64,000 bases of DNA, taken from assembly GCA_937950125.1 (NCBI GenBank), contig CALFEP010000039.1, positions 3,079-67,078 on the forward strand. The letters are read 5' to 3'. Of the stretch, positions 1-64,000 are shown in pieces (the stretch's first letter is position 1; every line of letters begins with the position of its first letter). The translations under genes were made by a program, and so were the position numbers. The stretch is from an uncultured Bacteroidota bacterium (lineage in GTDB: Bacteria > Bacteroidota > Bacteroidia > Bacteroidales > 4484-276). The notes beneath the pieces are model-generated. The model was not told the DNA's origin and made no database searches. It worked only from the letters and a program-made list of their open reading frames with translations.

Positions 1-15
1 TTATGGAGAATTATC

Positions 16-1104
16 ATGTATAAAAACCTCATCATTTATTATTTCTCAGGAACGGGCAATGCAAAAAGAGCGGCGGAATGGTTTGCCGATGTTGCACGTT
101 TACAAGGGATTAATACAATAATTGTTAATATTGACCGGTTTACTGAAATCACTCTTCCTGCAGTTGAAGGCAAAACCCTGATTGGTTTTTTTTCGCCAAC
201 ACATGGTTTTAACCTGCCTCCCATCATGTTGAAATTTATTTACAAATTTCCACGAAGGAAAAATACCTGTGTTTTCATCCTCAATACAAGGGCTGGACTA
301 AAATTATCGAAATTGTTTGTTCCCGGGCTGAGCGGTCTGGCTCAATTCTTCCCGGCAATGATGCTTTTTTTGAAAGGTTACAGGATTGTAGGCATGCAGC
401 CGATGGACCTGCCGTCAAACTGGATTTCGCTGCATCCCGGTGTGAAGCAAAAAGTTGTGACCTCCATTTTTGAAAGGTGTGAACGGATCACAAAAAAATT
501 TTCAGAACGGATTCTTTCAGGAAAAACCAAATACAAAGCCCTGCTTTCAACACCTTTCGACCTGGCTGTTGCCCCCATCGCGCTTGGCTATTATTTTATT
601 GGCAGGTTTGGAATTGCCAAAACTTTTGTTGCATCCAAAAACTGCAACGGCTGTGAGCTTTGCTTTAAACAATGCCCCGTGAATGCCATCAGAATGGTTG
701 ATAGCAGGCCTTTCTGGACGTTTCGCTGCGAAAGCTGCATGCGTTGTATGAACACCTGCCCCGAACGCGCCATCGAAACGGCACAGGGTTTTACAGCCCT
801 GATTTGGTGGTTGATATTAGGGGTGATTGTTCCCTGGATCGCAAAAGAATTTTATGGAATAAAAATTTTCAGCATGAACAGCGAAAGCTGGCAGGCCGGA
901 TTGCTTGAAACCCTTGCCGGCTCGGAAATTGGCCTTGCTGTTGTTTGGGCAGGTTACCAGGTGATGCATTACCTGATGCGCTTTCCTTATTTTGAAAAAC
1001 TGATAATCTACACCTCATTAACAAAATATAAATTCTGGAGAAGGTACAAAGCACCGAAAATGCCAAAAAGGGTTGATGCTGTTCAGGAATACACCAAAAC
1101 CTAA
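16..1104 (+). CDS. Flavodoxin-like domain fused to a 2x[4Fe-4S] ferredoxin domain, with C-terminal membrane segments (EFR1-family-like ferredoxin)
   Basis: N-terminus IIYYFSGTGNAK is a flavodoxin-like phosphate loop. Two CxxCxxCxxxCP clusters are present (CNGCELCFKQCP, CESCMRCMNTCP). The tail is hydrophobic (LIWWLILGVIVPWI). Confidence 0.7.
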   Translation: MYKNLIIYYFSGTGNAKRAAEWFADVARLQGINTIIVNIDRFTEITLPAVEGKTLIGFFSPTHGFNLPPIMLKFIYKFPRRKNTCVFILNTRAGLKLSKLFVPGLSGLAQFFPAMMLFLKGYRIVGMQPMDLPSNWISLHPGVKQKVVTSIFERCERITKKFSERILSGKTKYKALLSTPFDLAVAPIALGYYFIGRFGIAKTFVASKNCNGCELCFKQCPVNAIRMVDSRPFWTFRCESCMRCMNTCPERAIETAQGFTALIWWLILGVIVPWIAKEFYGIKIFSMNSESWQAGLLETLAGSEIGLAVVWAGYQVMHYLMRFPYFEKLIIYTSLTKYKFWRRYKAPKMPKRVDAVQEYTKT

Positions 1105-1139
1105 CAGCCCCTTCCGTGCGGGGCTGTTAGGTTTTTTTT
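1103..1139. terminator. Rho-independent terminator hairpin between convergent genes
   Basis: AACAGCCCC (1103-1111) pairs with GGGGCTGTT (1120-1128) around an 8-nt loop. A run of 8 T follows at 1132-1139. Confidence 0.6.
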
Positions 1140-1169
1140 ATTACATAAATTCCTGATAACGAAAGAAAC

Positions 1170-4082
1170 TTACCTTTTCAAAACTACTTTCTTCGTTTCC
1201 GAAAATTCGCTCCCGAAAAGCCTTACAAGGTAAACTCCTTCAGGAAAATCTGACAGATTTATGGTTCTGTTGGTTTTAGCTGAAGCGTTTAATTCATCAA
1301 AAACAACATTACCCTGAACGTTTAATATCTGCAAACGCGAATCAGCATCTGAGTTGATTGATACCGTAAATATTCCGGTTGAAGGATTCGGATAAACGGA
1401 AAAAATACTGCCGGAAGTTACAACAGTTTCTCCAGTATTTTCAAGCATATCCACCCTAACATCATCGATAAAAAGGTTGTTGCCAATAATTTTCACTGAT
1501 TCGAACATGATTTTTACGTTTTCATGACCAGCTGCCATGGAAACATCAATTGAATAACAATCGGCGCCAAAACCGGGGCCACACCAATCCTCGGGTGTTT
1601 GAGGGATGAAACTCTGGTTAAGTGGTTCACGTGTTACGAAATTACCTGAACCATCGTCGGCAACCGACATCAACCTTATCCAGGTATCACCACAATCGAG
1701 CGAAATTTTTACAACAAGTGAATCGGTGTATGTTAGATTGGTGCGTGCATAAGCATGTTTAAAATTCAGAAAATAATTGCCGGCAGCCGACATGTTTATT
1801 GGCGGGCTGATGAGCCTGTCGTGCTGGTTGAAAGCGTAATAATTGTAAAAATTAATGCCCGCTGCTTTATTTCCGGCACCACTTCCTTCAACATTCCACA
1901 CCGACCAGGTGACGCCGTTATCAGGATTTTCCACCGTCCAGCCGGCATCTTCAAGGGTAACCGATTCAAATGTGCCTACAAATGCCGGTGAGTTGATGCC
2001 TCCGGCAAAAATGTAATTCTCTTTGGTAAGCGCAGCGCTACCATTGGCATTGGTTGTTGTGAGTGTTACTGAAAATAATCCCGATTGGCTGAACAACACT
2101 TCAGGATTTTGAGATGTTGCTGAAGTCCCGTTCACGAATTCAAAGCCCGAGGGTGAGATTTCCCACAGCCAGCCGGTTGGACAAACCAGGGACTGATCCA
2201 TGAAATTTACAGTTCCGCCTGTACAAACCATTGTATCAGCCGCCATAAAGTGAACTTCCGGCATTGAACTGGTGCTGACCGTGATCATATTTTCGAAAAC
2301 TTTGGTATTGCTGCCATATTGGTTGGTTACAGTAAGGGTTACATCATAAACTCCAGCGTTTTGATACAAAATTCCTTCAGGATGCTGTTGATCCGATGTT
2401 GACGGCTGCCCGCCTTCAAATGTCCACAACCAGTTTTCGACTTCACAAACCGAATGGTCAGTAAAATCAACACTGCAGTTTTCGGTAATCAGACTGGCAG
2501 AAACAGAATAATCAGCAACCGGTGGTTTTTTCAGGTTCACTTCAAAAGTGATGGTCTGACCAAGTTCGCCAATGTTAAAAATATCCATTCCGGCAGGTTG
2601 ACCATTCGACAAAAAGCCCTGTGGATTCGTGTTGTCATTAAACTCAGTTCTTCCAAAATCAGCTGCAAAAGCTGCCTGACTGAGATTCCCGTTAACAGTG
2701 AGTGTTCCGTTGGGACGATAAATATACACCTCATCAGGGGGTCCCTGGGCATTTCCATTTCCTTCCTCAAGCAGATTTATTTTATAAATGATCAGGCCTG
2801 ATGAAGGCAATGTTCCTTCAAATGTTCCATCTTTTATCCGGTATTCGAGTACAAAAATATCGGTGACCGAATTGGGAGACGCAATTTTGAAGCAATTGTT
2901 AAACTCTGAGGTTAAGGGGTTTAAAGTATAAGTTCCGCACTCGGTAATTTCAGGAATCTCATCAATCCACTGGCCGTAACGGTATTTCATGTAGGCGCCC
3001 ATCAACTGGGGCGGGTTGTGATTGGCACACATTACGTCCCAATCACCCACCGCATCAACAGGTTGTGAAGTATAATGGTAGAGATCGGGAGCTCCAAGCG
3101 AATGGTTCATTTCGTGGCACAAAACTCCGTTACCACTCGATGTGAGATGATTTTGAATCTGGAAATTGTAATCGTAAACCCTTTTTCCGTTGATATAAAC
3201 ATTTTGACTGTAGAGTACCCAACGATGTGGCCAGAGCAGTGTTGCCCAGGCTGTGGTGGCTCCTTTTACAATAAAAACCATGTTGTCAACATTGCCGTCG
3301 TTGTTATAATCGATGTCCAAATCATCGGGTACCTCAGCTTCAACGTAAAGTATGGCACGTTTCAGCAATGCATGCTCCCTGGCAGCTACCTCACCTTCCT
3401 GGTAACCCTGTGGATTTGTAATAGGATCGTAAGGCATGTAATATGCCCTTGGATAAATATCCTGATACGAAATCACCGTATTGGCCGGTGGAACCGGGTA
3501 AAAAAACGAAGGTACGGAAAGCTTGTTGTAAGATGCAAAACGGAAATAATTCAACATGGAACTGTACCCTGGTTCCGTGTTATTGAACATATTGGTAAAA
3601 AGGGTAGTGTCTTCGGTGTATTCAGTCTGGTCGCTGAAACGGATATAAACCACCAGATTGTTAAGGGTTCCTATATTCCGACCGCTTCTGTAAGGTTTGT
3701 AACCGGGGTTTGTTGGTGGAACTGGCATCTGTGTTTTCAGGAAATCCGCCCGTTTTTGCTGCATTTTTTCCGGACTGATGTTTATCCAGGGCATAAGACC
3801 AACAGCCACCGGGTCAACCTCACCAACAACAAATGCAGAAGGTTTTAACATGCCGTTTTCGATAACAGCATATGTGTAAAAACCATTTTCGTGATTTTGA
3901 ATGATGGTAAAACCCTTGTCATCATGCAGCCAGTTGTAAAACTCATCACCAGTGGCCAGGCAGGTAATAATTGTTCCATCAGGCTGAGTGATGGTTTGTG
4001 GTTCGTTGGTAAGCCAGGCTGCTGATACCATCAGCTGGCTAAACAACAATAGTGTCAAAATAAAAAATTGAACATGCTTCAT
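1170..4082 (-). CDS. Secreted zinc metalloprotease (HExxH, M6/immune-inhibitor-A-like) with PKD-like repeats and a T9SS C-terminal sorting domain
   Basis: Has an N-terminal signal peptide and the motif LCHEMNHSLGAPDLYH. Repeated beta-sandwich segments occur (VYDVTLTVTN, LFSVTLTTTN). The C-terminus reads VYPNPSTGIFTVSI...GVYLVRL. Confidence 0.75.
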   Translation of the reverse strand: MKHVQFFILTLLLFSQLMVSAAWLTNEPQTITQPDGTIITCLATGDEFYNWLHDDKGFTIIQNHENGFYTYAVIENGMLKPSAFVVGEVDPVAVGLMPWINISPEKMQQKRADFLKTQMPVPPTNPGYKPYRSGRNIGTLNNLVVYIRFSDQTEYTEDTTLFTNMFNNTEPGYSSMLNYFRFASYNKLSVPSFFYPVPPANTVISYQDIYPRAYYMPYDPITNPQGYQEGEVAAREHALLKRAILYVEAEVPDDLDIDYNNDGNVDNMVFIVKGATTAWATLLWPHRWVLYSQNVYINGKRVYDYNFQIQNHLTSSGNGVLCHEMNHSLGAPDLYHYTSQPVDAVGDWDVMCANHNPPQLMGAYMKYRYGQWIDEIPEITECGTYTLNPLTSEFNNCFKIASPNSVTDIFVLEYRIKDGTFEGTLPSSGLIIYKINLLEEGNGNAQGPPDEVYIYRPNGTLTVNGNLSQAAFAADFGRTEFNDNTNPQGFLSNGQPAGMDIFNIGELGQTITFEVNLKKPPVADYSVSASLITENCSVDFTDHSVCEVENWLWTFEGGQPSTSDQQHPEGILYQNAGVYDVTLTVTNQYGSNTKVFENMITVSTSSMPEVHFMAADTMVCTGGTVNFMDQSLVCPTGWLWEISPSGFEFVNGTSATSQNPEVLFSQSGLFSVTLTTTNANGSAALTKENYIFAGGINSPAFVGTFESVTLEDAGWTVENPDNGVTWSVWNVEGSGAGNKAAGINFYNYYAFNQHDRLISPPINMSAAGNYFLNFKHAYARTNLTYTDSLVVKISLDCGDTWIRLMSVADDGSGNFVTREPLNQSFIPQTPEDWCGPGFGADCYSIDVSMAAGHENVKIMFESVKIIGNNLFIDDVRVDMLENTGETVVTSGSIFSVYPNPSTGIFTVSINSDADSRLQILNVQGNVVFDELNASAKTNRTINLSDFPEGVYLVRLFGSEFSETKKVVLKR

Positions 4083-4169
4083 AAATAGTAATTTAAGTTT
4101 TTAATAGTAAGTTCGACTTGGCAAAGTAATTAAAAATGCCGGCGACAGAAAAATAATTCAGTCAGGAAA

Positions 4170-4502
4170 ATGTTTATTTGCATCAAAAAAAAACTGAGCA
4201 TGGCAAATAAAACATCGCAACATATACTTAGTACATCGGCAAACCTGCTGGGTTTCTGTCTTTTCATCATCACTTCGCTTCATCTTGGCGACAAAACCGA
4301 AAACAATCTGGTTGATGAATTTACCTCAGTTATTGCTCTGCTTTTAACCATTTCATCTGTCTTATCTTTTGTTTCTATCAGAACGGAAAAGTTTAAAATG
4401 GAGCAGAAGTTTGAAAAAATTGCCGATTACTTTTTTCTGGTTTCATTGCTTGGCATATTTGCCATCATCATTTTCATCTTCATTAGTTTCTGGGATCATT
4501 AA
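4170..4502 (+). CDS. Small hypothetical membrane protein (3 predicted TM segments)
   Basis: The ORF has three hydrophobic stretches and no recognisable family. An alternative start exists at 4200 (MANKTSQ). Confidence 0.4.
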   Translation: MFICIKKKLSMANKTSQHILSTSANLLGFCLFIITSLHLGDKTENNLVDEFTSVIALLLTISSVLSFVSIRTEKFKMEQKFEKIADYFFLVSLLGIFAIIIFIFISFWDH

Positions 4503-4660
4503 AGTAATTTAATAAAAAAATCCTCGTCGCTGTTCCCGATTTTACCCCATAATTATTGAGATTATGGCCTCAACCCAGCCAAAACCCAAAAATTTTTCCA
4601 CTTCTGGCTGAATTTAAAAATTCATAATCAGCCACAACTCATCTTCAAAAATGCGGTTTC

Positions 4661-7033
4661 CTAAAATCTTACCCTGAAAAACATCATCGGGAAAAATCCC
4701 TGCTGGTAATCGGTTTTGATTTCGCCCGTTAACGGGTTGTAAATCTGCTGGAAAATGTTTTGGTGGTTGGTCACATTCTTAATTTCGATGGCCAGTTCCT
4801 GGTCGAGTTTTTTCATGTTCATGTTGAAACTGATTCGCAAATCCAGTGTAAAATAAGGATCGTACTGCAACTCGTAGGCCTGCGACCAGTCATATTCTGT
4901 GCGGTTTTTACGAACAGATTCCTCCAGATCGATGGGTGTATAGCGCTTGCCGCCGGCATACACCGACCTGAGATTGGCCGAGAGGGTGTTGTTTTTCCCG
5001 ATCCTGAATTCGTAGCCACCCAGCAGGTTGAAAACAAAATTTCCGTTAAATGCCGTGTTTCTCAGCACTTCATCGTATCCTCGGTATTTTGAATCGAAAA
5101 GTGAAGAGGTAAACAGAAAATAGTAGCCGTTGTTAAGAAACCTTTCCAGGGTAAGTTCAAGTCCGTAATTGTGGCCGGTTCCCTGGTTTACAAGGCTGTC
5201 TTCGAGGGTGATGGCGAAAAAATCGCCCTCATTCAGCATCGAAAATTCAGGCAGGCTTTCCTTTACAGGAATTTTGTATAAGTACTGGTAATAGCTTTCA
5301 ATTTTTATACGCATCGGCCCCGGAAAATGATAATCATACCCCAGTACCCACTGGTGACTTTTCGAAAAACCCATATCGCGGTTGGTTTCCACAAACGATC
5401 CATCCTGAAGTTTTGTTCTGGTAAAATAGTTCATCTTGGGCTGGGTTTGGTTGGTAAGGCCATAAGCAAAACTCAGGGTATGATCGGGAAGGAAGTCCCA
5501 TGCCACACCAGCCCTTGGCTCCAGCGCCAAGCTGCTGTTCAGCGAAAACTGCTGAAGGTGCACACCGCTATTGAGCGTGAGAACATCAGAAAACCTGTGT
5601 TGCCATTGAATATAAGTTTGAAAAAGTCCGAGATAGCCTTCCGAATTCGTTCGGATTTTGAAAATGTTCTCATCAAAAACGCTGTCAACATAATACGTAT
5701 CGAACAATTCACAGATCAGCCCGGCAGCGATGTTGTCGCGACTATCGAATTTATGCGACAAGTGTGAGGATACCGAGTATGTAATTTCACGAAAGTCGGA
5801 GAAATAAAAATCCATTTTCTCAAGCGGGTCGATGCTTTTAATTGAATCAATGGCTGCAATGCTTTCGGCTAACTGGAACGACAGATTGGTTTTCAGCCGG
5901 GTATCGGGATTAAAAAAATAGGTGTTTGAAATGCCGACAGCTCCCATCTTTGATTCATAATCGGTGTCGGTGCCGGCCATTCCAAACGAAAATTCATCTT
6001 CCTCCTTTTCGCTGTCGTATAGTTTGATATTGCTTTTTCCCATGATCCCGAAAGCAGAGAATTTTCCCCATTTTTTGGTTGGGAAATTCAGTTTGAATGA
6101 AAAATCCTGGTATTCGGGAATTGAGCTGCCGGCAACGAAATCGATGCCCAGGGCATGAAAAACTTCAAGTGTTGAAAACCGGTAGGCCGCCAGGTATGAT
6201 GAATTGTGTTTTTTATTGAAAGGACCTTCAGCGCCAAGCTCAAAACCATTAAAACCAATCTGTGCAGTATGTTCGTGTTTTTCGTTGTTGCCAGGCCGCA
6301 TTTGCAAATCAAAAACTCCCGAGGTAGCATTGCCATATTCAGCCGGAAAAGCACCGGTAAAAAAATCGGAGTTGGCAAGCAGGTTATTGTTCAGGATGCT
6401 GATAGGCCCTCCGGTTGTTCCCAAAGAGCCAAAATGGTTTGGATTGGGAATGGTAACACCCTCCAGCCGCCAGAGCAAACCAAGCGGCGAGTTTCCGCGA
6501 ATGATGATGTCGTTTCTTGAATCGTCGATAAGGGTAACACCAGCAAAATTGGATGCCATACGAGAAGGATCGCCGTAGCTGCCGGCATAACGGCTGGTTT
6601 CTTCCACCGAAAACGATCTTGCACTTACGGTGGCCATTTTGTTAATGGGTTTTTCTTTTTCAGCCTCGGCTTTTATCACAACCTCTGATGCAATGATGTA
6701 GCTTTCTTCAAGATCAATTTTTAAAACAAGCTCTTTTCCTGATGTAAGCATCATATTATTAAGGTTTGCAGTTTTATAACCGATAAATGAAACCTGCAGA
6801 TCAACACGTCCGACAGGAATTTTTTCGAGTCTGAAATTGCCGTCCGCATCTGTTGAAGTACCCATTAACGGGTCGGTTCCCGGAATGATCACCGTTGCTC
6901 CGGGCAAAGGAGATTGATTGACTTTGTCGAGCACCTTGCCGCGTATGGTTTGTGTATAAAAACCAGTTTGACCAAACACCCCCGATAAGGTGGCAAAAAA
7001 CAGCAAGGAAAACATAAAACCCGGTTTCTTCAT
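4661..7033 (-). CDS. TonB-dependent outer-membrane receptor with an N-terminal carboxypeptidase-regulatory-like domain
   Basis: Signal peptide is followed by IRGKVLDKVNQSPLPGATVII (CarboxypepD_reg). A plug region (IIIRGNSPLG) is present. The C-terminal beta-barrel ends in aromatic residues, ...FFRVRF. Confidence 0.8.
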   Translation of the reverse strand: MKKPGFMFSLLFFATLSGVFGQTGFYTQTIRGKVLDKVNQSPLPGATVIIPGTDPLMGTSTDADGNFRLEKIPVGRVDLQVSFIGYKTANLNNMMLTSGKELVLKIDLEESYIIASEVVIKAEAEKEKPINKMATVSARSFSVEETSRYAGSYGDPSRMASNFAGVTLIDDSRNDIIIRGNSPLGLLWRLEGVTIPNPNHFGSLGTTGGPISILNNNLLANSDFFTGAFPAEYGNATSGVFDLQMRPGNNEKHEHTAQIGFNGFELGAEGPFNKKHNSSYLAAYRFSTLEVFHALGIDFVAGSSIPEYQDFSFKLNFPTKKWGKFSAFGIMGKSNIKLYDSEKEEDEFSFGMAGTDTDYESKMGAVGISNTYFFNPDTRLKTNLSFQLAESIAAIDSIKSIDPLEKMDFYFSDFREITYSVSSHLSHKFDSRDNIAAGLICELFDTYYVDSVFDENIFKIRTNSEGYLGLFQTYIQWQHRFSDVLTLNSGVHLQQFSLNSSLALEPRAGVAWDFLPDHTLSFAYGLTNQTQPKMNYFTRTKLQDGSFVETNRDMGFSKSHQWVLGYDYHFPGPMRIKIESYYQYLYKIPVKESLPEFSMLNEGDFFAITLEDSLVNQGTGHNYGLELTLERFLNNGYYFLFTSSLFDSKYRGYDEVLRNTAFNGNFVFNLLGGYEFRIGKNNTLSANLRSVYAGGKRYTPIDLEESVRKNRTEYDWSQAYELQYDPYFTLDLRISFNMNMKKLDQELAIEIKNVTNHQNIFQQIYNPLTGEIKTDYQQGFFPMMFFRVRF

Positions 7034-7060
7034 ACAGTTATTCGGTTTATTTATAAATGG

Positions 7061-8248
7061 TTACGATACCTTTTCAGGCTCAATTGCTTCGGTTGGGCAC
7101 ACCTGATAACAAAGCGAGCAGCCGGTGCATTTTTCAAAATTTATCCAATATTTTCCTTCCGTTTTTTGGATGGCCTGGTAAGCGGCATCACGGCATGAAA
7201 CGTAACAATTGCCACAATGGTTACACTTTTCTTGTATAATCCTGAATTTCACGTCAAAATCCTTGCTCAGTTCCGAAAAATGCTTAATACTTGACGCCCC
7301 CTTTCCTACGAAGTCCGCAACATTTTCAAAACCATGCCAGCCCATAAATTCCGATAATTCCTTTTTCATTTTTACCAAAATATCGTAACCATGAAGCATA
7401 ACTTCGGTGCATACATGCGTTACCGGAGCGCCTAACAGAAGAAATTCGACAGCATCATATCCTGAGGAAATGCCTCCGCCGGCCATCACCGGCAAGCCCG
7501 GCGATTTTACCAGATCGTTTACACATCGCAGGGCAATGGGTTTAATTGCCGGTCCGGAGAAACCTCCCGGTGTGGTGTATCCATCCACCGAGGCTAATGG
7601 CTGAAGGGTTTTCAGGTTAAAGCCCATCAGCGATGGAATGGTGTTGATGGCCGAAATGCCGTCGGCGCCTGCATTTTTTACATGTTCGCCAATCCATGAA
7701 ATATCAGTAACGGCTGCCGAAAGCTTTGGAATAACAGGTATGGTAATTTCAGACGATTCTTTCACCCACCGGGTAATCTGTTCCGAAAAAGCAGGATTTT
7801 GCCCGATGGCACTGCCCATCCCCTTTTCGGGATAACCGTGCGGGCACGAAAAATTCAGTTCCACAAAGTCGGCGCCCGCATCCTGACAGCCTTTTGTAAG
7901 CGAAATCCACTGTTCCTTGTTTCCCGCATTACCCATCACACTGCCGATAATGATTTTTTCAGGAAAATCCTTTTTCAGTTTGTAAATATCATCAAACCAT
8001 TGCTGTGGGCTGGTTTCACTTAAAAGCTCGATGTTTTTAAAAGCATAAATCCGTTTTCCGGTTTTAAGACTGGCAAAACGGTTTTTCAGGTTAATTACCG
8101 GCTCAGGGTCTAAAGTTTTGATAACCGCTCCTGCCCAACCGGCTTCAAATCCTTTACGTATCATGGCAGCTGTGGCAGTTGGTGGCCCTGACGCAAGAAT
8201 AAACGGATTTTCAAAATCTTTGTCGAGGAATCTTGTCGAAATTTTCAT
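7061..8248 (-). CDS. Dihydroorotate/dihydropyrimidine dehydrogenase-like TIM-barrel flavoprotein with a C-terminal 2x[4Fe-4S] ferredoxin domain (PreA-like)
   Basis: Shows NPFILASGPPT, LNFSCPHG and GGISSG motifs typical of the DHOD/DPD family. The C-terminus has CNHCGNCYVSC and CTGCSLCYQVCP. Confidence 0.75.
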   Translation of the reverse strand: MKISTRFLDKDFENPFILASGPPTATAAMIRKGFEAGWAGAVIKTLDPEPVINLKNRFASLKTGKRIYAFKNIELLSETSPQQWFDDIYKLKKDFPEKIIIGSVMGNAGNKEQWISLTKGCQDAGADFVELNFSCPHGYPEKGMGSAIGQNPAFSEQITRWVKESSEITIPVIPKLSAAVTDISWIGEHVKNAGADGISAINTIPSLMGFNLKTLQPLASVDGYTTPGGFSGPAIKPIALRCVNDLVKSPGLPVMAGGGISSGYDAVEFLLLGAPVTHVCTEVMLHGYDILVKMKKELSEFMGWHGFENVADFVGKGASSIKHFSELSKDFDVKFRIIQEKCNHCGNCYVSCRDAAYQAIQKTEGKYWINFEKCTGCSLCYQVCPTEAIEPEKVS

Positions 8249-8320
8249 GAGTCTGATTTTTTCGATAAAAGTAAAAAAATGATCATTGCAACCACCAATA
8301 TCGCCAAAACCCGCTGACTG

Positions 8321-8351
8321 CGATAGTATCGCTCCAGGCGATGCTACCGCT
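8321..8351. repeat. 31-nt palindrome-containing interspersed repeat, copy A
   Basis: CGATAGTATCGCTCCAGGCGATGCTACCGCT matches 11773-11803 at 30 of 31 positions. Confidence 0.8.
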
Positions 8352-8485
8352 AAAAATGGGATGCTATAACTAAAACCACTTATGCCAGGACTTCACAAAA
8401 GCATCATCTACCAGGTTCTTTTACCCAACCTCAACCCCGTCATCAAGAATTGGAATATTCCTATTTTTGCGCAAATTTCATTGCA

Positions 8486-8965
8486 ATGATCAGAATCGAC
8501 GATGAATTATTAAACCAGACAACTGCCAAAGCCAGGGGTATTCCGCGTTTGCGGATGAACTACAATTTTCATCCAAACCACGAGGATACCATCAATCGCT
8601 TGCTTAACGCGATGGAGCCCTGGACTTACATTCAACCTCACAAACACGAAAATCCGGATCGTTTCGAGGTATTTCTGGCGCTGCGTGGAAGATTTGTAGT
8701 GTTTAATTTTGATGAAAACGGAAACATAGCCGACCACGCCATCCTGGATGCACGCGAAGGAAAATACGGTGTTGAAATTCCACCAAGGACCTATCACACC
8801 CTTTTTTCCCTTGAATCCAACTCGGTGGCCTACGAAATCAAGGAAGGACCTTTTATTCCGGGGGTTACCAAAAATGTAGCCCCGTGGGCCCCGGCAGAAG
8901 GCGATCCGGAGGTTATTCCCTACATGAAAAGTTTGCTCAAACAGGTTGATATTCAATACATTTAA
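8486..8965 (+). CDS. WbuC-family cupin-fold metalloprotein
   Basis: YIQPHKHENPDRFEVFLALRG is a cupin His/Glu pattern. The ATG at 8486 is preferred over the 8450 ORF start because a TATTTTTG -7-like box lies at 8462-8469. Confidence 0.6.
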   Translation: MIRIDDELLNQTTAKARGIPRLRMNYNFHPNHEDTINRLLNAMEPWTYIQPHKHENPDRFEVFLALRGRFVVFNFDENGNIADHAILDAREGKYGVEIPPRTYHTLFSLESNSVAYEIKEGPFIPGVTKNVAPWAPAEGDPEVIPYMKSLLKQVDIQYI

Positions 8966-8971
8966 CACATT

Positions 8972-10324
8972 ATGAAAATAAACACCTTTTTTCGGAAACA
9001 ACCACTTCTTTACGAAATTGTCAGCCCTCTGAACAAGTTTGTGAAAATGGAGGCCTTCAGCGGCATTGTGCTCATTTTTGTAACCATTGTTGCGCTTATC
9101 GTTGCCAATTCGGGTTTTTCGGATTTGTATTTTGGTTTTTTTCAAAAGAAAATAACATTAGCTGTTGAAGGTTTCAGCATTGACAAACCGCTCATTTTGT
9201 GGATCAACGACGGGCTGATGGCTGTTTTTTTCCTGCTGGTAGGTTTGGAAATAAAACGTGAAACCATGACAGGCGAACTATCCACATTCAGAAAAGCGGC
9301 ACTACCAGCATTTGCAGCCATTGGAGGAATGGCTGTTCCGGCACTGTTTTATACTGTGTTCAATTTCAACGGTGAAGGTGCTTCCGGTTGGGGCATTCCG
9401 ATGGCCACCGACATTGCTTTTGCGCTGGGAATTCTTACTTTGTTGGGCAGCCGGGTTCCGGTATCGCTCAAGCTGTTTCTCACAGCCCTTGCCATCGTTG
9501 ACGATCTGGGTGCAGTAACGGTTATTGCACTTTTTTACACGTCCAAATTGTCGGTAGGTGCGCTCATTACTGCAGCAGCAATTTTTGGTGTGTTAATCAC
9601 CCTAAACACCTTAAAAGTTTATCGTATTTCGATTTATCTTTTTCTTGGATTTTTCCTTTGGGTTGCATTGCTGAAATCCGGAGTACACGCAACTATTGCC
9701 GGTGTGCTGCTGGCCATCGCCATTCCCGGAAAAGCTAAAAGGAACGTCAACGAATGCATCAGTTCCAACGAATCGCTGCTCAACCGCCTGAAAGATGAAC
9801 GGGAGGCTGACCCCGATGACCCGAAAAAATCAAAAAAACTGGTCAATGCCATTTTCACCATCGAAGATAACTGCACACACGCTGTTTCGCCGCTTTTACG
9901 CCTCGAACATTCGCTTCATTCGTGGGTAGCTTATTTTATCATCCCGGTATTTGCGTTTGCCAATGCCGGGCTAATTTTTAAAAGTGAGTTGATGAGTGAT
10001 ATCGGAAACCCAATTTCAGTGGGTATTTTTGCCGGTCTTGTTCTTGGAAAGCCTGTCGGGATTGCATTTTTTACCTGGCTTGCAACAAAACTTCAAGTTG
10101 CAAGCTTGCCGGAAGGCGTGAAGTGGAAACAGATTATTGGTGTTGGATTTATTGGAGGAATTGGTTTTACCATGTCAATTTTCATCAACAATCTGGCTTT
10201 TGCCACTAATACCTACAACATCGAAGTGGCTAAAATCGGAATATTGTTCTCATCATTAATAGCCGGAATCATTGGATACATGGTTCTGTTCAACAGTTCA
10301 GAAAAATTGGTTGAAAAAAAGTAA
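8972..10324 (+). CDS. nhaA: Na+/H+ antiporter NhaA
   Basis: Full-length polytopic protein with NhaA hallmarks: WINDGLMAVFFLLVGLEIKRE and LTALAIVDDLGAV. Confidence 0.9.
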   Translation: MKINTFFRKQPLLYEIVSPLNKFVKMEAFSGIVLIFVTIVALIVANSGFSDLYFGFFQKKITLAVEGFSIDKPLILWINDGLMAVFFLLVGLEIKRETMTGELSTFRKAALPAFAAIGGMAVPALFYTVFNFNGEGASGWGIPMATDIAFALGILTLLGSRVPVSLKLFLTALAIVDDLGAVTVIALFYTSKLSVGALITAAAIFGVLITLNTLKVYRISIYLFLGFFLWVALLKSGVHATIAGVLLAIAIPGKAKRNVNECISSNESLLNRLKDEREADPDDPKKSKKLVNAIFTIEDNCTHAVSPLLRLEHSLHSWVAYFIIPVFAFANAGLIFKSELMSDIGNPISVGIFAGLVLGKPVGIAFFTWLATKLQVASLPEGVKWKQIIGVGFIGGIGFTMSIFINNLAFATNTYNIEVAKIGILFSSLIAGIIGYMVLFNSSEKLVEKK

Positions 10325-10343
10325 TCAGTAAAAAAAATAAAAG

Positions 10344-11714
10344 ATGTCACTTCAAAAACCTTCCATTCCTAAAGGAACACGGGATTTTACGCCCGAAGAA
10401 ATGGTGAGACGGAATTATATTTTCGACACCATCAAACGAGTATTTCAGCTTTACGGCTATCTGCCCATCGAAACGCCTGCCATGGAAAACCTTTCCACCC
10501 TGTTGGGAAAATATGGCGAAGAGGGCGACAAGCTGCTTTTCAGAATCCTCAATTCGGGTGATTTTTTAAGCCAGGTTAAAGATGAAGATTTAGCCGGGAA
10601 AGACCCGGTGCAAATTGCAGGAAAAATTTCGGAAAAGGGTCTCCGTTACGACCTTACGGTTCCTTTCGCCCGCTTCGTGGTGCAAAACCGGAACGAACTT
10701 AATTTTCCTTTCAAACGTTACCAGGTTCAGCCTGTCTGGCGCGCCGACCGCCCGCAAAAAGGGCGCTACCGCGAGTTTTACCAGTGCGACGTGGACGTGA
10801 TCGGGAGCGACTCACTCCTGAACGAGGTGGAGTTGATTCAGATGATCGACGATATTTTCGAAAGGCTAAAAGTTGGGGTGGAGATAAAACTCAACAACCG
10901 GAAAATACTGGCCGGAATTGCCGAAACCATCGGCGAATCCGGAAAAATGACCGACATTACCGTCGCCATCGATAAACTGGACAAAATCGGACTCGAAAAG
11001 GTGAACGAAGAATTGGCCGAAAAAGGTGTTGCCACCTCAGCTATTCAAAAACTGCAACCCATCCTCACCATGACCGGTTCAGATCATCAAAAAATGGAAT
11101 TATTGGGAAACCTGCTGGCAAATTCTGAAACCGGCAAAAAAGGCATCGAAGAAATGAATTTCATTCTTAGCCGGGTTCCACAACTTGGGCTAACCGCCGG
11201 AGTTCAGTTAGACCTGACCCTTGCCCGCGGATTGAACTATTATACAGGCGCCATCATCGAGGTGAAAGCCCGTGATGTGCAAATTGGCAGCATTTGCGGT
11301 GGCGGGCGCTACGACGACCTTACCGGAATTTTTGGAATGCCCGGCACCTCAGGCGTCGGAATCTCTTTTGGCGCCGACCGTATTTACGACGTACTGAACG
11401 AACTCAACCTGTTCCCCGAAACCGGCGAAACCACCACACAGGTGTTTTTCGTGAATTTTGGCGAAGAAACCGAACAATACAACCTGCAAATCCTGCAAAA
11501 GCTGCGCAAAGCCGGCATTAATGCCGAAATGTTCCCCGAAGCTGCCAAAATGAAAAAACAAATGGCTTACGCCGATAAAAAGAAAGTTCCCTATGTGGTT
11601 TTGTGCGGCAACGACGAAATGCTGCGCGACATCCTCTCGGTAAAAAATATGAAAACCGGCGCCCAGGACGAAATGCGGCTAACCGATTTCATAATGCGGG
11701 TTACAGCAGATTAG
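10344..11714 (+). CDS. hisS: Histidine--tRNA ligase
   Basis: Class II aaRS motifs are present ([30 protein letters not shown]), with a C-terminal anticodon-binding domain. Confidence 0.95.
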
Positions 11715-11724
11715 CCACTGCATT

Positions 11725-11803
11725 AGCGATACCTTCGCTGAAAACGATAATATCGTTCCGGGAAAAGCAAGGCGATAGTATCGCTCCAGGCGATGCTATC
11801 GCT
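11725..11803. repeat. Cluster of four CGAT-core mini-palindromes; includes copy B of the 31-nt repeat (11773-11803)
   Basis: The four palindromes are AGCGAtacctTCGCT (11725-11739), AACGATAaTATCGTT (11743-11757), GCGATAgTATCGC (11772-11784) and GCGATgctATCGC (11790-11802). Confidence 0.75.
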
Positions 11804-11876
11804 GAAGGCCGACTTTTTGGGATGGATGACGGCATTTTCTGATCAAAGAAACAGATATTTCAAAGTAATTTTTCAG

Positions 11877-12437
11877 ATGGAAATACTCACCATTTCGCTC
11901 ATTGCGCTGGGATTAACCGGTGATACGCTTGCAGTATCGGTTTCAACGGGCCTTTCGCTCGCAAAAATCAGATTTGTGCAGGCAATGAAAATCGCCATTG
12001 TTTTGGCCGTTTTTCAGTCGTTGATGCCGGTTGTTGGCTGGTTTTTGGGTTTGCAAATCAAAGATCTGATAAAAGAATTTGATCATTGGATTGCATTTTT
12101 ACTGTTGGCCGCCATCGGTGGAAAAATGATTTGGGAAAGCTTTGAAAACTCTCATGGCGAATCGTCCTTTAATCCATTGAAATTAAATGTTTTAATTGGC
12201 ATTGCCGTTGCAACCAGCATCGATGCTTTGGTGGTGGGTGTTAGTTTTGCCTTCATCAATACCAACATCCTGCTATCTGTTGCTATTATTGGATTTTTCA
12301 CTTTTATGGTTTCCATGACAGGTGTGTTTATTGGAAAGAAAACGGGCGCCCTTTTCGGGAAAAAAGTTGAAATCATTGGCGGATTGATCCTCATTGGAAT
12401 AGGTATTAAAATACTGATAGAACACCTGTTGGCCTAA
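11877..12437 (+). CDS. mntP: Manganese efflux pump MntP (DUF204 family)
   Basis: Two-repeat small membrane protein with the LTGDTLAVS and TSIDALVVGVSF motifs. The ATG at 11877 is preferred because the upstream extension runs through the repeat region. Confidence 0.8.
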   Translation: MEILTISLIALGLTGDTLAVSVSTGLSLAKIRFVQAMKIAIVLAVFQSLMPVVGWFLGLQIKDLIKEFDHWIAFLLLAAIGGKMIWESFENSHGESSFNPLKLNVLIGIAVATSIDALVVGVSFAFINTNILLSVAIIGFFTFMVSMTGVFIGKKTGALFGKKVEIIGGLILIGIGIKILIEHLLA

Positions 12438-12541
12438 TGCAATGATTTTTTGTAGAAAAATCTGGTTAAGAACATCCGGATTGCCGTACATTTTTTTTGA
12501 AGGTATTGTAAGAAGTGACTTTTTGCTGAAGAAAAGCTCCT

Positions 12542-14686
12542 TTACCCTCCTTTCATGAAAAAGAGAGCAGTCGCCACCAGATTTAATGCCCCTAATAAAA
12601 ACCCCGTATTTGTGAGGCCACATGACGGAATAATTAACACCGAAACCAGCAAAGCCCCACCAGCCGAGCCCAATAAATCGGCGCTGTAGATTTTTGAGGC
12701 AACCGTTGATACATCATTTTTCTGCAAAACGGCCGCCATGGCAAAATGAACCGCCGTCAGCACACCCGAAAAAAACATCACCAGAAAAAGTAATAAAAGG
12801 ATGAAGGCTTCGGCTGCTTCCCATTTTACATGGAAAAGAACAATCGCAGGCAAAAACACTGCAATAAACCCGATCAATGCCTGGTTGATTGTGAATTTGC
12901 GGGGAGTGACTGACATCTTCAGCCAGCCCGGTAAAAATGCCCCAACGGCCAACCCTGCCATAAACGCCGCAATAAGCAGTGCCAGCGACTGGTAAAAATT
13001 ACCGAACAAAACCTGGAAAGCAAATAAAACCAGCACTTCGAGTGAGGTAGCTGTAAATCCCGCCACATACATACCCAGGGCGTACCTTTTAAGCAAAAAT
13101 GGGAATACGAGGATGAGTAAAACCACCGGCCAGACAACATTTCGCAGGTTCTGCCCGTACCACGACAGCCAGTAATTGATTGCAGCAAAATAAGCAACCG
13201 GATTAAAATCGTGATTGAGTTGGCTGGTATTTTCGATCTGGTTCAGAAGTTCAGTTCCCCGACTGGCAAGTTGCTGGTCGTCAAAATAATAATGGTTTAC
13301 ATACTCGTTTCCGATTCCTTTTTTCTTCAAAACAGTGGTAATCTGATGTGTCAGTTCTCCGTCAGAAGCAAGGATGCAATTGGTTTGCCCGGGAATGATC
13401 AGAACATTTTTAAAAACACTTTTCAACGAACTGACTACAACCGAGTACAAGAGACCAGTTGAGCCTCCTAAATAATTGCTACCTCCGGCAAGTGAAAAAG
13501 AAATTACTCCGCCACGCACCAGAATTTGCTTTACTTCCCGGTAAAATTCAACAGTAAAAAACCTGTTCAAACCTGCATTTCCCGGCGCCGGAACATTGAG
13601 CAAAACAGCATTGTACCGGTTTTTGGTTTTCTTTATAAAATGCCTTGCGTCGGAATAATGTGCAATCATTTTTTCAGGGAAAGAAAACCCGGTAATTGCA
13701 CTGACTGCAACAATCATTTCATGGTTTATTTCAACATAATCAACACGTTCGACGGGATATTTGTCGATTTGTGCCCACAACCCGGCAATATCACCCGAAA
13801 CAACCAGCACGTTTTCAGGTTTTTCGGTCTGTGCAAGGGCAAAATGAACGGTTTCTTCGTTGGTTGCCAGGTTATCAGTTGAAAACATGCTCACACCATT
13901 TTCAAAAAAATTGTACTGCTCACCACTTTTGGTAACAACAATATTTCCGTATGGGGTTTCTTTGTTTAATACAATTCTTTGGTTTCCAAAAACCAATGAT
14001 TTCGACTGGCTGTCGAAATCAAAAAACATGTTTACAATTACCCACATCAGCATGGTAATTATCAAGAGGTGCATTCCGGTGCGGCTGTAACCGGCTGAAG
14101 CCTGCATGAGCGTTGCCACGGTAAGGTTGGCAGCAGCTACCACAATCAGGGTTTGAAAAACACCGAAAAACTGCAGGCAAATGAAGGTAAAGACAAGGCT
14201 TCCGGCAATGCTTCCTGCGGCTTCCAGCCCATAAACACTGTGCGTTTTGGGTTTGTAAAAAAGTTTTGAAAAAGCGCTTGCAAAAAGTGTGAACAACATT
14301 CCCGAGAAAATGCAGAACAAAGCCATGATCAGAAATGAAAACAAAAAAGTGATGCCGGGACCAGGCAGTGTTCCTGGCGGAAGCATCAGGTTTTTCATCA
14401 GATAAATAGAAAACACGCTGAATGCAGGAAGCAGTGCAACCGCAACCTGAAGCCGGATTATTTTTCGGTTAAGATCACCTTTTTGCGAAAACCATTTTCC
14501 GGCGTAAGACCCAACGGCAGTGAGTAACATCCAGCAACTCAAAACAATTCCGGCTACCAGTTCATTTCCCGAAAAGATGTTCAGAAATTCGCGGAGAAAA
14601 ATCACCTGCACAATAAGCGCTGTAAATCCGGTAGTTATAACCGAAATCTGTAAAACATTTTCATTTTTTATCAGAAACCTGTACAT
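12542..14686 (-). CDS. Polytopic membrane protein with a central spermidine-synthase-like (SpeE-fold) domain flanked by two TM bundles
   Basis: The central region aligns by eye to SpeE: NVLVVSGDIAGLWAQIDKYPVERVDYVEINHEMI...YNAVLLNVPAPGNAGLNRFFTVEFY. Multiple TM helices sit on both sides. Confidence 0.7.
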   Translation of the reverse strand: MYRFLIKNENVLQISVITTGFTALIVQVIFLREFLNIFSGNELVAGIVLSCWMLLTAVGSYAGKWFSQKGDLNRKIIRLQVAVALLPAFSVFSIYLMKNLMLPPGTLPGPGITFLFSFLIMALFCIFSGMLFTLFASAFSKLFYKPKTHSVYGLEAAGSIAGSLVFTFICLQFFGVFQTLIVVAAANLTVATLMQASAGYSRTGMHLLIITMLMWVIVNMFFDFDSQSKSLVFGNQRIVLNKETPYGNIVVTKSGEQYNFFENGVSMFSTDNLATNEETVHFALAQTEKPENVLVVSGDIAGLWAQIDKYPVERVDYVEINHEMIVAVSAITGFSFPEKMIAHYSDARHFIKKTKNRYNAVLLNVPAPGNAGLNRFFTVEFYREVKQILVRGGVISFSLAGGSNYLGGSTGLLYSVVVSSLKSVFKNVLIIPGQTNCILASDGELTHQITTVLKKKGIGNEYVNHYYFDDQQLASRGTELLNQIENTSQLNHDFNPVAYFAAINYWLSWYGQNLRNVVWPVVLLILVFPFLLKRYALGMYVAGFTATSLEVLVLFAFQVLFGNFYQSLALLIAAFMAGLAVGAFLPGWLKMSVTPRKFTINQALIGFIAVFLPAIVLFHVKWEAAEAFILLLLFLVMFFSGVLTAVHFAMAAVLQKNDVSTVASKIYSADLLGSAGGALLVSVLIIPSCGLTNTGFLLGALNLVATALFFMKGG

Positions 14687-14735
14687 TTGTTGAAAATGAT
14701 CGAAAACAGTTGAAAATTACTGAAATTCGAAAATA

Positions 14736-16262
14736 ATGATAAAAATGAAACAAACGGGTATTTATCTTCTAATCATTACGGTTATGCTGTTTAAAATCAC
14801 ATCGTGCCAGGGTCAATCGAAACAAAACTCCGAGCTAATCAACCGGAAGCCTTGTGTGGCGGGGCAGTTTTATCCGGGCAGTGCGGCAGAGTTGAACGAC
14901 GAACTGAAAATGCTTTTTGGCAATGCCAAACCACGGGTGGGAGAAAATGTGGCGGCCATCGTTTCACCACATGCGGGATATGTTTATTCGGGGGGAGTAG
15001 CTGCCAGCGCTTTCAACCAGCTAAATCCTGATGGAAAATGGGACAGAATTTTCCTCATCGGATCGAGCCACAGGGTTTATTTCGACGGGGCTTCGGTTTA
15101 CAACTGCGGCAATTTTGAAACACCGCTCGGAACCGTAAAAGTGGACACCGAAACGGCCAACAAACTCATTAAAGATTGTAAATCGATCGTTTTCAGAGAT
15201 GACGCCCATGCCACCGAACACAGCCTCGAAGTTCAGTTGCCGTTTTTACAGTATCATCTCAAAAATGAATTTCAGATCGTTCCCATCATCATTGCAACTC
15301 AATCGGTTGAAACAATAAAAAAAATTGCCGCTGCCCTGAAACCTTATTTTAATCCGAACAACCTGTTCGTGATCAGCAGCGACTTTTCGCACTACCCATC
15401 CTACCAGGCAGCCATTGAAGTGGACTCGGCCACAGCATCGGCCATTCTGACCAATTCACCCGAAAAATTCCTCGAAACCATCGATTTTAACGAAAGCAAA
15501 AACATACCCAACCTTGCCACCAGCATCTGCGGATGGACTTCGGTGCTGACCCTCCTCGAAATTACCGGCAACACACCCGGAATTGAAATTAGGACCATCG
15601 AATATAAAAACTCAGGCGATGCAGGTTTTGGCGATAAACGAAGGGTTGTAGGCTATTGGGCAATTGCCCTGACAAGGACAGGGAAAGAAAAAAACATTGA
15701 TTTCAGCCTTGATGAAGCCGACAAAGTGACTTTGCTGAAGATTGCCAGGGAAACCATCGAAAATTATGTAGAAAAAGGCCAAACACCTGAAGTTGACCCT
15801 TCCGGTTTTTCTCAGGCACTCAAAACTCCGGCAGGTGCATTCGTTTCGCTGCATAAAGATGGTCAGTTGAGAGGCTGCATTGGCAGTTTTGTGCCTGATG
15901 AACCACTTTATCAGGTAGTTCAAAATATGGCCATTTCAGCATCAACAAAAGATTACCGCTTTCCCCGGGTAAATGCTGCTGAACTTAGCGAAATCGAAAT
16001 CGAAATTTCGGTACTGACGCCTTTGAAAAGAATCAGCAATTCCGATGAAATCGAGTTGGGGAAACACGGCATTTACATGAAAAAAGGATACAATACCGGA
16101 ACCTTTCTGCCACAGGTTGCAACACAAACCGGATGGTCGCTGGATGAATTTCTGGGTCATTGCGCGCGCGATAAAGCCGGAATTGGCTGGTACGGATGGA
16201 AAGATGCTGAACTTTACACCTACGAAGCGCTGATTTTTGATGAAAAGGAATTTAAAAAGTGA
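14736..16262 (+). CDS. MEMO1-family (AmmeMemoRadiSam protein B-like) domain fused to an AMMECR1 (protein A-like) domain, with an N-terminal signal/lipoprotein peptide
   Basis: The Memo part has SPHAGYVYSG, SSDFSHY and ICGW motifs. The AMMECR1 part has GAFVSLHKDGQLRGCIGSF. The N-terminus MKQTGIYLLIITVMLFKITSC looks like a signal peptide with a Cys. Confidence 0.8.
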   Translation: MIKMKQTGIYLLIITVMLFKITSCQGQSKQNSELINRKPCVAGQFYPGSAAELNDELKMLFGNAKPRVGENVAAIVSPHAGYVYSGGVAASAFNQLNPDGKWDRIFLIGSSHRVYFDGASVYNCGNFETPLGTVKVDTETANKLIKDCKSIVFRDDAHATEHSLEVQLPFLQYHLKNEFQIVPIIIATQSVETIKKIAAALKPYFNPNNLFVISSDFSHYPSYQAAIEVDSATASAILTNSPEKFLETIDFNESKNIPNLATSICGWTSVLTLLEITGNTPGIEIRTIEYKNSGDAGFGDKRRVVGYWAIALTRTGKEKNIDFSLDEADKVTLLKIARETIENYVEKGQTPEVDPSGFSQALKTPAGAFVSLHKDGQLRGCIGSFVPDEPLYQVVQNMAISASTKDYRFPRVNAAELSEIEIEISVLTPLKRISNSDEIELGKHGIYMKKGYNTGTFLPQVATQTGWSLDEFLGHCARDKAGIGWYGWKDAELYTYEALIFDEKEFKK

Positions 16263-16334
16263 AGAATTCTTAAAAAAAATTCATTAACAACTTCTTAACA
16301 AACAATGGTTTAACATTGCCCCGCTATTTTTCGG

Positions 16335-16353
16335 GCTGAAAAATCAGCTTTTT
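16335..16353 (+). terminator. Candidate intrinsic terminator
   Basis: GCTGA-aaaa-TCAGC hairpin followed by TTTTT, downstream of the 14736-16262 CDS. Confidence 0.45.
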
Positions 16354-16375
16354 ATCAAACTATAAATTTATTACG

Positions 16376-16777
16376 ATGGAAACTTCAGTTAACTGGCTTG
16401 CAGTTTTGGTGGCAGCGCTATCGAGTTTTGTTCTTGGGGGTCTTTGGTATTCGCCTTTTCTTTTTGCCAAAGCATGGATGAAAGAAAACGGATTTACAGA
16501 GGAATATCTTAAAAAGGCAAACATGGCGCTGGTTTTTGGGCTCACCTTTGTTTTATCGTTTATCATTGCGGTTAACCTTGCCTTCTTTCTGGGAAATGAA
16601 TCTACCCTGACGCAGGGAATGCTCTATGGTGGATTAGCAGGATTTGGCTGGGTGTCGATGGCTTTGGGAACCATTTACCTGTTTGAGCGTAAAACGATGA
16701 AACTATGGTTAATCCATGCCGGGTATGTAACCTTGCAGTTTGTAATTATGGGTGCAATTTTGGGAGCATGGCATTAA
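16376..16777 (+). CDS. DUF1761-family membrane protein
   Basis: The N-terminus NWLAVLVAALSSFVLGGLWYSPFLFAKAW and four TM segments are typical of DUF1761. Confidence 0.6.
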   Translation: METSVNWLAVLVAALSSFVLGGLWYSPFLFAKAWMKENGFTEEYLKKANMALVFGLTFVLSFIIAVNLAFFLGNESTLTQGMLYGGLAGFGWVSMALGTIYLFERKTMKLWLIHAGYVTLQFVIMGAILGAWH

Positions 16778-16801
16778 CCAGCCAATAACTTTATCACTAA
16801 A

Positions 16802-16828
16802 GGCCGGAACCATTGCCGGCTTTTTTTA
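16802..16828. terminator. Hairpin plus T-run between convergent genes
   Basis: GGCCGG-aaccatt-GCCGGC followed by TTTTTTT. Confidence 0.5.
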
Positions 16829-17200
16829 TTTGTTAGCTGAATTTTCGGACTGCTTTTGCGATAAAAGCGTTATTACCCTTTCGTAAATATCCTGATATTC
16901 GTCAAGATGTTGCTGGTAGTACTCAATGCTTTTTTCATACTGTTCACGGGTAATTGCATGTTTTTCAAAAATTTCTGCATAAAGACCTTCTGCGGTTTTT
17001 TCCTTTTGTTTCAAATCGGTTTTCATTTCACGAAGCATGGCCTCAGCCAGGTGTATTTCGGTGATAATGTTCACGATAGAATCAGGGGCAATGACCTTGG
17101 CAGAGCCTGCGACAACATCCTTTTGTTCATCAAAGGTGCACGAGACTAAAAATGTGGCTGCTAAAGCCAGGATAAAAAAAATGCTATTTGGATTTTTCAT
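16826..17200 (-). CDS. DUF4296-family lipoprotein
   Basis: MKNPNSIFFILALAATFLVSC is a lipoprotein signal. IITEIHLAEA is typical of DUF4296. The ORF could extend to 17227. Confidence 0.6.
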   Translation of the reverse strand: MKNPNSIFFILALAATFLVSCTFDEQKDVVAGSAKVIAPDSIVNIITEIHLAEAMLREMKTDLKQKEKTAEGLYAEIFEKHAITREQYEKSIEYYQQHLDEYQDIYERVITLLSQKQSENSANK

Positions 17201-17269
17201 ACGATTCAGCAAAAAAAACAGGCGCAAAATAAATTGTTAATGCGCCTGCCCGAAACAAAAGTTTTCATT

Positions 17270-19498
17270 TTAATTTCCTACTTCCGACATAAATTTGATC
17301 CTCATCAACCTGATTTCCTCTTCATTAAACTCTTCTTCGCCCAATTCCTGGAGGGCATCTTCAATGGAATCGGATTCGGCTTCCCTGAAGTATTCGATGA
17401 TTTCTTCCTGATGATAAGTATCTACGTATTCGTTGATGTAGTAATTGATGTCGATTTTAGTGCCTGAAGCCACAATGCTTTCTATCTCAGTAAGCAATTC
17501 GTCTAACGTGAGGTTTTTGGTGAAAGCAATGTCTTCCAGCGAAAGTTTGCGGTCGATGCTTTTAATCACATAAACTTTCAGTCCCGACTTATTTACAACC
17601 GATTTCACCACCATGTCGTTGGGACGGATGATTTCGTTTTCCTCAACATAGTTTTTAATCAGGTCGAGAAATGGTTTGCCGTATTTCTGGGCTTTTCCAA
17701 CCCCAACGCCGGTTATCTGGGTCAATTCGTCCATCGAGATTGGGTACTGGATGGCCATATCTTCTAACGACGGGTCCTGGAAAATAACAAATGGCGGCAG
17801 GTTTTCTTTTCGTGAAATGGTTTTCCGCAAATCCTTCAGCATGGCAAACAGGGTTTGGTCGGCTGAACTGGTTTTGTGCGATGCTGCTATTGCTTCTTCA
17901 TCATCCTCCGGATTATCGTAGTCGTGGTCTTTGGTTAGCATGATTGAGTAAGGATGATCAAGAAATTCGTGTCCTTTCTTGCTTACTTTCAGCAACCCAT
18001 AATTGTCGATATCCTTGACGATGAGGTTAGCGATCTGCGCTTGCCGTATCACTGCATTCCAGAATTTTTCGTCATAATCCTCTCCTTTTCCGAACGATTC
18101 GATTCGGTGATGTTTATAGGATTTCAGAGCGGCTGTGTTTTTTCCAATCAAAACATTTACAATGTGTTTTGCTTTGAAAAGCTGTTTTACCTCAAGAATA
18201 CAATCCAATACTATTCTAACGTATCTTTTCCCTTCAAACTTTTCCTTAGGGTGCAGGCAATTATCGCAGGCTCCGCAATTTTCGTTCTTGTATTCCTCAC
18301 CAAAATAATGCAATAGCTGGCGATGGCGGCAAACGGAGGATTCGGCGTACGAAACTGTTTCATGCAGAAGTTGTTGTGCAATTTCCTGTTCAGCAACGGG
18401 TTTGCCTTTCATGAATTTTTCGAGTTTCTGAATATCGTCGTAGCTGTAAAAAGTAATGCAATTTCCTTCGCCATCATCGCGGCCTGCACGCCCGGTTTCC
18501 TGGTAATATCCCTCAAGGCTTTTGGGCATGTCGTGGTGGATAACAAAGCGAACATCGGGTTTGTCGATACCCATTCCAAAAGCAATTGTGGCAACAATAA
18601 CATCCACAGCTTCCATCAAAAATTTATCCTGGTTTTCCCTGCGGGTTTGCGAGTCAAGGCCTGCATGGTAGGGTAGTGCTTTAATGCCGTTCACCTGAAG
18701 TGTCTCGGCAAGTTCTTCTACTTTTTTGCGGCTAAGGCAATAAACAATCCCCGATTTTCCTGAATTTATTTTAATGTATTTGATGATGTCTTTTATCACA
18801 TCTTTGGTCTTGGGCCTTACTTCGTAATAAAGGTTTGGCCTGTCGAACGATGACATGAAAATGGTGGCATCAAGGATATTGAGGTTTTTCTGAATATCGT
18901 GCTGAACTTTTGGGGTTGCGGTAGCAGTAAGCGCAATAACTGGTACGTCCTGGCCGATTGACTCAATGATTGGGCGCAACCTGCGGTACTCTGGCCTGAA
19001 ATCGTGTCCCCATTCCGAAATACAGTGTGCTTCGTCAATAGCGTAAAACGAAATATTTATTCCTTTCAAAAACTCAACATTTTCGTCTTTAGTGAGCGAT
19101 TCAGGAGCTACATAGAGCAATTTGGTGATACCATTGGTCAGGTCTTCTTTTACCTGCATAATTTCCGGCTTTGAAAGCGAGGAGTTAAGAAAATGGGCGA
19201 TTCCTTCCTGAGCGCCAAAGTTGCGCAATGTATCAACCTGATTTTTCATCAGGGCTATGAGCGGAGAAATAATGATGGCAGTCCCGTCCTGTAACAATGC
19301 AGGAAGTTGATAACACATCGATTTCCCACCTCCAGTGGGCATAATTACGAAAGTATTGTTTCCATTTAAAAGGTTACGGATTATCACTTCCTGGTTTCCC
19401 TTAAAGCTATCGAAACCAAAAAACCTCTTCAACACTTTGTGAAGAGGATAATCCACTGTTTTGGTTTCAGCTATTTCCTGATTAAACATAGTATCCAA
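17270..19498 (-). CDS. recQ: ATP-dependent DNA helicase RecQ
   Basis: Helicase motifs are present (PTGGGKS, DEAHCISEWGHDFRPEY), together with an RQC zinc-binding Cys cluster and a C-terminal HRDC region. Confidence 0.95.
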   Translation of the reverse strand: MDTMFNQEIAETKTVDYPLHKVLKRFFGFDSFKGNQEVIIRNLLNGNNTFVIMPTGGGKSMCYQLPALLQDGTAIIISPLIALMKNQVDTLRNFGAQEGIAHFLNSSLSKPEIMQVKEDLTNGITKLLYVAPESLTKDENVEFLKGINISFYAIDEAHCISEWGHDFRPEYRRLRPIIESIGQDVPVIALTATATPKVQHDIQKNLNILDATIFMSSFDRPNLYYEVRPKTKDVIKDIIKYIKINSGKSGIVYCLSRKKVEELAETLQVNGIKALPYHAGLDSQTRRENQDKFLMEAVDVIVATIAFGMGIDKPDVRFVIHHDMPKSLEGYYQETGRAGRDDGEGNCITFYSYDDIQKLEKFMKGKPVAEQEIAQQLLHETVSYAESSVCRHRQLLHYFGEEYKNENCGACDNCLHPKEKFEGKRYVRIVLDCILEVKQLFKAKHIVNVLIGKNTAALKSYKHHRIESFGKGEDYDEKFWNAVIRQAQIANLIVKDIDNYGLLKVSKKGHEFLDHPYSIMLTKDHDYDNPEDDEEAIAASHKTSSADQTLFAMLKDLRKTISRKENLPPFVIFQDPSLEDMAIQYPISMDELTQITGVGVGKAQKYGKPFLDLIKNYVEENEIIRPNDMVVKSVVNKSGLKVYVIKSIDRKLSLEDIAFTKNLTLDELLTEIESIVASGTKIDINYYINEYVDTYHQEEIIEYFREAESDSIEDALQELGEEEFNEEEIRLMRIKFMSEVGN

Positions 19499-19792
19499 TT
19501 AGTTTCATCTTTCATTCTCTGCACCTGCCAAGTTTTTTGTGCAGACCGCAAACGAATTAATAAATAAGTTATTATAAAAATGTTATTGTTAAAAACTTAC
19601 CGGGACAATCCGGCTAAAACAAATTTAATGCTTTTTTAACCTGTAAAAGATTAAATATTCCTCTTACAATTTTTAACACCAAATTTAAAACCACTTTAGC
19701 GGGCATTGAAACGATTTATAAAAATAATTCATTTTGATGAGTTTGCTCTACTTTTGCTAAATATTTTATTAAAATTACTTAAATAACAGGTT

Positions 19793-20761
19793 ATGAATTT
19801 ATCCTATCAGGAAATTCAACAAATTGCTGCACAAACGCTTAATATCGAATCGAAGGCCATTGGCAACCTTACCCGTTACATCGACGAGGATTTTGCCAGG
19901 TGCATCGAACTGATTTTCAAAAGCACCGGTCGGGTGATCATCACCGGTATTGGAAAAAGTGCTATTGTAGCCGAAAAAATAGTTGCAACACTGAATTCAA
20001 CTGGTACTCCGGCAGTTTTTATGCACGCTGCCGATGCCATTCACGGCGATTTGGGAATTATTCAAAAAGACGACATCGTCATTTGTATTTCAAACAGCGG
20101 CAACACGCCCGAAATCAAGGTCTTGATCCCATTTCTGAAAATGTCGGGGAATAAGCTGATTGGGATGGTTGGCAACCGTGAATCGTACCTGGCCCGGAGT
20201 GTAGATTTTGTTATCGAAACCACCGTCGAGCAGGAGGCTTGTCCCAACAACCTGGCTCCAACATCAAGCACAGCCGCACAAATGGCCATGGGCGACGCAA
20301 TTGCCGTCAGCCTTTTGGAATACCGGGGTTTTACCCCCGAGGATTTTGCCCGTTACCATCCGGGCGGAACCTTGGGAAAAAAACTTTTTCTCAGGGTTGG
20401 CGATCTTTATCCACAAAACGAAAAACCTATGGTTGACGCTGAGCAGGATATTCCCTCAACAATCATCGAAATTACTTCAAAACGGCTGGGAGCGACTGCA
20501 GTTATCAAAGACAACAAACTTATCGGGGTGATAACTGATGGAGACCTGCGTCGGATGCTTCTCGCCGGAAAACCGCTTTATTCGCTGAATGCCAGCGACA
20601 TAATGACAAAAAATCCAAAAACCATTGAACCTGAGAGCCTTGTCGCGCACGCCCTCGATATTATGCGTACCAATAACATCACGCAGCTTCTGGTAGCAGA
20701 AAACAATGAATATCTGGGGGTTATTCATCTTCATGATATTTTAAAAGAAGGCATTCTTTAA
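19793..20761 (+). CDS. kdsD: Arabinose-5-phosphate isomerase (KpsF/GutQ/KdsD family; SIS plus 2 CBS domains)
   Basis: SIS motif VIITGIGKSAIVAEK, then HPGGTLGKKL, with tandem CBS domains at the C-terminus. Confidence 0.9.
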   Translation: MNLSYQEIQQIAAQTLNIESKAIGNLTRYIDEDFARCIELIFKSTGRVIITGIGKSAIVAEKIVATLNSTGTPAVFMHAADAIHGDLGIIQKDDIVICISNSGNTPEIKVLIPFLKMSGNKLIGMVGNRESYLARSVDFVIETTVEQEACPNNLAPTSSTAAQMAMGDAIAVSLLEYRGFTPEDFARYHPGGTLGKKLFLRVGDLYPQNEKPMVDAEQDIPSTIIEITSKRLGATAVIKDNKLIGVITDGDLRRMLLAGKPLYSLNASDIMTKNPKTIEPESLVAHALDIMRTNNITQLLVAENNEYLGVIHLHDILKEGIL

Positions 20762-20994
20762 AAGCAGTCATCATTCAACCCATGTTGTTTTATTTTTTCA
20801 CAGACGCCTGGGTTTGAGATGGCATGATGCCGGAAAAGGCATAAATGATCAGTTTTTTACTTCTTGCACAAATTGAACTTTCAAAAAATTTATCCATCAG
20901 ATTTATGCCATGAAAACAGGGCTCATGTGCTCATTGGTGAATTTTACAATAAAAACTGGCTGAAAATTGTTTATTCAACATTGTTTTTTGGCCT

Positions 20995-23475
20995 ATGAAG
21001 TTTTTTACTTTCCCATTGGGATTATTCGTGCTGGTTTTTTTTCTTGCTGCCTGTCCTGAATTATTTGGGCAGACAACAAAAATTATGGGCACAGCCAAAG
21101 ATGCCCAATCGGGAGAGCCGTTACCATTTGTCAACATCGTTTTCAAAGGAACCACCATTGGCGTTACTACCGGTTTTGACGGTAATTATGCCATCGAAAC
21201 CAAAAATCCCGGCGATAGTCTCATCGCCTCTTTTATTGGCTATATCCAACAGGTTAAACCTGTCGAAAAAGGAAAGTTTCAGTACATCAATTTTATTATG
21301 GAACCCACCAACTTTGAACTCGAAACGGTAGTTATCAAAGCTGGTGAAAACCCAGCCGAAGTGCTGCTTAGAAAAATTATTGCCAACAAACCCCTGAATG
21401 ACCCGGATAAATACGATGCATATCAATACGAGGCCTACAACAAAATTCAGATTGATGCCAACAACATCAACGAAAAATTCATGCAACGAAGAATTTTCAG
21501 GCCTTTTCAGTTCATTTTTGATAACGTTGACACCTCAACCGTTAATGGGAAAACCTACTTGCCTATTTTTCTTTCCGAGTCAATTTCAGAAGTTTATTCA
21601 AAACGAAATCCCAGGGCCACAATCGAATTCATTAAAGCAACCAAGGTTTCGGGCATCGAAAACGAAAGCATGATGCAGTTTTTGGGTGATAAATTTCAAC
21701 ATACCAACATTTACGACAATTTTATAGAAATTTTTCAGAAAAACTTCGTCAGCCCGATAGCAAATTCCGGAATAAGTTTTTACAAATATTACCTTATCGA
21801 CAGTGCTTTTCACGGCAACAAATGGTGCTATAAAGTGATGTTTAAACCCCGCCACAAACAAACACTCACCTTCACCGGTCATTATTGGGTACACGATACA
21901 ACCTTTGCAATCAAGGAGATAGAAATGAAAATTGCCGGAGATGCAAACCTGAATTTTGTAAATGATCTGGTGATTTCGAAAGAATTCGATTTAATAGATG
22001 GAAAATACTGGCTCCTGACAAAAGACTATGCCATCGGCGATTTTAATGTGATCGAAGACAACAAGGAAGTGCTTGGATTTTTCGGAAGAAAAACAACCAC
22101 CTACCGAAATTTTTTCATTAACCAGCCAAAAGATGACAAGTTTTATTCCCGACCGGTAAATGTAATTGTCGAGGATAGTGCCTCGCTCAAGGAAAGCAAT
22201 TTCTGGATCGAAAACCGGCATGAAGAGCTTACCCGCGACGAAAAAACCATTTACTTCATGGTTGATACCCTGAAAACAATACCCCGGTTCAACACCTATA
22301 TTGATATTATTCAAATGATTACAACCGGGTATTATGTGACTGGAAATTTTGAAATCGGGCCTTATGCCTCATTGTTAAGTTTTAATGCTGTTGAAGGAGC
22401 TCGTTTGCGGTTTGGAGGCCGAACAAGCAATCAGTTCAGCAAGAAAGTTATGTTTGACGCTTACGGCGCCTACGGAACCCTTGATTCGCGCTGGAAATAC
22501 GGCGGTGGATTTCTTTACATGTTAAATAAAAATCCACGGAGGGCTTTGGGCGGATCATTCAAATACGACCTCGAACAATTGGGTGCAAGTCAGAATGCTT
22601 TCCGGGAAGATTTTTTCTTTGCCTTCATCTTCAGAAGAAACCCGGCTGACAAGCTTTCGATGGTGGACGAAACCCGGCTTTATTACGAACACGAATGGTT
22701 TAATGGCTTTCAGAATACCTTTAATGTGATCCACAGAAATTTGTATCCTATCGGAGATTCAAAATTCGAATATTATCCCACACCCGACAGCACCGTTGAC
22801 CAAAATGCACTCACCACCACCGAAGTACGCCTGAGCACACGGCTGGCATACAAGGAACGGTTTCTGATGGGCGAGTTTGAACGGGTTAGCCTCGGCGCCA
22901 AGTTCCCAATCCTTGAAATTGCTTATGGTTACGGCATTCCCGACAGGCTCGGCGGTGAATTTGAATATCATAAACTTCAGCTTCGTTTAAGCCATTGGTT
23001 TAACCTGGCCAATTTTGGCTGGTCGAAATATGTACTCGAAACCGGCAGAATATGGGGAACCCTGCCCTACCCCCTCCTTAAACTTCACGAAGGCAATGAA
23101 ACCTTTTTCTTCGACGAATACGCCTTCAACCTGATGAACTATTACGAATTCGTGAGCGACAGATACATTTCGGCCTACTACACCCATCATTTTGATGGCT
23201 ATTTTTTCAACCGTGTTCCGTTGCTACGCAAATTAAAATGGCGTGAAGTAGCTTTTATAAAAGGCCTGGCAGGGGGGATTGGGGACAATAACCGCACGTA
23301 TTCGGTTTTTCCTGAAAACACATCTTTCCTTGATAAACCATACTTTGAAGCAGGTGCTGGCGTCGAAAATATTTTCAAATTTTTGCGTGTGGATGCTATC
23401 TGGAGGCTTTCATACCTCGATCATCCCAACATTACCCCATTTGGCCTGATGATGAGTATGCAGTTTTCGTTTTAG
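20995..23475 (+). CDS. CarboxypepD_reg-like domain plus DUF5686 outer-membrane-associated protein
   Basis: Signal peptide is followed by [39 protein letters not shown] long beta-rich region follows, ending in ...MSMQFSF. Confidence 0.7.
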
Positions 23476-23484
23476 CATAGGGCA

Positions 23485-23589
<105 letters not shown>

Positions 23590-23616
23590 GAGGGTTGGAT
23601 GTTTATTTGTGTGGTT

Positions 23617-23649
23617 TTGGGCGGGATAGGGGTTAAATGAATAGTTTTG
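23617..23649 (+). promoter_or_regulatory. Candidate Bacteroidota-type promoter for lptB
   Basis: TTG (23617-23619), a 22-nt spacer, then TAGTTTTG (23642-23649, matches TAnnTTTG). It lies 36 nt upstream of the ATG. The spacer is slightly long. Confidence 0.3.
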
Positions 23650-23684
23650 ATTTTGATTATTAACTTTAAAAAGAAAAGACAAGA

Positions 23685-24410
23685 ATGGTTCTGCGAACAG
23701 AGAACATTTTTAAGAAATACAAGCACCGGATGGTGGTGAACGATGTTTCAGTCAACGTGGAACAGGGCGAGATAGTTGGGTTACTGGGTCCCAATGGCGC
23801 CGGCAAAACCACCACTTTCTACATGATGGTGGGATTAATAAAGCCATTTGCAGGGAAAGTAATGTTAGACGACATGGAAATTACACGTGAACCCATGTAT
23901 CGCAGGGCGCAACTGGGAATTGGCTATCTTGCGCAGGAGGCTTCCGTTTTCAGAAACCTGAGTGTGGAAGACAACCTGAAAGCCGTGCTTGAGTTTACCA
24001 GTTTTACCAAAACCGAACAAAAGGAGCGGCTCGAGAACCTGTTGGACGAATTTGGACTGAATCATGTGCGTAAAAGCAAAGGCATCACCCTTTCGGGAGG
24101 TGAACGTCGCCGGACGGAGATTGCCCGTGCACTGGCCGTGAATCCGAAATTCATCCTGCTCGACGAACCTTTTGCAGGCGTTGATCCAATTGCTGTGGAG
24201 GATATTCAATCCATCGTATCGAAACTGAAAGACAAAAACATCGGAATTCTCATTACCGACCACAACGTTCACGAAACCCTGTCGATTACCGACCGGGCCT
24301 ACCTGCTTTTCGAAGGGGCAATCCTTCGTCAGGGGACAGCCGAACAGTTAGCTGAAGATGAACATGTGCGGAGGGTTTATCTGGGGCAGAACTTTGAGTT
24401 GAGGAGGTAG
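23685..24410 (+). CDS. lptB: LPS export ABC transporter ATP-binding protein LptB
   Basis: Walker [10 protein letters not shown], signature [15 protein letters not shown] and Walker [13 protein letters not shown]. Size is typical at 241 aa. Confidence 0.9.
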
Positions 24411-24446
24411 TTAAAACTAATTATTGTCAAAAAACAATTTACACAG

Positions 24447-25529
24447 ATGAAAGAAGATCAGAAAAATATCCCCCTCCATGCTTATCAGGAATTTCTAAAC
24501 GCAGTTGTGACGTTGGTACAAAACCACAGAATTATTGCTGTTCAGGCGGTTCAATCTTATGCTAATCAACTCTATTGGAGTATAGGAGAGCTAATTTTAA
24601 AGAAACAGACAGAATTTGGTTGGGGAAAATCTGTTGTTGAACAGTTGAGTAAAGATTTAAATCATCAACTTGGCAATGCAATTAGCTGGTCGCCCCGTAA
24701 CTTATGGTTCATGAGGCAATTGGTAAACGAATATTCAATTCTGAAGCAAGCTGCTTCAGATTCTCAAATTCTGAAGCAGCCTGCTTCAGAATTAGAATTG
24801 GAAACAGTGAAAAAGTTAGTTTCTGAAGTTCCCTGGTGGCACAATATCCTGATAATTCAGAAAGTAAAAGACATAAATGCACGAATTTTTTATCTGCAAA
24901 CCACCATTAAAAACAAGTATAGTCGCGCTGTTTTACTTCACCAGATTGAAGCTGACGCTTATAATAACTTCCTCCTAAATCCATCAAAAAACAATTTTAA
25001 AGCCGCCTTACCCGAACATTTGATTGAACAAACTCAAGAAAGCATCAAAAGCGTCTATTCTCTTGATTTTTTGGACATCAATCAACCTATTTCAGAAAAA
25101 AAACTCGAAAATTCGATGGTTGAAAAAATAAAACGTCTGATGATGGAGCTTGGCTATGGATTTTGTTTTATTGGCAATCAATACCGCTTATCATTAGGCG
25201 AAAAAGATTACTACACAGATTTGTTATTCTACCACAGGATTTTAAAATGCTTAATTGCTGTTGAATTAAAAGTTAAGGAATTTGAACCCGAATTTTTGGG
25301 AAAGCTGGATTTCTACCTGCAACTCGTTGATGAACAATTGAAGCAACCCGATGATAAACCAAGCATAGGCATACTGCTGGTACCCCTTAAAGATCGTCTG
25401 GAAGTTGAATATGCTTTACGAACTGTAAATAAACCCATTGGTGTTGCGAAATACACTTTGAGTAAGCAATTACCAGACGAATATAAAGGTAAACTGCCAT
25501 CATCAGAAGATTTTCACAAAATGTTATGA
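24447..25529 (+). CDS. PDDEXK-superfamily nuclease-domain protein (YhcG/DUF1016 family)
   Basis: The C-terminal core YYTDLLFYHRILKCLIAVELKVKEF shows a D...E-L-K pattern typical of DUF1016. A YhcG-like N-terminal helical domain precedes it. Confidence 0.75.
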   Translation: MKEDQKNIPLHAYQEFLNAVVTLVQNHRIIAVQAVQSYANQLYWSIGELILKKQTEFGWGKSVVEQLSKDLNHQLGNAISWSPRNLWFMRQLVNEYSILKQAASDSQILKQPASELELETVKKLVSEVPWWHNILIIQKVKDINARIFYLQTTIKNKYSRAVLLHQIEADAYNNFLLNPSKNNFKAALPEHLIEQTQESIKSVYSLDFLDINQPISEKKLENSMVEKIKRLMMELGYGFCFIGNQYRLSLGEKDYYTDLLFYHRILKCLIAVELKVKEFEPEFLGKLDFYLQLVDEQLKQPDDKPSIGILLVPLKDRLEVEYALRTVNKPIGVAKYTLSKQLPDEYKGKLPSSEDFHKML

Positions 25530-25537
25530 ACCAGAAC

Positions 25538-25564
25538 AAGTGAAATTATATTCACTTTATTTTT
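25538..25564 (+). terminator. Weak AT-rich hairpin plus T-run after the YhcG-like gene
   Basis: AGTGAA-attata-TTCACT followed by TTATTTTT. Confidence 0.35.
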
Positions 25565-25646
25565 AACAGGTTTAAAATGTGATGATTAAATTAGGTTCTT
25601 CGTGGATATTAGGGATAAGTCAACTAAGTTTAACAAAAGTAATTTC

Positions 25647-26411
25647 ATGCAAAAACTCTCCGTCGTAATCATTACCTTCAACGAAGAGCGCAACATCGCC
25701 CGGTGTCTTGAGTCGGTGAAAGACATTGCCGACGAAATGGTGGTAGTGGATTCGTTTTCGACCGACAACACACGTAAAATAGCCGAATCCTATGGTGCAA
25801 GGGTAATTGAACACCCTTTCGAAGGGCATATTCAGCAAAAAAACTATGCTATTACTCAGGCAACATACCCTCATCAGCTTTCGCTGGACGCCGATGAAGC
25901 GCTAACCGAAGAACTCCGGCAGGAAATAATAAAAGTAAAAGAAAACTGGCAATCCGATGGTTACCGGATGAATCGCCTGTCCAACTATTGTGGCCGGTGG
26001 ATCAGGCATGGTGGATGGTACCCCGACACTAAACTCCGGCTTTTCGATTCCCGCAAAGGAGCATGGGGCGGAACCAATCCCCATGATATTTTCGAAATGA
26101 AAAAAAATTCCAAAATCAGTTTTCTGAAGGGTGATTTTCTGCATTTTACCTACTATTCGCTCAAAGAACACCTTGATGTTTCGTACAAATATGCCGATAT
26201 CATGGCCGGCGAAATGCTGAAAAAGAAGAAGAAAGTTGGTTTTCCTAAAAAATTTGCTTCACCCATCATCAAGTTTATCAAAATTTACTTTTTCAAAAGA
26301 GGTTTTCTGGATGGAGGTTTGGGACTGATGATTGCCTGGACGGCAGCCTATTCCACCTTCTTAAAGTATGAATTGTATTCTCAAAAACGAAAGAAACTGA
26401 ATGAAAAGTGA
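25647..26411 (+). CDS. Family 2 glycosyltransferase (LPS core type, WaaE/KdtX-like)
   Basis: LSVVIITFNEERNIARCLESV...VVVDSFSTDNT is a GT2 N-terminal DxD-type region. The ATG at 25647 is preferred over 25602. Confidence 0.8.
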   Translation: MQKLSVVIITFNEERNIARCLESVKDIADEMVVVDSFSTDNTRKIAESYGARVIEHPFEGHIQQKNYAITQATYPHQLSLDADEALTEELRQEIIKVKENWQSDGYRMNRLSNYCGRWIRHGGWYPDTKLRLFDSRKGAWGGTNPHDIFEMKKNSKISFLKGDFLHFTYYSLKEHLDVSYKYADIMAGEMLKKKKKVGFPKKFASPIIKFIKIYFFKRGFLDGGLGLMIAWTAAYSTFLKYELYSQKRKKLNEK

Positions 26412-27216
26412 AGTTGACGGGATCAGCCTGATTATCACCACCTACAACTGGAAAGAAGCCCTTTCTGCAGTTTTGCAGTCAGTAAAAAAACAATCGGTTT
26501 TACCGAACGAGGTTATCGTTGCCGATGATGGATCGCGGGAGGACACCAGAATGGCAATTCATGAAATGGCAAAAGACTTTCCGGTACCATTAATCCATTC
26601 CTGGCAGGAAGATCTCGGATTTCGCGCCGCCATGTCGCGCAACCGTGCCATTGCCAAATCATCCTCGCCCTACATGGTAATCGTTGACGGCGATATCATC
26701 CTGCATCCTAAGTTTATTGAAGATCATTTTCGCTGTGCCGAAAAAAATTGTTTTGTCATCGGCTCAAGGACCTTGTTGTCAAAACAACTGACTGAAAGAA
26801 TCCTTCTTGGTGAAAACATTGAAATCTCGTTCTTTTCCAAAGGGATTAAAAACCGGAAAAACCTGATCAACAACAGTTTTTTATCCACTTTATTTACACG
26901 AAAAACCACTGCTTTGAAAAGAGCAATCAGTTGTAACATGGGTTTCTGGAAAGACGACATTATTAAAGTCAACGGGTTTAATGAGGATTTTACGGGTTGG
27001 GGGCGCGAAGATTCCGAACTTGTTGTAAGGTTGCTCAATGCTGGTTTTGTCAGGAAATCACTAAAATTCAAAGCCAACGGTCTGCACCTTTACCATCCTG
27101 AAAATAACCGTGACCGGCTAAGTGTTAACGATGGCCTGCTGGCGGAAACAATCGCGAACAAAAAAACAAGGTGCGAAAATGGCATTTCCAATCATCTTTC
27201 AATAGCAAAGATTTAA
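26401..27216 (+). CDS. Family 2 glycosyltransferase (galactosyltransferase-like C-terminus)
   Basis: ISLIITTYNWKEAL...VIVADDGSRED and GWGREDSELVVRL. It overlaps the upstream GT2 gene by 11 nt. Confidence 0.8.
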   Translation: MKSEVDGISLIITTYNWKEALSAVLQSVKKQSVLPNEVIVADDGSREDTRMAIHEMAKDFPVPLIHSWQEDLGFRAAMSRNRAIAKSSSPYMVIVDGDIILHPKFIEDHFRCAEKNCFVIGSRTLLSKQLTERILLGENIEISFFSKGIKNRKNLINNSFLSTLFTRKTTALKRAISCNMGFWKDDIIKVNGFNEDFTGWGREDSELVVRLLNAGFVRKSLKFKANGLHLYHPENNRDRLSVNDGLLAETIANKKTRCENGISNHLSIAKI

Positions 27217-27283
27217 AACCCGGAAATTACCACCTGCTTTGCCTGGAAAATGGCGAAGATACCTTTCAAAAATTGCGAATTTC

Positions 27284-28033
27284 TCAAATGTACCCCATTA
27301 ATTTGTAGTAGGTTATGGCAAAAAATTCGCGGATCAGGATGATCTCGGTTTTCAGGTAATTCCACATATTGTAGCGTAAACTCAGGCTCCTGTCGAGGTT
27401 TTTCAGTTTGTCCTGTCTCTCATTTTCGGTAAGCAGTAGATTTTGATCGAAAGCGTGCTCAAATGCCGGGAAACCTGCTACCTGACTGAATCCACACTTT
27501 TTAAAAGTAAGCACACTCCGGTAAACATGCTCGGGAGAAGTTACCACCAGAATCCCCGCTGAAGTATTTTCGTCAAGCATTTTCATAACATTGCAGGCTT
27601 GCGAATGTGTGTTTGTGCCTTTTGTTTCGAACAAAAATCTGTCGCTGTTTACGCTGTCTTTAACAATTTCGAGGTACATTTTCCAGGCTTCGCTCTTTTC
27701 GGGAATTGTGTCATCAGAAGGCAGGGCAATAATGATTTTTGATGCGGAAAAGATTTTGGCTGCCTTTGCGGCAAAATGGCAGCGCATCAAACCGTCAGGT
27801 CCCGGCATTCCGCCGGCGCCCATCACGACAAGATAGTCCGGGGTAAAATCAACCTGCGATTTGCTGGTTCCCAGCCAGTAATAAATCCAGAATGGCTGAC
27901 TGGTGAAGCTGAAAATGATGAGGATCGTTGTAAAAATGCCCAGGGAAATCATCATCATTTTCAAAATCCTGATGATGCTTTTCAAATATTTTCCGCTTTG
28001 ATCTGTTATTCTTTTCATTTTGAACGATACCAC
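27284..28033 (-). CDS. YdcF/DUF218-family protein (ElyC/SanA-like), membrane-anchored
   Basis: An N-terminal TM anchor is followed by a YLVVMGAGGMPGPDGLMR...ILVVTSPEHVYRS pattern. Confidence 0.55.
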   Translation of the reverse strand: MVSFKMKRITDQSGKYLKSIIRILKMMMISLGIFTTILIIFSFTSQPFWIYYWLGTSKSQVDFTPDYLVVMGAGGMPGPDGLMRCHFAAKAAKIFSASKIIIALPSDDTIPEKSEAWKMYLEIVKDSVNSDRFLFETKGTNTHSQACNVMKMLDENTSAGILVVTSPEHVYRSVLTFKKCGFSQVAGFPAFEHAFDQNLLLTENERQDKLKNLDRSLSLRYNMWNYLKTEIILIREFFAITYYKLMGYI

Positions 28034-28094
28034 AAAAGTAGTGTGCTAAATAAATCAAAAACGTTCTATTTTTACGCTTTTTATTTTGAAAAAC

Positions 28095-29669
28095 ATGACA
28101 TTACCTGGCTGGATAAACCGAACCAACATTTATTATTTCACACTGGTTCTTACACTTGTGGCACTGCCACTCTCTAAATATGTGATGAGCATGGCGCAGC
28201 TGATGATGGTGACCAACTGGTTGTTCGACCCATCGTTGTTGAGGAAATTCAGGGATTTTTTCAGAAACCGGGCTGCCATGGTCATCGTTTCTTTATTTGC
28301 ATTGCATGTGGTGGGCTTAATCTGGACCACCGATTTCGATTATGCCCTGAAAGACCTGCGCACCAAACTACCAATTCTGGCACTCCCAATTATCATTTCT
28401 ACCTCGCCAAAAATTGACAAAAAACTGTTTTATCAGTTCATGGTCCTGTTTATTGCTGCAAACGTGGCGGGTTCGCTTTTCAGCATAAAGGAACTTTTGG
28501 CAAAAGACATTCACGAAATCAGGACAATTTCATTGTTTATTTCACACATCAGGTTTAGCCTGAATATTTGTGTTGCCGTATTTTCAGGAGTTTATCTTGT
28601 TTTTGTGGTTAAATTCGGGAATACAGCCGTCAAATCGGCTATTTTGGCGGCAATCGTCTGGCTGCTGGTTTTCATGGTTATCCTCGAAGCCATCACGGGG
28701 TTGGTTATTTTCCTGATAACATCTGTAATCCTGTCTGTTCTGCTCATTTTCCATTCAAAAAACAGGTGGTTACGATATTCAACGGCATTGCTGGTTGTGG
28801 TTCTGCCGGTATTCATTTTCTTTTACCTGCGCGGGATTTATCTCGAAACAATCCCAAAGAAATCCTTTAATGATCCGGAACTTGAACAATTTACAACACT
28901 TGGTAATCCTTACCTGCATGATTCAACCCTGAAAGGAACTGAAAACGGTTATTGGACAGGCCAGTACATTCAGCAGGACGAAATGCGCGAGGTGTGGAAC
29001 GCACGTAGCAACATTAAGTACGACAGTGTGGATGCTTCAGGTAACTATCTCCGTTTTACGCTGATCCGTTTTCTTACTTCGAAAGGATTGCGTAAAGATG
29101 CTGCCGGTGTAAAAGCTCTGAATGAAAAGGAAGTTGAAGCCATCGAAAACGGAATTGCCAATGTACGTAATTTAACCAAAACCAGCCTGAAAACCAGAAT
29201 TATGACCATTTTCTGGGAACTTCAGTTGTACCGCGAATCGGGCTATATGAGCGGACATTCGGTAGCACAAAGGTTTGAGTTCTGGCGGGCTGCAGGACGC
29301 ATTATTCAGGAAAATTTCTGGCTGGGAACCGGAACAGGCGACATATTTCAGGCCTTTCAGGTTGAATATGACGAGATGCAAACTTCGCTTGAGCCCCTTT
29401 ACCGCTGGAGAAGCCACAACCAATACATGTCGATGCTGGCGACATTTGGTATTTTTGGATTGTTGTGGTTTCTGGTGGTGATGGTTTATCCGGCATGGCA
29501 TCTCAACATGTACCGCGACTATTTTTACCTTGTATTTTTTATTATTCTTTTAATTTCAATGATAACCGAGGACACCATCGAAAGCCAGGCTGGATGCACG
29601 TTTTATGCGTTTTTTACGTCCTTCTTTTTGTTGGCAAGAAAAGAAAAAGACACACGCTTTGTGAAATAA
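28095..29669 (+). CDS. O-antigen ligase (Wzy_C) family membrane protein
   Basis: About 10 TM segments with a large loop containing WLGTGTGD and RSHNQYMSMLATFGIFGL. The ATG at 28095 is preferred over the TTG at 28086. Confidence 0.75.
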   Translation: MTLPGWINRTNIYYFTLVLTLVALPLSKYVMSMAQLMMVTNWLFDPSLLRKFRDFFRNRAAMVIVSLFALHVVGLIWTTDFDYALKDLRTKLPILALPIIISTSPKIDKKLFYQFMVLFIAANVAGSLFSIKELLAKDIHEIRTISLFISHIRFSLNICVAVFSGVYLVFVVKFGNTAVKSAILAAIVWLLVFMVILEAITGLVIFLITSVILSVLLIFHSKNRWLRYSTALLVVVLPVFIFFYLRGIYLETIPKKSFNDPELEQFTTLGNPYLHDSTLKGTENGYWTGQYIQQDEMREVWNARSNIKYDSVDASGNYLRFTLIRFLTSKGLRKDAAGVKALNEKEVEAIENGIANVRNLTKTSLKTRIMTIFWELQLYRESGYMSGHSVAQRFEFWRAAGRIIQENFWLGTGTGDIFQAFQVEYDEMQTSLEPLYRWRSHNQYMSMLATFGIFGLLWFLVVMVYPAWHLNMYRDYFYLVFFIILLISMITEDTIESQAGCTFYAFFTSFFLLARKEKDTRFVK

Positions 29670-29918
29670 CAAATGACAAAATTCAAATAACAAGTAAATT
29701 CCAATTTGAGTACAAACCACCCCGAACAATAAACGACAAACAAGGAACCCGCCCTTCGACAGGCGTTCGACTGAGCTAAGCCGAAGTCTCAGGGCTCGGT
29801 GAGCTGAACAACGAACAAGGAACAAGGAACAAGGAACAACAAACAAGGAACCCGCCCTTCGACAGGCTCAGGGCTCGGTAACCCGAACAACAAACAACGA
29901 ACAAGGAACAACAATAAA
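29668..29918. repeat. Heptanucleotide-periodic array (GAACAAS units, degenerate A-rich units at the 5' side) embedding two copies of a hairpin core
   Basis: gaacaac gaacaag gaacaag gaacaag gaacaac aaacaag lies between core 1 (29748-29799) and core 2 (29851-29878). It resumes as gaacaac aaacaac gaacaag gaacaac aataaag. Confidence 0.85.
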
Positions 29919-29928
29919 GTTTATCAAA

Positions 29929-30888
29929 TTGAAAAAAGATATTCCAAACGAACAGAAATGGTTTCTGGTGGTGAATCCAAATGCCGGAAACAGGAAAATC
30001 CAGCGGGAATGGCCGGGCATCGAAAAACTGCTCAAAAATTATTTGCAGGATTATGATTTTGTGATGACGCAACGCCCCTTTCATGCGCTTGAGCTTGCTG
30101 CCAGGGCTTTGAATGAAGGTTACCGGAAATTCATTACGGTGGGCGGAGACGGAACATTGAACGAAGTTGTAAATGCCATTTTCGATCAGGATAAAATACC
30201 ATTTGATCAGTTTACCATTGGATTAATCCCCGTTGGAACAGGAAACGACTGGGGTAGGATGTTCAAAATTCCGAAAAGCCACAAAGAAGCCATCGAAACC
30301 ATTGTTGCCAACAGAACTTTTGTTCAAGACGTTGGACTGATCCGCTATTTCCAGGATCAAGAGCCAAAACACAGGTATTTTATCAACATTGCCGGAATGG
30401 GTTTTGACGCCATGGTGGCTCAAAAAACCAACCGGCAAAAAGAGCTGGGGAAAGGGAACTCGCTCTCGTATTTCTACAATCTTTTTACCAGCATTTTTGA
30501 GTACAAACCCCGCATTGTACAGGTCGATTTTGATGATGCTCAGTATCATTTCAACATCTTCAGCATGAGCGCAGGAATCTGCAAATTCAATGGCGGCGGG
30601 ATGATGCAGTTGCCAAATGCCATTCCTGACGATGGCCTGATTGACATAACGGTAATCAAAAAGGTGGGATTAGGCACGCTCCTCGCTCAGTTACGCAATC
30701 TTTATACCGGGCAGTTTATCAAACATCCAAAGGTGGCCACCTTTAGGGCTCAAAAGGTGAAAATAGAGTGCAAAAAAGGCCGTTTTATGATGGAAGCCGA
30801 CGGCGAAAGCCTGGGGCATGCCCCGTTTGAGGTCAGCCTGTTGCCGAAAGCCCTCAGGATTATTGTCGGTAAGGAGTATGGCTGGTAA
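29929..30888 (+). CDS. Diacylglycerol-kinase-family lipid kinase (YegS/BmrU-like)
   Basis: WFLVVNPNAGN and ITVGGDGTLNEV are present, along with GLIPVGTGNDW. The apparent start codon is TTG. Confidence 0.85.
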   Translation: MKKDIPNEQKWFLVVNPNAGNRKIQREWPGIEKLLKNYLQDYDFVMTQRPFHALELAARALNEGYRKFITVGGDGTLNEVVNAIFDQDKIPFDQFTIGLIPVGTGNDWGRMFKIPKSHKEAIETIVANRTFVQDVGLIRYFQDQEPKHRYFINIAGMGFDAMVAQKTNRQKELGKGNSLSYFYNLFTSIFEYKPRIVQVDFDDAQYHFNIFSMSAGICKFNGGGMMQLPNAIPDDGLIDITVIKKVGLGTLLAQLRNLYTGQFIKHPKVATFRAQKVKIECKKGRFMMEADGESLGHAPFEVSLLPKALRIIVGKEYGW

Positions 30889-30942
30889 AGAATTGCTTTT
30901 TCCAGGATTTTAGTAAAATGAGAAAATATTTGAATCAAACCA

Positions 30943-32760
30943 ATGAAAGCCAATCAGATTGATAGTAAAAATATTTCACCAGAGGTAGTTTACAACGATT
31001 TAAAAAATAAATACGGACTTGAATATACGGGTCTGTCGAAAAAAATTTCCAGGGTAAGTGCGCTTCGCATTTTCCTATTCCTGGCAGGCATTGCCGGGAT
31101 TTATGCCGCTGCCGGAGTTTCAGCCGGATTGGTGACTGCCGTTGCGTTGGTATTTTGTTGCTCTTTTGTTTTGGTGGTAATCTGGCACAACCAGCTTCAC
31201 AAACAAAAAGAAGAAACCGGTCGGCTTTTAAAAATCAATGAACTGGAAATGAAAGCCCTGAATGGTGACTTCTCACTATTTGATGGGGCGCACGAATTTT
31301 TCGACGCCGAACACCCCTTTGCCGGCGACCTTGATGTTTTTGGTGAAGGTTCAATTTTTCAATACATCAACAGGTCGGCTACCATTATTGGGAAAAACCT
31401 GCTTGCAAATTGGTTTTTACATCCTGAAATGCAAACCGGAATCATCAAAAGCAGGCAGAAAGCGGCAGATGATCTGGCATCAAAAAATGACTGGAGACAA
31501 AAATTTCGTTCAGTTGGACTGAGCATCAGCGAAAGCAAGGATGACAGGGAGGAAATTCTGTCGTGGCTTCAGCGCCCTGCAAAATTTAAAAAAACTATTT
31601 TCAGCATTTTACTCTTGACAATTCCAATTCTCTCGGTTTTGATGCTGACATTACTCATTCTGGGGATAATCCCTTACCAGCTTTTCATTATCTATTTTAT
31701 TGGCTCACTGGCAATTTCGTACAGCCAGGCTTCCAGAATTGGCGCTGAACATGAACTGTTGAACCGAAAGTCGGAAATATTCCTGAAATTCAGCCGCTTG
31801 TTGGGATTGATAAGTGCCGAAAGCTTTTCATCAGAAAAGATGAAGAATTTACAATTAAATCTTGAAGATAAACTTAAATCGGGGTCTGCTTTAAAAAAAT
31901 TATCAGCAATTCTTAATGCTTTCGACAGCCGGCTGAACATTTTTGGCTGGCTCATTCTGAATTATTTCATGCTATGGGACATTTTGCAGGCACGCCGGCT
32001 GGAAAAATGGAGAGAAGCCTATCGCGATATGGTTCCTGGTTGGTTTGAAACCATCGGCGAGGTGGATGCATTGTGCAGCCTGGCCTGCCTCAGATTCAAC
32101 CGACCGGGTTTTGCGTTTCCACAACCCGTTGAAGGGGGTTTCAATCTTGTTGCTGAACAATGCGGACATCCGCTCATCAACGAAAAAGTTCGTGTTGATA
32201 ATCCGGTAGATTTTAAAGATTGGGGTCAATTCATCATTGTTACCGGGGCCAACATGGCCGGAAAAAGTACTTACCTGCGTTCGGTAGCGGTTAATTTTAT
32301 TCTGGCCATGACTGGCGCCCCCGTCTGTGCAAAAAATTTCGTTTTCACACCTTCCGGGATTTTCACCAGCATCCGCACCCGCGACGACCTGCTTCACAAC
32401 GAATCCTATTTTTTTGCCGAGCTAAAACGCCTGAAAGCCATCATCACCAGCCTCGAAGAAGGTAAGCAGCTTTTTATAATTCTTGACGAAATACTCAAAG
32501 GAACCAATTCAAAAGACAAACAAACCGGTTCAAAAGCCTTGCTGAAACAACTGGTCAGGTTTGGCGCTTCCGGCCTCATTGCCACCCACGACCTGAGCCT
32601 CGGTGAATTGATTCTGGAATATCCCGAAAACATCCGCAACCAACGGTTTGAAGTTGAAATTCAGAACGATGAACTCCTTTTCGACTACAAACTCAAAGAC
32701 GGAATTTCGCAAAACCTGAATGCCACTTTCCTGATGAAGAAAATGGGGATAACGGTGTAA
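30943..32760 (+). CDS. MutS-related protein (membrane-anchored N-terminus, MutS domain V ATPase)
   Basis: Walker A TGANMAGKSTYLRS, then ILDEILKGTNSKD and ATHDL. N-terminal TM helices are present. Confidence 0.8.
   Translation: MKANQIDSKNISPEVVYNDLKNKYGLEYTGLSKKISRVSALRIFLFLAGIAGIYAAAGVSAGLVTAVALVFCCSFVLVVIWHNQLHKQKEETGRLLKINELEMKALNGDFSLFDGAHEFFDAEHPFAGDLDVFGEGSIFQYINRSATIIGKNLLANWFLHPEMQTGIIKSRQKAADDLASKNDWRQKFRSVGLSISESKDDREEILSWLQRPAKFKKTIFSILLLTIPILSVLMLTLLILGIIPYQLFIIYFIGSLAISYSQASRIGAEHELLNRKSEIFLKFSRLLGLISAESFSSEKMKNLQLNLEDKLKSGSALKKLSAILNAFDSRLNIFGWLILNYFMLWDILQARRLEKWREAYRDMVPGWFETIGEVDALCSLACLRFNRPGFAFPQPVEGGFNLVAEQCGHPLINEKVRVDNPVDFKDWGQFIIVTGANMAGKSTYLRSVAVNFILAMTGAPVCAKNFVFTPSGIFTSIRTRDDLLHNESYFFAELKRLKAIITSLEEGKQLFIILDEILKGTNSKDKQTGSKALLKQLVRFGASGLIATHDLSLGELILEYPENIRNQRFEVEIQNDELLFDYKLKDGISQNLNATFLMKKMGITV
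32644..32758. repeat. Left copy of the 115-bp perfect direct repeat (the genuine 3' end of the mutS-related CDS)
   Basis: Identical base for base to 34617-34731. The next base differs (TAA versus TGA stop). Confidence 0.95.
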
Positions 32761-32818
32761 AATTTTTCTGAAGGTAAAGTTCTATCTATTAAATTTGTGC
32801 TTTAAATCAAAATTGACA

Positions 32819-33730
32819 ATGCCGCAAAAATCTTCACAAAAACTTCAGCTTCAACCTTATCCAAGAGAAGGTACAAGTTTGCTGGCTTCCAATTCTTTAT
32901 TTCCTGTAAAAGGCACTTCTTTAAGCCAGATAATTATTGAAAAAGCCATCGACAACGCTTTTGAAAGGTGTCTGAAAAATAAAAAGGGTGATACAATTGT
33001 AAAGAAGGAATCTCCCGAATCACTCGTAAAATCAACATTAAAGCACCTGAAAGAGAGAAGTGATCCGATATTGAGTCCATATTTTCTAAGCCAGTTGGAG
33101 GTAGAAGACATTTTTGAACTTGATGCTGTAAGTTATGAAATGCAAAGACACCGAATGACAATTGGTATTTTTTACCAATACCTGATTCTTGAATTAATGA
33201 GGAACTCATGGCCTGTATTTGATGCTTCGCGTGAAGGAGATATTGTTGCTGATATTGAAACTCCGGGCTATTCACCAGGTTTGAGAATTTACATGTCTGT
33301 AAAAAAATCAAAGGATACTGTTGGTGGTCAGGATGTTGGTGGTGTAATCAGAAGGCTTGAAAGTGAGGCCAAAGCAGAAAAAAATCTCAATCGACCATAT
33401 CTTTGTGTGATAGGAATAGCAACACCCTCCAAAGGCAAACTACGTGGATACGATGACCGGACTATCAGAGCAACAAACACGGGTGGAACTTATTCGTTGA
33501 ATTGCGAATTTTGGGGACCTGGTTTTATTTTTCCTTACATTACAGGTAAAAATCCCCTCGAAATTTACACCAAAAGCATCAATCGTGTATCTGATTATCT
33601 GCCGTTTATGACGATTTCTTTTAAAAAGGAATGTTCTGTCCTACTAAAGCAGGAACTAAATAAATTAGGATTGATAACTTTGCAAAATCGAATTGATATT
33701 ACGAAATTTCTGAATTTTATTATCGAATAA
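32819..33730 (+). CDS. Unrecognised about 303-aa protein in the restriction-endonuclease position of the cassette
   Basis: An uninterrupted ORF ends 6 nt before the methyltransferase start. A possible nuclease-like pattern is EGDIVADIE...IYMSVKKSKD. I could not assign a family. Confidence 0.5.
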   Translation: MPQKSSQKLQLQPYPREGTSLLASNSLFPVKGTSLSQIIIEKAIDNAFERCLKNKKGDTIVKKESPESLVKSTLKHLKERSDPILSPYFLSQLEVEDIFELDAVSYEMQRHRMTIGIFYQYLILELMRNSWPVFDASREGDIVADIETPGYSPGLRIYMSVKKSKDTVGGQDVGGVIRRLESEAKAEKNLNRPYLCVIGIATPSKGKLRGYDDRTIRATNTGGTYSLNCEFWGPGFIFPYITGKNPLEIYTKSINRVSDYLPFMTISFKKECSVLLKQELNKLGLITLQNRIDITKFLNFIIE

Positions 33731-33736
33731 CCGAGA

Positions 33737-34624
33737 ATGGACATCATTAAGACCGGGATGAATAAATGCCAGATCATTTTTGGAGATAGCCGGGAAGTGT
33801 TGAAAAACTACATTTCTGCTGCCGATCTCATTGTCACTTCTCCACCTTACGCTGATGCCCGCAAAAAACATTATGATAGTATTGCCCCAACTGATTTTCC
33901 TGACTGGCTGCAAACATTTCACGAGCCTTTCTGGCATTGTTTGAAAGATGATGGAAGCCTTGTCATCAATATTAAAGATAAAATTGTTGATGGAGTCAGA
34001 CACCGTTATGTGTGGAAAGCCATTGAAAAATTAGCTGAAAACGGATGGTTTTGTATTGAGGATTACATCTGGCATAAGCCAAATCCAATGCCCGGTTTTT
34101 GGCCAACAAGATTACGAGATGGTTGGGAATATTGTTTTCATCTTGCAAAAACCAAAACACCATTTATCAATCAGCAAAACGTTGCCGTTCCTGTTGGTGA
34201 TTGGGTTAATAAACGCCTTCAAAAACTCGGTGAAAATGATCTGGCAAGACATAATTCAGTGAATGAAAGTGGATTTGGCAGAGATATTTCAAAATGGGTT
34301 GGAAAAGAAACAGTTTTACCTTCCAATGTTTTATCAATTCCTCTGGTAGGTAAAAACAAAGGCCATCCTGCTGTTTTCCCAGTAGAACTACCTGCCTTTT
34401 TTATAAAACTCCTTTCCCGTGAAAATCAACTCATCATTGACCCTTTTGCAGGAAGTGGTTCAACCGGGATTGCTGCGCTCCTTAATAACAGAAACTGTTT
34501 ACTTATTGATAACAATATGGAATACTGCCATTTAGCGCAGGAACGTCTTCATGCTGAAGCCGGTGGATTGTTTACTGAGGTTTCTGTCGAAAACTATATC
34601 CCTCCAATTCCAAAAGCGGTTTGA
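33737..34624 (+). CDS. Beta-class DNA amino-methyltransferase (N4-cytosine or N6-adenine; N6_N4_Mtase family)
   Basis: Motif IV LIVTSPPYAD precedes motif I IIDPFAGSGSTG, which is the beta permutation. HPAVFPVELP is also present. The stop codon at 34622-34624 lies inside the right repeat. Confidence 0.9.
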   Translation: MDIIKTGMNKCQIIFGDSREVLKNYISAADLIVTSPPYADARKKHYDSIAPTDFPDWLQTFHEPFWHCLKDDGSLVINIKDKIVDGVRHRYVWKAIEKLAENGWFCIEDYIWHKPNPMPGFWPTRLRDGWEYCFHLAKTKTPFINQQNVAVPVGDWVNKRLQKLGENDLARHNSVNESGFGRDISKWVGKETVLPSNVLSIPLVGKNKGHPAVFPVELPAFFIKLLSRENQLIIDPFAGSGSTGIAALLNNRNCLLIDNNMEYCHLAQERLHAEAGGLFTEVSVENYIPPIPKAV

Positions 34625-34731
34625 AGTTGAAATTCAGAACGATGAACTCCTTTTCGACTACAAACTCAAAGACGGAATTTCGCAAAACCTGAATGCCACT
34701 TTCCTGATGAAGAAAATGGGGATAACGGTGT
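34617..34731. repeat. Right copy of the 115-bp perfect direct repeat (orphan duplicate of the mutS-related 3' end)
   Basis: Identical to 32644-32758. It encodes ...FEVEIQNDELLFDYKLKDGISQNLNATFLMKKMGITV with no upstream gene body. Confidence 0.95.
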
Positions 34732-34749
34732 GAATCAAGCACAATATCG

Positions 34750-35271
34750 ATGAAAAATGATCCGAAAAGAAAATTCAGATTCCGCAAATCCAACATCTCA
34801 AAACAATGGTAATAAAGATGTTTCAGATGGTTTAATGGGTAGAGATTTACAAAGAAGTAGTATTTTTGAAAAAATTTTGTTTCATGAAATCAAAAAAATC
34901 TTTCAGGACGATGACCTTTCAGGAACTGGCGGAGGCGGGCAGAAAGATCTTATCAGAACAATCGCCTGTGAGCTTAGAAAAAGCAAGAGAGCAAGTGAAA
35001 AGGCTCAAGAAACAAAGTCAGTTAAAGCACAAGAAGGTGCAATCCTGAAACAATTTGCCACTGAAAATAATCTTTGAATGAAATACAAGACCTACTATCC
35101 CAAAATGGCTTTAAAAATGTTAGAAATCAAGATTTTGTCCATGAGGGGCTCGGTTTAATTTTAGAAGACCTTCATGATGAAAATGTTTTTAAACAGGAAG
35201 GAATCTACTTTTTTATTGATACTGTAATTTTTTTAAAAAACAAGCGCCTTTTTACCGATTCACCCCGATAA
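34750..35271 (+). pseudogene. Possible degraded gene: coding-like fragments in three frames, the last with a kinase-like DLHxxN...ID motif
   Basis: Three ORFs occupy three different frames: 34757-35077, 34866-35048 and 35074-35271. The last reads ILEDLHDENVFKQEGIYFFIDTV and has only a TTG start. Confidence 0.3.
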
Positions 35272-35422
35272 ATTACAGGAACATTTCATTGCCCTTCCCA
35301 ATCGTACCTTTCCCTGATTCATCTCCACCTCTCACTCAACTGCCTCTGCCGCAAACTGTTTTGCTATTGCAAACCAAAAAAAATGAACTTACCTTGCCCC
35401 GATGTAAAACAGTCAGCGTACC

Positions 35423-37873
35423 ATGAAAAAAGCTGGTTACTTTTTGCTTGTTTTCTTATTGTTAACATCCTTTTCTGCAATTGCCAGAAAAGTCACCGAG
35501 GAAGTAGCAGCAAATGCCGCCGGTCACTTTTTTTTCATGAAAACTGGTGAAATACAGGATTTTAGTTACCAAATATTTCATTTTCGCTCCGATTCACTCT
35601 TTTATATTTTCAATTGTAAAAAGGGGGGATTTGTAATTGTTGCAGCCGATGACCGGTTTTTTCCGATCCTTGCCTGGTCAGATGAGGGCAAATTTTCTGA
35701 AAATGACCTCCCGGATGCCTGCAAAATATGGATAAACTGGTACGAAAACCAGATAGCGGAAGGAATGGAAAAACAACAATTCTTCACCGATAAAAACAAA
35801 AAAGCCTGGGAGGAACTGTTGAAAAATGATTTTATTGAAAGTTCAATAAAATCTTCAAATGGAATTTCACCGCTTTTAACCTGTAAATGGCATCAAACCG
35901 GAAATTTCAACCAGTTTTGCCCCGAAGAACCTGCCGGGTATAATGGCCACGTTCCGGTTGGCTGCGTAGCTACAGCCATGAGCCAGGTAATGTATTATTA
36001 CCGTTTTCCTCCGGTTGGCAGCGGCATGGTTTCATACACTCCTCCTTACGGAAATGGTAAATATGGGGTTCAGATGGTGGATTTCGGGAATTCGGTGTAC
36101 GCCTGGAACGAAATGAACGACCTTTGCCCCGATCCAAACCCGGCTATTGCAAAATTGTGCTACCATGCCGGCGTAGCCCTGCACATGGATTATACCCCGG
36201 TTGGTTCAGGAGCCGACACCGAAGATGTGCCTTTTGCACTAAGCCACTATTTCAATTACTCCGATTCGGCGGTTTATTACTATCGTTTGGATTTTGAAAC
36301 CTACAACGAATGGAAAGACCTGCTGGTTAACAGCCTTGAAAAAAAACTTCCGGTTATTTACCGTAGCAGCAACGGCTTATCAGGCCACGCCTATGTTTGC
36401 GATGGTTATCAGGATTCAACACATTTTCATTTTAACTGGGGCTGGGGCGGCAACTGCGATGGATACTATTTTATTGATGAACTGATTCCCGGCGGGATTA
36501 ACCTCTCGTGGGCGCAAGGGGCGGTTTTCAATATTTTTCCGGATACCGTGGAATTTATCTACCCCGAATATTGTTCAGGAACCAACACGCTTACAACCAG
36601 TTACGGAAGTTTTGAGGACGGTAGCGGACCTATGAATTATTTGCCAAATGTCTGCTGTTCCTGGCTAATTCAACCCGCCGATCCTGCCATCACCAATGTG
36701 TTTGTCCAGTTTTCGGGGTTTAAAACCGAAAGCAGCCAGGATGTATTGAAAATTTATGACGGAAATTCAGAAAACGCTATGCTTATAGGGATTTTTAGTG
36801 GTGAAAATATTCCACAGCCTGTTTACAGTTCGGGCAACGCGTTATTTCTGGTTTTTGAAACCGGCGATTCGGTGGAAAATGAAGGCTGGCACCTGAATTT
36901 CACGGGTTACACATTGCCGTTTTGTGATGAAATTCATCAGTTTACAGCGCCTTCGGGTACCCTTGAGGACGGCAGCCGCTACCTGCATTATTCACCTGGC
37001 ACCGATTGCAACTGGCTGATCGATCCTGAAATTCCTGATTACGATTCGATCAGAAATTTTATCATCGAGTTTCAAATGATGAAACTGGCTTCGGGCGACA
37101 CGCTGACTATTTTTGACGGCGACAGCCCGGAATCAAACTTACTGGGAAAATTTACCGGTTTTAATATTCCGGAATCCCTCCCGACAAGTTCCGACAAAGT
37201 ATTTATGAACTTTAAAACCGATGAAGCCTCTCAGGCCGATGGCTGGCAGCTGAACCTGGTTCCACAATCACCGGTTTATTGCAACGATACAATTGTTTTA
37301 AAAACTGAAAACGGAGTTCTGAGCGATGGCAGCGGGTCGAAAAAATACATCGAAAACTCGGATTGCTGCTGGCTGATAAAAACGCAAGATGTTGACAGTA
37401 TTCATTTTAATTTCATCGAATTAGACCTTGAATTAGACTACGATTATCTGAAGTTCACTTTCGTGGAAAATGGCGTTCACCAGACCATAAAATTTACCGG
37501 GAACCAGCTTCCTGCGCCGTTTACACTGTTTTCCGACAGTATTTTTATTCATTTTCACTCCGATTACCGCGACAATTATCAGGGATTTGGTTTTCAATAC
37601 ACTACATCTTCGCAGGCGGTTGATGAAAATGAGGAAGATGTAGTTGAAATTTACCCGAACCCGTTTTCAGAAAGGCTGAAAATCACCTTTAAAAGCAAAC
37701 AACAAACGATTTTTAGGTACGAAATCATCAATCTGAAAGGCCAGCCGGAGATTTCCGGCACTGTTTCAAATCCTGAAGAATTCGTCAACACAGATCACCT
37801 TTTAAAGGGAATCTATTTTTTTAAAATTTATTCGGCAAAAGCCATTTTCATAAAAAAAATAATCAAAGTTTAA
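35423..37873 (+). CDS. C10-family (streptopain-like) cysteine peptidase with three CUB-like repeats and a T9SS C-terminal sorting domain
   Basis: Signal peptide, an N-terminal inhibitor-like propeptide and the catalytic-Cys region VPVGCVATAMSQVMYYY. GHAYVCDGY supplies the His. The C-terminus reads EIYPNPFSERLKITF...GIYFFKI. Confidence 0.8.
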   Translation: MKKAGYFLLVFLLLTSFSAIARKVTEEVAANAAGHFFFMKTGEIQDFSYQIFHFRSDSLFYIFNCKKGGFVIVAADDRFFPILAWSDEGKFSENDLPDACKIWINWYENQIAEGMEKQQFFTDKNKKAWEELLKNDFIESSIKSSNGISPLLTCKWHQTGNFNQFCPEEPAGYNGHVPVGCVATAMSQVMYYYRFPPVGSGMVSYTPPYGNGKYGVQMVDFGNSVYAWNEMNDLCPDPNPAIAKLCYHAGVALHMDYTPVGSGADTEDVPFALSHYFNYSDSAVYYYRLDFETYNEWKDLLVNSLEKKLPVIYRSSNGLSGHAYVCDGYQDSTHFHFNWGWGGNCDGYYFIDELIPGGINLSWAQGAVFNIFPDTVEFIYPEYCSGTNTLTTSYGSFEDGSGPMNYLPNVCCSWLIQPADPAITNVFVQFSGFKTESSQDVLKIYDGNSENAMLIGIFSGENIPQPVYSSGNALFLVFETGDSVENEGWHLNFTGYTLPFCDEIHQFTAPSGTLEDGSRYLHYSPGTDCNWLIDPEIPDYDSIRNFIIEFQMMKLASGDTLTIFDGDSPESNLLGKFTGFNIPESLPTSSDKVFMNFKTDEASQADGWQLNLVPQSPVYCNDTIVLKTENGVLSDGSGSKKYIENSDCCWLIKTQDVDSIHFNFIELDLELDYDYLKFTFVENGVHQTIKFTGNQLPAPFTLFSDSIFIHFHSDYRDNYQGFGFQYTTSSQAVDENEEDVVEIYPNPFSERLKITFKSKQQTIFRYEIINLKGQPEISGTVSNPEEFVNTDHLLKGIYFFKIYSAKAIFIKKIIKV

Positions 37874-37886
37874 ACGACATAAAGCT

Positions 37887-39740
37887 ATGAAAACAAAACT
37901 ATTATGCACGATTTTTCTGTTTTTTTCCAGCACGCCAATGCTTTTTTGCCAGGACAAAGCGCCTGTTGCTGAAGATGATTTTGCAAGCGCCCAGGCGCCT
38001 CAAACCATCGCCATTCATGCAACGGCCAACGACTTTGCCTATGATGGCCATTCATTTAAAATTTTTCAGGCTTTCGGGGCTCACGGAGGTTCATCAACTT
38101 TTAATGACACTATGATTTTTTATACCCCGAATCTTTATTTTCAGGGAATTGACTCATTAAAATACCGGATTATTGATCTTCAGAACATGATGTTCTCCGA
38201 ATTTGCAGCTGTTTACATTGACGTTCAGAACAAGGGTTTCGGGTTTCTTGATGTAAATGAAGTAAAATGTGAAATCAATTCGTCAGGAAACCAGTTTTGG
38301 AATCAGGAAGACATAGTGACTTTTGAAGTTCCTGCCGGCAGCGGGGTAAACTCCATTTTCAACCAGACATTCTGGATTGGTGGAATGGACGAATATGCCG
38401 AACTGCACTTAGCGGGTGAGCGTTACCGACAGGTTGGAACGGATTTTTTTCCCGGGCCTGTAATGAATATTGGAAGTTACTCCGATTCGCTGGATGTGAT
38501 CTGGCACCGGGTGTGGAAACTGAACTCCGAAGAAATTGAATACCACCGTGCCCACTGGCAGGATTCCGGTTACGAACCCATCGAAAACATTGCTGCCTGG
38601 CCGGGAAATGGCGAAGTTAGCCTGGGTCAGGCCGCCAAACTGGCCCCATATTTCGATTGGGACGGCGACTGCCTGTATGATCCGATGCAAGGTGATTTCC
38701 CGTTGACAAAAGGCAATCAGTGTATCTTCGGGATTTACAACGACGACCGCAGCGAACATTCAGAGTCAGGTGGAAAAAAACTGGGTGTCGAAATCCAGGA
38801 GCTATGGTATGCTTACGACCAGCCCGATGACTCAGCTTTAAAATACACCGTTTTCTGCAACATGAACATCATCAACCGTTCCGACACCAATTATTCTGAA
38901 GTTATGACCGGACATTTCATGGATTTTGATCTGGGCAGCCCGTGGGACGATTACATCGGCTGCGACACTTTGTTAAACTCCGGTTATTGCTACAACGGAA
39001 ATCCGGTTGATGGTTCAGGCGGTGCAGGAACGTACGATGTTTACCCGCCTGCGCAGTCGTTCACCTGTCTGAATTTTAAAATGAATGGGTTCAGTTCTTT
39101 TATCAGCTATGGAACACCCGCCCTCAGCGACCCGTATTCAGCACACGAGTACTACAACTACCTGAATTCGAGATGGAAAGACAGTACTAACCTGACATAC
39201 GGCGGAAATGGATACGGTGGCGACAGTGTGGTAAAATTCATTTACCCGGGCGATCCGGTCAGCAATGAAGGTTGGACAGAAATTAATGCGGAGAATCAGC
39301 CAGGCGACAGAAGGGGATTGATAAGTTCGGGGCCATACAATCTGGCAGCCGGCGACACCCTGAATTTTGAATTTGCGCTGGTTTTTGCCAGGGATTACGA
39401 GGGAGATAACATTTCCAGCATCAGCCTGCTGAGGGAAAGGATCGGACTGCTGAAAGGGTTTTATGAAAATTCACTTGGTTTCGAAAAACCCTCAGTTCAA
39501 ACGGAGAAAGTTGAAGTTTTTCCAAATCCGGTTTCAGATGTGCTTTTCGTGAAGTCAGGAGTGAAGTTTCACAATTGCGATTATGAATTATACGATATTC
39601 TTGGCATGCAGGTAGCCAGTGGAAAAATTGAAAATGAAACCATCTCCTCCATTCCGGTTGCCGGACTAAAACAAGGATTGTATTTCCTGCGATTAAGTTA
39701 TAATGGCCGCTCTTTAACAAAAAAAGTTATTAAAAATTAA
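37887..39740 (+). CDS. Secreted protein of unknown function with a T9SS C-terminal sorting domain
   Basis: Signal peptide, an N-terminal Ig/cadherin-like segment (PVAEDDFA...YRIIDL), and the C-terminus VFPNPVSDVLFV...GLYFLRL. Confidence 0.65.
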   Translation: MKTKLLCTIFLFFSSTPMLFCQDKAPVAEDDFASAQAPQTIAIHATANDFAYDGHSFKIFQAFGAHGGSSTFNDTMIFYTPNLYFQGIDSLKYRIIDLQNMMFSEFAAVYIDVQNKGFGFLDVNEVKCEINSSGNQFWNQEDIVTFEVPAGSGVNSIFNQTFWIGGMDEYAELHLAGERYRQVGTDFFPGPVMNIGSYSDSLDVIWHRVWKLNSEEIEYHRAHWQDSGYEPIENIAAWPGNGEVSLGQAAKLAPYFDWDGDCLYDPMQGDFPLTKGNQCIFGIYNDDRSEHSESGGKKLGVEIQELWYAYDQPDDSALKYTVFCNMNIINRSDTNYSEVMTGHFMDFDLGSPWDDYIGCDTLLNSGYCYNGNPVDGSGGAGTYDVYPPAQSFTCLNFKMNGFSSFISYGTPALSDPYSAHEYYNYLNSRWKDSTNLTYGGNGYGGDSVVKFIYPGDPVSNEGWTEINAENQPGDRRGLISSGPYNLAAGDTLNFEFALVFARDYEGDNISSISLLRERIGLLKGFYENSLGFEKPSVQTEKVEVFPNPVSDVLFVKSGVKFHNCDYELYDILGMQVASGKIENETISSIPVAGLKQGLYFLRLSYNGRSLTKKVIKN

Positions 39741-39751
39741 AACATACTCCC

Positions 39752-39845
39752 GGGCTGAATTTTTCAGGACTCATAGCGCTTTTGCAACTGCTTGATTTAC
39801 ACAAAAAATACCTCACTTCTCCTGAAAATTCAGCCTTTTTTCTTT
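39752..39845 (+). terminator. Long imperfect hairpin (16 bp, one bulge, about 50-nt loop) followed by a T-run
   Basis: GGCTGAATTTTTCAGGA (39752-39768) pairs with TCCTGAAAATTCAGCC (39819-39834), then TTTTTTCTTTT follows. Confidence 0.35.
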
Positions 39846-40100
39846 TAATATTCTGGGATTGAATTCCTTCATTCATCCCGTACAAATGCATTCGCTATCA
39901 AAGCTTTGTGTCTTTGTGGCTATTCTTTTTGCCTCAAATACACAAAGGAACAAAGAAATCAGTTTAAAAAAATAAAGAGGTCAGATTGCTGTGTTTATTC
40001 AGGAAAACTGAACCATTTGATTTCTGATTGGTTTAACATCACAAGCGGCAATAGTTCTATTTTTGCATGTCGTTTTAAAAACCAAAATTGAGGGAAATAA

Positions 40101-40406
40101 GTGAAACCATTGGATGTAAATAGAAATCCTTTTGCGGGAAAACCGGGCGGGGATGTTGTACAATACCCTGTTTCTTTTGAGTTGAAGGTTATTTTCAATA
40201 CTGAAACCGACGAAAATATTCATCGCCGCAATCTTGAGCTGGTGTTGGAAGATTCGGAAATTGGCTATGTTTTCAGAAAATCGGCCAAAAGTGCAAAGGG
40301 CGGTTTTGTGAGCATCACCATGGCAGTAAATGTAGAATCAGAAACCCGGATGCATCAGCTGTACGAAAAACTGAAACTCCTTCCGGGAATCAGGTTTGCC
40401 ATTTAA
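40101..40406 (+). CDS. DUF493 (YbeD-like) small protein
   Basis: YPVSFELKVIF... and the size fit DUF493. The start codon is GTG. Confidence 0.6.
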   Translation: MKPLDVNRNPFAGKPGGDVVQYPVSFELKVIFNTETDENIHRRNLELVLEDSEIGYVFRKSAKSAKGGFVSITMAVNVESETRMHQLYEKLKLLPGIRFAI

Positions 40407-40463
40407 TCAATATACCCTTTCGTACTGTCATTCAATAACATACCTTCAAAAACAGCAGAATGC

Positions 40464-40850
40464 ATGGTTAAAATACTTTACCTGATCCTGGGCGGAGCAA
40501 CCGGAACACTACTCAGATATTGGGTTTCGGGATTGCCACACAAAATTTATGATGGGGTATTTCCGTGGGGCACCCTGATTGTAAATCTTGCAGGTTCATT
40601 TTTAATCGGGTTCAGCTACGGGTTTTTGGGAAGAGAAAATATTTCAACTAATGTTAAGTTGTTTTTATTCATCGGCATTTTCGGGAGTTTTACCACCTTT
40701 TCAACTTTTGCTTTCGAAAGTTTGAACCTGATTCGTGACGGAAATATTAAATTTGCATTAATCAACATGTTAGCCAGCAATATTCTGGGAGTTTTTCTGG
40801 TGTATGTTGGTTTCGTTGTGTCAAAATTATTGTTGAACTTCAAATTTTAA
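40464..40850 (+). CDS. crcB: Fluoride ion channel CrcB/FluC
   Basis: 128 aa with 4 TM segments. Motifs GGATGTLLRY, GTLIVNLAGSFLIGF and GSFTTFSTF are present. Confidence 0.9.
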   Translation: MVKILYLILGGATGTLLRYWVSGLPHKIYDGVFPWGTLIVNLAGSFLIGFSYGFLGRENISTNVKLFLFIGIFGSFTTFSTFAFESLNLIRDGNIKFALINMLASNILGVFLVYVGFVVSKLLLNFKF

Positions 40851-41194
40851 TGATGCAAAACTTACCCGAAAATGGTGTGAAACTGAGGATTTACATTGGC
40901 GAATCCGATACCTGGAAAGGCGAAAATCTTTCGACGGCTATTGTGTTGAAGGCAAAAGAGATGAAACTTGCGGGAGCTACTGTTTTCAGGGGCATTATGG
41001 GTTTTGGCGCCAACAGCCACCTTCATACAACAAAAGTGCTGAGGCTTTCGGAGGATTTGCCGGTTTTGGTTGAAATTGTTGACACAGAGGAAAATATAGA
41101 AAAAATAATGCCTTTCATCGAAGAAACTGTAAAGCAGGGCATGGTAACTCAGGAACGGGTGAATGTGAAACTTTACAGGGCGGAGAGGCAGTAG
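40850..41194 (+). CDS. DUF190 (PII-like) protein, commonly crcB-associated
   Basis: [11 protein letters not shown]...[11 protein letters not shown] matches the DUF190 pattern. Its start overlaps the crcB stop by 1 nt. Confidence 0.75.
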
Positions 41195-41446
41195 GCAGTG
41201 GGAAGTATGCAGTAAGCAGTAGGCAGTGGGCAGTGGTTTCGACAAGCTCAACCACCAGTGAGTTGTGGGCAGTAGGCAGTAGGCAGTAGGCAGTGGGCAG
41301 TAAGCAGTAGGCAGTAAATTACCTCCTAAGACTGGCGACTGGCAACTGAAGACTGCCGACCGGAGACTGCCAACTGAAGACTGCCGACTGGAGACTGCCA
41401 ACTGAAGACTAACGACTTACGACTAACGACTTACGACTTACGACTA
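41185..41446. repeat. Composite heptanucleotide-periodic array: GGCAGTR units, a hairpin core, GGCAGTR units, a 28-nt (4x7) GACTGCC-containing repeat x2, then CGACTTA/CGACTAA units
   Basis: Read directly. The 28-mers at 41349-41376 and 41377-41404 differ at one base. The array starts within the last codons of the DUF190 CDS and ends 7 nt before the next ATG. Confidence 0.9.
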
Positions 41447-41452
41447 AATAAA

Positions 41453-42022
41453 ATGCACGACATCGAACCATATTATTCGTGGAGAAACCTGTACATCGCT
41501 TCGGAGGATGAGCGCTCGCCTTTTTACGAACGTGAATACAGCGAGTTTGAGTTCACCCACGCCATCTACAACCATCTTATTCATCCGCAATGGGACGAGT
41601 TTGGTTCTGCAACCCTGTATCTCAAAATTTTATTTGTGAATTACAAAACCAGGTTTGCCATTATTGAGTTGATTGGCGAATGGAACGACTGCCTTTACAA
41701 CGATGTTATGTTTCTGAAGCGCAATGTTGCTGAACCCCTGGCAGACGAAGGGATCAATAAATTTATCCTGCTGGGTGAAAATGTACTCAATTTCCATTAT
41801 GGCGACGACGATTATTATCAGGAGTGGTTTGAAGATATTGAAGACGGCTGGATTGTCGGGCTGAACTTCAGGCAGCATGTGATTGATGAATTTTCAAGGG
41901 CCAACCTTGACTATTATATTTCATTTGGCGGCCAGTTCGACACCATCAACTGGCGGGCTTACACTCCTGACAAGCTTTTTGAAAAAATTGAATACATTAT
42001 GCAACGACGTTTAACTTCGTGA
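41453..42022 (+). CDS. Hypothetical protein (189 aa, acidic, no recognised domain)
   Basis: Clean ORF with an ATG start and compact spacing to neighbouring genes. Confidence 0.55.
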   Translation: MHDIEPYYSWRNLYIASEDERSPFYEREYSEFEFTHAIYNHLIHPQWDEFGSATLYLKILFVNYKTRFAIIELIGEWNDCLYNDVMFLKRNVAEPLADEGINKFILLGENVLNFHYGDDDYYQEWFEDIEDGWIVGLNFRQHVIDEFSRANLDYYISFGGQFDTINWRAYTPDKLFEKIEYIMQRRLTS

Positions 42023-42031
42023 TAATTAATA

Positions 42032-42298
42032 ATGAAAGCAGCATTAATAACCATAAATGGCCGGGTTCAGGGCGTCGGATTCCGATACCACACCCAAAAA
42101 ACCGCTCTTCAGTACAACATCAAAGGTTTTGTAAAAAATCAGCCTGATGGGAGTGTTTACATTGAAGCCGAAGGAGATGAAACCGACATGGAACGTTTTC
42201 TGATTTGGTGCTACGAAGGCCCGGCATGGGCAAGGGTGGATGATGTTAAAATCCAAAATTCTCCGGTTCAGAAATTTACGGACTTTTCGGTAAAATAA
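42032..42298 (+). CDS. acyP: Acylphosphatase
   Basis: INGRVQGVGFRYHT...GFVKNQPDGSVYIEAEG is the classic acylphosphatase signature. The protein is 88 aa. Confidence 0.9.
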   Translation: MKAALITINGRVQGVGFRYHTQKTALQYNIKGFVKNQPDGSVYIEAEGDETDMERFLIWCYEGPAWARVDDVKIQNSPVQKFTDFSVK

Positions 42299-42323
42299 AC
42301 CTGCAAATTTCAGGAGTTGGGGT

Positions 42324-43304
42324 TTATTCCTGATTATCCGAAATTACTGATATCAAACCTTTAAAAGTTTCTGCCACTTCTTTTTCGTCAGGAATATTTT
42401 TAAAAGCTAACAGCGGTAACTCCCTGGTGTAAACCGGTCTAAGTTTTTTCCATAAGAAATCAAAATCCTTCAATAACGGGGATTCTGAAATGTTTTTGAA
42501 TTTCCAGCCATCAGGTTCATCAAAAGCATTTTTGTCAATTTCGATTACATTTTTCAAATCGGACAAAAAATTTCCGCTATTCAGATATGTTGTGGTTTCC
42601 ACAGCCTTAATCAAGAAATAAATATCATAAAAATGTCTGATTTTCGTTGACAAAACCTGCAAGTAATCAGCTGAAAATGAAAACCTGATGAGTGAAGCAA
42701 GTTTTTCGATCAAAGTCCTGTTTTTATCCAAAGCATTTAGCGAAAAAGTCTGTAAACCATATTTGGAAACCAGGTCATCCCTGCCGTTTTTTTCAAAAAA
42801 CTACCCGATCATACTTTGAATTTCAACCTTTTGCCAGGGTGAAGCGTTGCCAAATGAATTTATCTCGATAATGATGGATTTTTCAGGTTTTTCATGCATA
42901 AAATTCCCGGCAGGCTGTTGATAGGAATAAACAGCTTTTCTGAAACGAGACCCTTTGCTTGTTACGCCTGAAATGGCAATTTCGGTCATGTCCTGTGATA
43001 TTTCCTTTTCAACATTTCTTATCAGGCTTTTGATTTGATTGCCAGTCATTTCATTGGTATTTATCACTGCTAAATCAACATCTTCTGAAAAACGGTCAAT
43101 CAGTCTGAAGCCTTTTGAAAGTGATGTGCCGCCTTTAAAAACAACCGATTCGGCATATTTACTGCCAGACAACCGGGCCAGGGCAAGAGTAATCCAATAA
43201 TCCTTTTCGATATAGTCGTCACGAATAGAAAGGTTATCGGAAATTTCTGTTATAATGGACGCAAATAGAGCAGGTTCATTGTGTAACATCATTTTAACCT
43301 CCAT
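42324..43304 (-). pseudogene. AbiEii/AbiGii-family nucleotidyltransferase toxin interrupted by a single in-frame TAG
   Basis: The N-terminal part (42801-43304) has DYIEKDYWITLAL...VFKGGTSLSKGF..RFSEDVDL. The C-terminal part (42324-42731) is in the same frame. My hand translation of 42732-42800 (FFEKNGRDDLVSKYGLQTFSLNA) is open. The only stop is TAG at 42801-42803. Confidence 0.75.
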
Positions 43305-44014
43305 TTTGTTTTGTTTTTAATAAGTTCATCTGAGATGTTTATTTTATAACTTGTGGCTGGATTCAAGCTTTTTTGAAGTAATTCAGCATAAACGGGTTGA
43401 TTTAATGTTTCAAGAATTACGCCAGTTAACGAACGAGTTGATGCAGGATATTTTAAGGCGAGATTGGCTAATAGACCAATTTCTTTCTCCGACAATTCAC
43501 CAATCAAATTTCGAATTCGTTTAAACGATTGATTGATATTACTGTCAGGGATGATTTTGATAAACCTGATACAGTCCAACAGTTGAAGGAGTGGAATATT
43601 TGTTTTAGTAATTTTGTTCCATTGCCTGATAAACCTTATTGAATATTTTCCTCGCTTAATCTGCTTTTTATCAAAATTAACTCCGATCTGAATGATATTT
43701 GGAACCTGGGTTGTTAATAACCAACGATTAAAAATCACATAACCTGTGATGTAACCAACCGGTCTTTTACCAACAAAAAGAAGATCTTTGACGATTTCAG
43801 ATTCAACAGGCTTCAACGTACCAAAAATTCCCTGTTCAGCAACATAAAATTTTCCCTTAGAAAGCCTTTCAATGCTGCCTTTTTTCACAAGCCTGAATAA
43901 CACCAACTTCAGAGCACCGAATCTGCTGGAATCTATCTTAAAATCGTTATAGGTAAACACTTTTCCTGCCGGGAACTTTTCAATTTGCTTCTCCACAATC
44001 TCCACAGTTTTCAT
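43289..44014 (-). CDS. AbiEi-family antitoxin / transcriptional regulator (DUF6088-like wHTH)
   Basis: FPAGKVFTYNDF...LFRLVKKGSIERLSKGKFYV is a wHTH pattern. It overlaps the toxin start by 16 nt. The ATG at 44014 is preferred over the TTG at 44026. Confidence 0.7.
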   Translation of the reverse strand: MKTVEIVEKQIEKFPAGKVFTYNDFKIDSSRFGALKLVLFRLVKKGSIERLSKGKFYVAEQGIFGTLKPVESEIVKDLLFVGKRPVGYITGYVIFNRWLLTTQVPNIIQIGVNFDKKQIKRGKYSIRFIRQWNKITKTNIPLLQLLDCIRFIKIIPDSNINQSFKRIRNLIGELSEKEIGLLANLALKYPASTRSLTGVILETLNQPVYAELLQKSLNPATSYKINISDELIKNKTKWRLK

Positions 44015-44043
44015 TTGGTAAACCAATTTTTTACAAAATTATC

Positions 44044-44079
44044 ATTTGTAACGTTACTATCGGTAAAAACGTTACAAAT
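44044..44079. promoter_or_regulatory. 12-bp perfect inverted repeat, candidate AbiEi operator
   Basis: ATTTGTAACGTT (44044-44055), a 12-nt spacer, then AACGTTACAAAT (44068-44079). Related half-sites lie at 44031-44039 and 44083-44090. A minus-strand TAATTTTG box lies at 44034-44041. Confidence 0.5.
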
Positions 44080-44193
44080 ATTTTTGTATATTATTTAATT
44101 TCAATTTAATGCCTAACTTGTAAAATACATTTACTGATTTTGAGAGGCTGATTAAACCTGCTGTGTTTTTCAAATCAAAAACCTGATAACATT

Positions 44194-44655
44194 TTAATGT
44201 TGCCCTTTTTTCAGCATTCCTACCACCCTTTTATCAATCGGGAAGGTGATTTCGTTTTCGTCAATATGCTGGATTTTAACCCATCGGAAAGCCTGTGCTC
44301 CTTCAATTTCAGGGATTCCGAAACGGGCTTGTGCCGAAATGATTTTTTCGGGCTGGGTTAATGAGGCCAGATAATAGATGCTGATGAGCTGGTGTGACTC
44401 AGGCAGCAAGTGGGTTGGCTGGAAAAAATCGGTGGTGTAGAAATGCCTGATGTTGCTGATTTCCTGGTTAAGCTCTTCACGGCATTCACGCCGCAGGCAA
44501 TCGATGGTTCCTTCGCCAAACTCGAGACCTCCTCCCGGAAATTTGGTCATAAAGATACCTAACCTGAACTCGTCGGTCAATAAAATCTCATCAAAATGAT
44601 TGATAAACAGACCATAAACCCGTAATGTGAATTTATTAATTTTCGCTTTGCTCAT
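44194..44655 (-). CDS. NUDIX hydrolase
   Basis: Nudix box GGGLEFGEGTIDCLRRECREELN. Confidence 0.85.
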   Translation of the reverse strand: MSKAKINKFTLRVYGLFINHFDEILLTDEFRLGIFMTKFPGGGLEFGEGTIDCLRRECREELNQEISNIRHFYTTDFFQPTHLLPESHQLISIYYLASLTQPEKIISAQARFGIPEIEGAQAFRWVKIQHIDENEITFPIDKRVVGMLKKGQH

Positions 44656-44774
44656 GATTTGGCAAACATAAAGTATTCAGTAACATCAGGAGAATTAAAC
44701 GCAAAAAACCAACCCCAACCACAAATCTTTCTACTTTTACCTTGTTGAATTTTGTAAAAAAAACTGATAAAAAC

Positions 44775-47700
44775 ATGAAAAAACTCATCATCATAGCAGC
44801 AATAACGTTGATTATTGTTTCGATAAATTCGTGTAAACCAGAACAAAGCACCTCCGGCAAAAGCGATCCGCTGAGATTTGAAGGGATAATTACAGGGTTC
44901 ACATCCGGAATTATTCCGGCCGATGCTTCCATAACCATCATGCTTGGCAAACCGGCTGAGGTTATTCAACCTGGCAGCAGCCTGCCTTCGGGAACCCTTA
45001 TTTTCAAACCTTCCATAAAAGGGAAAGCAACACTGGCAGATGCCACCACCGTGGTTTTTAAACCAGATGAGCCCTTGCCATCCGGCACAAAGTTCACTGC
45101 AAGGCTGAAATTGGATAAATTGGTGAAGGTGAATGATGACTTGAAATTTTTTGATTTTGATTTTCAAACCATAAAACAGGATTTTTCGGTTCTCCCCGGT
45201 ACACTCATCCACGAACCCGGACAGCAGTCGCAGCTTAGGCGCTACGAAGGCACTGTGCTAACTGCTGATAAAATGCAACCCGAAACCCTTCAAAAGTTGA
45301 TCAAAGTGTCCACTCCTTATGGCGAGCCTGAAGTGACAATTGAGGCTGTGGGGATTAATGCCTTTTCTTATTCGGTAAGAAATATCCCCCGCCGTGAAAA
45401 CAAGTATGAAATAACCATTTCGTACAACGGACAGCCGGCTGCTATTGACAAAAAAGGCAGTTTCACAGTCGAAATACCATCGCTCAGCGATTTCAGGTTG
45501 CTCGATTACAGGGTGATCAGCCTGGCCGACCAGTCGGTACAGCTCATTTTTTCTGATGCGCCAGATCCTTCGCAGGATTTGAACGGACTTATTTTTTTCA
45601 AAGAAAACACAGGAACCAAAATCTCCAAAAATGGTGTAACTGTCACCATTTATCCAACGGAACGATTGAGCGGCGAAAAAACACTTGTCGTTGACGGAAA
45701 CATCCGCAACGAAAAAGGCAAGACCCTGGGAAAGACTGAAAACCTTCAGGTTGCACTTGAGCAACTGAAACCCCAGATAGAATTGATTGGGAAAGGTACG
45801 ATCATGCCAGATTCGCGGGGGCTGATTTTCCCCTTCAAGGCCGTCAGCCTGAAAGCGGTGGATGTGACTGTTTACAAAATTTTCAGCAACAACATCAAAC
45901 AATGGTTGCAAACCAATACCCTGAATGATGCATGGAGCCTTGAATATGTTGGAAGGCCGGTATTTATGAAAACAGTGATGCTGGATCAGAACCCTGAAAC
46001 CGATCTGAAACAATGGAATGGCTTTTCTGTTGATCTCACCGGGCTGATAAACAAAGATCCTTCATCGGTTTACCGGATTAAAATTTCGTTTAAAAAACCC
46101 TATTCTGTTTACGATTGCGAATCATTTAGCGGAAAGCCCGAAAAAATTGAACCGGTTGAATTGACCGAAGATGAAATAGAATATTGGGATGGTTATTCAT
46201 ACTATTACGACGATTGGCCTGAGGATTACCGATGGGAAGAGCGCGACAATCCCTGTTCATCATCCTACTATACCAATCAGCAATTCAGGGCACGAAACCT
46301 GCTTTCGACCAATTTGGGAATCATTGCAAAAGCCGGAACCAACGGTCACTTTACGGTTGTTGTTACCGATTTGCTCACTACTGCCCCGGTTGAGGGTGCA
46401 GCGGTTGAATTTTTCAGCTTTCAGCAACAAACCCTTGGCAAAGGCCAGACAGGAACGGATGGAATTGCACGCATCAAACCCAATGGAAATCCTTTTCTGG
46501 TTTCAGCAAAATCAAAAAACCAGACTTCCTGGTTACGACTTGATGGCGGGTCATCGCTGTCGGTGAGTAATTTTGATGTTTCGGGAGAGACCATCGAGAA
46601 AGGGATTAAGGGTTATATTTATGGCGAACGTGGTGTTTGGCGGCCAGGCGACTCGCTGTTTCTCACTTTTGTGATGAACGACGAAACCAAAAAACTGCCC
46701 GCTGACCACCCCGTGGTTTTCGAATTGATTGATCCACGTGGACAAATCATTCACAAACAAATGAAAAACAAAGGTTTGGATGGTTTTTATACCTTTATCA
46801 CCACCACCGACACAGAAGCACCGACCGGAAACTGGAAAGCAAAAATTAGTGTTGGGGGTGCTGTTTTTGAAAAATGGCTGAAAATTGAAACCATCAAACC
46901 CAACCGGCTAAAAATCAATCTTGAATTTTCAGGCTTGCCTCTGGTAGCTCAAAAACAAGATCAAAAAGGAAAACTGAAAGCTAACTGGCTGCATGGCTCG
47001 GTAGCTGCAAATTTGAAAACAAGTGTAAGTGTTCGGCTTACGTCATCCGATTATAAATTTCCCGGATATGAAAAATATGTTTTTTCGGACCCCAACAAAA
47101 TTTACTACCCGACTGATATTGAAATATTCAGCGGTAAGCTGGACGCAAATGGACAAACAGAATTTCCGGTAGAAATGCAGGTCAACGACTGGGCGCCCGG
47201 AATGCTGAATGCTACTTTCCAGACCCGTGTTTTTGAGGAAGGCGGCGATTTTAGCACCGATTTTCTAACCCAGCCATTTGCCCCTTTCGACAATTTTGTT
47301 GGTCTGAATGTCCCCGATGGTGGCGATTACAGCAACATGCTCGAAACCGGCAACGACAACCTGATCGATGTTGTGAGTGTTGACAAAACGGGAAAGCTGG
47401 TTTCGCTTAATGATCTCGAACTGAGAATTTACAAGGTGTCGTGGCGCTGGTGGTGGAGCTCGGGAAGCGACAACCTTGCCAATTGGACGAGCGGAGAGGG
47501 TTCGGAACTGATACTTACGAAAAAATTGTCAACTATAAATGGAAAAGCCAAAGAAACTTTCAGGATAGATTACCCTGACTGGGGCCGGTATTTTGTACAG
47601 GTTACCGACCTCAAAGGTGGGCACAGTGCCGGTTTGCCGGTTTATATCGACTGGCCTTCAACTGTGAACCGCCAGGGAAGGGCCAATCCGGCAGGAGCCA

Positions 47701-50309
47701 CCATGTTGTCTATTTCAGCAGACAAAGAAAAATACCAGGTTGGCGAAAAAGCAGTGATTACTTTTCCGGGAACGAAAAACTCAAGGGCACTCGTAAGCAT
47801 CGAAAACGGCACCGAAGTACTCTCGGCACAATGGATTGACTGCCAGGGAACTGAAGGCCGTTTCGATCTCAACATTACTCCTGAAATGTCGCCAAATGTA
47901 TATGTCAACATCAGCCTCATTCAGCCACATGCCCAGACTGTCAACGACCTTCCTGTCAGGATGTACGGGGTGATCCCCGTTTTTGCTGAAGATGCCTCCA
48001 CCATTTTACATCCACAAATTGCCGTGCCTCAAAATGTTAGACCCGAAACAAATTATCAGGTAACGGTTTCTGAAAAAAACGGGAAAGCCATGACGTACAC
48101 GCTGGCTGTTGTTGATGATGGCCTCCTTGATCTCACGAGATTCAAAACTCCTGATCCGTGGAAAAAATTCTTTGCCCGCGAAGCATTGGGCGTACAAACC
48201 TGGGATCTTTTTGATGATGTGTTGGGCGCCTACGGTGGACGCCTGCAAAGCATTCTGGCCATTGGTGGCGACGGCACACAAATCAACAAAGACAAAGTAA
48301 AAGCCAACCGTTTTAAGCCTGTGGTTACCTACCTGGGACCCTTCATGCTTGAAAAAAACAAAAAAACAACCCACACACTTAAAATGCCTAATTATGTGGG
48401 TTCGGTTCGGGTGATGGTAATTGCAGGAAACGGCGATGCCTGGGGCAACACCGAAGCCACCATTCCTGTAAAACAGCCATTGATGCTCCTTCCAACCCTT
48501 CCCCGTGTGATGGGTCCCGATGAAGAGGTAGATGTGCCGGTGAGCGTTTTTGCTATGTCCGAAAACATTAAGGCAGTAGTAGTGAAGATAATTCCAGGCG
48601 GCAATCTGAAGGTGGTTGGTGAAGATTCCAAAATAGTTGGATTTACCCGTCCCGGCGAAGAAATGGTTTATTTCAGGGTGAAGGCGTCTTCGTTGGCCGG
48701 AGTTGGAACCGTGAAGGTTCAGGCTACCTCGGGGACAGAGTCGGCAACTGCCAGTGTTGAACTCAATGTTAGAAATCCAAATCCGGTGATAACAAAAACC
48801 GACAATTATCTGCTTGAAGCGGGTAAAAACCAGACGTTTTCTATGCAATTTCAGGGGATGACAGGGACAAACAAGGGTTCGGCAAGCGTTTCAGGTTTGC
48901 CAACATTTAACCTTAATCAACTTGTTGAAGAACTTATTGCTTACCCCTACACATGCCTTGAACAAACGGTTTCAACGGCTTTCCCGCAACTTTTTCTTGG
49001 CGACATTATGCCCCTTTCGGACGATCAGAAAACCAAAACTGACAAATACATTCGCCACGCCATAAACAGAATTTCAGGATTGAGGCAACCCAATGGTTCT
49101 TTTTCATACTGGCCGGGCGGCAATTATTACTCCGGCTGGAGCACAGTTTATGCCGGGCATTTCCTGCTTTTGGCCGAGCAAAAGGGTTATGTGATTTCAT
49201 CGGAGCTTAAGAATGATTTTATTAAAAACCAGTACAAAATTGCCTCAGAGTTTAGCCCAGGCCTGAACCAGTGGTTCGACAATTCCTTAACGCAGGCTTA
49301 CCGGCTTTATGTGCTTGCTTTATCGGGCAACGCTAATTTTAGTGCAATGAACCGGTTAAAAGAGCAGGCCAACCTCGTAGCACCGGCAAAGTGGCGCCTG
49401 GCATCCGCCTATCTTCTGGCAGGCAAACCCGAAGCTGCCCGAGATCTGATCAGAAACCTCGACCCAATGGAAGATTCAGAATACGACAAGCCTGGAGAAA
49501 CCTTCGGGTCTTCGCTCCGCGACAAGGCACTCATCCTCGAAACGCTGGTTCTGATGAATGAAAAAATCAAGGCCTTCGAGTTAGCTAAAAACATGTCATC
49601 ACAAATAAAAAATAATTACCTCAGCACCCAGACAGCGGCGTTTTGCGTGTATGCATTTTCGAAGTTTGCATTGTTGACAGGCATTGAGCAGGATCTGACT
49701 TTTAGTTATACCCTTAACGGGAAAAAAGAAAATATCCGGTCGAAATACCCTGTGTTCAACATAGAAATACCTGAAGGGAACCCTCAAAACACGACCTTCA
49801 ACATCGAAAATGATGGAAACGGGGCGCTTTTTGTAACCCTTACCTCAACAGGCCAGCCGCTGCATGGGCAAGAGCTTTCTGAAAACAAAAACCTGACCCT
49901 GACAGTTACATATTTTTCGCAGGAGGGCAAAGAAATTTCTGTTGAGAACCTGAAGCAGGGCACCGGTTTCGTTGCAGAAGTAACGGTTTCAAACCCAGGA
50001 TTAATGGGTAGTTACAGCAATGTGGCACTCAGTCATGTTTTTCCTTCAGGTTGGGAAATACTAAATACCCGCGTCTCGGAAACCCCGGAAAAGAGCACAC
50101 TGGAAAGTGCTTACGACTACCGCGACATTCGCGACGACCGTGTAAACACCTTTTTCGACCTGCCAGCCCAAAAAACCACCCGTTTCAGGGTTAACCTGAA
50201 TGCAGCATACTGTGGAAGTTTTTATATGCCAGCTGTCGAATGTGCGCCGATGTACGAAAGCAATGCCTGGGCAAGACAAAGAGGTCAATGGGTAACCGTT
50301 ACAAAATGA
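44775..50309 (+). CDS. Bacterial alpha-2-macroglobulin family lipoprotein (YfhM-like) with an intact thioester motif
   Basis: Lipoprotein signal LIIVSINSC. The CLEQ thioester is at nt 48954-48965 (YPYTCLEQTVS). The ATG at 44775 is preferred over the 44742 ORF start, giving about 1844 aa. Confidence 0.9.
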   Translation: MKKLIIIAAITLIIVSINSCKPEQSTSGKSDPLRFEGIITGFTSGIIPADASITIMLGKPAEVIQPGSSLPSGTLIFKPSIKGKATLADATTVVFKPDEPLPSGTKFTARLKLDKLVKVNDDLKFFDFDFQTIKQDFSVLPGTLIHEPGQQSQLRRYEGTVLTADKMQPETLQKLIKVSTPYGEPEVTIEAVGINAFSYSVRNIPRRENKYEITISYNGQPAAIDKKGSFTVEIPSLSDFRLLDYRVISLADQSVQLIFSDAPDPSQDLNGLIFFKENTGTKISKNGVTVTIYPTERLSGEKTLVVDGNIRNEKGKTLGKTENLQVALEQLKPQIELIGKGTIMPDSRGLIFPFKAVSLKAVDVTVYKIFSNNIKQWLQTNTLNDAWSLEYVGRPVFMKTVMLDQNPETDLKQWNGFSVDLTGLINKDPSSVYRIKISFKKPYSVYDCESFSGKPEKIEPVELTEDEIEYWDGYSYYYDDWPEDYRWEERDNPCSSSYYTNQQFRARNLLSTNLGIIAKAGTNGHFTVVVTDLLTTAPVEGAAVEFFSFQQQTLGKGQTGTDGIARIKPNGNPFLVSAKSKNQTSWLRLDGGSSLSVSNFDVSGETIEKGIKGYIYGERGVWRPGDSLFLTFVMNDETKKLPADHPVVFELIDPRGQIIHKQMKNKGLDGFYTFITTTDTEAPTGNWKAKISVGGAVFEKWLKIETIKPNRLKINLEFSGLPLVAQKQDQKGKLKANWLHGSVAANLKTSVSVRLTSSDYKFPGYEKYVFSDPNKIYYPTDIEIFSGKLDANGQTEFPVEMQVNDWAPGMLNATFQTRVFEEGGDFSTDFLTQPFAPFDNFVGLNVPDGGDYSNMLETGNDNLIDVVSVDKTGKLVSLNDLELRIYKVSWRWWWSSGSDNLANWTSGEGSELILTKKLSTINGKAKETFRIDYPDWGRYFVQVTDLKGGHSAGLPVYIDWPSTVNRQGRANPAGATMLSISADKEKYQVGEKAVITFPGTKNSRALVSIENGTEVLSAQWIDCQGTEGRFDLNITPEMSPNVYVNISLIQPHAQTVNDLPVRMYGVIPVFAEDASTILHPQIAVPQNVRPETNYQVTVSEKNGKAMTYTLAVVDDGLLDLTRFKTPDPWKKFFAREALGVQTWDLFDDVLGAYGGRLQSILAIGGDGTQINKDKVKANRFKPVVTYLGPFMLEKNKKTTHTLKMPNYVGSVRVMVIAGNGDAWGNTEATIPVKQPLMLLPTLPRVMGPDEEVDVPVSVFAMSENIKAVVVKIIPGGNLKVVGEDSKIVGFTRPGEEMVYFRVKASSLAGVGTVKVQATSGTESATASVELNVRNPNPVITKTDNYLLEAGKNQTFSMQFQGMTGTNKGSASVSGLPTFNLNQLVEELIAYPYTCLEQTVSTAFPQLFLGDIMPLSDDQKTKTDKYIRHAINRISGLRQPNGSFSYWPGGNYYSGWSTVYAGHFLLLAEQKGYVISSELKNDFIKNQYKIASEFSPGLNQWFDNSLTQAYRLYVLALSGNANFSAMNRLKEQANLVAPAKWRLASAYLLAGKPEAARDLIRNLDPMEDSEYDKPGETFGSSLRDKALILETLVLMNEKIKAFELAKNMSSQIKNNYLSTQTAAFCVYAFSKFALLTGIEQDLTFSYTLNGKKENIRSKYPVFNIEIPEGNPQNTTFNIENDGNGALFVTLTSTGQPLHGQELSENKNLTLTVTYFSQEGKEISVENLKQGTGFVAEVTVSNPGLMGSYSNVALSHVFPSGWEILNTRVSETPEKSTLESAYDYRDIRDDRVNTFFDLPAQKTTRFRVNLNAAYCGSFYMPAVECAPMYESNAWARQRGQWVTVTK

Positions 50310-52690
50310 ATTCATTTCGACACATAACAGGGTTTGAAAAGATAAAATACTTTGTCGAAGAAGTGCTTCACTGGAAAGTGACGCCTACTCTTTTTACCCT
50401 ATCAGTAATCATGGTTGTGGTTTTCTTGTTCTTGTACTCGCTTTCGCGAAAAGTATTTGATGAACCTACCTGTACAACCATTTATGCCAGCAACGGCGAA
50501 TTGATAGGTGCACGCCTTGCTTCGGATGGCCAATGGCGGTTTCCGCCCTGCGATTCATTACCTGAAAAATACAGTCAATGTTTGCTGTTGTTCGAAGACC
50601 GCTTTTTTTTCAGGCATCCGGGTTTCAATCCGCTTTCGTTTTTACGGGCTGCTTACCAGAATTTTTTAAGTGGAAAAACCGTCAGTGGCGGTTCAACATT
50701 AACCATGCAAACCATCAGGCTTTCGCGAAAAGGGAAGCCCCGGAATATTTTTCAAAAAGTGATTGAAATTTTCCTGGCCGTGCACCTCGAAATCGGAAAA
50801 TCAAAGCAGGAAATTTTAGCCTTGTACGCCTCCAATGCACCTTTTGGTGGAAATGTGGTTGGACTGGATGCAGCATCGTGGCGATATTTCGGAAGAAGTC
50901 CCCACAATCTTTCCTGGGCTGAGTCGGCATGTCTTGCAGTGTTGCCCAACGCTCCCTCACTCATTCATCCCGGCAGAAACCGTGAAGCTTTAAAAAAGAA
51001 ACGCAACCGGCTGCTTGACAGAATGCTCAAGAGTAAGGTGATTTCACCCCTCGAATACGATCTTTCCATCGAAGAACCGATACCAGATGAGCCCGTGCCG
51101 TTGCCTGATGATGCGTTTCATCTTGTTAGCCGTTTGTCGTCCGAAAACAATGGAAAACTAATGGTTTCCACCATTGACCCTATGCTTCAGCGTAAGGTGA
51201 ACGAAATTGCCAACCGACACCATCGGATTTTACAATACAACAACATCCACAACCTGGCGCTAATGGTTTTAAAGGTTAAAACCGGCGAGGTGGTGGCATA
51301 TATTGGAAACACAGGTGACATTAACGAAACCAAACATGGATGCCAGGTTGATATCATCACCAGTCCGCGAAGCAGCGGAAGCCTTCTGAAACCGCTGCTA
51401 TATGCTGCTATGCTCGATGATGGCGAACTTTTACCACAAACCCTTGTGGCCGACATTCCGACTACGATCAACGATTTTTCACCAAAAAATTTTGATATAA
51501 CCTACGATGGTGCAGTTCCGGCGCGCGAAGCCCTCATCAGGTCGCTCAATGTTCCGGCAGTTCGCATGCTTAGCGCTTATAGTCCTGAACGTTTTTACGC
51601 TAAGTTGAAACAATGTGGTTTCACAACGCTTACCTACCCACCAGGTCATTACGGATTATCGCTTATCCTGGGTGGTGCTGAGGTGAATCTGTGGGATATC
51701 TGCATGGTTTACAGGAATCTGGCCGTCAAATTGACGGCTGCTGGCAACGCACCCTGTTCACCATCTTTGCTTCAGAATGATGAGCAAATGTGCAGAGAAG
51801 AAAAGGTTCCTTTTTCAAAATCAAGCATCTGGCTCACCCTTGATGCCATGAAAGATGTTCGTCGTCCTGACAATGAAACAGGGTGGGAATCTTTCCTTTC
51901 TTCGCACCCAATAGCCTGGAAAACCGGAACCAGCTTTGGTTTCAGGGATGCCTGGGCGGTGGGTATCACGCCTGATTTTGTAGTAGGTGTCTGGGCAGGA
52001 AATGCTGATGGCGAAGGACGCCCCGGATTAACAGGAATCAAGGTGGCTGCGCCAGTTATGTTCGACGTTTTCAGTGTTTTGCCATTTGATGCCGACTGGT
52101 TTGAACCACCCCTGGAAGAAATGGAACCCGTGCCAGTTTGCAGGCAAAGCGGCATGCGACCATCACATTTCTGCAGCCAAACTGACACGGTTTGGATCGG
52201 ACAGGCCGGATTAAAAACAAAATCCTGTCCGTACCATTCAATCATTCATCTTGACAAAGAAATGAAATACAGGGTAAATGCCAATTGTTACCCCGTTGAT
52301 CAGATAAAAACCACTTCATGGTTCACGCTGCCTCCGGCCATGGCCTGGTTTTATAAATCGAAGAATCCGTTTTACCAGAACCTTCCTCCCTGGCTGCCGG
52401 GATGCGAAAGTGATGAAAAAAGTTCCATGCAACTTATCTGGCCCGACAAACCTTCGAAAATATATTTACCTCTGCAGGCCGACGGAAAACCAGGTCTGGT
52501 GGTATTTGAGGCGGCACACTTACAACCGTCAAAAATCATTTACTGGTATTCCGATAACCAGTTTCTGGGCGCCACACAAAACCTCCACAAAATGGAATTT
52601 CAGCCTGCCACCGGAAAACATACCCTGGTTTTAATGGACGAAGATGGCAACATGCTCGACCAGGCTTTTGAGGTGGTGGGGAAAAAATAA
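50306..52690 (+). CDS. pbpC: Penicillin-binding protein 1C
   Basis: Transglycosylase motifs EDRFFFRHPGFN and RKxxE-type region, a transpeptidase SxxK (SSGSLLKP), and a PBP1C C-terminal domain. It shares an ATGA overlap with the A2M stop codon. Confidence 0.9.
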   Translation: MNSFRHITGFEKIKYFVEEVLHWKVTPTLFTLSVIMVVVFLFLYSLSRKVFDEPTCTTIYASNGELIGARLASDGQWRFPPCDSLPEKYSQCLLLFEDRFFFRHPGFNPLSFLRAAYQNFLSGKTVSGGSTLTMQTIRLSRKGKPRNIFQKVIEIFLAVHLEIGKSKQEILALYASNAPFGGNVVGLDAASWRYFGRSPHNLSWAESACLAVLPNAPSLIHPGRNREALKKKRNRLLDRMLKSKVISPLEYDLSIEEPIPDEPVPLPDDAFHLVSRLSSENNGKLMVSTIDPMLQRKVNEIANRHHRILQYNNIHNLALMVLKVKTGEVVAYIGNTGDINETKHGCQVDIITSPRSSGSLLKPLLYAAMLDDGELLPQTLVADIPTTINDFSPKNFDITYDGAVPAREALIRSLNVPAVRMLSAYSPERFYAKLKQCGFTTLTYPPGHYGLSLILGGAEVNLWDICMVYRNLAVKLTAAGNAPCSPSLLQNDEQMCREEKVPFSKSSIWLTLDAMKDVRRPDNETGWESFLSSHPIAWKTGTSFGFRDAWAVGITPDFVVGVWAGNADGEGRPGLTGIKVAAPVMFDVFSVLPFDADWFEPPLEEMEPVPVCRQSGMRPSHFCSQTDTVWIGQAGLKTKSCPYHSIIHLDKEMKYRVNANCYPVDQIKTTSWFTLPPAMAWFYKSKNPFYQNLPPWLPGCESDEKSSMQLIWPDKPSKIYLPLQADGKPGLVVFEAAHLQPSKIIYWYSDNQFLGATQNLHKMEFQPATGKHTLVLMDEDGNMLDQAFEVVGKK

Positions 52691-52776
52691 CCGAAAATTT
52701 CCTGAAAATGTTAACAAAAGCTGATACATTTGGTAACAATTAATCGAAATCCAGTTCACAAATAAATCATGACAAG

Positions 52777-55710
52777 ATGAAAAAATTTACAATCGTTGTT
52801 TTGTCAATTGTTTTTGGAGTTGCAATTTTTTCACAAAATCAATCTGTTTTAAATTCAATACTCAAAAAAAAACAGTTGAAAACAACACTAACAGAACAAA
52901 TCTATAGCCCTGATTTTGCATCGATATCCAGTTCGATCAATCAGGAATCCTTCAATTTGGCTTTGGATGATTATGGGAATCCCCCCGATTGGGGAAATAT
53001 CTCACATTTCGGTGGTGCCGGAGCCGGTTATGGCAGGGATATTATTGCCAATGAATTAGGTCATATTTATGTTTGCGGATCATTTTGCGGAACGATCACT
53101 ATTGGTAATGAATCATGGACATGCGTTGGTAACCGTGATGCTTTTGTGGCAAAATTTTCGTCTGAAGGAAATTTAATCTGGTTGAAAACATTAACTGCAG
53201 CAGTTGGTGAGACGGTCGATGCCTACGGTATTAATTTCGACCAGGAAGGAAACATTCTCATCACTGGCTATCATACCGGGACTGTTTCGGCTGGTGGTAG
53301 AATTCTTAATTCAAAGGGCGGAATGACACTGTATTTTGCAAAGTACAATACTCAGGGCGATCTTCTGATGGCATTAAACCACGAAAATTCAGGGTATGAT
53401 GAAATCGGCCTGAGAATTTTAACCGACCCTGACAACAACATTTACATCCTTGGGTCAAGTGACGGAACAGTAAGTTTCAGAAACAGTACCGTTCTTCTTA
53501 AGTTTATGATTGCCACCAATGAATTTGGAGCATTCTATTATAATCAGAATTTCTGCGATCTGGTGTACCACGATCAGCATTTGTATTTTGTAGGAACAGT
53601 TAATTCTCCCGATTGGATTGGTGATTTTTATGTTGAACCACTTACCACAAACGATGTATTTATTGCTGTTTCAGACCTATATTTTAATTTTGAGATGGTA
53701 ACACAGGCTACCCACGGCTCAAATACTTTTGGAAATAGTTACGGTATCGCAATAGCAGTTGATAATAATGGGAGTATCCTTATCACAGGCTATTTTGATG
53801 GTAACATTTATTTTGATCCCTACTTTCTGAATGTAGATTCAAATTTTGCTGCCAAATTTGATAATCATGGAAATTGCTTATGGCTATCCAGGTTTGATAA
53901 TTACACTACATTCCCTTCATCAAAAGACATTAGCTGCATCGATGACAATGTGTATGTAACAGGCTCCAAAACAATAGGTGTGTATTCGTTGATTAATGGA
54001 ACGCTCTTAGACGACAATAGATATAGTGGTTTGTTCAATAAATCATACCTTTTAAATGATACTTTATTTGTAACCGGATCATCGTACAATGAAAAAATTA
54101 TAATAGCATCAATCAATCATCAATTATCAGAAGTCTGGAATAATTGCATCAATAGCACTGTTGCAAGATCTTATGTAATTAACGCTCAGGTTGACCAATT
54201 TGGCAATGTTTATTCATTCAATAACACGAATAACCCTATCATTTATAAGAATATTGAATTACAAAAAGGACTATTTCTGACAAAAGAGAACAATAATGGT
54301 GATTTACTTTGGTTAAAAAATTTCCCGGATCATGAAGATGGTCCGGGTATTGGTAATCGCATAATCTGTGACACAACCAATGAATTTGTTTTTATCACGG
54401 GCAATTTTTCTAAAACACTGATTATCCCTGATCAAGACACCTTGATTGCCGGTGAAGACCAATCCATTTTTATAATAAAGTATAATTTTAATGGAGATTT
54501 TCAATGGGCGACCCAAATAAATTGTGTTTCTGTTTCTTTATGTTTGGCGACTACACAAACAGGGGGAGTCTGGATATCAGCGAACTTTTCACAACAAGTC
54601 ACTATCGGAAATTTTACTCTTTTTGCTTCTGGTTACAGTGATTGGTTTGTTGCAAAATTTACCCCTGATGGAATATGTGAATGGGCAGAAAGGATTGGTG
54701 GAAGTGATTTGGAAGAATATGAAAGCCTAATTGCAACTGACAAATTTGATAATGTTTATTTTACTGGAGAAGTACCCGCTGAAGATGTTACAATCGGTAA
54801 TACTCCATTTCCGATACATGATGGTGATGGTAATATTTTATTCGCCAAGTTTGATGAAAGTGGTAATCTTTTATGGGTTAAATCACTGGCAGGGAGCACA
54901 ATAGAAATGGGCGACTGGAATTGCTGGCCCACAGGAATCGAAACAGACAATGAAGGATATGTTTATATGAAAGGTTGGCATGGCGATTCAACATTTTTCG
55001 ACAACATCATGCTCCGAAATCCATATTATGATTATGGAAAATTCATCGCCAAATTCGATCAGAATGGGAATACACTTTGGGCAAAATCAATCACCGAAAC
55101 CCATTATGGCCTCGATTACAATCAGATGAGTGTTGATAACAAAGGAAACGTCTATCTGGGTTTTCAGGTAACTGACACCCTGTATTTCGAAAATTTTTTT
55201 ATGTATCCCTGCGCAAACAAGTATGATATGTTAACCGCTAAATACAACACATCCGGTGTACTGGAATGGGCTAAATTTATTATTGGAACCCAAGCCACCT
55301 ATTGCTGGATGAGCAGTGTTACTGCAACCGGTGAAGATCAGGTTTTCTGTAGTGGATTTTTTAGTAATGAACTTAATTTTGCAAATACAAAAATCACCGC
55401 CGGAAATCATCACGGTTTTGTGGCCGCCATCGGATCAAGCACCGGAATCAGCAATCCGGAGGGTTATTCTTCACAAAATCTTTTCGATATTTTCCCAAAT
55501 CCGGCAAATGATTTCATTAATCTTACCATCAACACCAAAGATGCTTTCAACATTTCAATTATTGACAATTTAGGTAAATCATTGATGAATGAAGAAAACA
55601 TCATTTCGGATAACATGCTGATGGATATTTCGTCTTTTCCAGCAAACGTTTATTATGTGGTCGTTGAAACAAAGACCGGAACAGAGATAAGAAAACTGAT
55701 TGTTAAATAG
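52777..55710 (+). CDS. SBBP-type beta-propeller repeat protein with a T9SS C-terminal sorting domain
   Basis: Repeated units resemble ...G.IYV.G.F.GT...G......G..DAFVAKF...GN.LW. The C-terminus reads IFPNPANDFINLTI...NVYYVVV. Confidence 0.7.
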   Translation: MKKFTIVVLSIVFGVAIFSQNQSVLNSILKKKQLKTTLTEQIYSPDFASISSSINQESFNLALDDYGNPPDWGNISHFGGAGAGYGRDIIANELGHIYVCGSFCGTITIGNESWTCVGNRDAFVAKFSSEGNLIWLKTLTAAVGETVDAYGINFDQEGNILITGYHTGTVSAGGRILNSKGGMTLYFAKYNTQGDLLMALNHENSGYDEIGLRILTDPDNNIYILGSSDGTVSFRNSTVLLKFMIATNEFGAFYYNQNFCDLVYHDQHLYFVGTVNSPDWIGDFYVEPLTTNDVFIAVSDLYFNFEMVTQATHGSNTFGNSYGIAIAVDNNGSILITGYFDGNIYFDPYFLNVDSNFAAKFDNHGNCLWLSRFDNYTTFPSSKDISCIDDNVYVTGSKTIGVYSLINGTLLDDNRYSGLFNKSYLLNDTLFVTGSSYNEKIIIASINHQLSEVWNNCINSTVARSYVINAQVDQFGNVYSFNNTNNPIIYKNIELQKGLFLTKENNNGDLLWLKNFPDHEDGPGIGNRIICDTTNEFVFITGNFSKTLIIPDQDTLIAGEDQSIFIIKYNFNGDFQWATQINCVSVSLCLATTQTGGVWISANFSQQVTIGNFTLFASGYSDWFVAKFTPDGICEWAERIGGSDLEEYESLIATDKFDNVYFTGEVPAEDVTIGNTPFPIHDGDGNILFAKFDESGNLLWVKSLAGSTIEMGDWNCWPTGIETDNEGYVYMKGWHGDSTFFDNIMLRNPYYDYGKFIAKFDQNGNTLWAKSITETHYGLDYNQMSVDNKGNVYLGFQVTDTLYFENFFMYPCANKYDMLTAKYNTSGVLEWAKFIIGTQATYCWMSSVTATGEDQVFCSGFFSNELNFANTKITAGNHHGFVAAIGSSTGISNPEGYSSQNLFDIFPNPANDFINLTINTKDAFNISIIDNLGKSLMNEENIISDNMLMDISSFPANVYYVVVETKTGTEIRKLIVK

Positions 55711-55746
55711 CTGATTTTACCACTCAGATCAAAGGTGATTCAGACC

Positions 55747-55776
55747 TTGATTATGACACCAATTTTTATACCTTTG
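55747..55776 (+). promoter_or_regulatory. Bacteroidota-type promoter for guaB
   Basis: TTG (55747-55749), a 19-nt spacer, then TACCTTTG (55769-55776, matches TAnnTTTG). It lies 25 nt upstream of the ATG at 55801. Confidence 0.5.
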
Positions 55777-55800
55777 CCGCAATTTTTAATTGATGCGCAA

Positions 55801-57273
55801 ATGATTCAATATCAAGACAAATTCACCGGCGAAGGTTTTACTTACGACGATGTTCTTTTGTTACCTGCTTACAGCGAAGTTTTACCACGCGAAGTTGATC
55901 TTTCGACCTGGTTCACTTCGGGTATCAGTATGAAAATTCCTGTGGTATCAGCAGCCATGGACACTGTGACGGAGCACAAACTCGCCATTGCCATTGCCCA
56001 GGAAGGTGGCATCGGTGTTTTGCACAAAAACATGACCATCGAAAAACAGGCCATCGAGGTGAAAAAGGTAAAACGCGCCGAAAACGGTATGATCCTCGAC
56101 CCCATCACATTAAACAAAACCGCCCGTGTTGAAGATGCCCTTCAAATTATGAAAGAATACAGCATTGGCGGAATCCCCGTTGTGGATGGCAACCGGAAGC
56201 TTGTTGGGATTGTTACCAACCGCGATCTTCGTTTTGAACGTAACCTCACCCGCCCGGTGGCCGAAATCATGACCAGCGAAAACCTGATCACTACCACCGA
56301 ATTTACCGACTTTGAAAAAGCTGCCGACATCCTTCAGGAATACAAAATTGAAAAACTTCCGGTGGTTGATAAAGATTTCAAGCTTGTGGGGCTTATCACA
56401 TACAAAGACATTATCAAAATCAAAGCCCGTCCGAATGCCTGCAAGGACGAGCGTGGCAGGTTGCGGGTAGCGGCTGCTGTGGGTGTTGGTGGTGATGTTA
56501 TCGAGCGCACTACCGAACTTGTTCACCAGCAGGTTGATGCCATTGTGATCGATACAGCCCACGGGCATTCACGCGGAGTGCTTGAAACAACCCGCCGGAT
56601 CAAACAGTTGTTCCCCGATCTGCAACTGGTTGTGGGAAATATTGGTACGGCCGAGGCCGCCCTTGATTTGGTCAAAGCAGGCGCCAACGCGGTGAAAGTA
56701 GGAATTGGGCCAGGCTCAATTTGTACCACCCGCATCATTGCCGGAATTGGGATTCCACAGTTAACAGCCGTTTATAACGTTTCGCAGGCCATCAAGGGTA
56801 CCGGAATCCCGGTGATTGCCGATGGCGGAATACGTTACACCGGCGATATCACCAAAGCCATAGCAGCGGGGGCCTTTTCGGTGATGGCAGGATCGCTTTT
56901 TGCCGGGGTTGACGAATCGCCGGGCGACACCATCATTTTTGAAGGAAGAAAATACAAGACTTACCGCGGAATGGGTTCCATTGAAGCCATGGAAAAAGGT
57001 TCGAAAGACCGTTATTTTCAGGATATGGAAGAAGACATTAAAAAGCTTGTCCCCGAAGGTATTGTTGGAAGGGTTCCTTACAAGGGCACCTTGTCTGAGG
57101 TTATTCACCAGATGGTTGGCGGTTTGCGTGCCGGTATGGGCTACACCGGATCAAAAAACATTGAATCGCTGCAACAGGCCAGGTTTATCAAAATTACGGC
57201 TGCAGGCGTGGTCGAGAGCCACCCGCACGACATTACCATCACCCGCGAAGCGCCGAATTACAGCAAACATTAG
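55801..57273 (+). CDS. guaB: IMP dehydrogenase
   Basis: [11 protein letters not shown], a tandem CBS insert, the catalytic loop [11 protein letters not shown], and GGIRYTGDI. The ATG at 55801 is supported by the promoter inside the longer ORF. Confidence 0.95.
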
Positions 57274-57381
57274 ATTGCTAAATTTTACTAAAAAGCAAAA
57301 TAATTCAGCATTTTTATCGTAACAGAAAACATTGTTTTCAAAAATGATTTACATTGAAAATTAAACAAATAATAAATAAAC

Positions 57382-59412
57382 ATGGTACATTCAAACTTTT
57401 CTTTCAGGATTTCAACCGGTTTCAATAGCCGGAAAATGATGTTATTGGTCATTGTCATGATGTTTCCTTTTATGTGGCTGGCATCGCAGCCAGCGCAGGA
57501 CCCCGTACTTCTCACCATTGGAAACGAAAAGGTGACTAAATCAGAATTTCTGTCGATATATCAGAAAAACAACGTAAACGGCGAGGTGATGGACAAAAAG
57601 TCATTGGAGGAATACCTCGACCTTTTTATCAACTTCAAACTGAAAGTAAAAGAAGCCGAAGACCTGGGACTTGACACCGTTCCATCGTTCATTACCGAAC
57701 TGAAAGGTTATCGCGATCAGTTGGCCAAACCCTATTTTGTTGATGAAGACCTCAACGCCAAACTGCTGGAACAGGCCTACGAGCGTAAAAAGCAGGACAT
57801 TCGTGTAAGCCACATCCTGATTAGGGTCGAAAAATTTACCAAACCGGCTGATACCCTCGAAGCATACAACAAGATTCTGGCACTTCGTGAAAGGATTTTG
57901 AAAGGCGAAGATTTTAATGCTGTTGCCGAAGAAGCCTCGGAAGACCCTTCGGCACGCGATATGCCAGCCCGTGGTTTTCAGCCTGCCCGCAAGGGTAACC
58001 GCGGCGATATTGGCTATTTCTCTGTTTTCGACATGGTTTATCCTTTCGAGGAAGCTTCATTCAACCTGCCGGTAAATCAGGTTTCGATGCCGGTACGAAC
58101 CGATTTTGGATACCATCTCATTCAGGTTAAAGCCAAATATCCGGCATTGGGCAAAGTTCAGGTAGCACACCTTTTCCTGCAGATTCCGGCGGAATCGAAA
58201 AATGCTGACTCGTTGCGCATTGCTGCAAAGGCTGACTCTCTTTACAAAGCCTTGAATAATGGCGCCGACTGGGACGAACTGGTACGCAATTTCAGCGACG
58301 ACAAGAGCTCGTCGATGAATGGCGGTACTTTGCCCTGGTTTGGTTCAAACCGAATGGTTCCCGATTTTATCGACGGAATCCGCAACCTGAGCGACAGCGG
58401 ACAGATTACAAAACCTGTACTTACCTCCTATGGCTGGCACATTATTAAACTTATCGAAAGAAAACCCGTTGGCGCTTTCGAAGACGAAAAAGCCGACCTG
58501 AAACAAAGCCTGGCAAAAGACGTCCGTTCAAACAAAAGCAAAGAATCCATCATTGTAAAGGTAAAAAAAGAAGCAAATTATGTTGATTATCCCAAAGCCG
58601 TCAATGAGTTTGTTGCTGTTTTAGACTCCACCATCTACAAAAGAAAATGGGAGATTTCAAAAGCAGATGGTCTAAAAAACACCATTTTCAAGCTGGGTGA
58701 TCAGAAATATTCGCAGCAACAATTTGCCGAATACCTGGTCAACCATCAGTCGATCAGCAGCAAAGAAACTGTGGAACAATTTGTTAACGAGTCCTTCAAA
58801 AAATTTGTTGACGAAAAAGTGATTGAGTTCGAAGACGCACGTTTGGAAGCAAAATATCCTGAATTTAAAGCCCTTGTAAAAGAATACCGCGACGGTATCC
58901 TTTTGTTTGAACTTACCGATCAGAAGGTTTGGAGCAAGGCCATAAAAGACACCACCGGGCTGAAAAATTTCCATGAAATGCACAAAATGGACTATATGTG
59001 GGGCGACCGGGCTGACGCATTGGTGGTAACCGCCGCAAACGAAGAAGGAGCCAAAGAAGCCCTGAAAATTGCCAAAAAAGGTAAATCGGCCGATGAGATG
59101 CGTGAAGCTTTTAAAAATGACACCCTTTTTGATGTCAAATTCATCGAAAAGAAATTCCCGAAAGGTGATAACACCATCATCGACAATGTAGAATGGAATG
59201 CAGGCGTGAGCAAAATAGTGCCCGACAAAGACGGAAGGTTTGGTTTTGCGGTAATTAAAAGCAAAATTGCACCCGAACCCAAATCGCTCAGCGAAGCCCG
59301 TGGCCTTATCACCGCCGATTATCAGAATTTTCTTGAAAAAGAATGGATTGATCAATTAAAGAAAAAATATACTGTTACGGTAAACAAGGACGTTTTATCC
59401 TCTGTAAAATAG
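57382..59412 (+). CDS. Peptidylprolyl isomerase (PpiC/parvulin-type domains; SurA/PpiD-like periplasmic chaperone)
   Basis: Two parvulin-like segments are present (VSHILIRV...DFGYHLIQV; VAHLFLQI...SYGWHIIKL). The start may be at 57436 (MMLLVIV). Confidence 0.8.
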   Translation: MVHSNFSFRISTGFNSRKMMLLVIVMMFPFMWLASQPAQDPVLLTIGNEKVTKSEFLSIYQKNNVNGEVMDKKSLEEYLDLFINFKLKVKEAEDLGLDTVPSFITELKGYRDQLAKPYFVDEDLNAKLLEQAYERKKQDIRVSHILIRVEKFTKPADTLEAYNKILALRERILKGEDFNAVAEEASEDPSARDMPARGFQPARKGNRGDIGYFSVFDMVYPFEEASFNLPVNQVSMPVRTDFGYHLIQVKAKYPALGKVQVAHLFLQIPAESKNADSLRIAAKADSLYKALNNGADWDELVRNFSDDKSSSMNGGTLPWFGSNRMVPDFIDGIRNLSDSGQITKPVLTSYGWHIIKLIERKPVGAFEDEKADLKQSLAKDVRSNKSKESIIVKVKKEANYVDYPKAVNEFVAVLDSTIYKRKWEISKADGLKNTIFKLGDQKYSQQQFAEYLVNHQSISSKETVEQFVNESFKKFVDEKVIEFEDARLEAKYPEFKALVKEYRDGILLFELTDQKVWSKAIKDTTGLKNFHEMHKMDYMWGDRADALVVTAANEEGAKEALKIAKKGKSADEMREAFKNDTLFDVKFIEKKFPKGDNTIIDNVEWNAGVSKIVPDKDGRFGFAVIKSKIAPEPKSLSEARGLITADYQNFLEKEWIDQLKKKYTVTVNKDVLSSVK

Positions 59413-59424
59413 CCAGACTGTGTT

Positions 59425-60276
59425 TTGAAATCAACGAAATTCTTTTTTGTATTTCTCATCATTCTCAACGTATCCTGCAATTCTGCTTTTCTGAAAAAAC
59501 CTGATAAAGCATTGGCAAGGGTTTACGACAAGTATTTATTTAAAAGCGACCTTGATGGACTTGTTCCCAACGGAACTCCAAAAAACGACAGCATCGCCAT
59601 TACACAGGGCTTTATCGAAAACTGGATTAAAAACCAGCTGCTTGTTCGCAAGGCCGAGGCAAACCTGACCAGAGAACAGAAAGACTTTTCTAAACATTTG
59701 GAAGATTACAGGAATTCGCTAATCATTTACAGGTACGAATCGGAACTGATCAGGCAAAATCTTGATACAACTGTATTGGACAGCGAAATTGAAGCATATT
59801 ATTTATCCAATCAAAAGGATTTCGAATTGAAGGATAACATTCTTAAGGTTATTTATGCAAAAACAGAACGAAATTCGCCGCATAACCGGTTGATTCGCAA
59901 ACTGGTATTTTCAGACCTGCTATCGGACCACGATTCATTGGCTTCGTTTTGTTTTAACAATGCCATCGATTATGAAATTATTGAAGATGACTGGATTACC
60001 TATGATGAGCTTGTTGAAAGAATACCCATTTCCACCTACAATCCGGAAGTCTGGCTGGCCAACAATAAATTTTTTCAAATCAGCAAGGATTCATTCACGT
60101 GGTTCGTTCACATCCTCGATTATCGGCTGCGCGATGGTGTTTCGCCGCTTGATTTTGAGCGTGAAAACATCAGGTCGGTCATATTAAACCAAAGGAAAAA
60201 ACAGTTGATAAAAGCAATGCATAAGGATATTTACAACCAGGCATTGGTTGAAAACCATTTTGAATATTACAAATAA
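59425..60276 (+). CDS. Hypothetical lipoprotein, SurA-N-like chaperone-cluster member
   Basis: Signal FFFVFLIILNVSC. It lies between two PPIase genes with 12-nt and 3-nt gaps. The start codon is TTG. Confidence 0.5.
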   Translation: MKSTKFFFVFLIILNVSCNSAFLKKPDKALARVYDKYLFKSDLDGLVPNGTPKNDSIAITQGFIENWIKNQLLVRKAEANLTREQKDFSKHLEDYRNSLIIYRYESELIRQNLDTTVLDSEIEAYYLSNQKDFELKDNILKVIYAKTERNSPHNRLIRKLVFSDLLSDHDSLASFCFNNAIDYEIIEDDWITYDELVERIPISTYNPEVWLANNKFFQISKDSFTWFVHILDYRLRDGVSPLDFERENIRSVILNQRKKQLIKAMHKDIYNQALVENHFEYYK

Positions 60277-60279
60277 CAG

Positions 60280-61635
60280 ATGCTGATGAAGAAAACATTA
60301 ATGATAATTGCCCTTTTTTTGGTTATTTCGATTCTGAAAGCACACCAAACACCGCCCGACAGCATTATGATTGAAGAGGTTGTGGCTGTTGTGGGCAAAA
60401 ACTATGTGCTGATGTCCGACATTGAAGGTCAGTACGCTCAGTTAAAAATGCAGGGAGGTGTACGAAAGGCAGAGTTGGAAACCAAATGTCAGATTATGGA
60501 AGAGTTGTTGCTTGAAAAAATGTTGATCCATCAGGCGGCCTTGGATAGCGTTGAAGTCTCTCCGGAGGAGGTTAATGCCGAACTCGATCAACGTATGCGC
60601 TATTTTATATCGCAGTTTGGGTCTCAGGAAAAACTCGAAAAATATTATGGCAAAACGGTAAACGACTTCAAATCGGAACTCCGTCAGGTGATTACAGATA
60701 AACTGATGGTAAGAAAGGTTCAGGGATCAATTACTGAAAATGCGAGGGTTACGCCTTCGGATGTGAAAAGTTTTTACAGGAAAATACCCAAAGACAGCAT
60801 CCCGCTCATTAGCTCAGAAGTGGAAGTGGCACAGGTTGTAAAAAAACCTCCTATCAGTTTTCAGGAAAAACAGGAAGTAAAGGAACGATTGCGCAAACTG
60901 CGCGAAAGGGTGCAAAATGGAGAAAGCTTTGAAGCTTTGGCGGTCTTGTATTCTGAAGACCCGGGCTCGGCGAGGCAGGGTGGCGATATTGGCCTGCATG
61001 GCAGGGGTGAATTGTATCCTGAATTTGAAGCCGTTGCCTTTAAACTCAAACCGGGCGATATTTCCGACATCGTTGAAACCGAAGCAGGTTATCACATCAT
61101 ACAGGGAATCGAGCGCCGGGGCGAATTTGTCAGGGTGAGGCATATACTTATCCGCCCGAAAATTTCTCCTGTGGAGCTTGCCAGGTCACGCAATTTTCTC
61201 GACAGCATCGCTCAGCTGATACGCCTGGATTCCATTACCTTTGAGGCAGCGGTTGAAAAATTCTCAACCGATCCTTCAAAAATAAATGGCGGCATTTTAA
61301 TAAATCCCGTTTCCGGAAGCACACGTTGGGCCGTTGACGAACTTGATCCAAAAGTGTTTTTTGTCATCGACAAAATGGCGGTTGATGAGGTTTCGACACC
61401 TGTTTTGATGGTTGATGAGTCGGGCGAAGAAGCCTACAGGATTCTCAAACTTAAAAACAGAACACAACCCCACCGTGCAACCCTCGAACAGGATTATGAC
61501 CTGATACAAAATCTGGCACTGCAAACCAAACAACACGAAATGATGCTCAACTGGATTAAAGCCAATTCAAAGCGTATCTACATCAACATCAACGAAAAAT
61601 ACAAAGATTGCCCGTTTATGCAAACCTGGTATTAA
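60280..61635 (+). CDS. surA: SurA-like peptidylprolyl isomerase (N-terminal chaperone domain plus two parvulin domains)
   Basis: Parvulin segments: VAQVVKKP...EAGYHIIQGIERRGEF and VRHILIRP...EAYRILKL. Confidence 0.8.
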   Translation: MLMKKTLMIIALFLVISILKAHQTPPDSIMIEEVVAVVGKNYVLMSDIEGQYAQLKMQGGVRKAELETKCQIMEELLLEKMLIHQAALDSVEVSPEEVNAELDQRMRYFISQFGSQEKLEKYYGKTVNDFKSELRQVITDKLMVRKVQGSITENARVTPSDVKSFYRKIPKDSIPLISSEVEVAQVVKKPPISFQEKQEVKERLRKLRERVQNGESFEALAVLYSEDPGSARQGGDIGLHGRGELYPEFEAVAFKLKPGDISDIVETEAGYHIIQGIERRGEFVRVRHILIRPKISPVELARSRNFLDSIAQLIRLDSITFEAAVEKFSTDPSKINGGILINPVSGSTRWAVDELDPKVFFVIDKMAVDEVSTPVLMVDESGEEAYRILKLKNRTQPHRATLEQDYDLIQNLALQTKQHEMMLNWIKANSKRIYININEKYKDCPFMQTWY

Positions 61636-61718
61636 GGCTATCAGGCTGCTGGTTTTTGCCTGACTAAAATTTTTATTATTTGAAAAATTAACATCAAACA
61701 AACATAAAAACCCAAACA

Positions 61719-62684
61719 ATGCACTATCAATCCGACGTCGAAGCGATTAACGCATTTGGCGAAAAAATAAAATTACTGCGCAGCGAAATTGCCAAGGTTA
61801 TTGTTGGCCAGGACGAAGTGGTTAAAAATGTAATCATTTCCATTTTCAGCAAGGGACATGTGCTGCTTGTAGGTGTTCCGGGGCTTGCCAAAACGCTGCT
61901 TGTGAACACGGTATCAAAAGTATTGGGGCTGAATTACAGCCGTATTCAGTTCACCCCCGATCTGATGCCTTCCGACATTATCGGAACCGAAATTCTGGAC
62001 CAGAGCCGCAATTTCAAATTCATCAAAGGACCTGTTTTTGCCAACATAATCCTTGCCGACGAAATTAACCGTACTCCGCCAAAAACGCAGTCGGCACTGC
62101 TGGAAGCCATGCAGGAAAAAGCCATTACGGTTGCCGGACAATCATACCATTTGACCGAACCCTTTTTTGTACTTGCCACCCAAAACCCCATCGAACAGGA
62201 AGGAACCTACCCGCTTCCCGAAGCACAGTTGGACCGGTTCATGTTCAACATCTGGCTCGACTATCCATCGTTTGACGAAGAAATAAAGGTGGTTAAAACC
62301 ACCACCACCACTTATGAGGGCAAACCTCAGGTGGTGCTCAGCAGCGACGAGATCATGTATTTTCAGGGTTTGATTCGCAAAATACCAGTACCTGACAATG
62401 TGTACGAATATGCGGTAAAACTCGCAACCAAAACCCGTCCCGGACGCAAGGACGCACACCCCTTTGCCAACGACTACCTGACCTGGGGAGCAGGCCCGCG
62501 TGCATCGCAATACCTCATCATTGGGGCAAAATGCCATGCCGCCATCAATGGCAAATATTCACCCGATATTGAAGATGTGAAAAGTGTGGCCATGGCCATT
62601 TTAAGGCATCGTATTGTAAGAAATTACAAAGCCGAAGCCGAGGGGATCAACATCGAAAAAATTATCAGCGAATTTCTCAAATAA
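61719..62684 (+). CDS. moxR: MoxR-family AAA+ ATPase
   Basis: Walker A LLVGVPGLAKT and Walker B ILADEINRTPPKTQSALLEAMQE are present, followed by ATQNPIEQEGTYPLPEAQLDRF. Confidence 0.9.
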   Translation: MHYQSDVEAINAFGEKIKLLRSEIAKVIVGQDEVVKNVIISIFSKGHVLLVGVPGLAKTLLVNTVSKVLGLNYSRIQFTPDLMPSDIIGTEILDQSRNFKFIKGPVFANIILADEINRTPPKTQSALLEAMQEKAITVAGQSYHLTEPFFVLATQNPIEQEGTYPLPEAQLDRFMFNIWLDYPSFDEEIKVVKTTTTTYEGKPQVVLSSDEIMYFQGLIRKIPVPDNVYEYAVKLATKTRPGRKDAHPFANDYLTWGAGPRASQYLIIGAKCHAAINGKYSPDIEDVKSVAMAILRHRIVRNYKAEAEGINIEKIISEFLK

Positions 62685-63934
62685 TGAAAAAGAAAATTTT
62701 CATCACTGCAGCGATTTTTCTCCTGGTGGTGATCGTCGTTTACCAGTTTACAGGTACAAGTGCCTCAACCATTGAGCTGATTAAGGTTCCTGTAAAAACA
62801 GGCCGGTTCAACATTTCGGTTACCACAACCGGTGAACTCGAAGCCAAACGTTCCGAAAATATTCGCGGCCCCGAAAACCTGCGGCCCTTGGGTATTTACA
62901 ACGACATCAAAATTAACCGGCTTATTCCCGAAGGTACAATCGTCGATTCGGGCGCCTGGGTGGCATCGCTCGACCGTACCGAGGTTGAAAGCCGCCTGAA
63001 AGACCTCGAAAGCGAACTGGACAAACTTCAGTCGCAATACACCAAAACCCAACTGGACACCTCGTTAACACTTCGCCAGAAACGCGACGAGCTGATCAAT
63101 CTTAAATTTTCGATGGAGGAACGACAGATTGAAGTTGACCAGTCGGAATTTGAACCACCGGCCACGCAGCGTCAGGCAAAAATCAACCTCGACAAGGCCA
63201 ACCGCGCCTATAGCCAGGCCGTCGAAAACTACAGCCTGGAGGTGAAAAAATCGGCTGCTGAAATGCGAGAAGTTGCTGCAACCTTAGATCAGGCAGTTCG
63301 CAAAAAAGACAGAATGATGGAGGTTTTGCAGAAATTTACGGTGTTTGCCCCCAAAAACGGGATGGTTATTTATCGTCGCGACTGGAATGGAAACAAACGT
63401 CAGGAAGGCTCCACCATCTCAACCTGGGACCCCGTTGTAGCAACACTTCCCGACCTTACACAAATGATCGTAAAAACCTACGTCAACGAAATCGACATCA
63501 GCAAAGTGAAGAAAAATCAGCAGGTGGAAATTGGCGTGGATGCATTCCCCGACCGGAGATATTCGGGCGAGGTGACCGAAGTAGCCAACATTGGCGAACA
63601 AAAACAAGGATCGAATGCAAAAGTTTTTGAAGTGGTGATTGATGTAAAAGAAAGTGACACCATATTACGCCCTGCCATGACCACCAAAAATTCGATCATT
63701 ACCGCAGTAATCGATTCGACTTTGTTTATTCCGCTCGAAGCGCTTTTCAACACCGATTCGGTTTCTTTTGTTTATACCGACCGTGGCCGGTCAGTCATCA
63801 AACAACAGGTGGTTACCGGCGAAAGCAACGAAAACGAAATCATCGTCAAATCGGGATTAAAACCCAGTGATTTTGTTTATCTGACAGTGCCCGAGAACAG
63901 CGATGATATGAAAATAAACCTGATCGATGATTAA
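62684..63934 (+). CDS. Efflux transporter periplasmic adaptor subunit (HlyD/MacA-like)
   Basis: N-terminal TM anchor, a long coiled-coil (LKDLESELDKLQSQYTK...), and barrel/lipoyl-like flanks. The start overlaps the moxR stop by 1 nt. Confidence 0.85.
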   Translation: MKKKIFITAAIFLLVVIVVYQFTGTSASTIELIKVPVKTGRFNISVTTTGELEAKRSENIRGPENLRPLGIYNDIKINRLIPEGTIVDSGAWVASLDRTEVESRLKDLESELDKLQSQYTKTQLDTSLTLRQKRDELINLKFSMEERQIEVDQSEFEPPATQRQAKINLDKANRAYSQAVENYSLEVKKSAAEMREVAATLDQAVRKKDRMMEVLQKFTVFAPKNGMVIYRRDWNGNKRQEGSTISTWDPVVATLPDLTQMIVKTYVNEIDISKVKKNQQVEIGVDAFPDRRYSGEVTEVANIGEQKQGSNAKVFEVVIDVKESDTILRPAMTTKNSIITAVIDSTLFIPLEALFNTDSVSFVYTDRGRSVIKQQVVTGESNENEIIVKSGLKPSDFVYLTVPENSDDMKINLIDD

Positions 63935-64000
63935 CGAAACCTGGTTCAAAAGGCACATCCATAACCTGAATGCCGCTTTTGAAGCTGTTTTTCTCAACAA
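63927..64000 (+). CDS. 5' end of a probable ABC-transporter permease (FtsX/MacB-like), truncated by the window edge
   Basis: MINETWFKRHIHNLNAAFEAVFLN resembles FtsX-type permease N-termini. It overlaps the adaptor gene stop by 8 nt. Confidence 0.4.
   Translation, partial: MINETWFKRHIHNLNAAFEAVFLN

Follow-up and report, generated by a model that had tools for sequence, protein, structure and literature searches.

A multi-copy hairpin unit with a constant loop and interchangeable stems in a Bacteroidota contig and in genomes of many phyla

Hairpins are used as origins or nick sites by HUH endonucleases, as in the case of Rep of rolling-circle replicons and of IS200/IS605 ends. The SDRs of the Nostocaceae (SDR1-8), attributed to Elhai and colleagues (2008), are reportedly 21-27 nt long, embedded in tandem heptamer arrays and nested within themselves; their hairpins are said to be kept by compensatory changes, and they were reportedly proposed to be the smallest mobile elements, an RNA intermediate being favoured. 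REP elements and REPINs owe their mobility to RAYTs, which are tyrosine transposases of the Y1/HUH type (Bertels & Rainey, 2011, PMC3116915), and the GTAG superfamily of REPs has been described by Di Nocera et al. (2013, PMC3733652). According to PMC5861425, the SDRs were not found outside Nostocaceae, a restriction that PMC3116915 bears out. The Rfam family RF02901 is Aggregatibacter sRNA 41 (Oogai et al., 2017, PMC5909427), and the words repeat, multicopy and paralog are absent from this source paper.

The window, i.e. the whole 64-kb stretch of DNA analysed here, contains a total of four hairpin units, all of them intergenic and located in gaps between plus-strand genes (Table 1); the source of the contig is a Bacteroidota-like metagenome organism that has Por_Secre_tail genes. 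Units 2 and 3 had been reported in a first-pass annotation as two hairpins in which unrelated but pairing stems enclose a common loop, and they were recovered at exactly the coordinates given there, with the loop T-TCGACARGCTC-A common to both and stems that are unrelated yet complementary. The third copy of that annotation, at 29748, is the same unit as unit 2, its loop being split after TTCGACAGGC by a 24-nt insert in reverse orientation, the reverse complement of which is another copy of the motif. Units 1 and 2 are parts of a ~103-bp segmental duplication and the independent stems of the window are therefore three in number, namely GCCC/GGGC, GTGGTT/AACCAC and GAC/GTC. The units are single or nested, no inverted doublets being seen in the 64-kb window, and their 3' tag is a degenerate form. 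Direct reading of the sequence confirms the translations that had been pointed out (FDRL/FDKL and LSLSKG/LSLSKP). ORFs running through copies yield peptides such as FDKLR and LSLSKG, which may recur in predicted hypothetical proteins.

Table 1. Hairpin units and heptamer arrays of the window
Feature	Position	Strand	Description
Unit 1	29748-29799	+	CCCGCCC-TTCGACAGGC[24-nt insert]TCA-GGGC-TC-GG; flanks are those of unit 2, loop interrupted
Nested 24-nt unit	29765-29788	-	GAC-TTCGGCTTAGCTCA-GTC-GAAC; defined by comparing the duplicated copies 29748 and 29851; boundary +/- 1 nt
Unit 2, intact hairpin	29851-29878	+	CCCGCCC 29851-29857, loop TTCGACAGGCTCA 29858-29870, GGGC 29871-29874, bulge TC, GG 29877-29878
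Unit 3, intact hairpin	41233-41255	+	GTGGTT 41233-41238, loop TCGACAAGCTC 41239-41249, AACCAC 41250-41255; stem unrelated to that of unit 2
Heptamer array GAACAAG/GAACAAC	29806-29914	+	Tandem Repeats Finder; encloses unit 2, follows unit 1
Heptamer array GGCAGTR	41186-41316	+	Tandem Repeats Finder; encloses unit 3
Opposed heptamer array GACTGCC/GACTAAC	41330-41448	+	Tandem Repeats Finder; approximately the reverse complement of the GGCAGTR array; outside the hairpin unit

When up to one mismatch was allowed, the 11-mer had six matches in the window (0.99 expected), two of them exact; at the four 1-mismatch 11-mers (1812, 22940, 58305 and 60007) no hairpin was supported by the covariance model, which was built from a gap-free alignment of 149 copies. 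This model scored unit 2 at 34.9 bits and unit 3 at 31.1 bits, both sequences being in the training alignment, and gave a sub-significant match to unit 1 at 29744-29785 (E=0.09). A covariance-model search had been proposed in the first-pass annotation as a source of more copies; even with filters off, it brought to light no further copies in the 64-kb window. The best sub-threshold match (18808-18858, minus strand) lies inside a 742-aa RecQ-like ORF, where it encodes SFDRPNLYYEV, and was set aside as a chance resemblance. Using DNA parameters, the window hairpins are the minimum-energy fold on both strands, and unit 1, insert included, still adopts a nested hairpin on the minus strand. With energies of -3.7 to -5.4 kcal/mol (z-scores of -0.3 to -0.8), the window hairpins are weak and do no better than shuffled sequence, so that stability alone is no proof of these hairpins; given large loops and short stems, they are barely stable unaided. 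For the 29851 copy, another fold is available on the minus strand (GAGCCUGUC-GAAG-GGCGGGUUC, z = -2.5), but it was dropped because it is impossible in the 41233 copy. The case from the window only is thin; three copies are insufficient to prove covariation, and the significance rests on copies outside.

The phase of the heptamer arrays around the intact hairpins is restored on removing 37 or 44 nt around unit 2 (GAACAAG array) and 32 or 46 nt around unit 3 (GGCAGTR array), and in two loci elsewhere (L183 and L173) on removing exactly 24 nt. Insert lengths derived from array phase vary (22, 24, 24, 28, 32 and 37 nt), the 5' and 3' limits of inserts within arrays being ambiguous by a few bases; a fixed 24-nt ruler was therefore rejected, 24 nt being recurrent and not universal. 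The minimal unit is ~22-37 nt long, and 24 nt in the best-defined cases. Overall, the motif was found near heptamer arrays in 16 cases where 4.2 were expected, an approximately fourfold excess. The GGCAGTR array and the opposed array together make up a long imperfect hairpin (41180-41450, z = -3.4). Heptamer arrays occupy three intergenic gaps of the window, the one at 23480-23577 being without a hairpin; they resemble cyanobacterial STRR arrays, and unrelated heptamer arrays were seen in relatives (L256, L258-L260). Three sister contigs of the same population (L002-L004, ENA ERZ724080-84 assemblies) match the window exactly in other respects but begin inside the repeat/array region, at 159 or 255 bp upstream of the DAGK-like gene. 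These breakpoints indicate that the repeat breaks short-read assemblies.

Outside the window, the 15-mer CTTCGACARGCTCAG gave at least 120 matches in viral contigs and at least 120 in species-representative genomes, these copy counts and the taxa obtained with them being lower bounds since the collection scans required a C-G closing pair. The taxa among the genome matches listed comprise Bacteroidota, Chloroflexota, Cyanobacteria, Alpha-, Beta- and Gammaproteobacteria, Actinomycetota, Nitrospirota, Planctomycetota, NC10, Armatimonadota and Saccharibacteria, and the motif is also found in viral and GTA-like contigs. The repeat family is multi-copy and present in many phyla. A search of the literature with 12-13-mers of the motif and with the peptide strings matched only primers and unrelated papers; the family is apparently undescribed, in agreement with the earlier suspicion of a widespread uncharacterised element.

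Pairing in the stem was assessed in several sets of these copies. Among the 138 unique viral-contig matches listed, the three positions outside the required C-G pair were Watson-Crick in 82, 67 and 46%, compared with 15-38% in shifted-register controls, and three out of three further Watson-Crick pairs were present in 60 of the 157 genome matches listed (1.6% by chance). The bare 11-mer, unselected for the closing pair, yielded 17 further copies in viral loci against 1.1 expected, with T-A, T.G and C-G closures and stems such as GCCATT/AATGGC and CTGTGGT/ACCACAG. For the 149-copy alignment, a covariation score of 0.400 was obtained, as against 0.185 +/- 0.011 for shuffled alignments, none of 500 shuffles equalling it, and scores of at most 0.19 in slid-partner controls; the pair 10-26 is CG in 61, GC in 45 and AU in 10 copies and the pair 9-27 is UA in 43, CG in 38 and GC in 24. 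The stem is maintained by compensatory change across many copies, which upholds the previous interpretation of the swapped window stems as the covariation of a selected structure.

The stem comprises 3-6 bp of arbitrary sequence, while the loop has fixed ends (TTCGRC ... GCTCA) and a centre of AAG, AGG or TTCG. In most phyla the full unit reads CCGTTCG-nnnC-TGAGCYTGTCGAA-Gnnn or, on the other strand, nnnC-TTCGACARGCTCA-Gnnn-CGAACGG. The ends TTCGRC and GCTCA are kept and the centre is changed in the sister loops TTCGACTTCGCTCA, TTCGGCTTAGCTCA and TTCGGCTACGCTCA, and TTCGGCTWAGCTCA is found as a sister loop alongside TTCGACTTCGCTCA. The 3' tag is GAACGG in most phyla, with variants GAGCGG and GAGG; most Bacteroidota have TGAC(A) instead, as do low-GC contexts elsewhere. 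The GA[AG]CGG tag 3' of the forward loop is far better conserved than its 5' partner. Of the isolated internal stem mismatches, 26 were A.C and 4 were G.T (p = 6e-5). One recurrent variant (CCGTTC-A...C-GAACGG) contributes most of this A.C excess, which could reflect inheritance instead of selection. These mismatches are located mostly at the junction of variable and conserved stem, and the excess of A.C over G.T implies that a G.T or G.U wobble is permitted on the TGAGCYTGTCGAA strand.

In the 120 genome loci listed, 57 clusters of at least two copies within 150 nt were identified, mostly inverted doublets with halves 10-100 nt apart and outer CCGTTCG/CGAACGG arms that pair. The halves often have dissimilar inner stems (e.g. 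GCCC/GGGC beside GTGC/GCAC), indicating that one half is not a simple mirror copy of the other. Nesting was observed in the window, in L009 and in L044, three contexts that are unrelated to one another; the boundaries of the ~24-nt inserts in L009 and L044 were read by eye. Three tandem 24-mers with a 24-nt period are present in L140. The nested pair of L009 (~12400-12520, minus strand, ORF 11474-12725), GTGC-TTCGAGAC[GCCATTTCGACAGGCTCAATGGCT]CCTCA-GCAC-GAACGG plus a partial third, adds ~30 in-frame residues to a GTA/phage portal protein in comparison with six homologues. These in-gene units resemble Rickettsia palindromic elements found in genes. Further arrangements include partial tandem stutters of half-units that adjoin full units (L155, L228, L231, L195 and L130), with 14-15-nt periods such as CCTGAGCTTGTCGT, and arrays of 5-6 units with a period of ~54 nt in Microbacterium mangrovi. 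In L087 (~3960-4110), each of two units caps a perfect palindrome of 16-19 bp whose sequence is unrelated, an arrangement which fits either insertion at a pre-existing palindrome apex or inverted flank duplication on insertion.

Megaplasmids of Sphingobium carry the unit at up to 16 places per replicon, none of them annotated. On megaplasmid AP027312.1 of Sphingobium sp. TomMM7A, the doublet constitutes the core of a 148-nt MITE (L263 ~19991-20138) with terminal inverted repeats of ~28 nt (TTAGAGCRTCGYGCCTT...). Comparison of L263 with L264-L267 revealed that two strains (TomMM7A and TYG74) have the element at this site and three (TYG73, MM15 and TYG46) have an empty site, in which GGGGAATTAG directly adjoins GCAGAG. 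The MITE copy of TYG74 is 191 nt long, with 24 additional nt in the left loop right after TTCGACA and 19 additional nt at the right unit. The demonstrated mobile unit in Sphingobium is the 148-nt MITE carrying the doublet and not the bare hairpin. Related strains differ in the presence or absence of repeat-carrying elements and in ~24-nt loop indels; the indels could be due to template switching at quasi-palindromes and not to transposition.

On balance, the hairpins probably represent an interspersed palindromic repeat that is very small and non-coding, REP/SDR-like and of the nature of mobile DNA, and not a gene-specific RNA switch. It is the orientation-neutral, doublet, nested and in-ORF copies, together with the absence of the unit in three relatives, that point to a dispersed DNA repeat of this type. 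The alternative of a structured RNA motif (for instance a stabiliser between cistrons, a site of processing or protein binding, or a portion of an sRNA), selected as RNA and acting in the window on the co-directional flanking genes, is considered unlikely. A conserved loop on a covarying stem is the classic RNA signature, and all three outer window units are in sense orientation with plus-strand genes on both sides. However, ~85 single intergenic copies, assessed with crude gene calls, show no preferred direction with respect to their flanking genes (27 co-directional, 29 anti-directional), and inverted doublets, nesting and copies within genes are all frequent. G.U pairing on one strand is in line with the A.C/G.T asymmetry, but the strand so favoured is antisense to the window genes, no U-run follows the hairpin, and the hairpins are thermodynamically marginal. 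Of the RNA or ssDNA structure put forward in the first-pass annotation, the selected structure is thus retained, whereas a gene-linked RNA function is disfavoured by the balanced orientation and by the doublet, nested and in-ORF copies.

The orthologous Wzy-DAGK spacer, located in relatives via the neighbouring MutS-like protein, bears on the same question. In L245 (78-80% protein identity) it contains two units, at 1247-1283 and 1301-1322. The first has the stem GCCC...GGGCTCGG as in the window, with a 16-nt perfect palindrome (TCCCGCACGTGCGGGA) replacing the loop centre, and the second has the stem ACCC/GGGT, a compensatory change, and the sister loop TTCGACTTCGCTCA. The persistence of a same-stem unit at this site fits some retention or selection, and is in favour of an RNA motif; against this, the spacer of three more distant relatives (L246-L248, 55-62% identity) consists of a bare 40 nt and has no unit.

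With regard to Rfam, no family was found at the gathering threshold in the window, none at E <= 10 on the motif region, and nothing above threshold in 18 plus 8 loci with canonical doublets, which counts against the structured-RNA alternative. The Rfam check suggested at first pass accordingly assigned no family, but was not wholly blank, as doublets weakly match positions 7-96 of RF02901 (AaHKsRNA41) at 25-37 bits compared with a gathering score of 97. These positions are themselves a doublet, cggcuuG-CUGAgCUUGcCGAAG ... UUCGgCAAGcUCAg-Caagccg, within an sRNA family defined by RNA-seq in Aggregatibacter (PMC5909427), and this is a point on the side of RNA. RF02901 is, however, a 187-nt species-level sRNA family and has no match to the single units of the window.

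E. coli REPs are bound by gyrase, IHF or Pol I, and the repeat might likewise be a host-useful DNA site, an architectural element of REP type to which a housekeeping protein binds and which selection maintains, as opposed to selfish mobile DNA. We regard this explanation as quite improbable. The near-invariant loop across phyla suggests a conserved reader, the unit persists at the orthologous site in L245, and CGTC-type REPs are also without a dedicated transposase (PMC3733652). The distribution is nevertheless patchy, the 33-nt consensus unit having no match in 5,426 E. coli genomes and occurring in only 19 of 72,556 plasmid records, so that it is rare on plasmids except large secondary replicons; furthermore, its positions are not conserved among relatives, and nesting and tandem 24-mers look like proliferation and not like placement. 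The 86-nt doublet of L217 (Sphingobium-type) had no match among isolate phage records.

Replication by-products, with hairpins and nested inserts arising at quasi-palindromes and heptamer arrays through slippage or template switching, and with descent and mutation bias accounting for the likeness between genomes, are very improbable, because the half-unit tandem stutters beside full units (L155, L228, L231 and L195), the differing sizes of the loop indels and the association with slippage-prone heptamer arrays would be accommodated, but one 11-13-nt loop in distant phyla with unrelated flanks and the dispersed multi-copy occurrence within a replicon would be left unexplained.

Several known classes of element were discarded on sequence features. 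An intrinsic terminator was rejected, the loop being 11-13 nt long and no T-run following the plus-strand hairpins, with terminator-like calls only on the minus strand, against the genes; attC, dif, uptake sequences, hammerhead-like cores and tRNA T-loop/D-arm were dropped as their defining sequence features are absent.

For a dispersed DNA repeat, the reading preferred here, the combination of a conserved loop on a weak hairpin, one folding strand and single-stranded targets would favour trans-mobilised ssDNA hairpins. The unit may act as single-stranded DNA, and the strand carrying TGAGCYTGTCGAA is proposed to be the one that folds because the recurrent G.T wobble is kept on that strand. A trans-acting protein that reads loop and tag might hold the marginally stable hairpin; a conserved loop on a weak stem would be the pattern expected of a protein-read site on extruded single-stranded nucleic acid, comparable to HUH endonuclease origins and to the hairpins of IS200/IS605 and REPs. 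The most likely enzyme class would be an HUH/tyrosine-type ssDNA transposase, and new copies would enter single-stranded DNA in the loops of existing hairpins and in slipped heptamer arrays. The window copies would most likely be passengers without a gene-specific role.

A candidate mobilising enzyme was sought in 240 loci, in which the gene calls are crude, longest-ORF approximations. All-against-all clustering of 7,570 ORFs identified no protein family enriched within 4-7 kb of the motif, the ORF clusters found near it consisting of ABC ATPases, epimerases, response regulators and GTA/phage head genes only. No IS200-like ORF was found near copies using phmmer (4-7 kb flanks), a weak test given the approximate IS200 TnpA query. 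The ORFs between distant motif pairs were like capsid genes or spurious frames.

A bolder proposal is that the TTCGRC...GCTCA hairpin is a pan-bacterial nano-transposon with a ~24-nt minimal unit, moved by a widespread enzyme that would recognise the hairpin loop on single-stranded nucleic acid, and preferring its own loops and heptamer arrays. We advance it tentatively and consider it rather doubtful; if true, no known family of mobile elements would be smaller or more broadly distributed, and there might be a mechanistic link to the origin of heptamer (STRR-like) arrays. The constancy of the 11-13-nt loop across phyla while the stem drifts implies a common loop reader, and the SDR phenomenon of ~24-nt nested units in heptamer arrays is extended beyond Nostocaceae. 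In practical terms, the repeat can be mistaken for sRNAs, part of RF02901 being its doublet, and a covariance model of the repeat would be useful as an annotation mask.

Compared with REPs and REPINs, which are imperfect palindromes of 20-40 nt, mostly extragenic and multi-copy, the repeat has units of 22-37 nt and likewise shows a short conserved tag at one hairpin end, frequent inverted doublets able to form larger hairpins and occasional in-gene copies. It differs in that REPs keep the stem and a GTAG tag and have short loops, whereas here the 11-13-nt loop is conserved and the stem is free; a GTAG or CGTC head is absent, the flank consensus being GA[AG]CGG, TGAC or GAGG 3' of the forward unit. 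In addition, no RAYT-like gene was found near copies (4-7 kb flanks, 240 loci), and REP families are mostly species- or genus-specific, while one loop is here common to many phyla. The CGTC REPs, including Neisseria dRS3 and Rickettsia RPE-4/RPE-6 (PMC3733652), likewise occur in Alphaproteobacteria, Bacteroidetes and others, are mostly head-to-head dimers with no dedicated transposase known, and are in some cases located inside larger palindromes and genes; in contrast to the present repeat, their stems of 8-9 bp start with A-T pairs and enclose only 4-5 nt, and they have CGTC, TGTC or CCTC as the head and CCA as the tail, none of which is found here. At HUH sites the loop sequence is different, and no HUH gene was found near copies (4-7 kb flanks); the likeness, a functional analogy only, lies in a conserved loop or flank on a stem of free sequence that is read as single-stranded DNA. 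The SDRs have been reported only in Nostocaceae, whereas the motif described here is present in Bacteroidota, Chloroflexota, Proteobacteria, Actinomycetota and others, and an RNA intermediate was reportedly favoured for them by Elhai and colleagues, whereas the evidence here leans to ssDNA without deciding the matter. By description only, it is nevertheless the SDRs that the nested 24-nt unit of the window and the units lying inside the GAACAAG and GGCAGTR arrays resemble.

Follow-up and report, generated by a model that had tools for sequence, protein, structure and literature searches.

A composite heptanucleotide array lies between the DUF190 gene and a gene for a 189-aa protein

The inspection of a 64-kb stretch of DNA from a Bacteroidota MAG (hereafter, the window) showed the 258-nt spacer between the DUF190 gene and the next gene to be filled by a tandem array of heptanucleotide units. 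It spans positions 41186-41447 and runs from GGCAGTR units, through GACTGCC units arranged with a higher-order period of 28 nt, to CGACTWA units. In the crcB-DUF190 pair, DUF190 comes second (crcB, PF02537, lies upstream). The downstream gene, whose product has homologues named Bacteroidales or Bacteroidota, is followed by an acylphosphatase gene, and a protein with a Por_Secre_tail domain (type IX secretion sorting) is encoded close by. The features are as follows:

40850-41194, + strand: DUF190 gene (ORF list; Pfam PF02641, E = 1.5e-39)
41186-41234, + strand: Array 1, seven RGGCAGT units (TRF period 7, 7.0 copies)
41233-41255, + strand: embedded hairpin core (stem GTGGTT/AACCAC, loop TCGACAAGCTC)
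41254-41316, + strand: Array 2, ACCAGTG and AGTTGTG followed by seven GGCAGTR units (TRF 41268-41316)
41317-41329, + strand: non-periodic loop AAATTACCTCCTA between the two arms (mean pairing probability 0.20)
41330-41404, + strand: 3' arm of GACTGSC, AACTGAA and GACYGGA units (TRF periods 28 and 7)
41405-41447, + strand: tail of about six CGACTWA units (TRF 41407-41447, 5.9 copies)
41453-42022, + strand: downstream gene, 189-aa conserved hypothetical protein (no Pfam domain)

TRF reported AGGCAGT repeated 7.0 times at 41186-41234, GGCAGTA repeated 7.0 times at 41268-41316 (90% matches), a period of 28 repeated 3.1 times at 41330-41417 (90% matches), GACTGCC repeated 10.7 times at 41330-41404 and GACTAAC repeated 5.9 times at 41407-41447. 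A preliminary description of this region (41185-41446) had listed the same components, and both TRF and direct reading place them at the coordinates it gave. The last two codons of DUF190 and its TAG stop (41192-41194) come from the first heptamer unit. Array 1 includes the partly degenerate units GGGAAGT, ATGCAGT and AAGCAGT, while ACCAGTG and AGTTGTG are degenerate units that open Array 2, the 5' arm of the main hairpin. The units of the 3' arm nearly match GGCAGTC read as its reverse complement and are arranged as a 28-nt (4x7) higher-order repeat. Its copies at 41349-41376 and 41377-41404, previously described as two super-repeats, read as then quoted and differ solely at the Y position. 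The array had been said to run from the end of DUF190 to 7 nt before the next ATG; the first part holds, while the tail actually stops 5 nt short of the ATG at 41453. The strict 7-nt register that had been proposed is kept where the GACTGNN arm passes into the CGACTWA tail, but it is broken at the hairpin core, across which the phase of the GGCAGTR units moves by 4 nt (81 nt = 11x7+4). The non-periodic parts are 18-19 nt of the core and the 13-nt loop at 41317-41329. The array also gives rise to spurious antisense ORFs, among them one at 40862-41401.

A sliding self-match scan of the 64 kb for periods of 2-15 nt detected only period 7 and its double, 14, with the period-7 signal confined to three intergenic loci (23486-23593, 29796-29861 and 41183-41457). 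The array is not unique within the window, in which TRF, suggested earlier for the whole genome, likewise gives three loci. The limits of the other two, from TRF and the sequence, are:

23474-23577, + strand: second locus, about 14 GGCAGWR units
29664-29914, + strand: third locus, AAATAAC, GAACAAG and AACAACA heptamers

All three loci start where the upstream gene ends, at its stop codon, and the genes beside them share no common functional theme. The second locus begins at the TAG stop of a DUF5686 gene; TAGTTTTG, a Bacteroidota-type -7 motif, lies downstream of it at 23642. Since this locus has no inverted arm, a hairpin is not general to the arrays of this genome. The third locus starts at the TAA that ends a Wzy_C gene, reaches the vicinity of a YegS/DAGK gene, and contains two copies of the hairpin core, one intact (29850-29878) and one split by a 24-nt insert (29753-29793).

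The embedded hairpin has a conserved loop and a covarying stem

The 23-nt hairpin noted earlier at 41233-41255 is present, with a 6-bp stem and an 11-nt loop. The 4-nt phase shift makes it appear as an insertion of 18-19 nt. The copy at 29850-29878 has the same loop, with a CCCT/AGGG stem in place of GGTT/AACC. A covariance model (R1) gave 32.9 bits for the 41233-41255 copy, itself part of the training set, and 37 bits and 9 bits for the copies of the third locus.

The core belongs to a widespread family of hairpins with a conserved TTCGACARGCTCA loop and a covarying stem. A scan for its form with a fixed CC/GG stem yielded 144 instances, spread over at least 120 contigs from metagenomes, a raw count that, for a 16-base pattern, could by itself be near chance. 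The stem extended beyond the pattern by a mean of 2.30, compared with 1.25 ± 0.09 in shuffled pairings (none of 200 reached the observed value), and double changes were seen in eight of nine stem pairs in an alignment preselected for at least three flanking pairs. The core thus has the traits of a short dispersed hairpin with a conserved loop and compensatory stem changes. Each of the three copies of the window is located within a heptamer locus, and those of L090 and L253 also adjoin arrays. A general tie between the core and GGCAGTR arrays was considered and rejected, as a 7-nt period was seen in only 3 of 244 flanks of metagenome copies. Among 120 genome loci, L090 alone carried an unambiguous copy, L024 being marginal (E = 0.031). 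A search of the literature by loop motif and heptamer returned only primers and shRNA backbones, and no description of the TTCGACARGCTCA-loop hairpin was found in the literature searched or in Rfam.

Predicted folding and transcription of the spacer

An exact inverted-repeat search found nothing and, since the arms are imperfect, folding was used instead. The + strand RNA had a predicted dG of -98.4 kcal/mol (z = -4.0 against dinucleotide shuffles), as compared with z = -2.1 for the - strand RNA; folding of the region had been proposed as a check. In the pairing map, Array 2 and the arm at 41330-41404 form about 34 expected base pairs, which agrees with the earlier statement that the left and right halves are imperfectly complementary. 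The predicted partner of Array 1 is mainly the tail (22 expected pairs). The region around the start codon (41441-41465) has a low pairing probability (0.26). Inverted arrays capable of forming a hairpin between co-directional genes are thus found at 41186-41447, and the homologous array of a relative (L246, see below) also folds arm to arm (z = -5.05).

Neither a sigma-70-like promoter nor a terminator-like site was found in 41195-41452; the hairpin is followed by CGACTWA units and not by a T run. The TAnnTTTG motif (the Bacteroidota-type -7 motif) is also absent from the spacer, its only nearby occurrence being at 40058, upstream of a DUF493 gene. A promoter within the spacer was therefore rejected, as was an intrinsic (Rho-independent) terminator, for which a T/U run should follow a GC-rich stem-loop. 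Rfam gave no family at gathering score across the whole window, only chance miRNA matches at E values up to 10 in 41100-41500, and no match to a fluoride riboswitch upstream of crcB. With no promoter- or terminator-like site in the spacer and the only nearby -7 motif upstream of DUF493, the array is most likely transcribed as part of a longer message, DUF493-crcB-DUF190-array-189-aa gene-acylphosphatase. On such an RNA, pairing between the GGCAGUR and GACUGCC arms would give a long, imperfect hairpin that should leave the start-codon region mostly open. Arrays 1 and 2 hold three, four and two stop codons in the three + frames; the GGCAGTA units also place TAG stops in all three frames right behind the upstream ORF.

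The array differs in whole units among strains and species

Five independent ENA assemblies from different samples carry the same array, identical in length and differing by one SNP. A co-occurring strain (L330) lacks 14 nt in Array 1 (two units) and 7 nt in Array 2 (one unit); these indels fall only in the 5' arms, so that arm lengths are not kept matched. A relative whose flanking protein is 89% identical (L246) has a homologous array of 164 nt with a single GGCAGTR arm, no hairpin core and another mix of units. Its tail comprises four ACTTACG-type units, compared with six in the window, its unit numbers differ in every sub-array, and the loop between its arms, GCAAATGGCTGGT, is unlike the window loop. 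Because of the 4-nt phase break and the absence of the core from L246, the core was probably acquired by insertion. In three further genomes (L251, L332 and L333) in which the 189-aa protein is at least 90% identical, a plain spacer of 73-77 nt is found with no array, and the crcB-DUF190 pair is missing.

Whole-unit length polymorphism, as in a microsatellite, thus exists among close relatives, and the comparison of strains that had been suggested yielded changes in 7-nt steps (L330, L246). These strain and species comparisons show the array to grow and shrink by replication slippage in whole 7-nt units. The array is labile in evolution and, as seen from L251, L332 and L333, dispensable for the downstream gene. 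The earlier remark that slippage would change both the spacing and the phase of the flanking genes stands for spacing only, since phase is meaningless between two separate ORFs. Contigs L005, L246, L330 and L331 end inside arrays; such an array breaks short-read contigs, and annotators of this genome should expect it as a labile spacer of little weight.

GGCAGTR arrays occur in many phyla with a fixed order of arms

Arrays of (GGCAGTR)x4 were detected in about 20 phyla and on 44 viral contigs, as compared with 14 and 19 for same-composition controls. Related arrays are present in isolate genomes, among them those of Aurantibacter aestuarii, Flavivirga amylovorans and Mesorhizobium loti, and arrays of many other heptamers are found elsewhere, both in genomes and in viruses. 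Where two inverted arms were present, the order was GGCAGT followed by ACTGCC in 26 loci (32 pairs), 31 to 0 at short spacing; the reverse order was seen in two cases only, both with a spacing above 330 nt. This polarity is independent of the orientation of the flanking genes, and an origin in convergent gene pairs was rejected, 14 modules lying between co-directional and 9 between convergent genes. Of 21 GGCAGTR arrays at low-GC loci, 18 were in the sense orientation directly after a gene; orientation at high-GC loci, (+,+) in 18 and (-,-) in 17, was given no weight because ORF shadows make the calls unreliable. One two-arm module is part of a kinase gene, whose reading frame it keeps. Where a contig holds several modules (three in L272, two each in L277, L268 and L289), these have unrelated spacers and arms of variable length, and the idea that they are copies of one mobile element was rejected on account of the unrelated spacers. 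An apparent co-occurrence of CGACTWA with GGCAGTR elsewhere was a counting artefact, L001-L005 being one organism. Simple slippage explains neither why one heptamer recurs in about 20 phyla nor why the polarity of the arms is fixed, the latter being the sole trait of the array that is out of the ordinary.

Origin and possible role of the array

The array is probably best explained as a composite heptanucleotide microsatellite, generated by slippage, with a likely role as an intercistronic RNA hairpin that is secondary to its mutational origin. Besides changing in length by slippage, it acquired a 28-nt higher-order duplication and, probably by insertion, a small hairpin with a conserved loop that resembles a REP (repetitive extragenic palindrome) or an SDR (small dispersed repeat) of cyanobacteria. 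It would most likely behave as a stem-loop between cistrons, a role that has been proposed for the STRR (short tandemly repeated repetitive sequences) lying between hupS and hupL and demonstrated for REP elements; it might shield the upstream message from 3' exonucleases or serve as a processing or insulating point. Any function is probably modest and takes second place to the way in which the array arose.

A purely neutral or selfish by-product, that is, slippage-prone filler whose hairpin potential is accidental and has no effect on the neighbours, is less probable but deserves serious consideration. Close relatives manage without the array, unit numbers and types drift freely, the neighbouring genes show no functional theme, and many different heptamers, including those of viruses, make arrays elsewhere. 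Against this, all three arrays of the window abut the upstream stop codon, the low-GC GGCAGTR arrays lie in the sense orientation right after a gene in 18 of 21 cases, and arm polarity is 31 to 0 at short spacing. Such a process is disfavoured because neutrality should not produce this orientation.

Two broader proposals are both improbable. According to the first, to which we give a small chance, the arm-polar arrangement (GGCAGTR)n-spacer-(YACTGCC)m is a pan-bacterial and phage class of intergenic hairpins shaped by a shared active mechanism, with the TTCGACARGCTCA mini-element travelling alongside. If this were true, the fixed order of arms and the position after stop codons would not come from independent slippage, a nuclease or transposase recognising GT[A/G]G or a translation-termination function based on stops in three frames would be candidates, and the 'very small mobile elements' of Elhai in cyanobacteria would extend to Bacteroidota and many phyla. 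The second, which is rather doubtful, treats the modules as polar palindromic elements, the substrates or products of a single-strand nuclease or of a transposase such as a RAYT (REP-associated tyrosine transposase) or an IS200/IS605-type enzyme, and not as passive products of slippage. GT[A/G]G is a hallmark of REP sequences, and it is contained in (GGCAGTR)n when this is written as (GTRG-GCA)n. The proposal is consistent with the occurrence in about 20 phyla and on 44 viral contigs (14 and 19 for the controls), with an arm order kept regardless of gene orientation in 26 loci, with the module in frame within a kinase gene and with the co-occurrence of REP-like hairpins and arrays. It is opposed by spacers that are unrelated even on one contig, by arm lengths that vary freely, by an L246 array that is a locally evolved homologue and no fresh insertion, by the lack of a transposase among the proteins beside the three arrays and in six small ORFs elsewhere, and by the ability of control heptamers to form arrays too.

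A contingency (phase-variation) locus, in which changes in the number of 7-nt units would turn the downstream gene on or off or adjust its expression as for hmw1A, is very unlikely. The polymorphism in co-occurring strains (-14 and -7 nt) and an array end only 5 nt before the start codon would fit it. However, with neither a promoter-like hexamer pair nor the Bacteroidota -7 motif in the spacer whose spacing the units could change, a role in phase variation is left without support. Moreover, phase-variable repeats sit inside an ORF or between promoter elements; this array follows one gene's stop codon and precedes the start codon of the next, outside any ORF. The comparison, made at the level of assemblies, gave the same length in five assemblies from different samples and one co-occurring variant, and the two other loci in the 64 kb lie beside unrelated housekeeping-type genes, unlike surface-antigen genes. 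Finally, an artefact in the assembly of low-complexity reads, which the preliminary description named as something that would overturn its reading and which the several contigs ending in arrays might suggest, is hardly credible, given the same 258-nt spacer in five independent assemblies and the related arrays in isolate genomes such as that of Aurantibacter aestuarii.

The slippage-generated microsatellite with a secondary hairpin role thus remains the reading we prefer. Two observations may deserve a systematic survey: same-heptamer arrays with an invariant arm order across about 20 phyla and viral contigs, and the TTCGACARGCTCA-loop hairpin throughout metagenomes. Either the arm-order rule or this hairpin could point to an unrecognised mechanism shaping bacterial intergenic DNA.

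Comparison with known repeat systems

The small dispersed hairpin repeats of Nostoc (SDR), reported by Elhai in 2008, are said to be confined to a subgroup of cyanobacteria. The core resembles them in being a hairpin some 20-30 nt long whose stem shows compensatory changes, embedded in the window in heptamer arrays and with a nested insertion in one copy; unlike SDR, the TTCGACARGCTCA-loop hairpin occurs in many metagenomes, mostly outside heptamer arrays. Elhai's SDR are mentioned in PMC3116915 and PMC4390886. Like REP/BIME and REPINs (PMC3116915), the two-arm modules are inverted repeats lying between genes; their spacers vary, and they can form hairpins in ssDNA or mRNA. The arms of REPINs are conserved unique sequences, copied around the genome by a RAYT (Bertels and Rainey 2011, PMC3116915), while those of the modules are tandem heptamers of variable number; modules on one contig have unrelated spacers and arms of variable length, and copies of a REPIN or MITE would share both arm and spacer sequence.

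In Haemophilus influenzae, a heptanucleotide SSR in the promoter or 5'-UTR upstream of hmw1A tunes adhesin expression (PMC8262952, PMC12721329). Like the window array, this SSR consists of 7-nt repeats between genes that gain or lose units by slippage, but the window spacer has no promoter or sign of a switch. The long simple sequence repeats (LSSR), with units of 5-11 nt, are commonest as heptanucleotides, and slippage is their proposed generator (Mrazek 2007, as summarised in PMC4679880). The polymorphism of the window array in 7-nt steps fits this origin; in that summary LSSR is a purely statistical category, silent on composite architecture or orientation.

The preliminary description likened the array to STRR elements, and the likeness is borne out: both consist of tandem 7-nt intergenic units, often in two inverted arrays capable of forming a hairpin. 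The units of STRR1-3, described by Mazel in 1990, are reportedly CCCCAGT, TTGGTCA and CAACAGT; none of the units of the window (GGCAGTR, GACTGCC, CGACTWA, GAACAAG) is among them. The hosts also differ, STRR belonging to heterocystous or filamentous cyanobacteria and the window array to a Bacteroidota MAG. Inverted STRR arrays often separate co-transcribed genes such as hupS-hupL, and the window array is most likely co-transcribed with its neighbours too. The 7-bp STRR hairpins between hupS and hupL have been suggested to act in transcript stability or translational coupling (PMC2670836).

The earlier remark that no described equivalent was known in Bacteroidota is contradicted by MacGregor (2015, PMC4679880), according to whom five Bacteroidetes carry TAACTGA repeats between genes, together with 'larger assemblages of heptamer repeats'. 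Gramella, Aequorivita and Elizabethkingia have mixed assemblages of several heptamer families, and direct repeats of TAACTGA and of other heptamers also occur in Beggiatoaceae and cyanobacteria (PMC4679880). Tandem TAACTGA is absent from 41185-41452, the nearest match being AACTGAA within GACTGCCAACTGAAGACTG, and inverted arms, an embedded hairpin and arm polarity are not described in that paper. The likeness lies in other traits: both sets of arrays are intergenic and often finish a few nt before a start codon, close relatives with the same gene neighbourhood lack the repeats, and the downstream genes follow no functional pattern (PMC4679880). In the window, forward intergenic repeats with such an ending precede the gene at 41453 (5 nt) and, at the 29664-29914 locus, the YegS/DAGK gene (15 nt). 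The array is thus of the same kind as the STRR, the LSSR and the heptamer assemblages of MacGregor's Bacteroidetes.

Layout of the heptamer spacer and of two further loci

The region 40800-41800 was read directly and set out in 7-nt steps. All blocks of the spacer between the DUF190 gene and the gene for a 189-aa protein (41186-41447) were recovered by Tandem Repeats Finder (TRF).

Heptamer loci in the window (basis in brackets)
41186-41234, + strand: array 1, seven RGGCAGT units (sequence in 7-nt steps, TRF)
41233-41255, + strand: hairpin core, 23 nt, stem GTGGTT/AACCAC, loop TCGACAAGCTC (sequence)
up to 41316, + strand: array 2, two degenerate units, then seven clean GGCAGTR units (sequence, TRF)
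3' of array 2: non-periodic loop, 13 nt (sequence)
41330-41404, + strand: 3' arm, GACTGSC, AACTGAA and GACYGGA units in 28-nt repeats (TRF)
up to 41447, + strand, 5 nt 5' of the ATG at 41453: tail, six CGACTWA units (TRF)
23474-23577: second locus, about 14 GGCAGWR units, inverted arm absent (sequence)
29664-29914: third locus, AAATAAC, GAACAAG and AACAACA units with two hairpin-core copies, one split by 24 nt (sequence)

The preliminary description of the spacer was essentially right, and all the repeat blocks it listed are present. The strict 7-nt register it proposed does not hold: there is a 4-nt break at the hairpin core, and the hairpin and the 13-nt loop are non-periodic. The sole periods that a self-match scan (periods 2-15) detected in the window were 7 and its double, 14, both confined to three intergenic sites in the 64 kb. 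All three loci begin at the stop codon of an upstream + strand gene (the ORF map places the DUF190 TAG inside the first array unit), and the loci at 23474-23577 and 29664-29914 reach almost to the following start codon. The neighboring genes are unrelated (DUF5686/ABC ATPase, Wzy_C/YegS-DAGK and DUF190/conserved hypothetical).

Variation among strains and relatives

Homologous contigs were found via the 189-aa downstream protein in several ENA assemblies (ERZ724080-87). The spacer had the same length in five assemblies, with one SNP; the array is therefore not a mis-assembly, a possibility raised earlier. Nor is it invariant. A second strain from the same sample series (L330), carrying a DUF190 variant, was shorter by 14 nt in array 1 and by 7 nt in array 2, and showed point changes. 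In a relative with an 89% identical flanking protein (L246), the DUF190-array-gene order was that of the window, and the spacer was 164 nt versus 258 nt in the window. It contained one GGCAGTR arm, no hairpin core, GACTGAA and GACTGCC units in other proportions and four tail units, and folded arm to arm (z = -5.05). Three relatives with 90% or higher identity in the 189-aa protein (L251, L332 and L333) lacked the crcB-DUF190 pair and had a plain 73-77 nt spacer 3' of DUF493; in a 75% identical relative the spacer was 35 nt. The array is thus homologous over short evolutionary distances, varies by whole units, and the 189-aa gene can do without it.

The crcB-DUF190 pair (40464-41194) is a variable cassette, its presence between DUF493 and the 189-aa gene differing among very close relatives (window compared with L251, L332, L333 and L247), and the array marks its 3' junction. 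Upstream of crcB, no fluoride riboswitch was found. Four short-read contigs (L005, L246, L330 and L331) terminate within or beside the array, so the repeats fragment assemblies. Further downstream, an AbiEii-family gene (42324-43304, - strand) adjoining a DUF6088 gene is a single 326-aa ORF in one contig of the same organism (L004, 3872-4852), but the window, L001, L002 and L005 each show it as two shorter ORFs, about 130 aa and 167 aa long; it may be the disrupted toxin of an AbiE-type pair. In a 74% identical relative, a 700-nt upstream region (L249 3800-3900/L250 500-600) contained AAATGAC-type heptamers flanking a different palindrome, CCGCCAGCTGGCGG, as well as a brief GCAGTNN run, so in this clade the combination of heptamers and an embedded hairpin also occurs with other sequences.

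Predicted folding and transcription context

The + strand spacer RNA was predicted to fold at -98.4 kcal/mol (z = -4.0), the - strand more weakly (z = -2.1). The partial complementarity of the halves noticed earlier was borne out: about 34 pairs would form between array 2 and the GACTGCC arm, and array 1 would pair mostly with the tail (about 22), while the start region of the 189-aa gene would stay largely unpaired (pairing probability 0.26). No sigma-70-like promoter, terminator-like site or Bacteroidota-type TAnnTTTG motif was found in 41195-41452; one TAnnTTTG motif was located upstream of DUF493, at 40058. From this we infer that the array would be transcribed within an operon.

Arrays 1 and 2 place stop codons in all three + strand frames and nearly none on the - strand. 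Because their YACTGCC strand is nearly stop-free, a spurious 179-aa ORF antisense to DUF190 (40862-41401, - strand) crosses them, and such arrays are a likely origin of false gene calls.

GGCAGTR arrays in other genomes and the order of their arms

Scanning one genome per species for (GGCAGTR)x3+GGCAGT returned at least 120 loci. The matches listed came from Planctomycetota, Acidobacteriota, Verrucomicrobiota, Chloroflexota, Cyanobacteria, Alphaproteobacteria, Streptomyces, Spirochaetes, Chlorobium and others, with many Bacteroidota (Flavobacteriales, Saprospiraceae, Chitinophaga, Mucilaginibacter, Algoriphagus, Prevotellaceae and Rikenella); they included the isolates Aurantibacter aestuarii, Flavivirga amylovorans and Mesorhizobium loti, and often carried further heptamer arrays. 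Viral contigs gave 44 loci versus 14 and 19 for two scrambled heptamers of the same composition, indicating that array formation is common to many heptamers, with GGCAGTR moderately favored. Unrelated metagenome DNA had fewer period-7 arrays (25 in 714 kb), none of the 25 being of GGCAGT type. At the low-GC loci listed, to which the orientation count was restricted since high-GC ORF calls are unreliable, 18 of 21 arrays lay directly 3' of a gene with GGCAGTR in sense orientation.

Among the genomic and viral matches listed, 26 loci (32 pairs) had a GGCAGT cluster ahead of an ACTGCC cluster, with spacers of 11-173 nt and one of 385 nt; the opposite order occurred only twice, at 339 and 353 nt. 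The window (41186-41404) and L246 are both GGCAGT-first. Ascertainment is ruled out as the source of this polarity, since each configuration is strand-symmetric. Control heptamers formed no inverted pairs. Among these matches, arm order was unaffected by whether the surrounding genes were convergent, co-directional or divergent, and the spacers were unrelated even for modules on one contig. In an Isosphaera sp. MAG (L066 7497-7574), a (GGCAGTG)4-spacer-(CACTGCC)3 module lies in frame within a Ser/Thr kinase gene, adding 28 residues between HRDLKPSNILL and PKVSDFG.

One tentative lead on this polarity is that arrays may be tolerated or seeded after stop codons solely in the orientation giving TAG in every frame. 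Another tentative lead is that (GGCAGTR)n can be read as (GTRG-GCA)n, which contains GT[A/G]G, the hallmark of repetitive extragenic palindromes recognized by REP-associated tyrosine transposases.

The hairpin core

At 29858 the loop TTCGACARGCTCA is found again, on another stem (CCCT/AGGG versus GGTT/AACC in the 41233-41255 core). A metagenome scan for this loop with a fixed CC/GG stem gave at least 144 instances, a raw count that may be near chance for a 16-base pattern. Among the matches listed, the flanks lengthened the stem (mean 2.30 extra pairs versus 1.25 ± 0.09 for shuffled partners), particular flanks recurred (e.g. GCGAAC, ATGAGG) and several contigs carried multiple copies; these three features are not near chance. 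An alignment of 37 sequences, preselected for at least three flanking pairs, had double changes at eight of nine pairs. With variable stems, such as GTTCGCCC..GGGCGAAC and CCTCGTCC..GGACGAGG, the hairpin is widespread in the metagenome contigs listed (L126-L245), often several per contig.

A covariance model found no window copy beyond the three, all of which therefore lie within heptamer loci. Outside the window this association is weak, a genomic locus (L090) and a viral contig (L253) each having one copy beside an array. Positions 29753-29793 and 29850-29878 hold two TTCGACAGGCTCA-loop hairpins within GAACAAG heptamers; the former is split by a 24-nt insert, GTTCGACTGAGCTAAGCCGAAGTC, itself similar to part of the core, which may be a nested insertion. 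In L253 (IMG/VR UViG_2767802479_000002, 66% GC), CCTCGTCCTTCGAGG-[GC-rich nested hairpin]-CCTCAGGATGAGG occurs seven times (e.g. 2891-2937, 3675-3719), a core variant with a nested hairpin replacing the loop, comparable to the interrupted window copy; one of the seven has a (GGCAGTA)6 array 20 nt away. Rfam contained no family for the core, and literature searched by motif yielded no published description of the TTCGACARGCTCA-loop hairpin.

Comparison with known systems

The spacer holds a genuine heptanucleotide array, slippage-shaped and of a kind already known; its RNA probably folds into an intercistronic hairpin whose importance is modest or nil. Tests of its class spoke against a contingency locus, an intrinsic terminator and a REPIN-type mobile element. 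Specialist interest is possible solely in the recurrence across phyla with fixed polarity and in the undescribed conserved-loop hairpin, both beyond the preliminary description.

The core resembles the small dispersed repeats of Nostoc, which Elhai reportedly found embedded in heptamer repeats and nested in one another.

Three described systems are nearest to the array. The suggestion that such arrays were new to Bacteroidota is contradicted by the heptamer repeats of MacGregor, which occur as mixed assemblages in five Bacteroidetes, are missing in some relatives and follow no functional pattern (PMC4679880). Among Mrazek's long SSRs, heptamers form the most frequent class, and slippage has been put forward to explain them (PMC4679880). 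Cyanobacterial short tandemly repeated repetitive (STRR) sequences are 7-bp repeats with hairpins in the hupS-hupL spacer, for which roles in stabilizing the transcript or coupling translation have been suggested (PMC2670836). The window array falls outside strict STRR membership by unit sequence and host, but works like an STRR.
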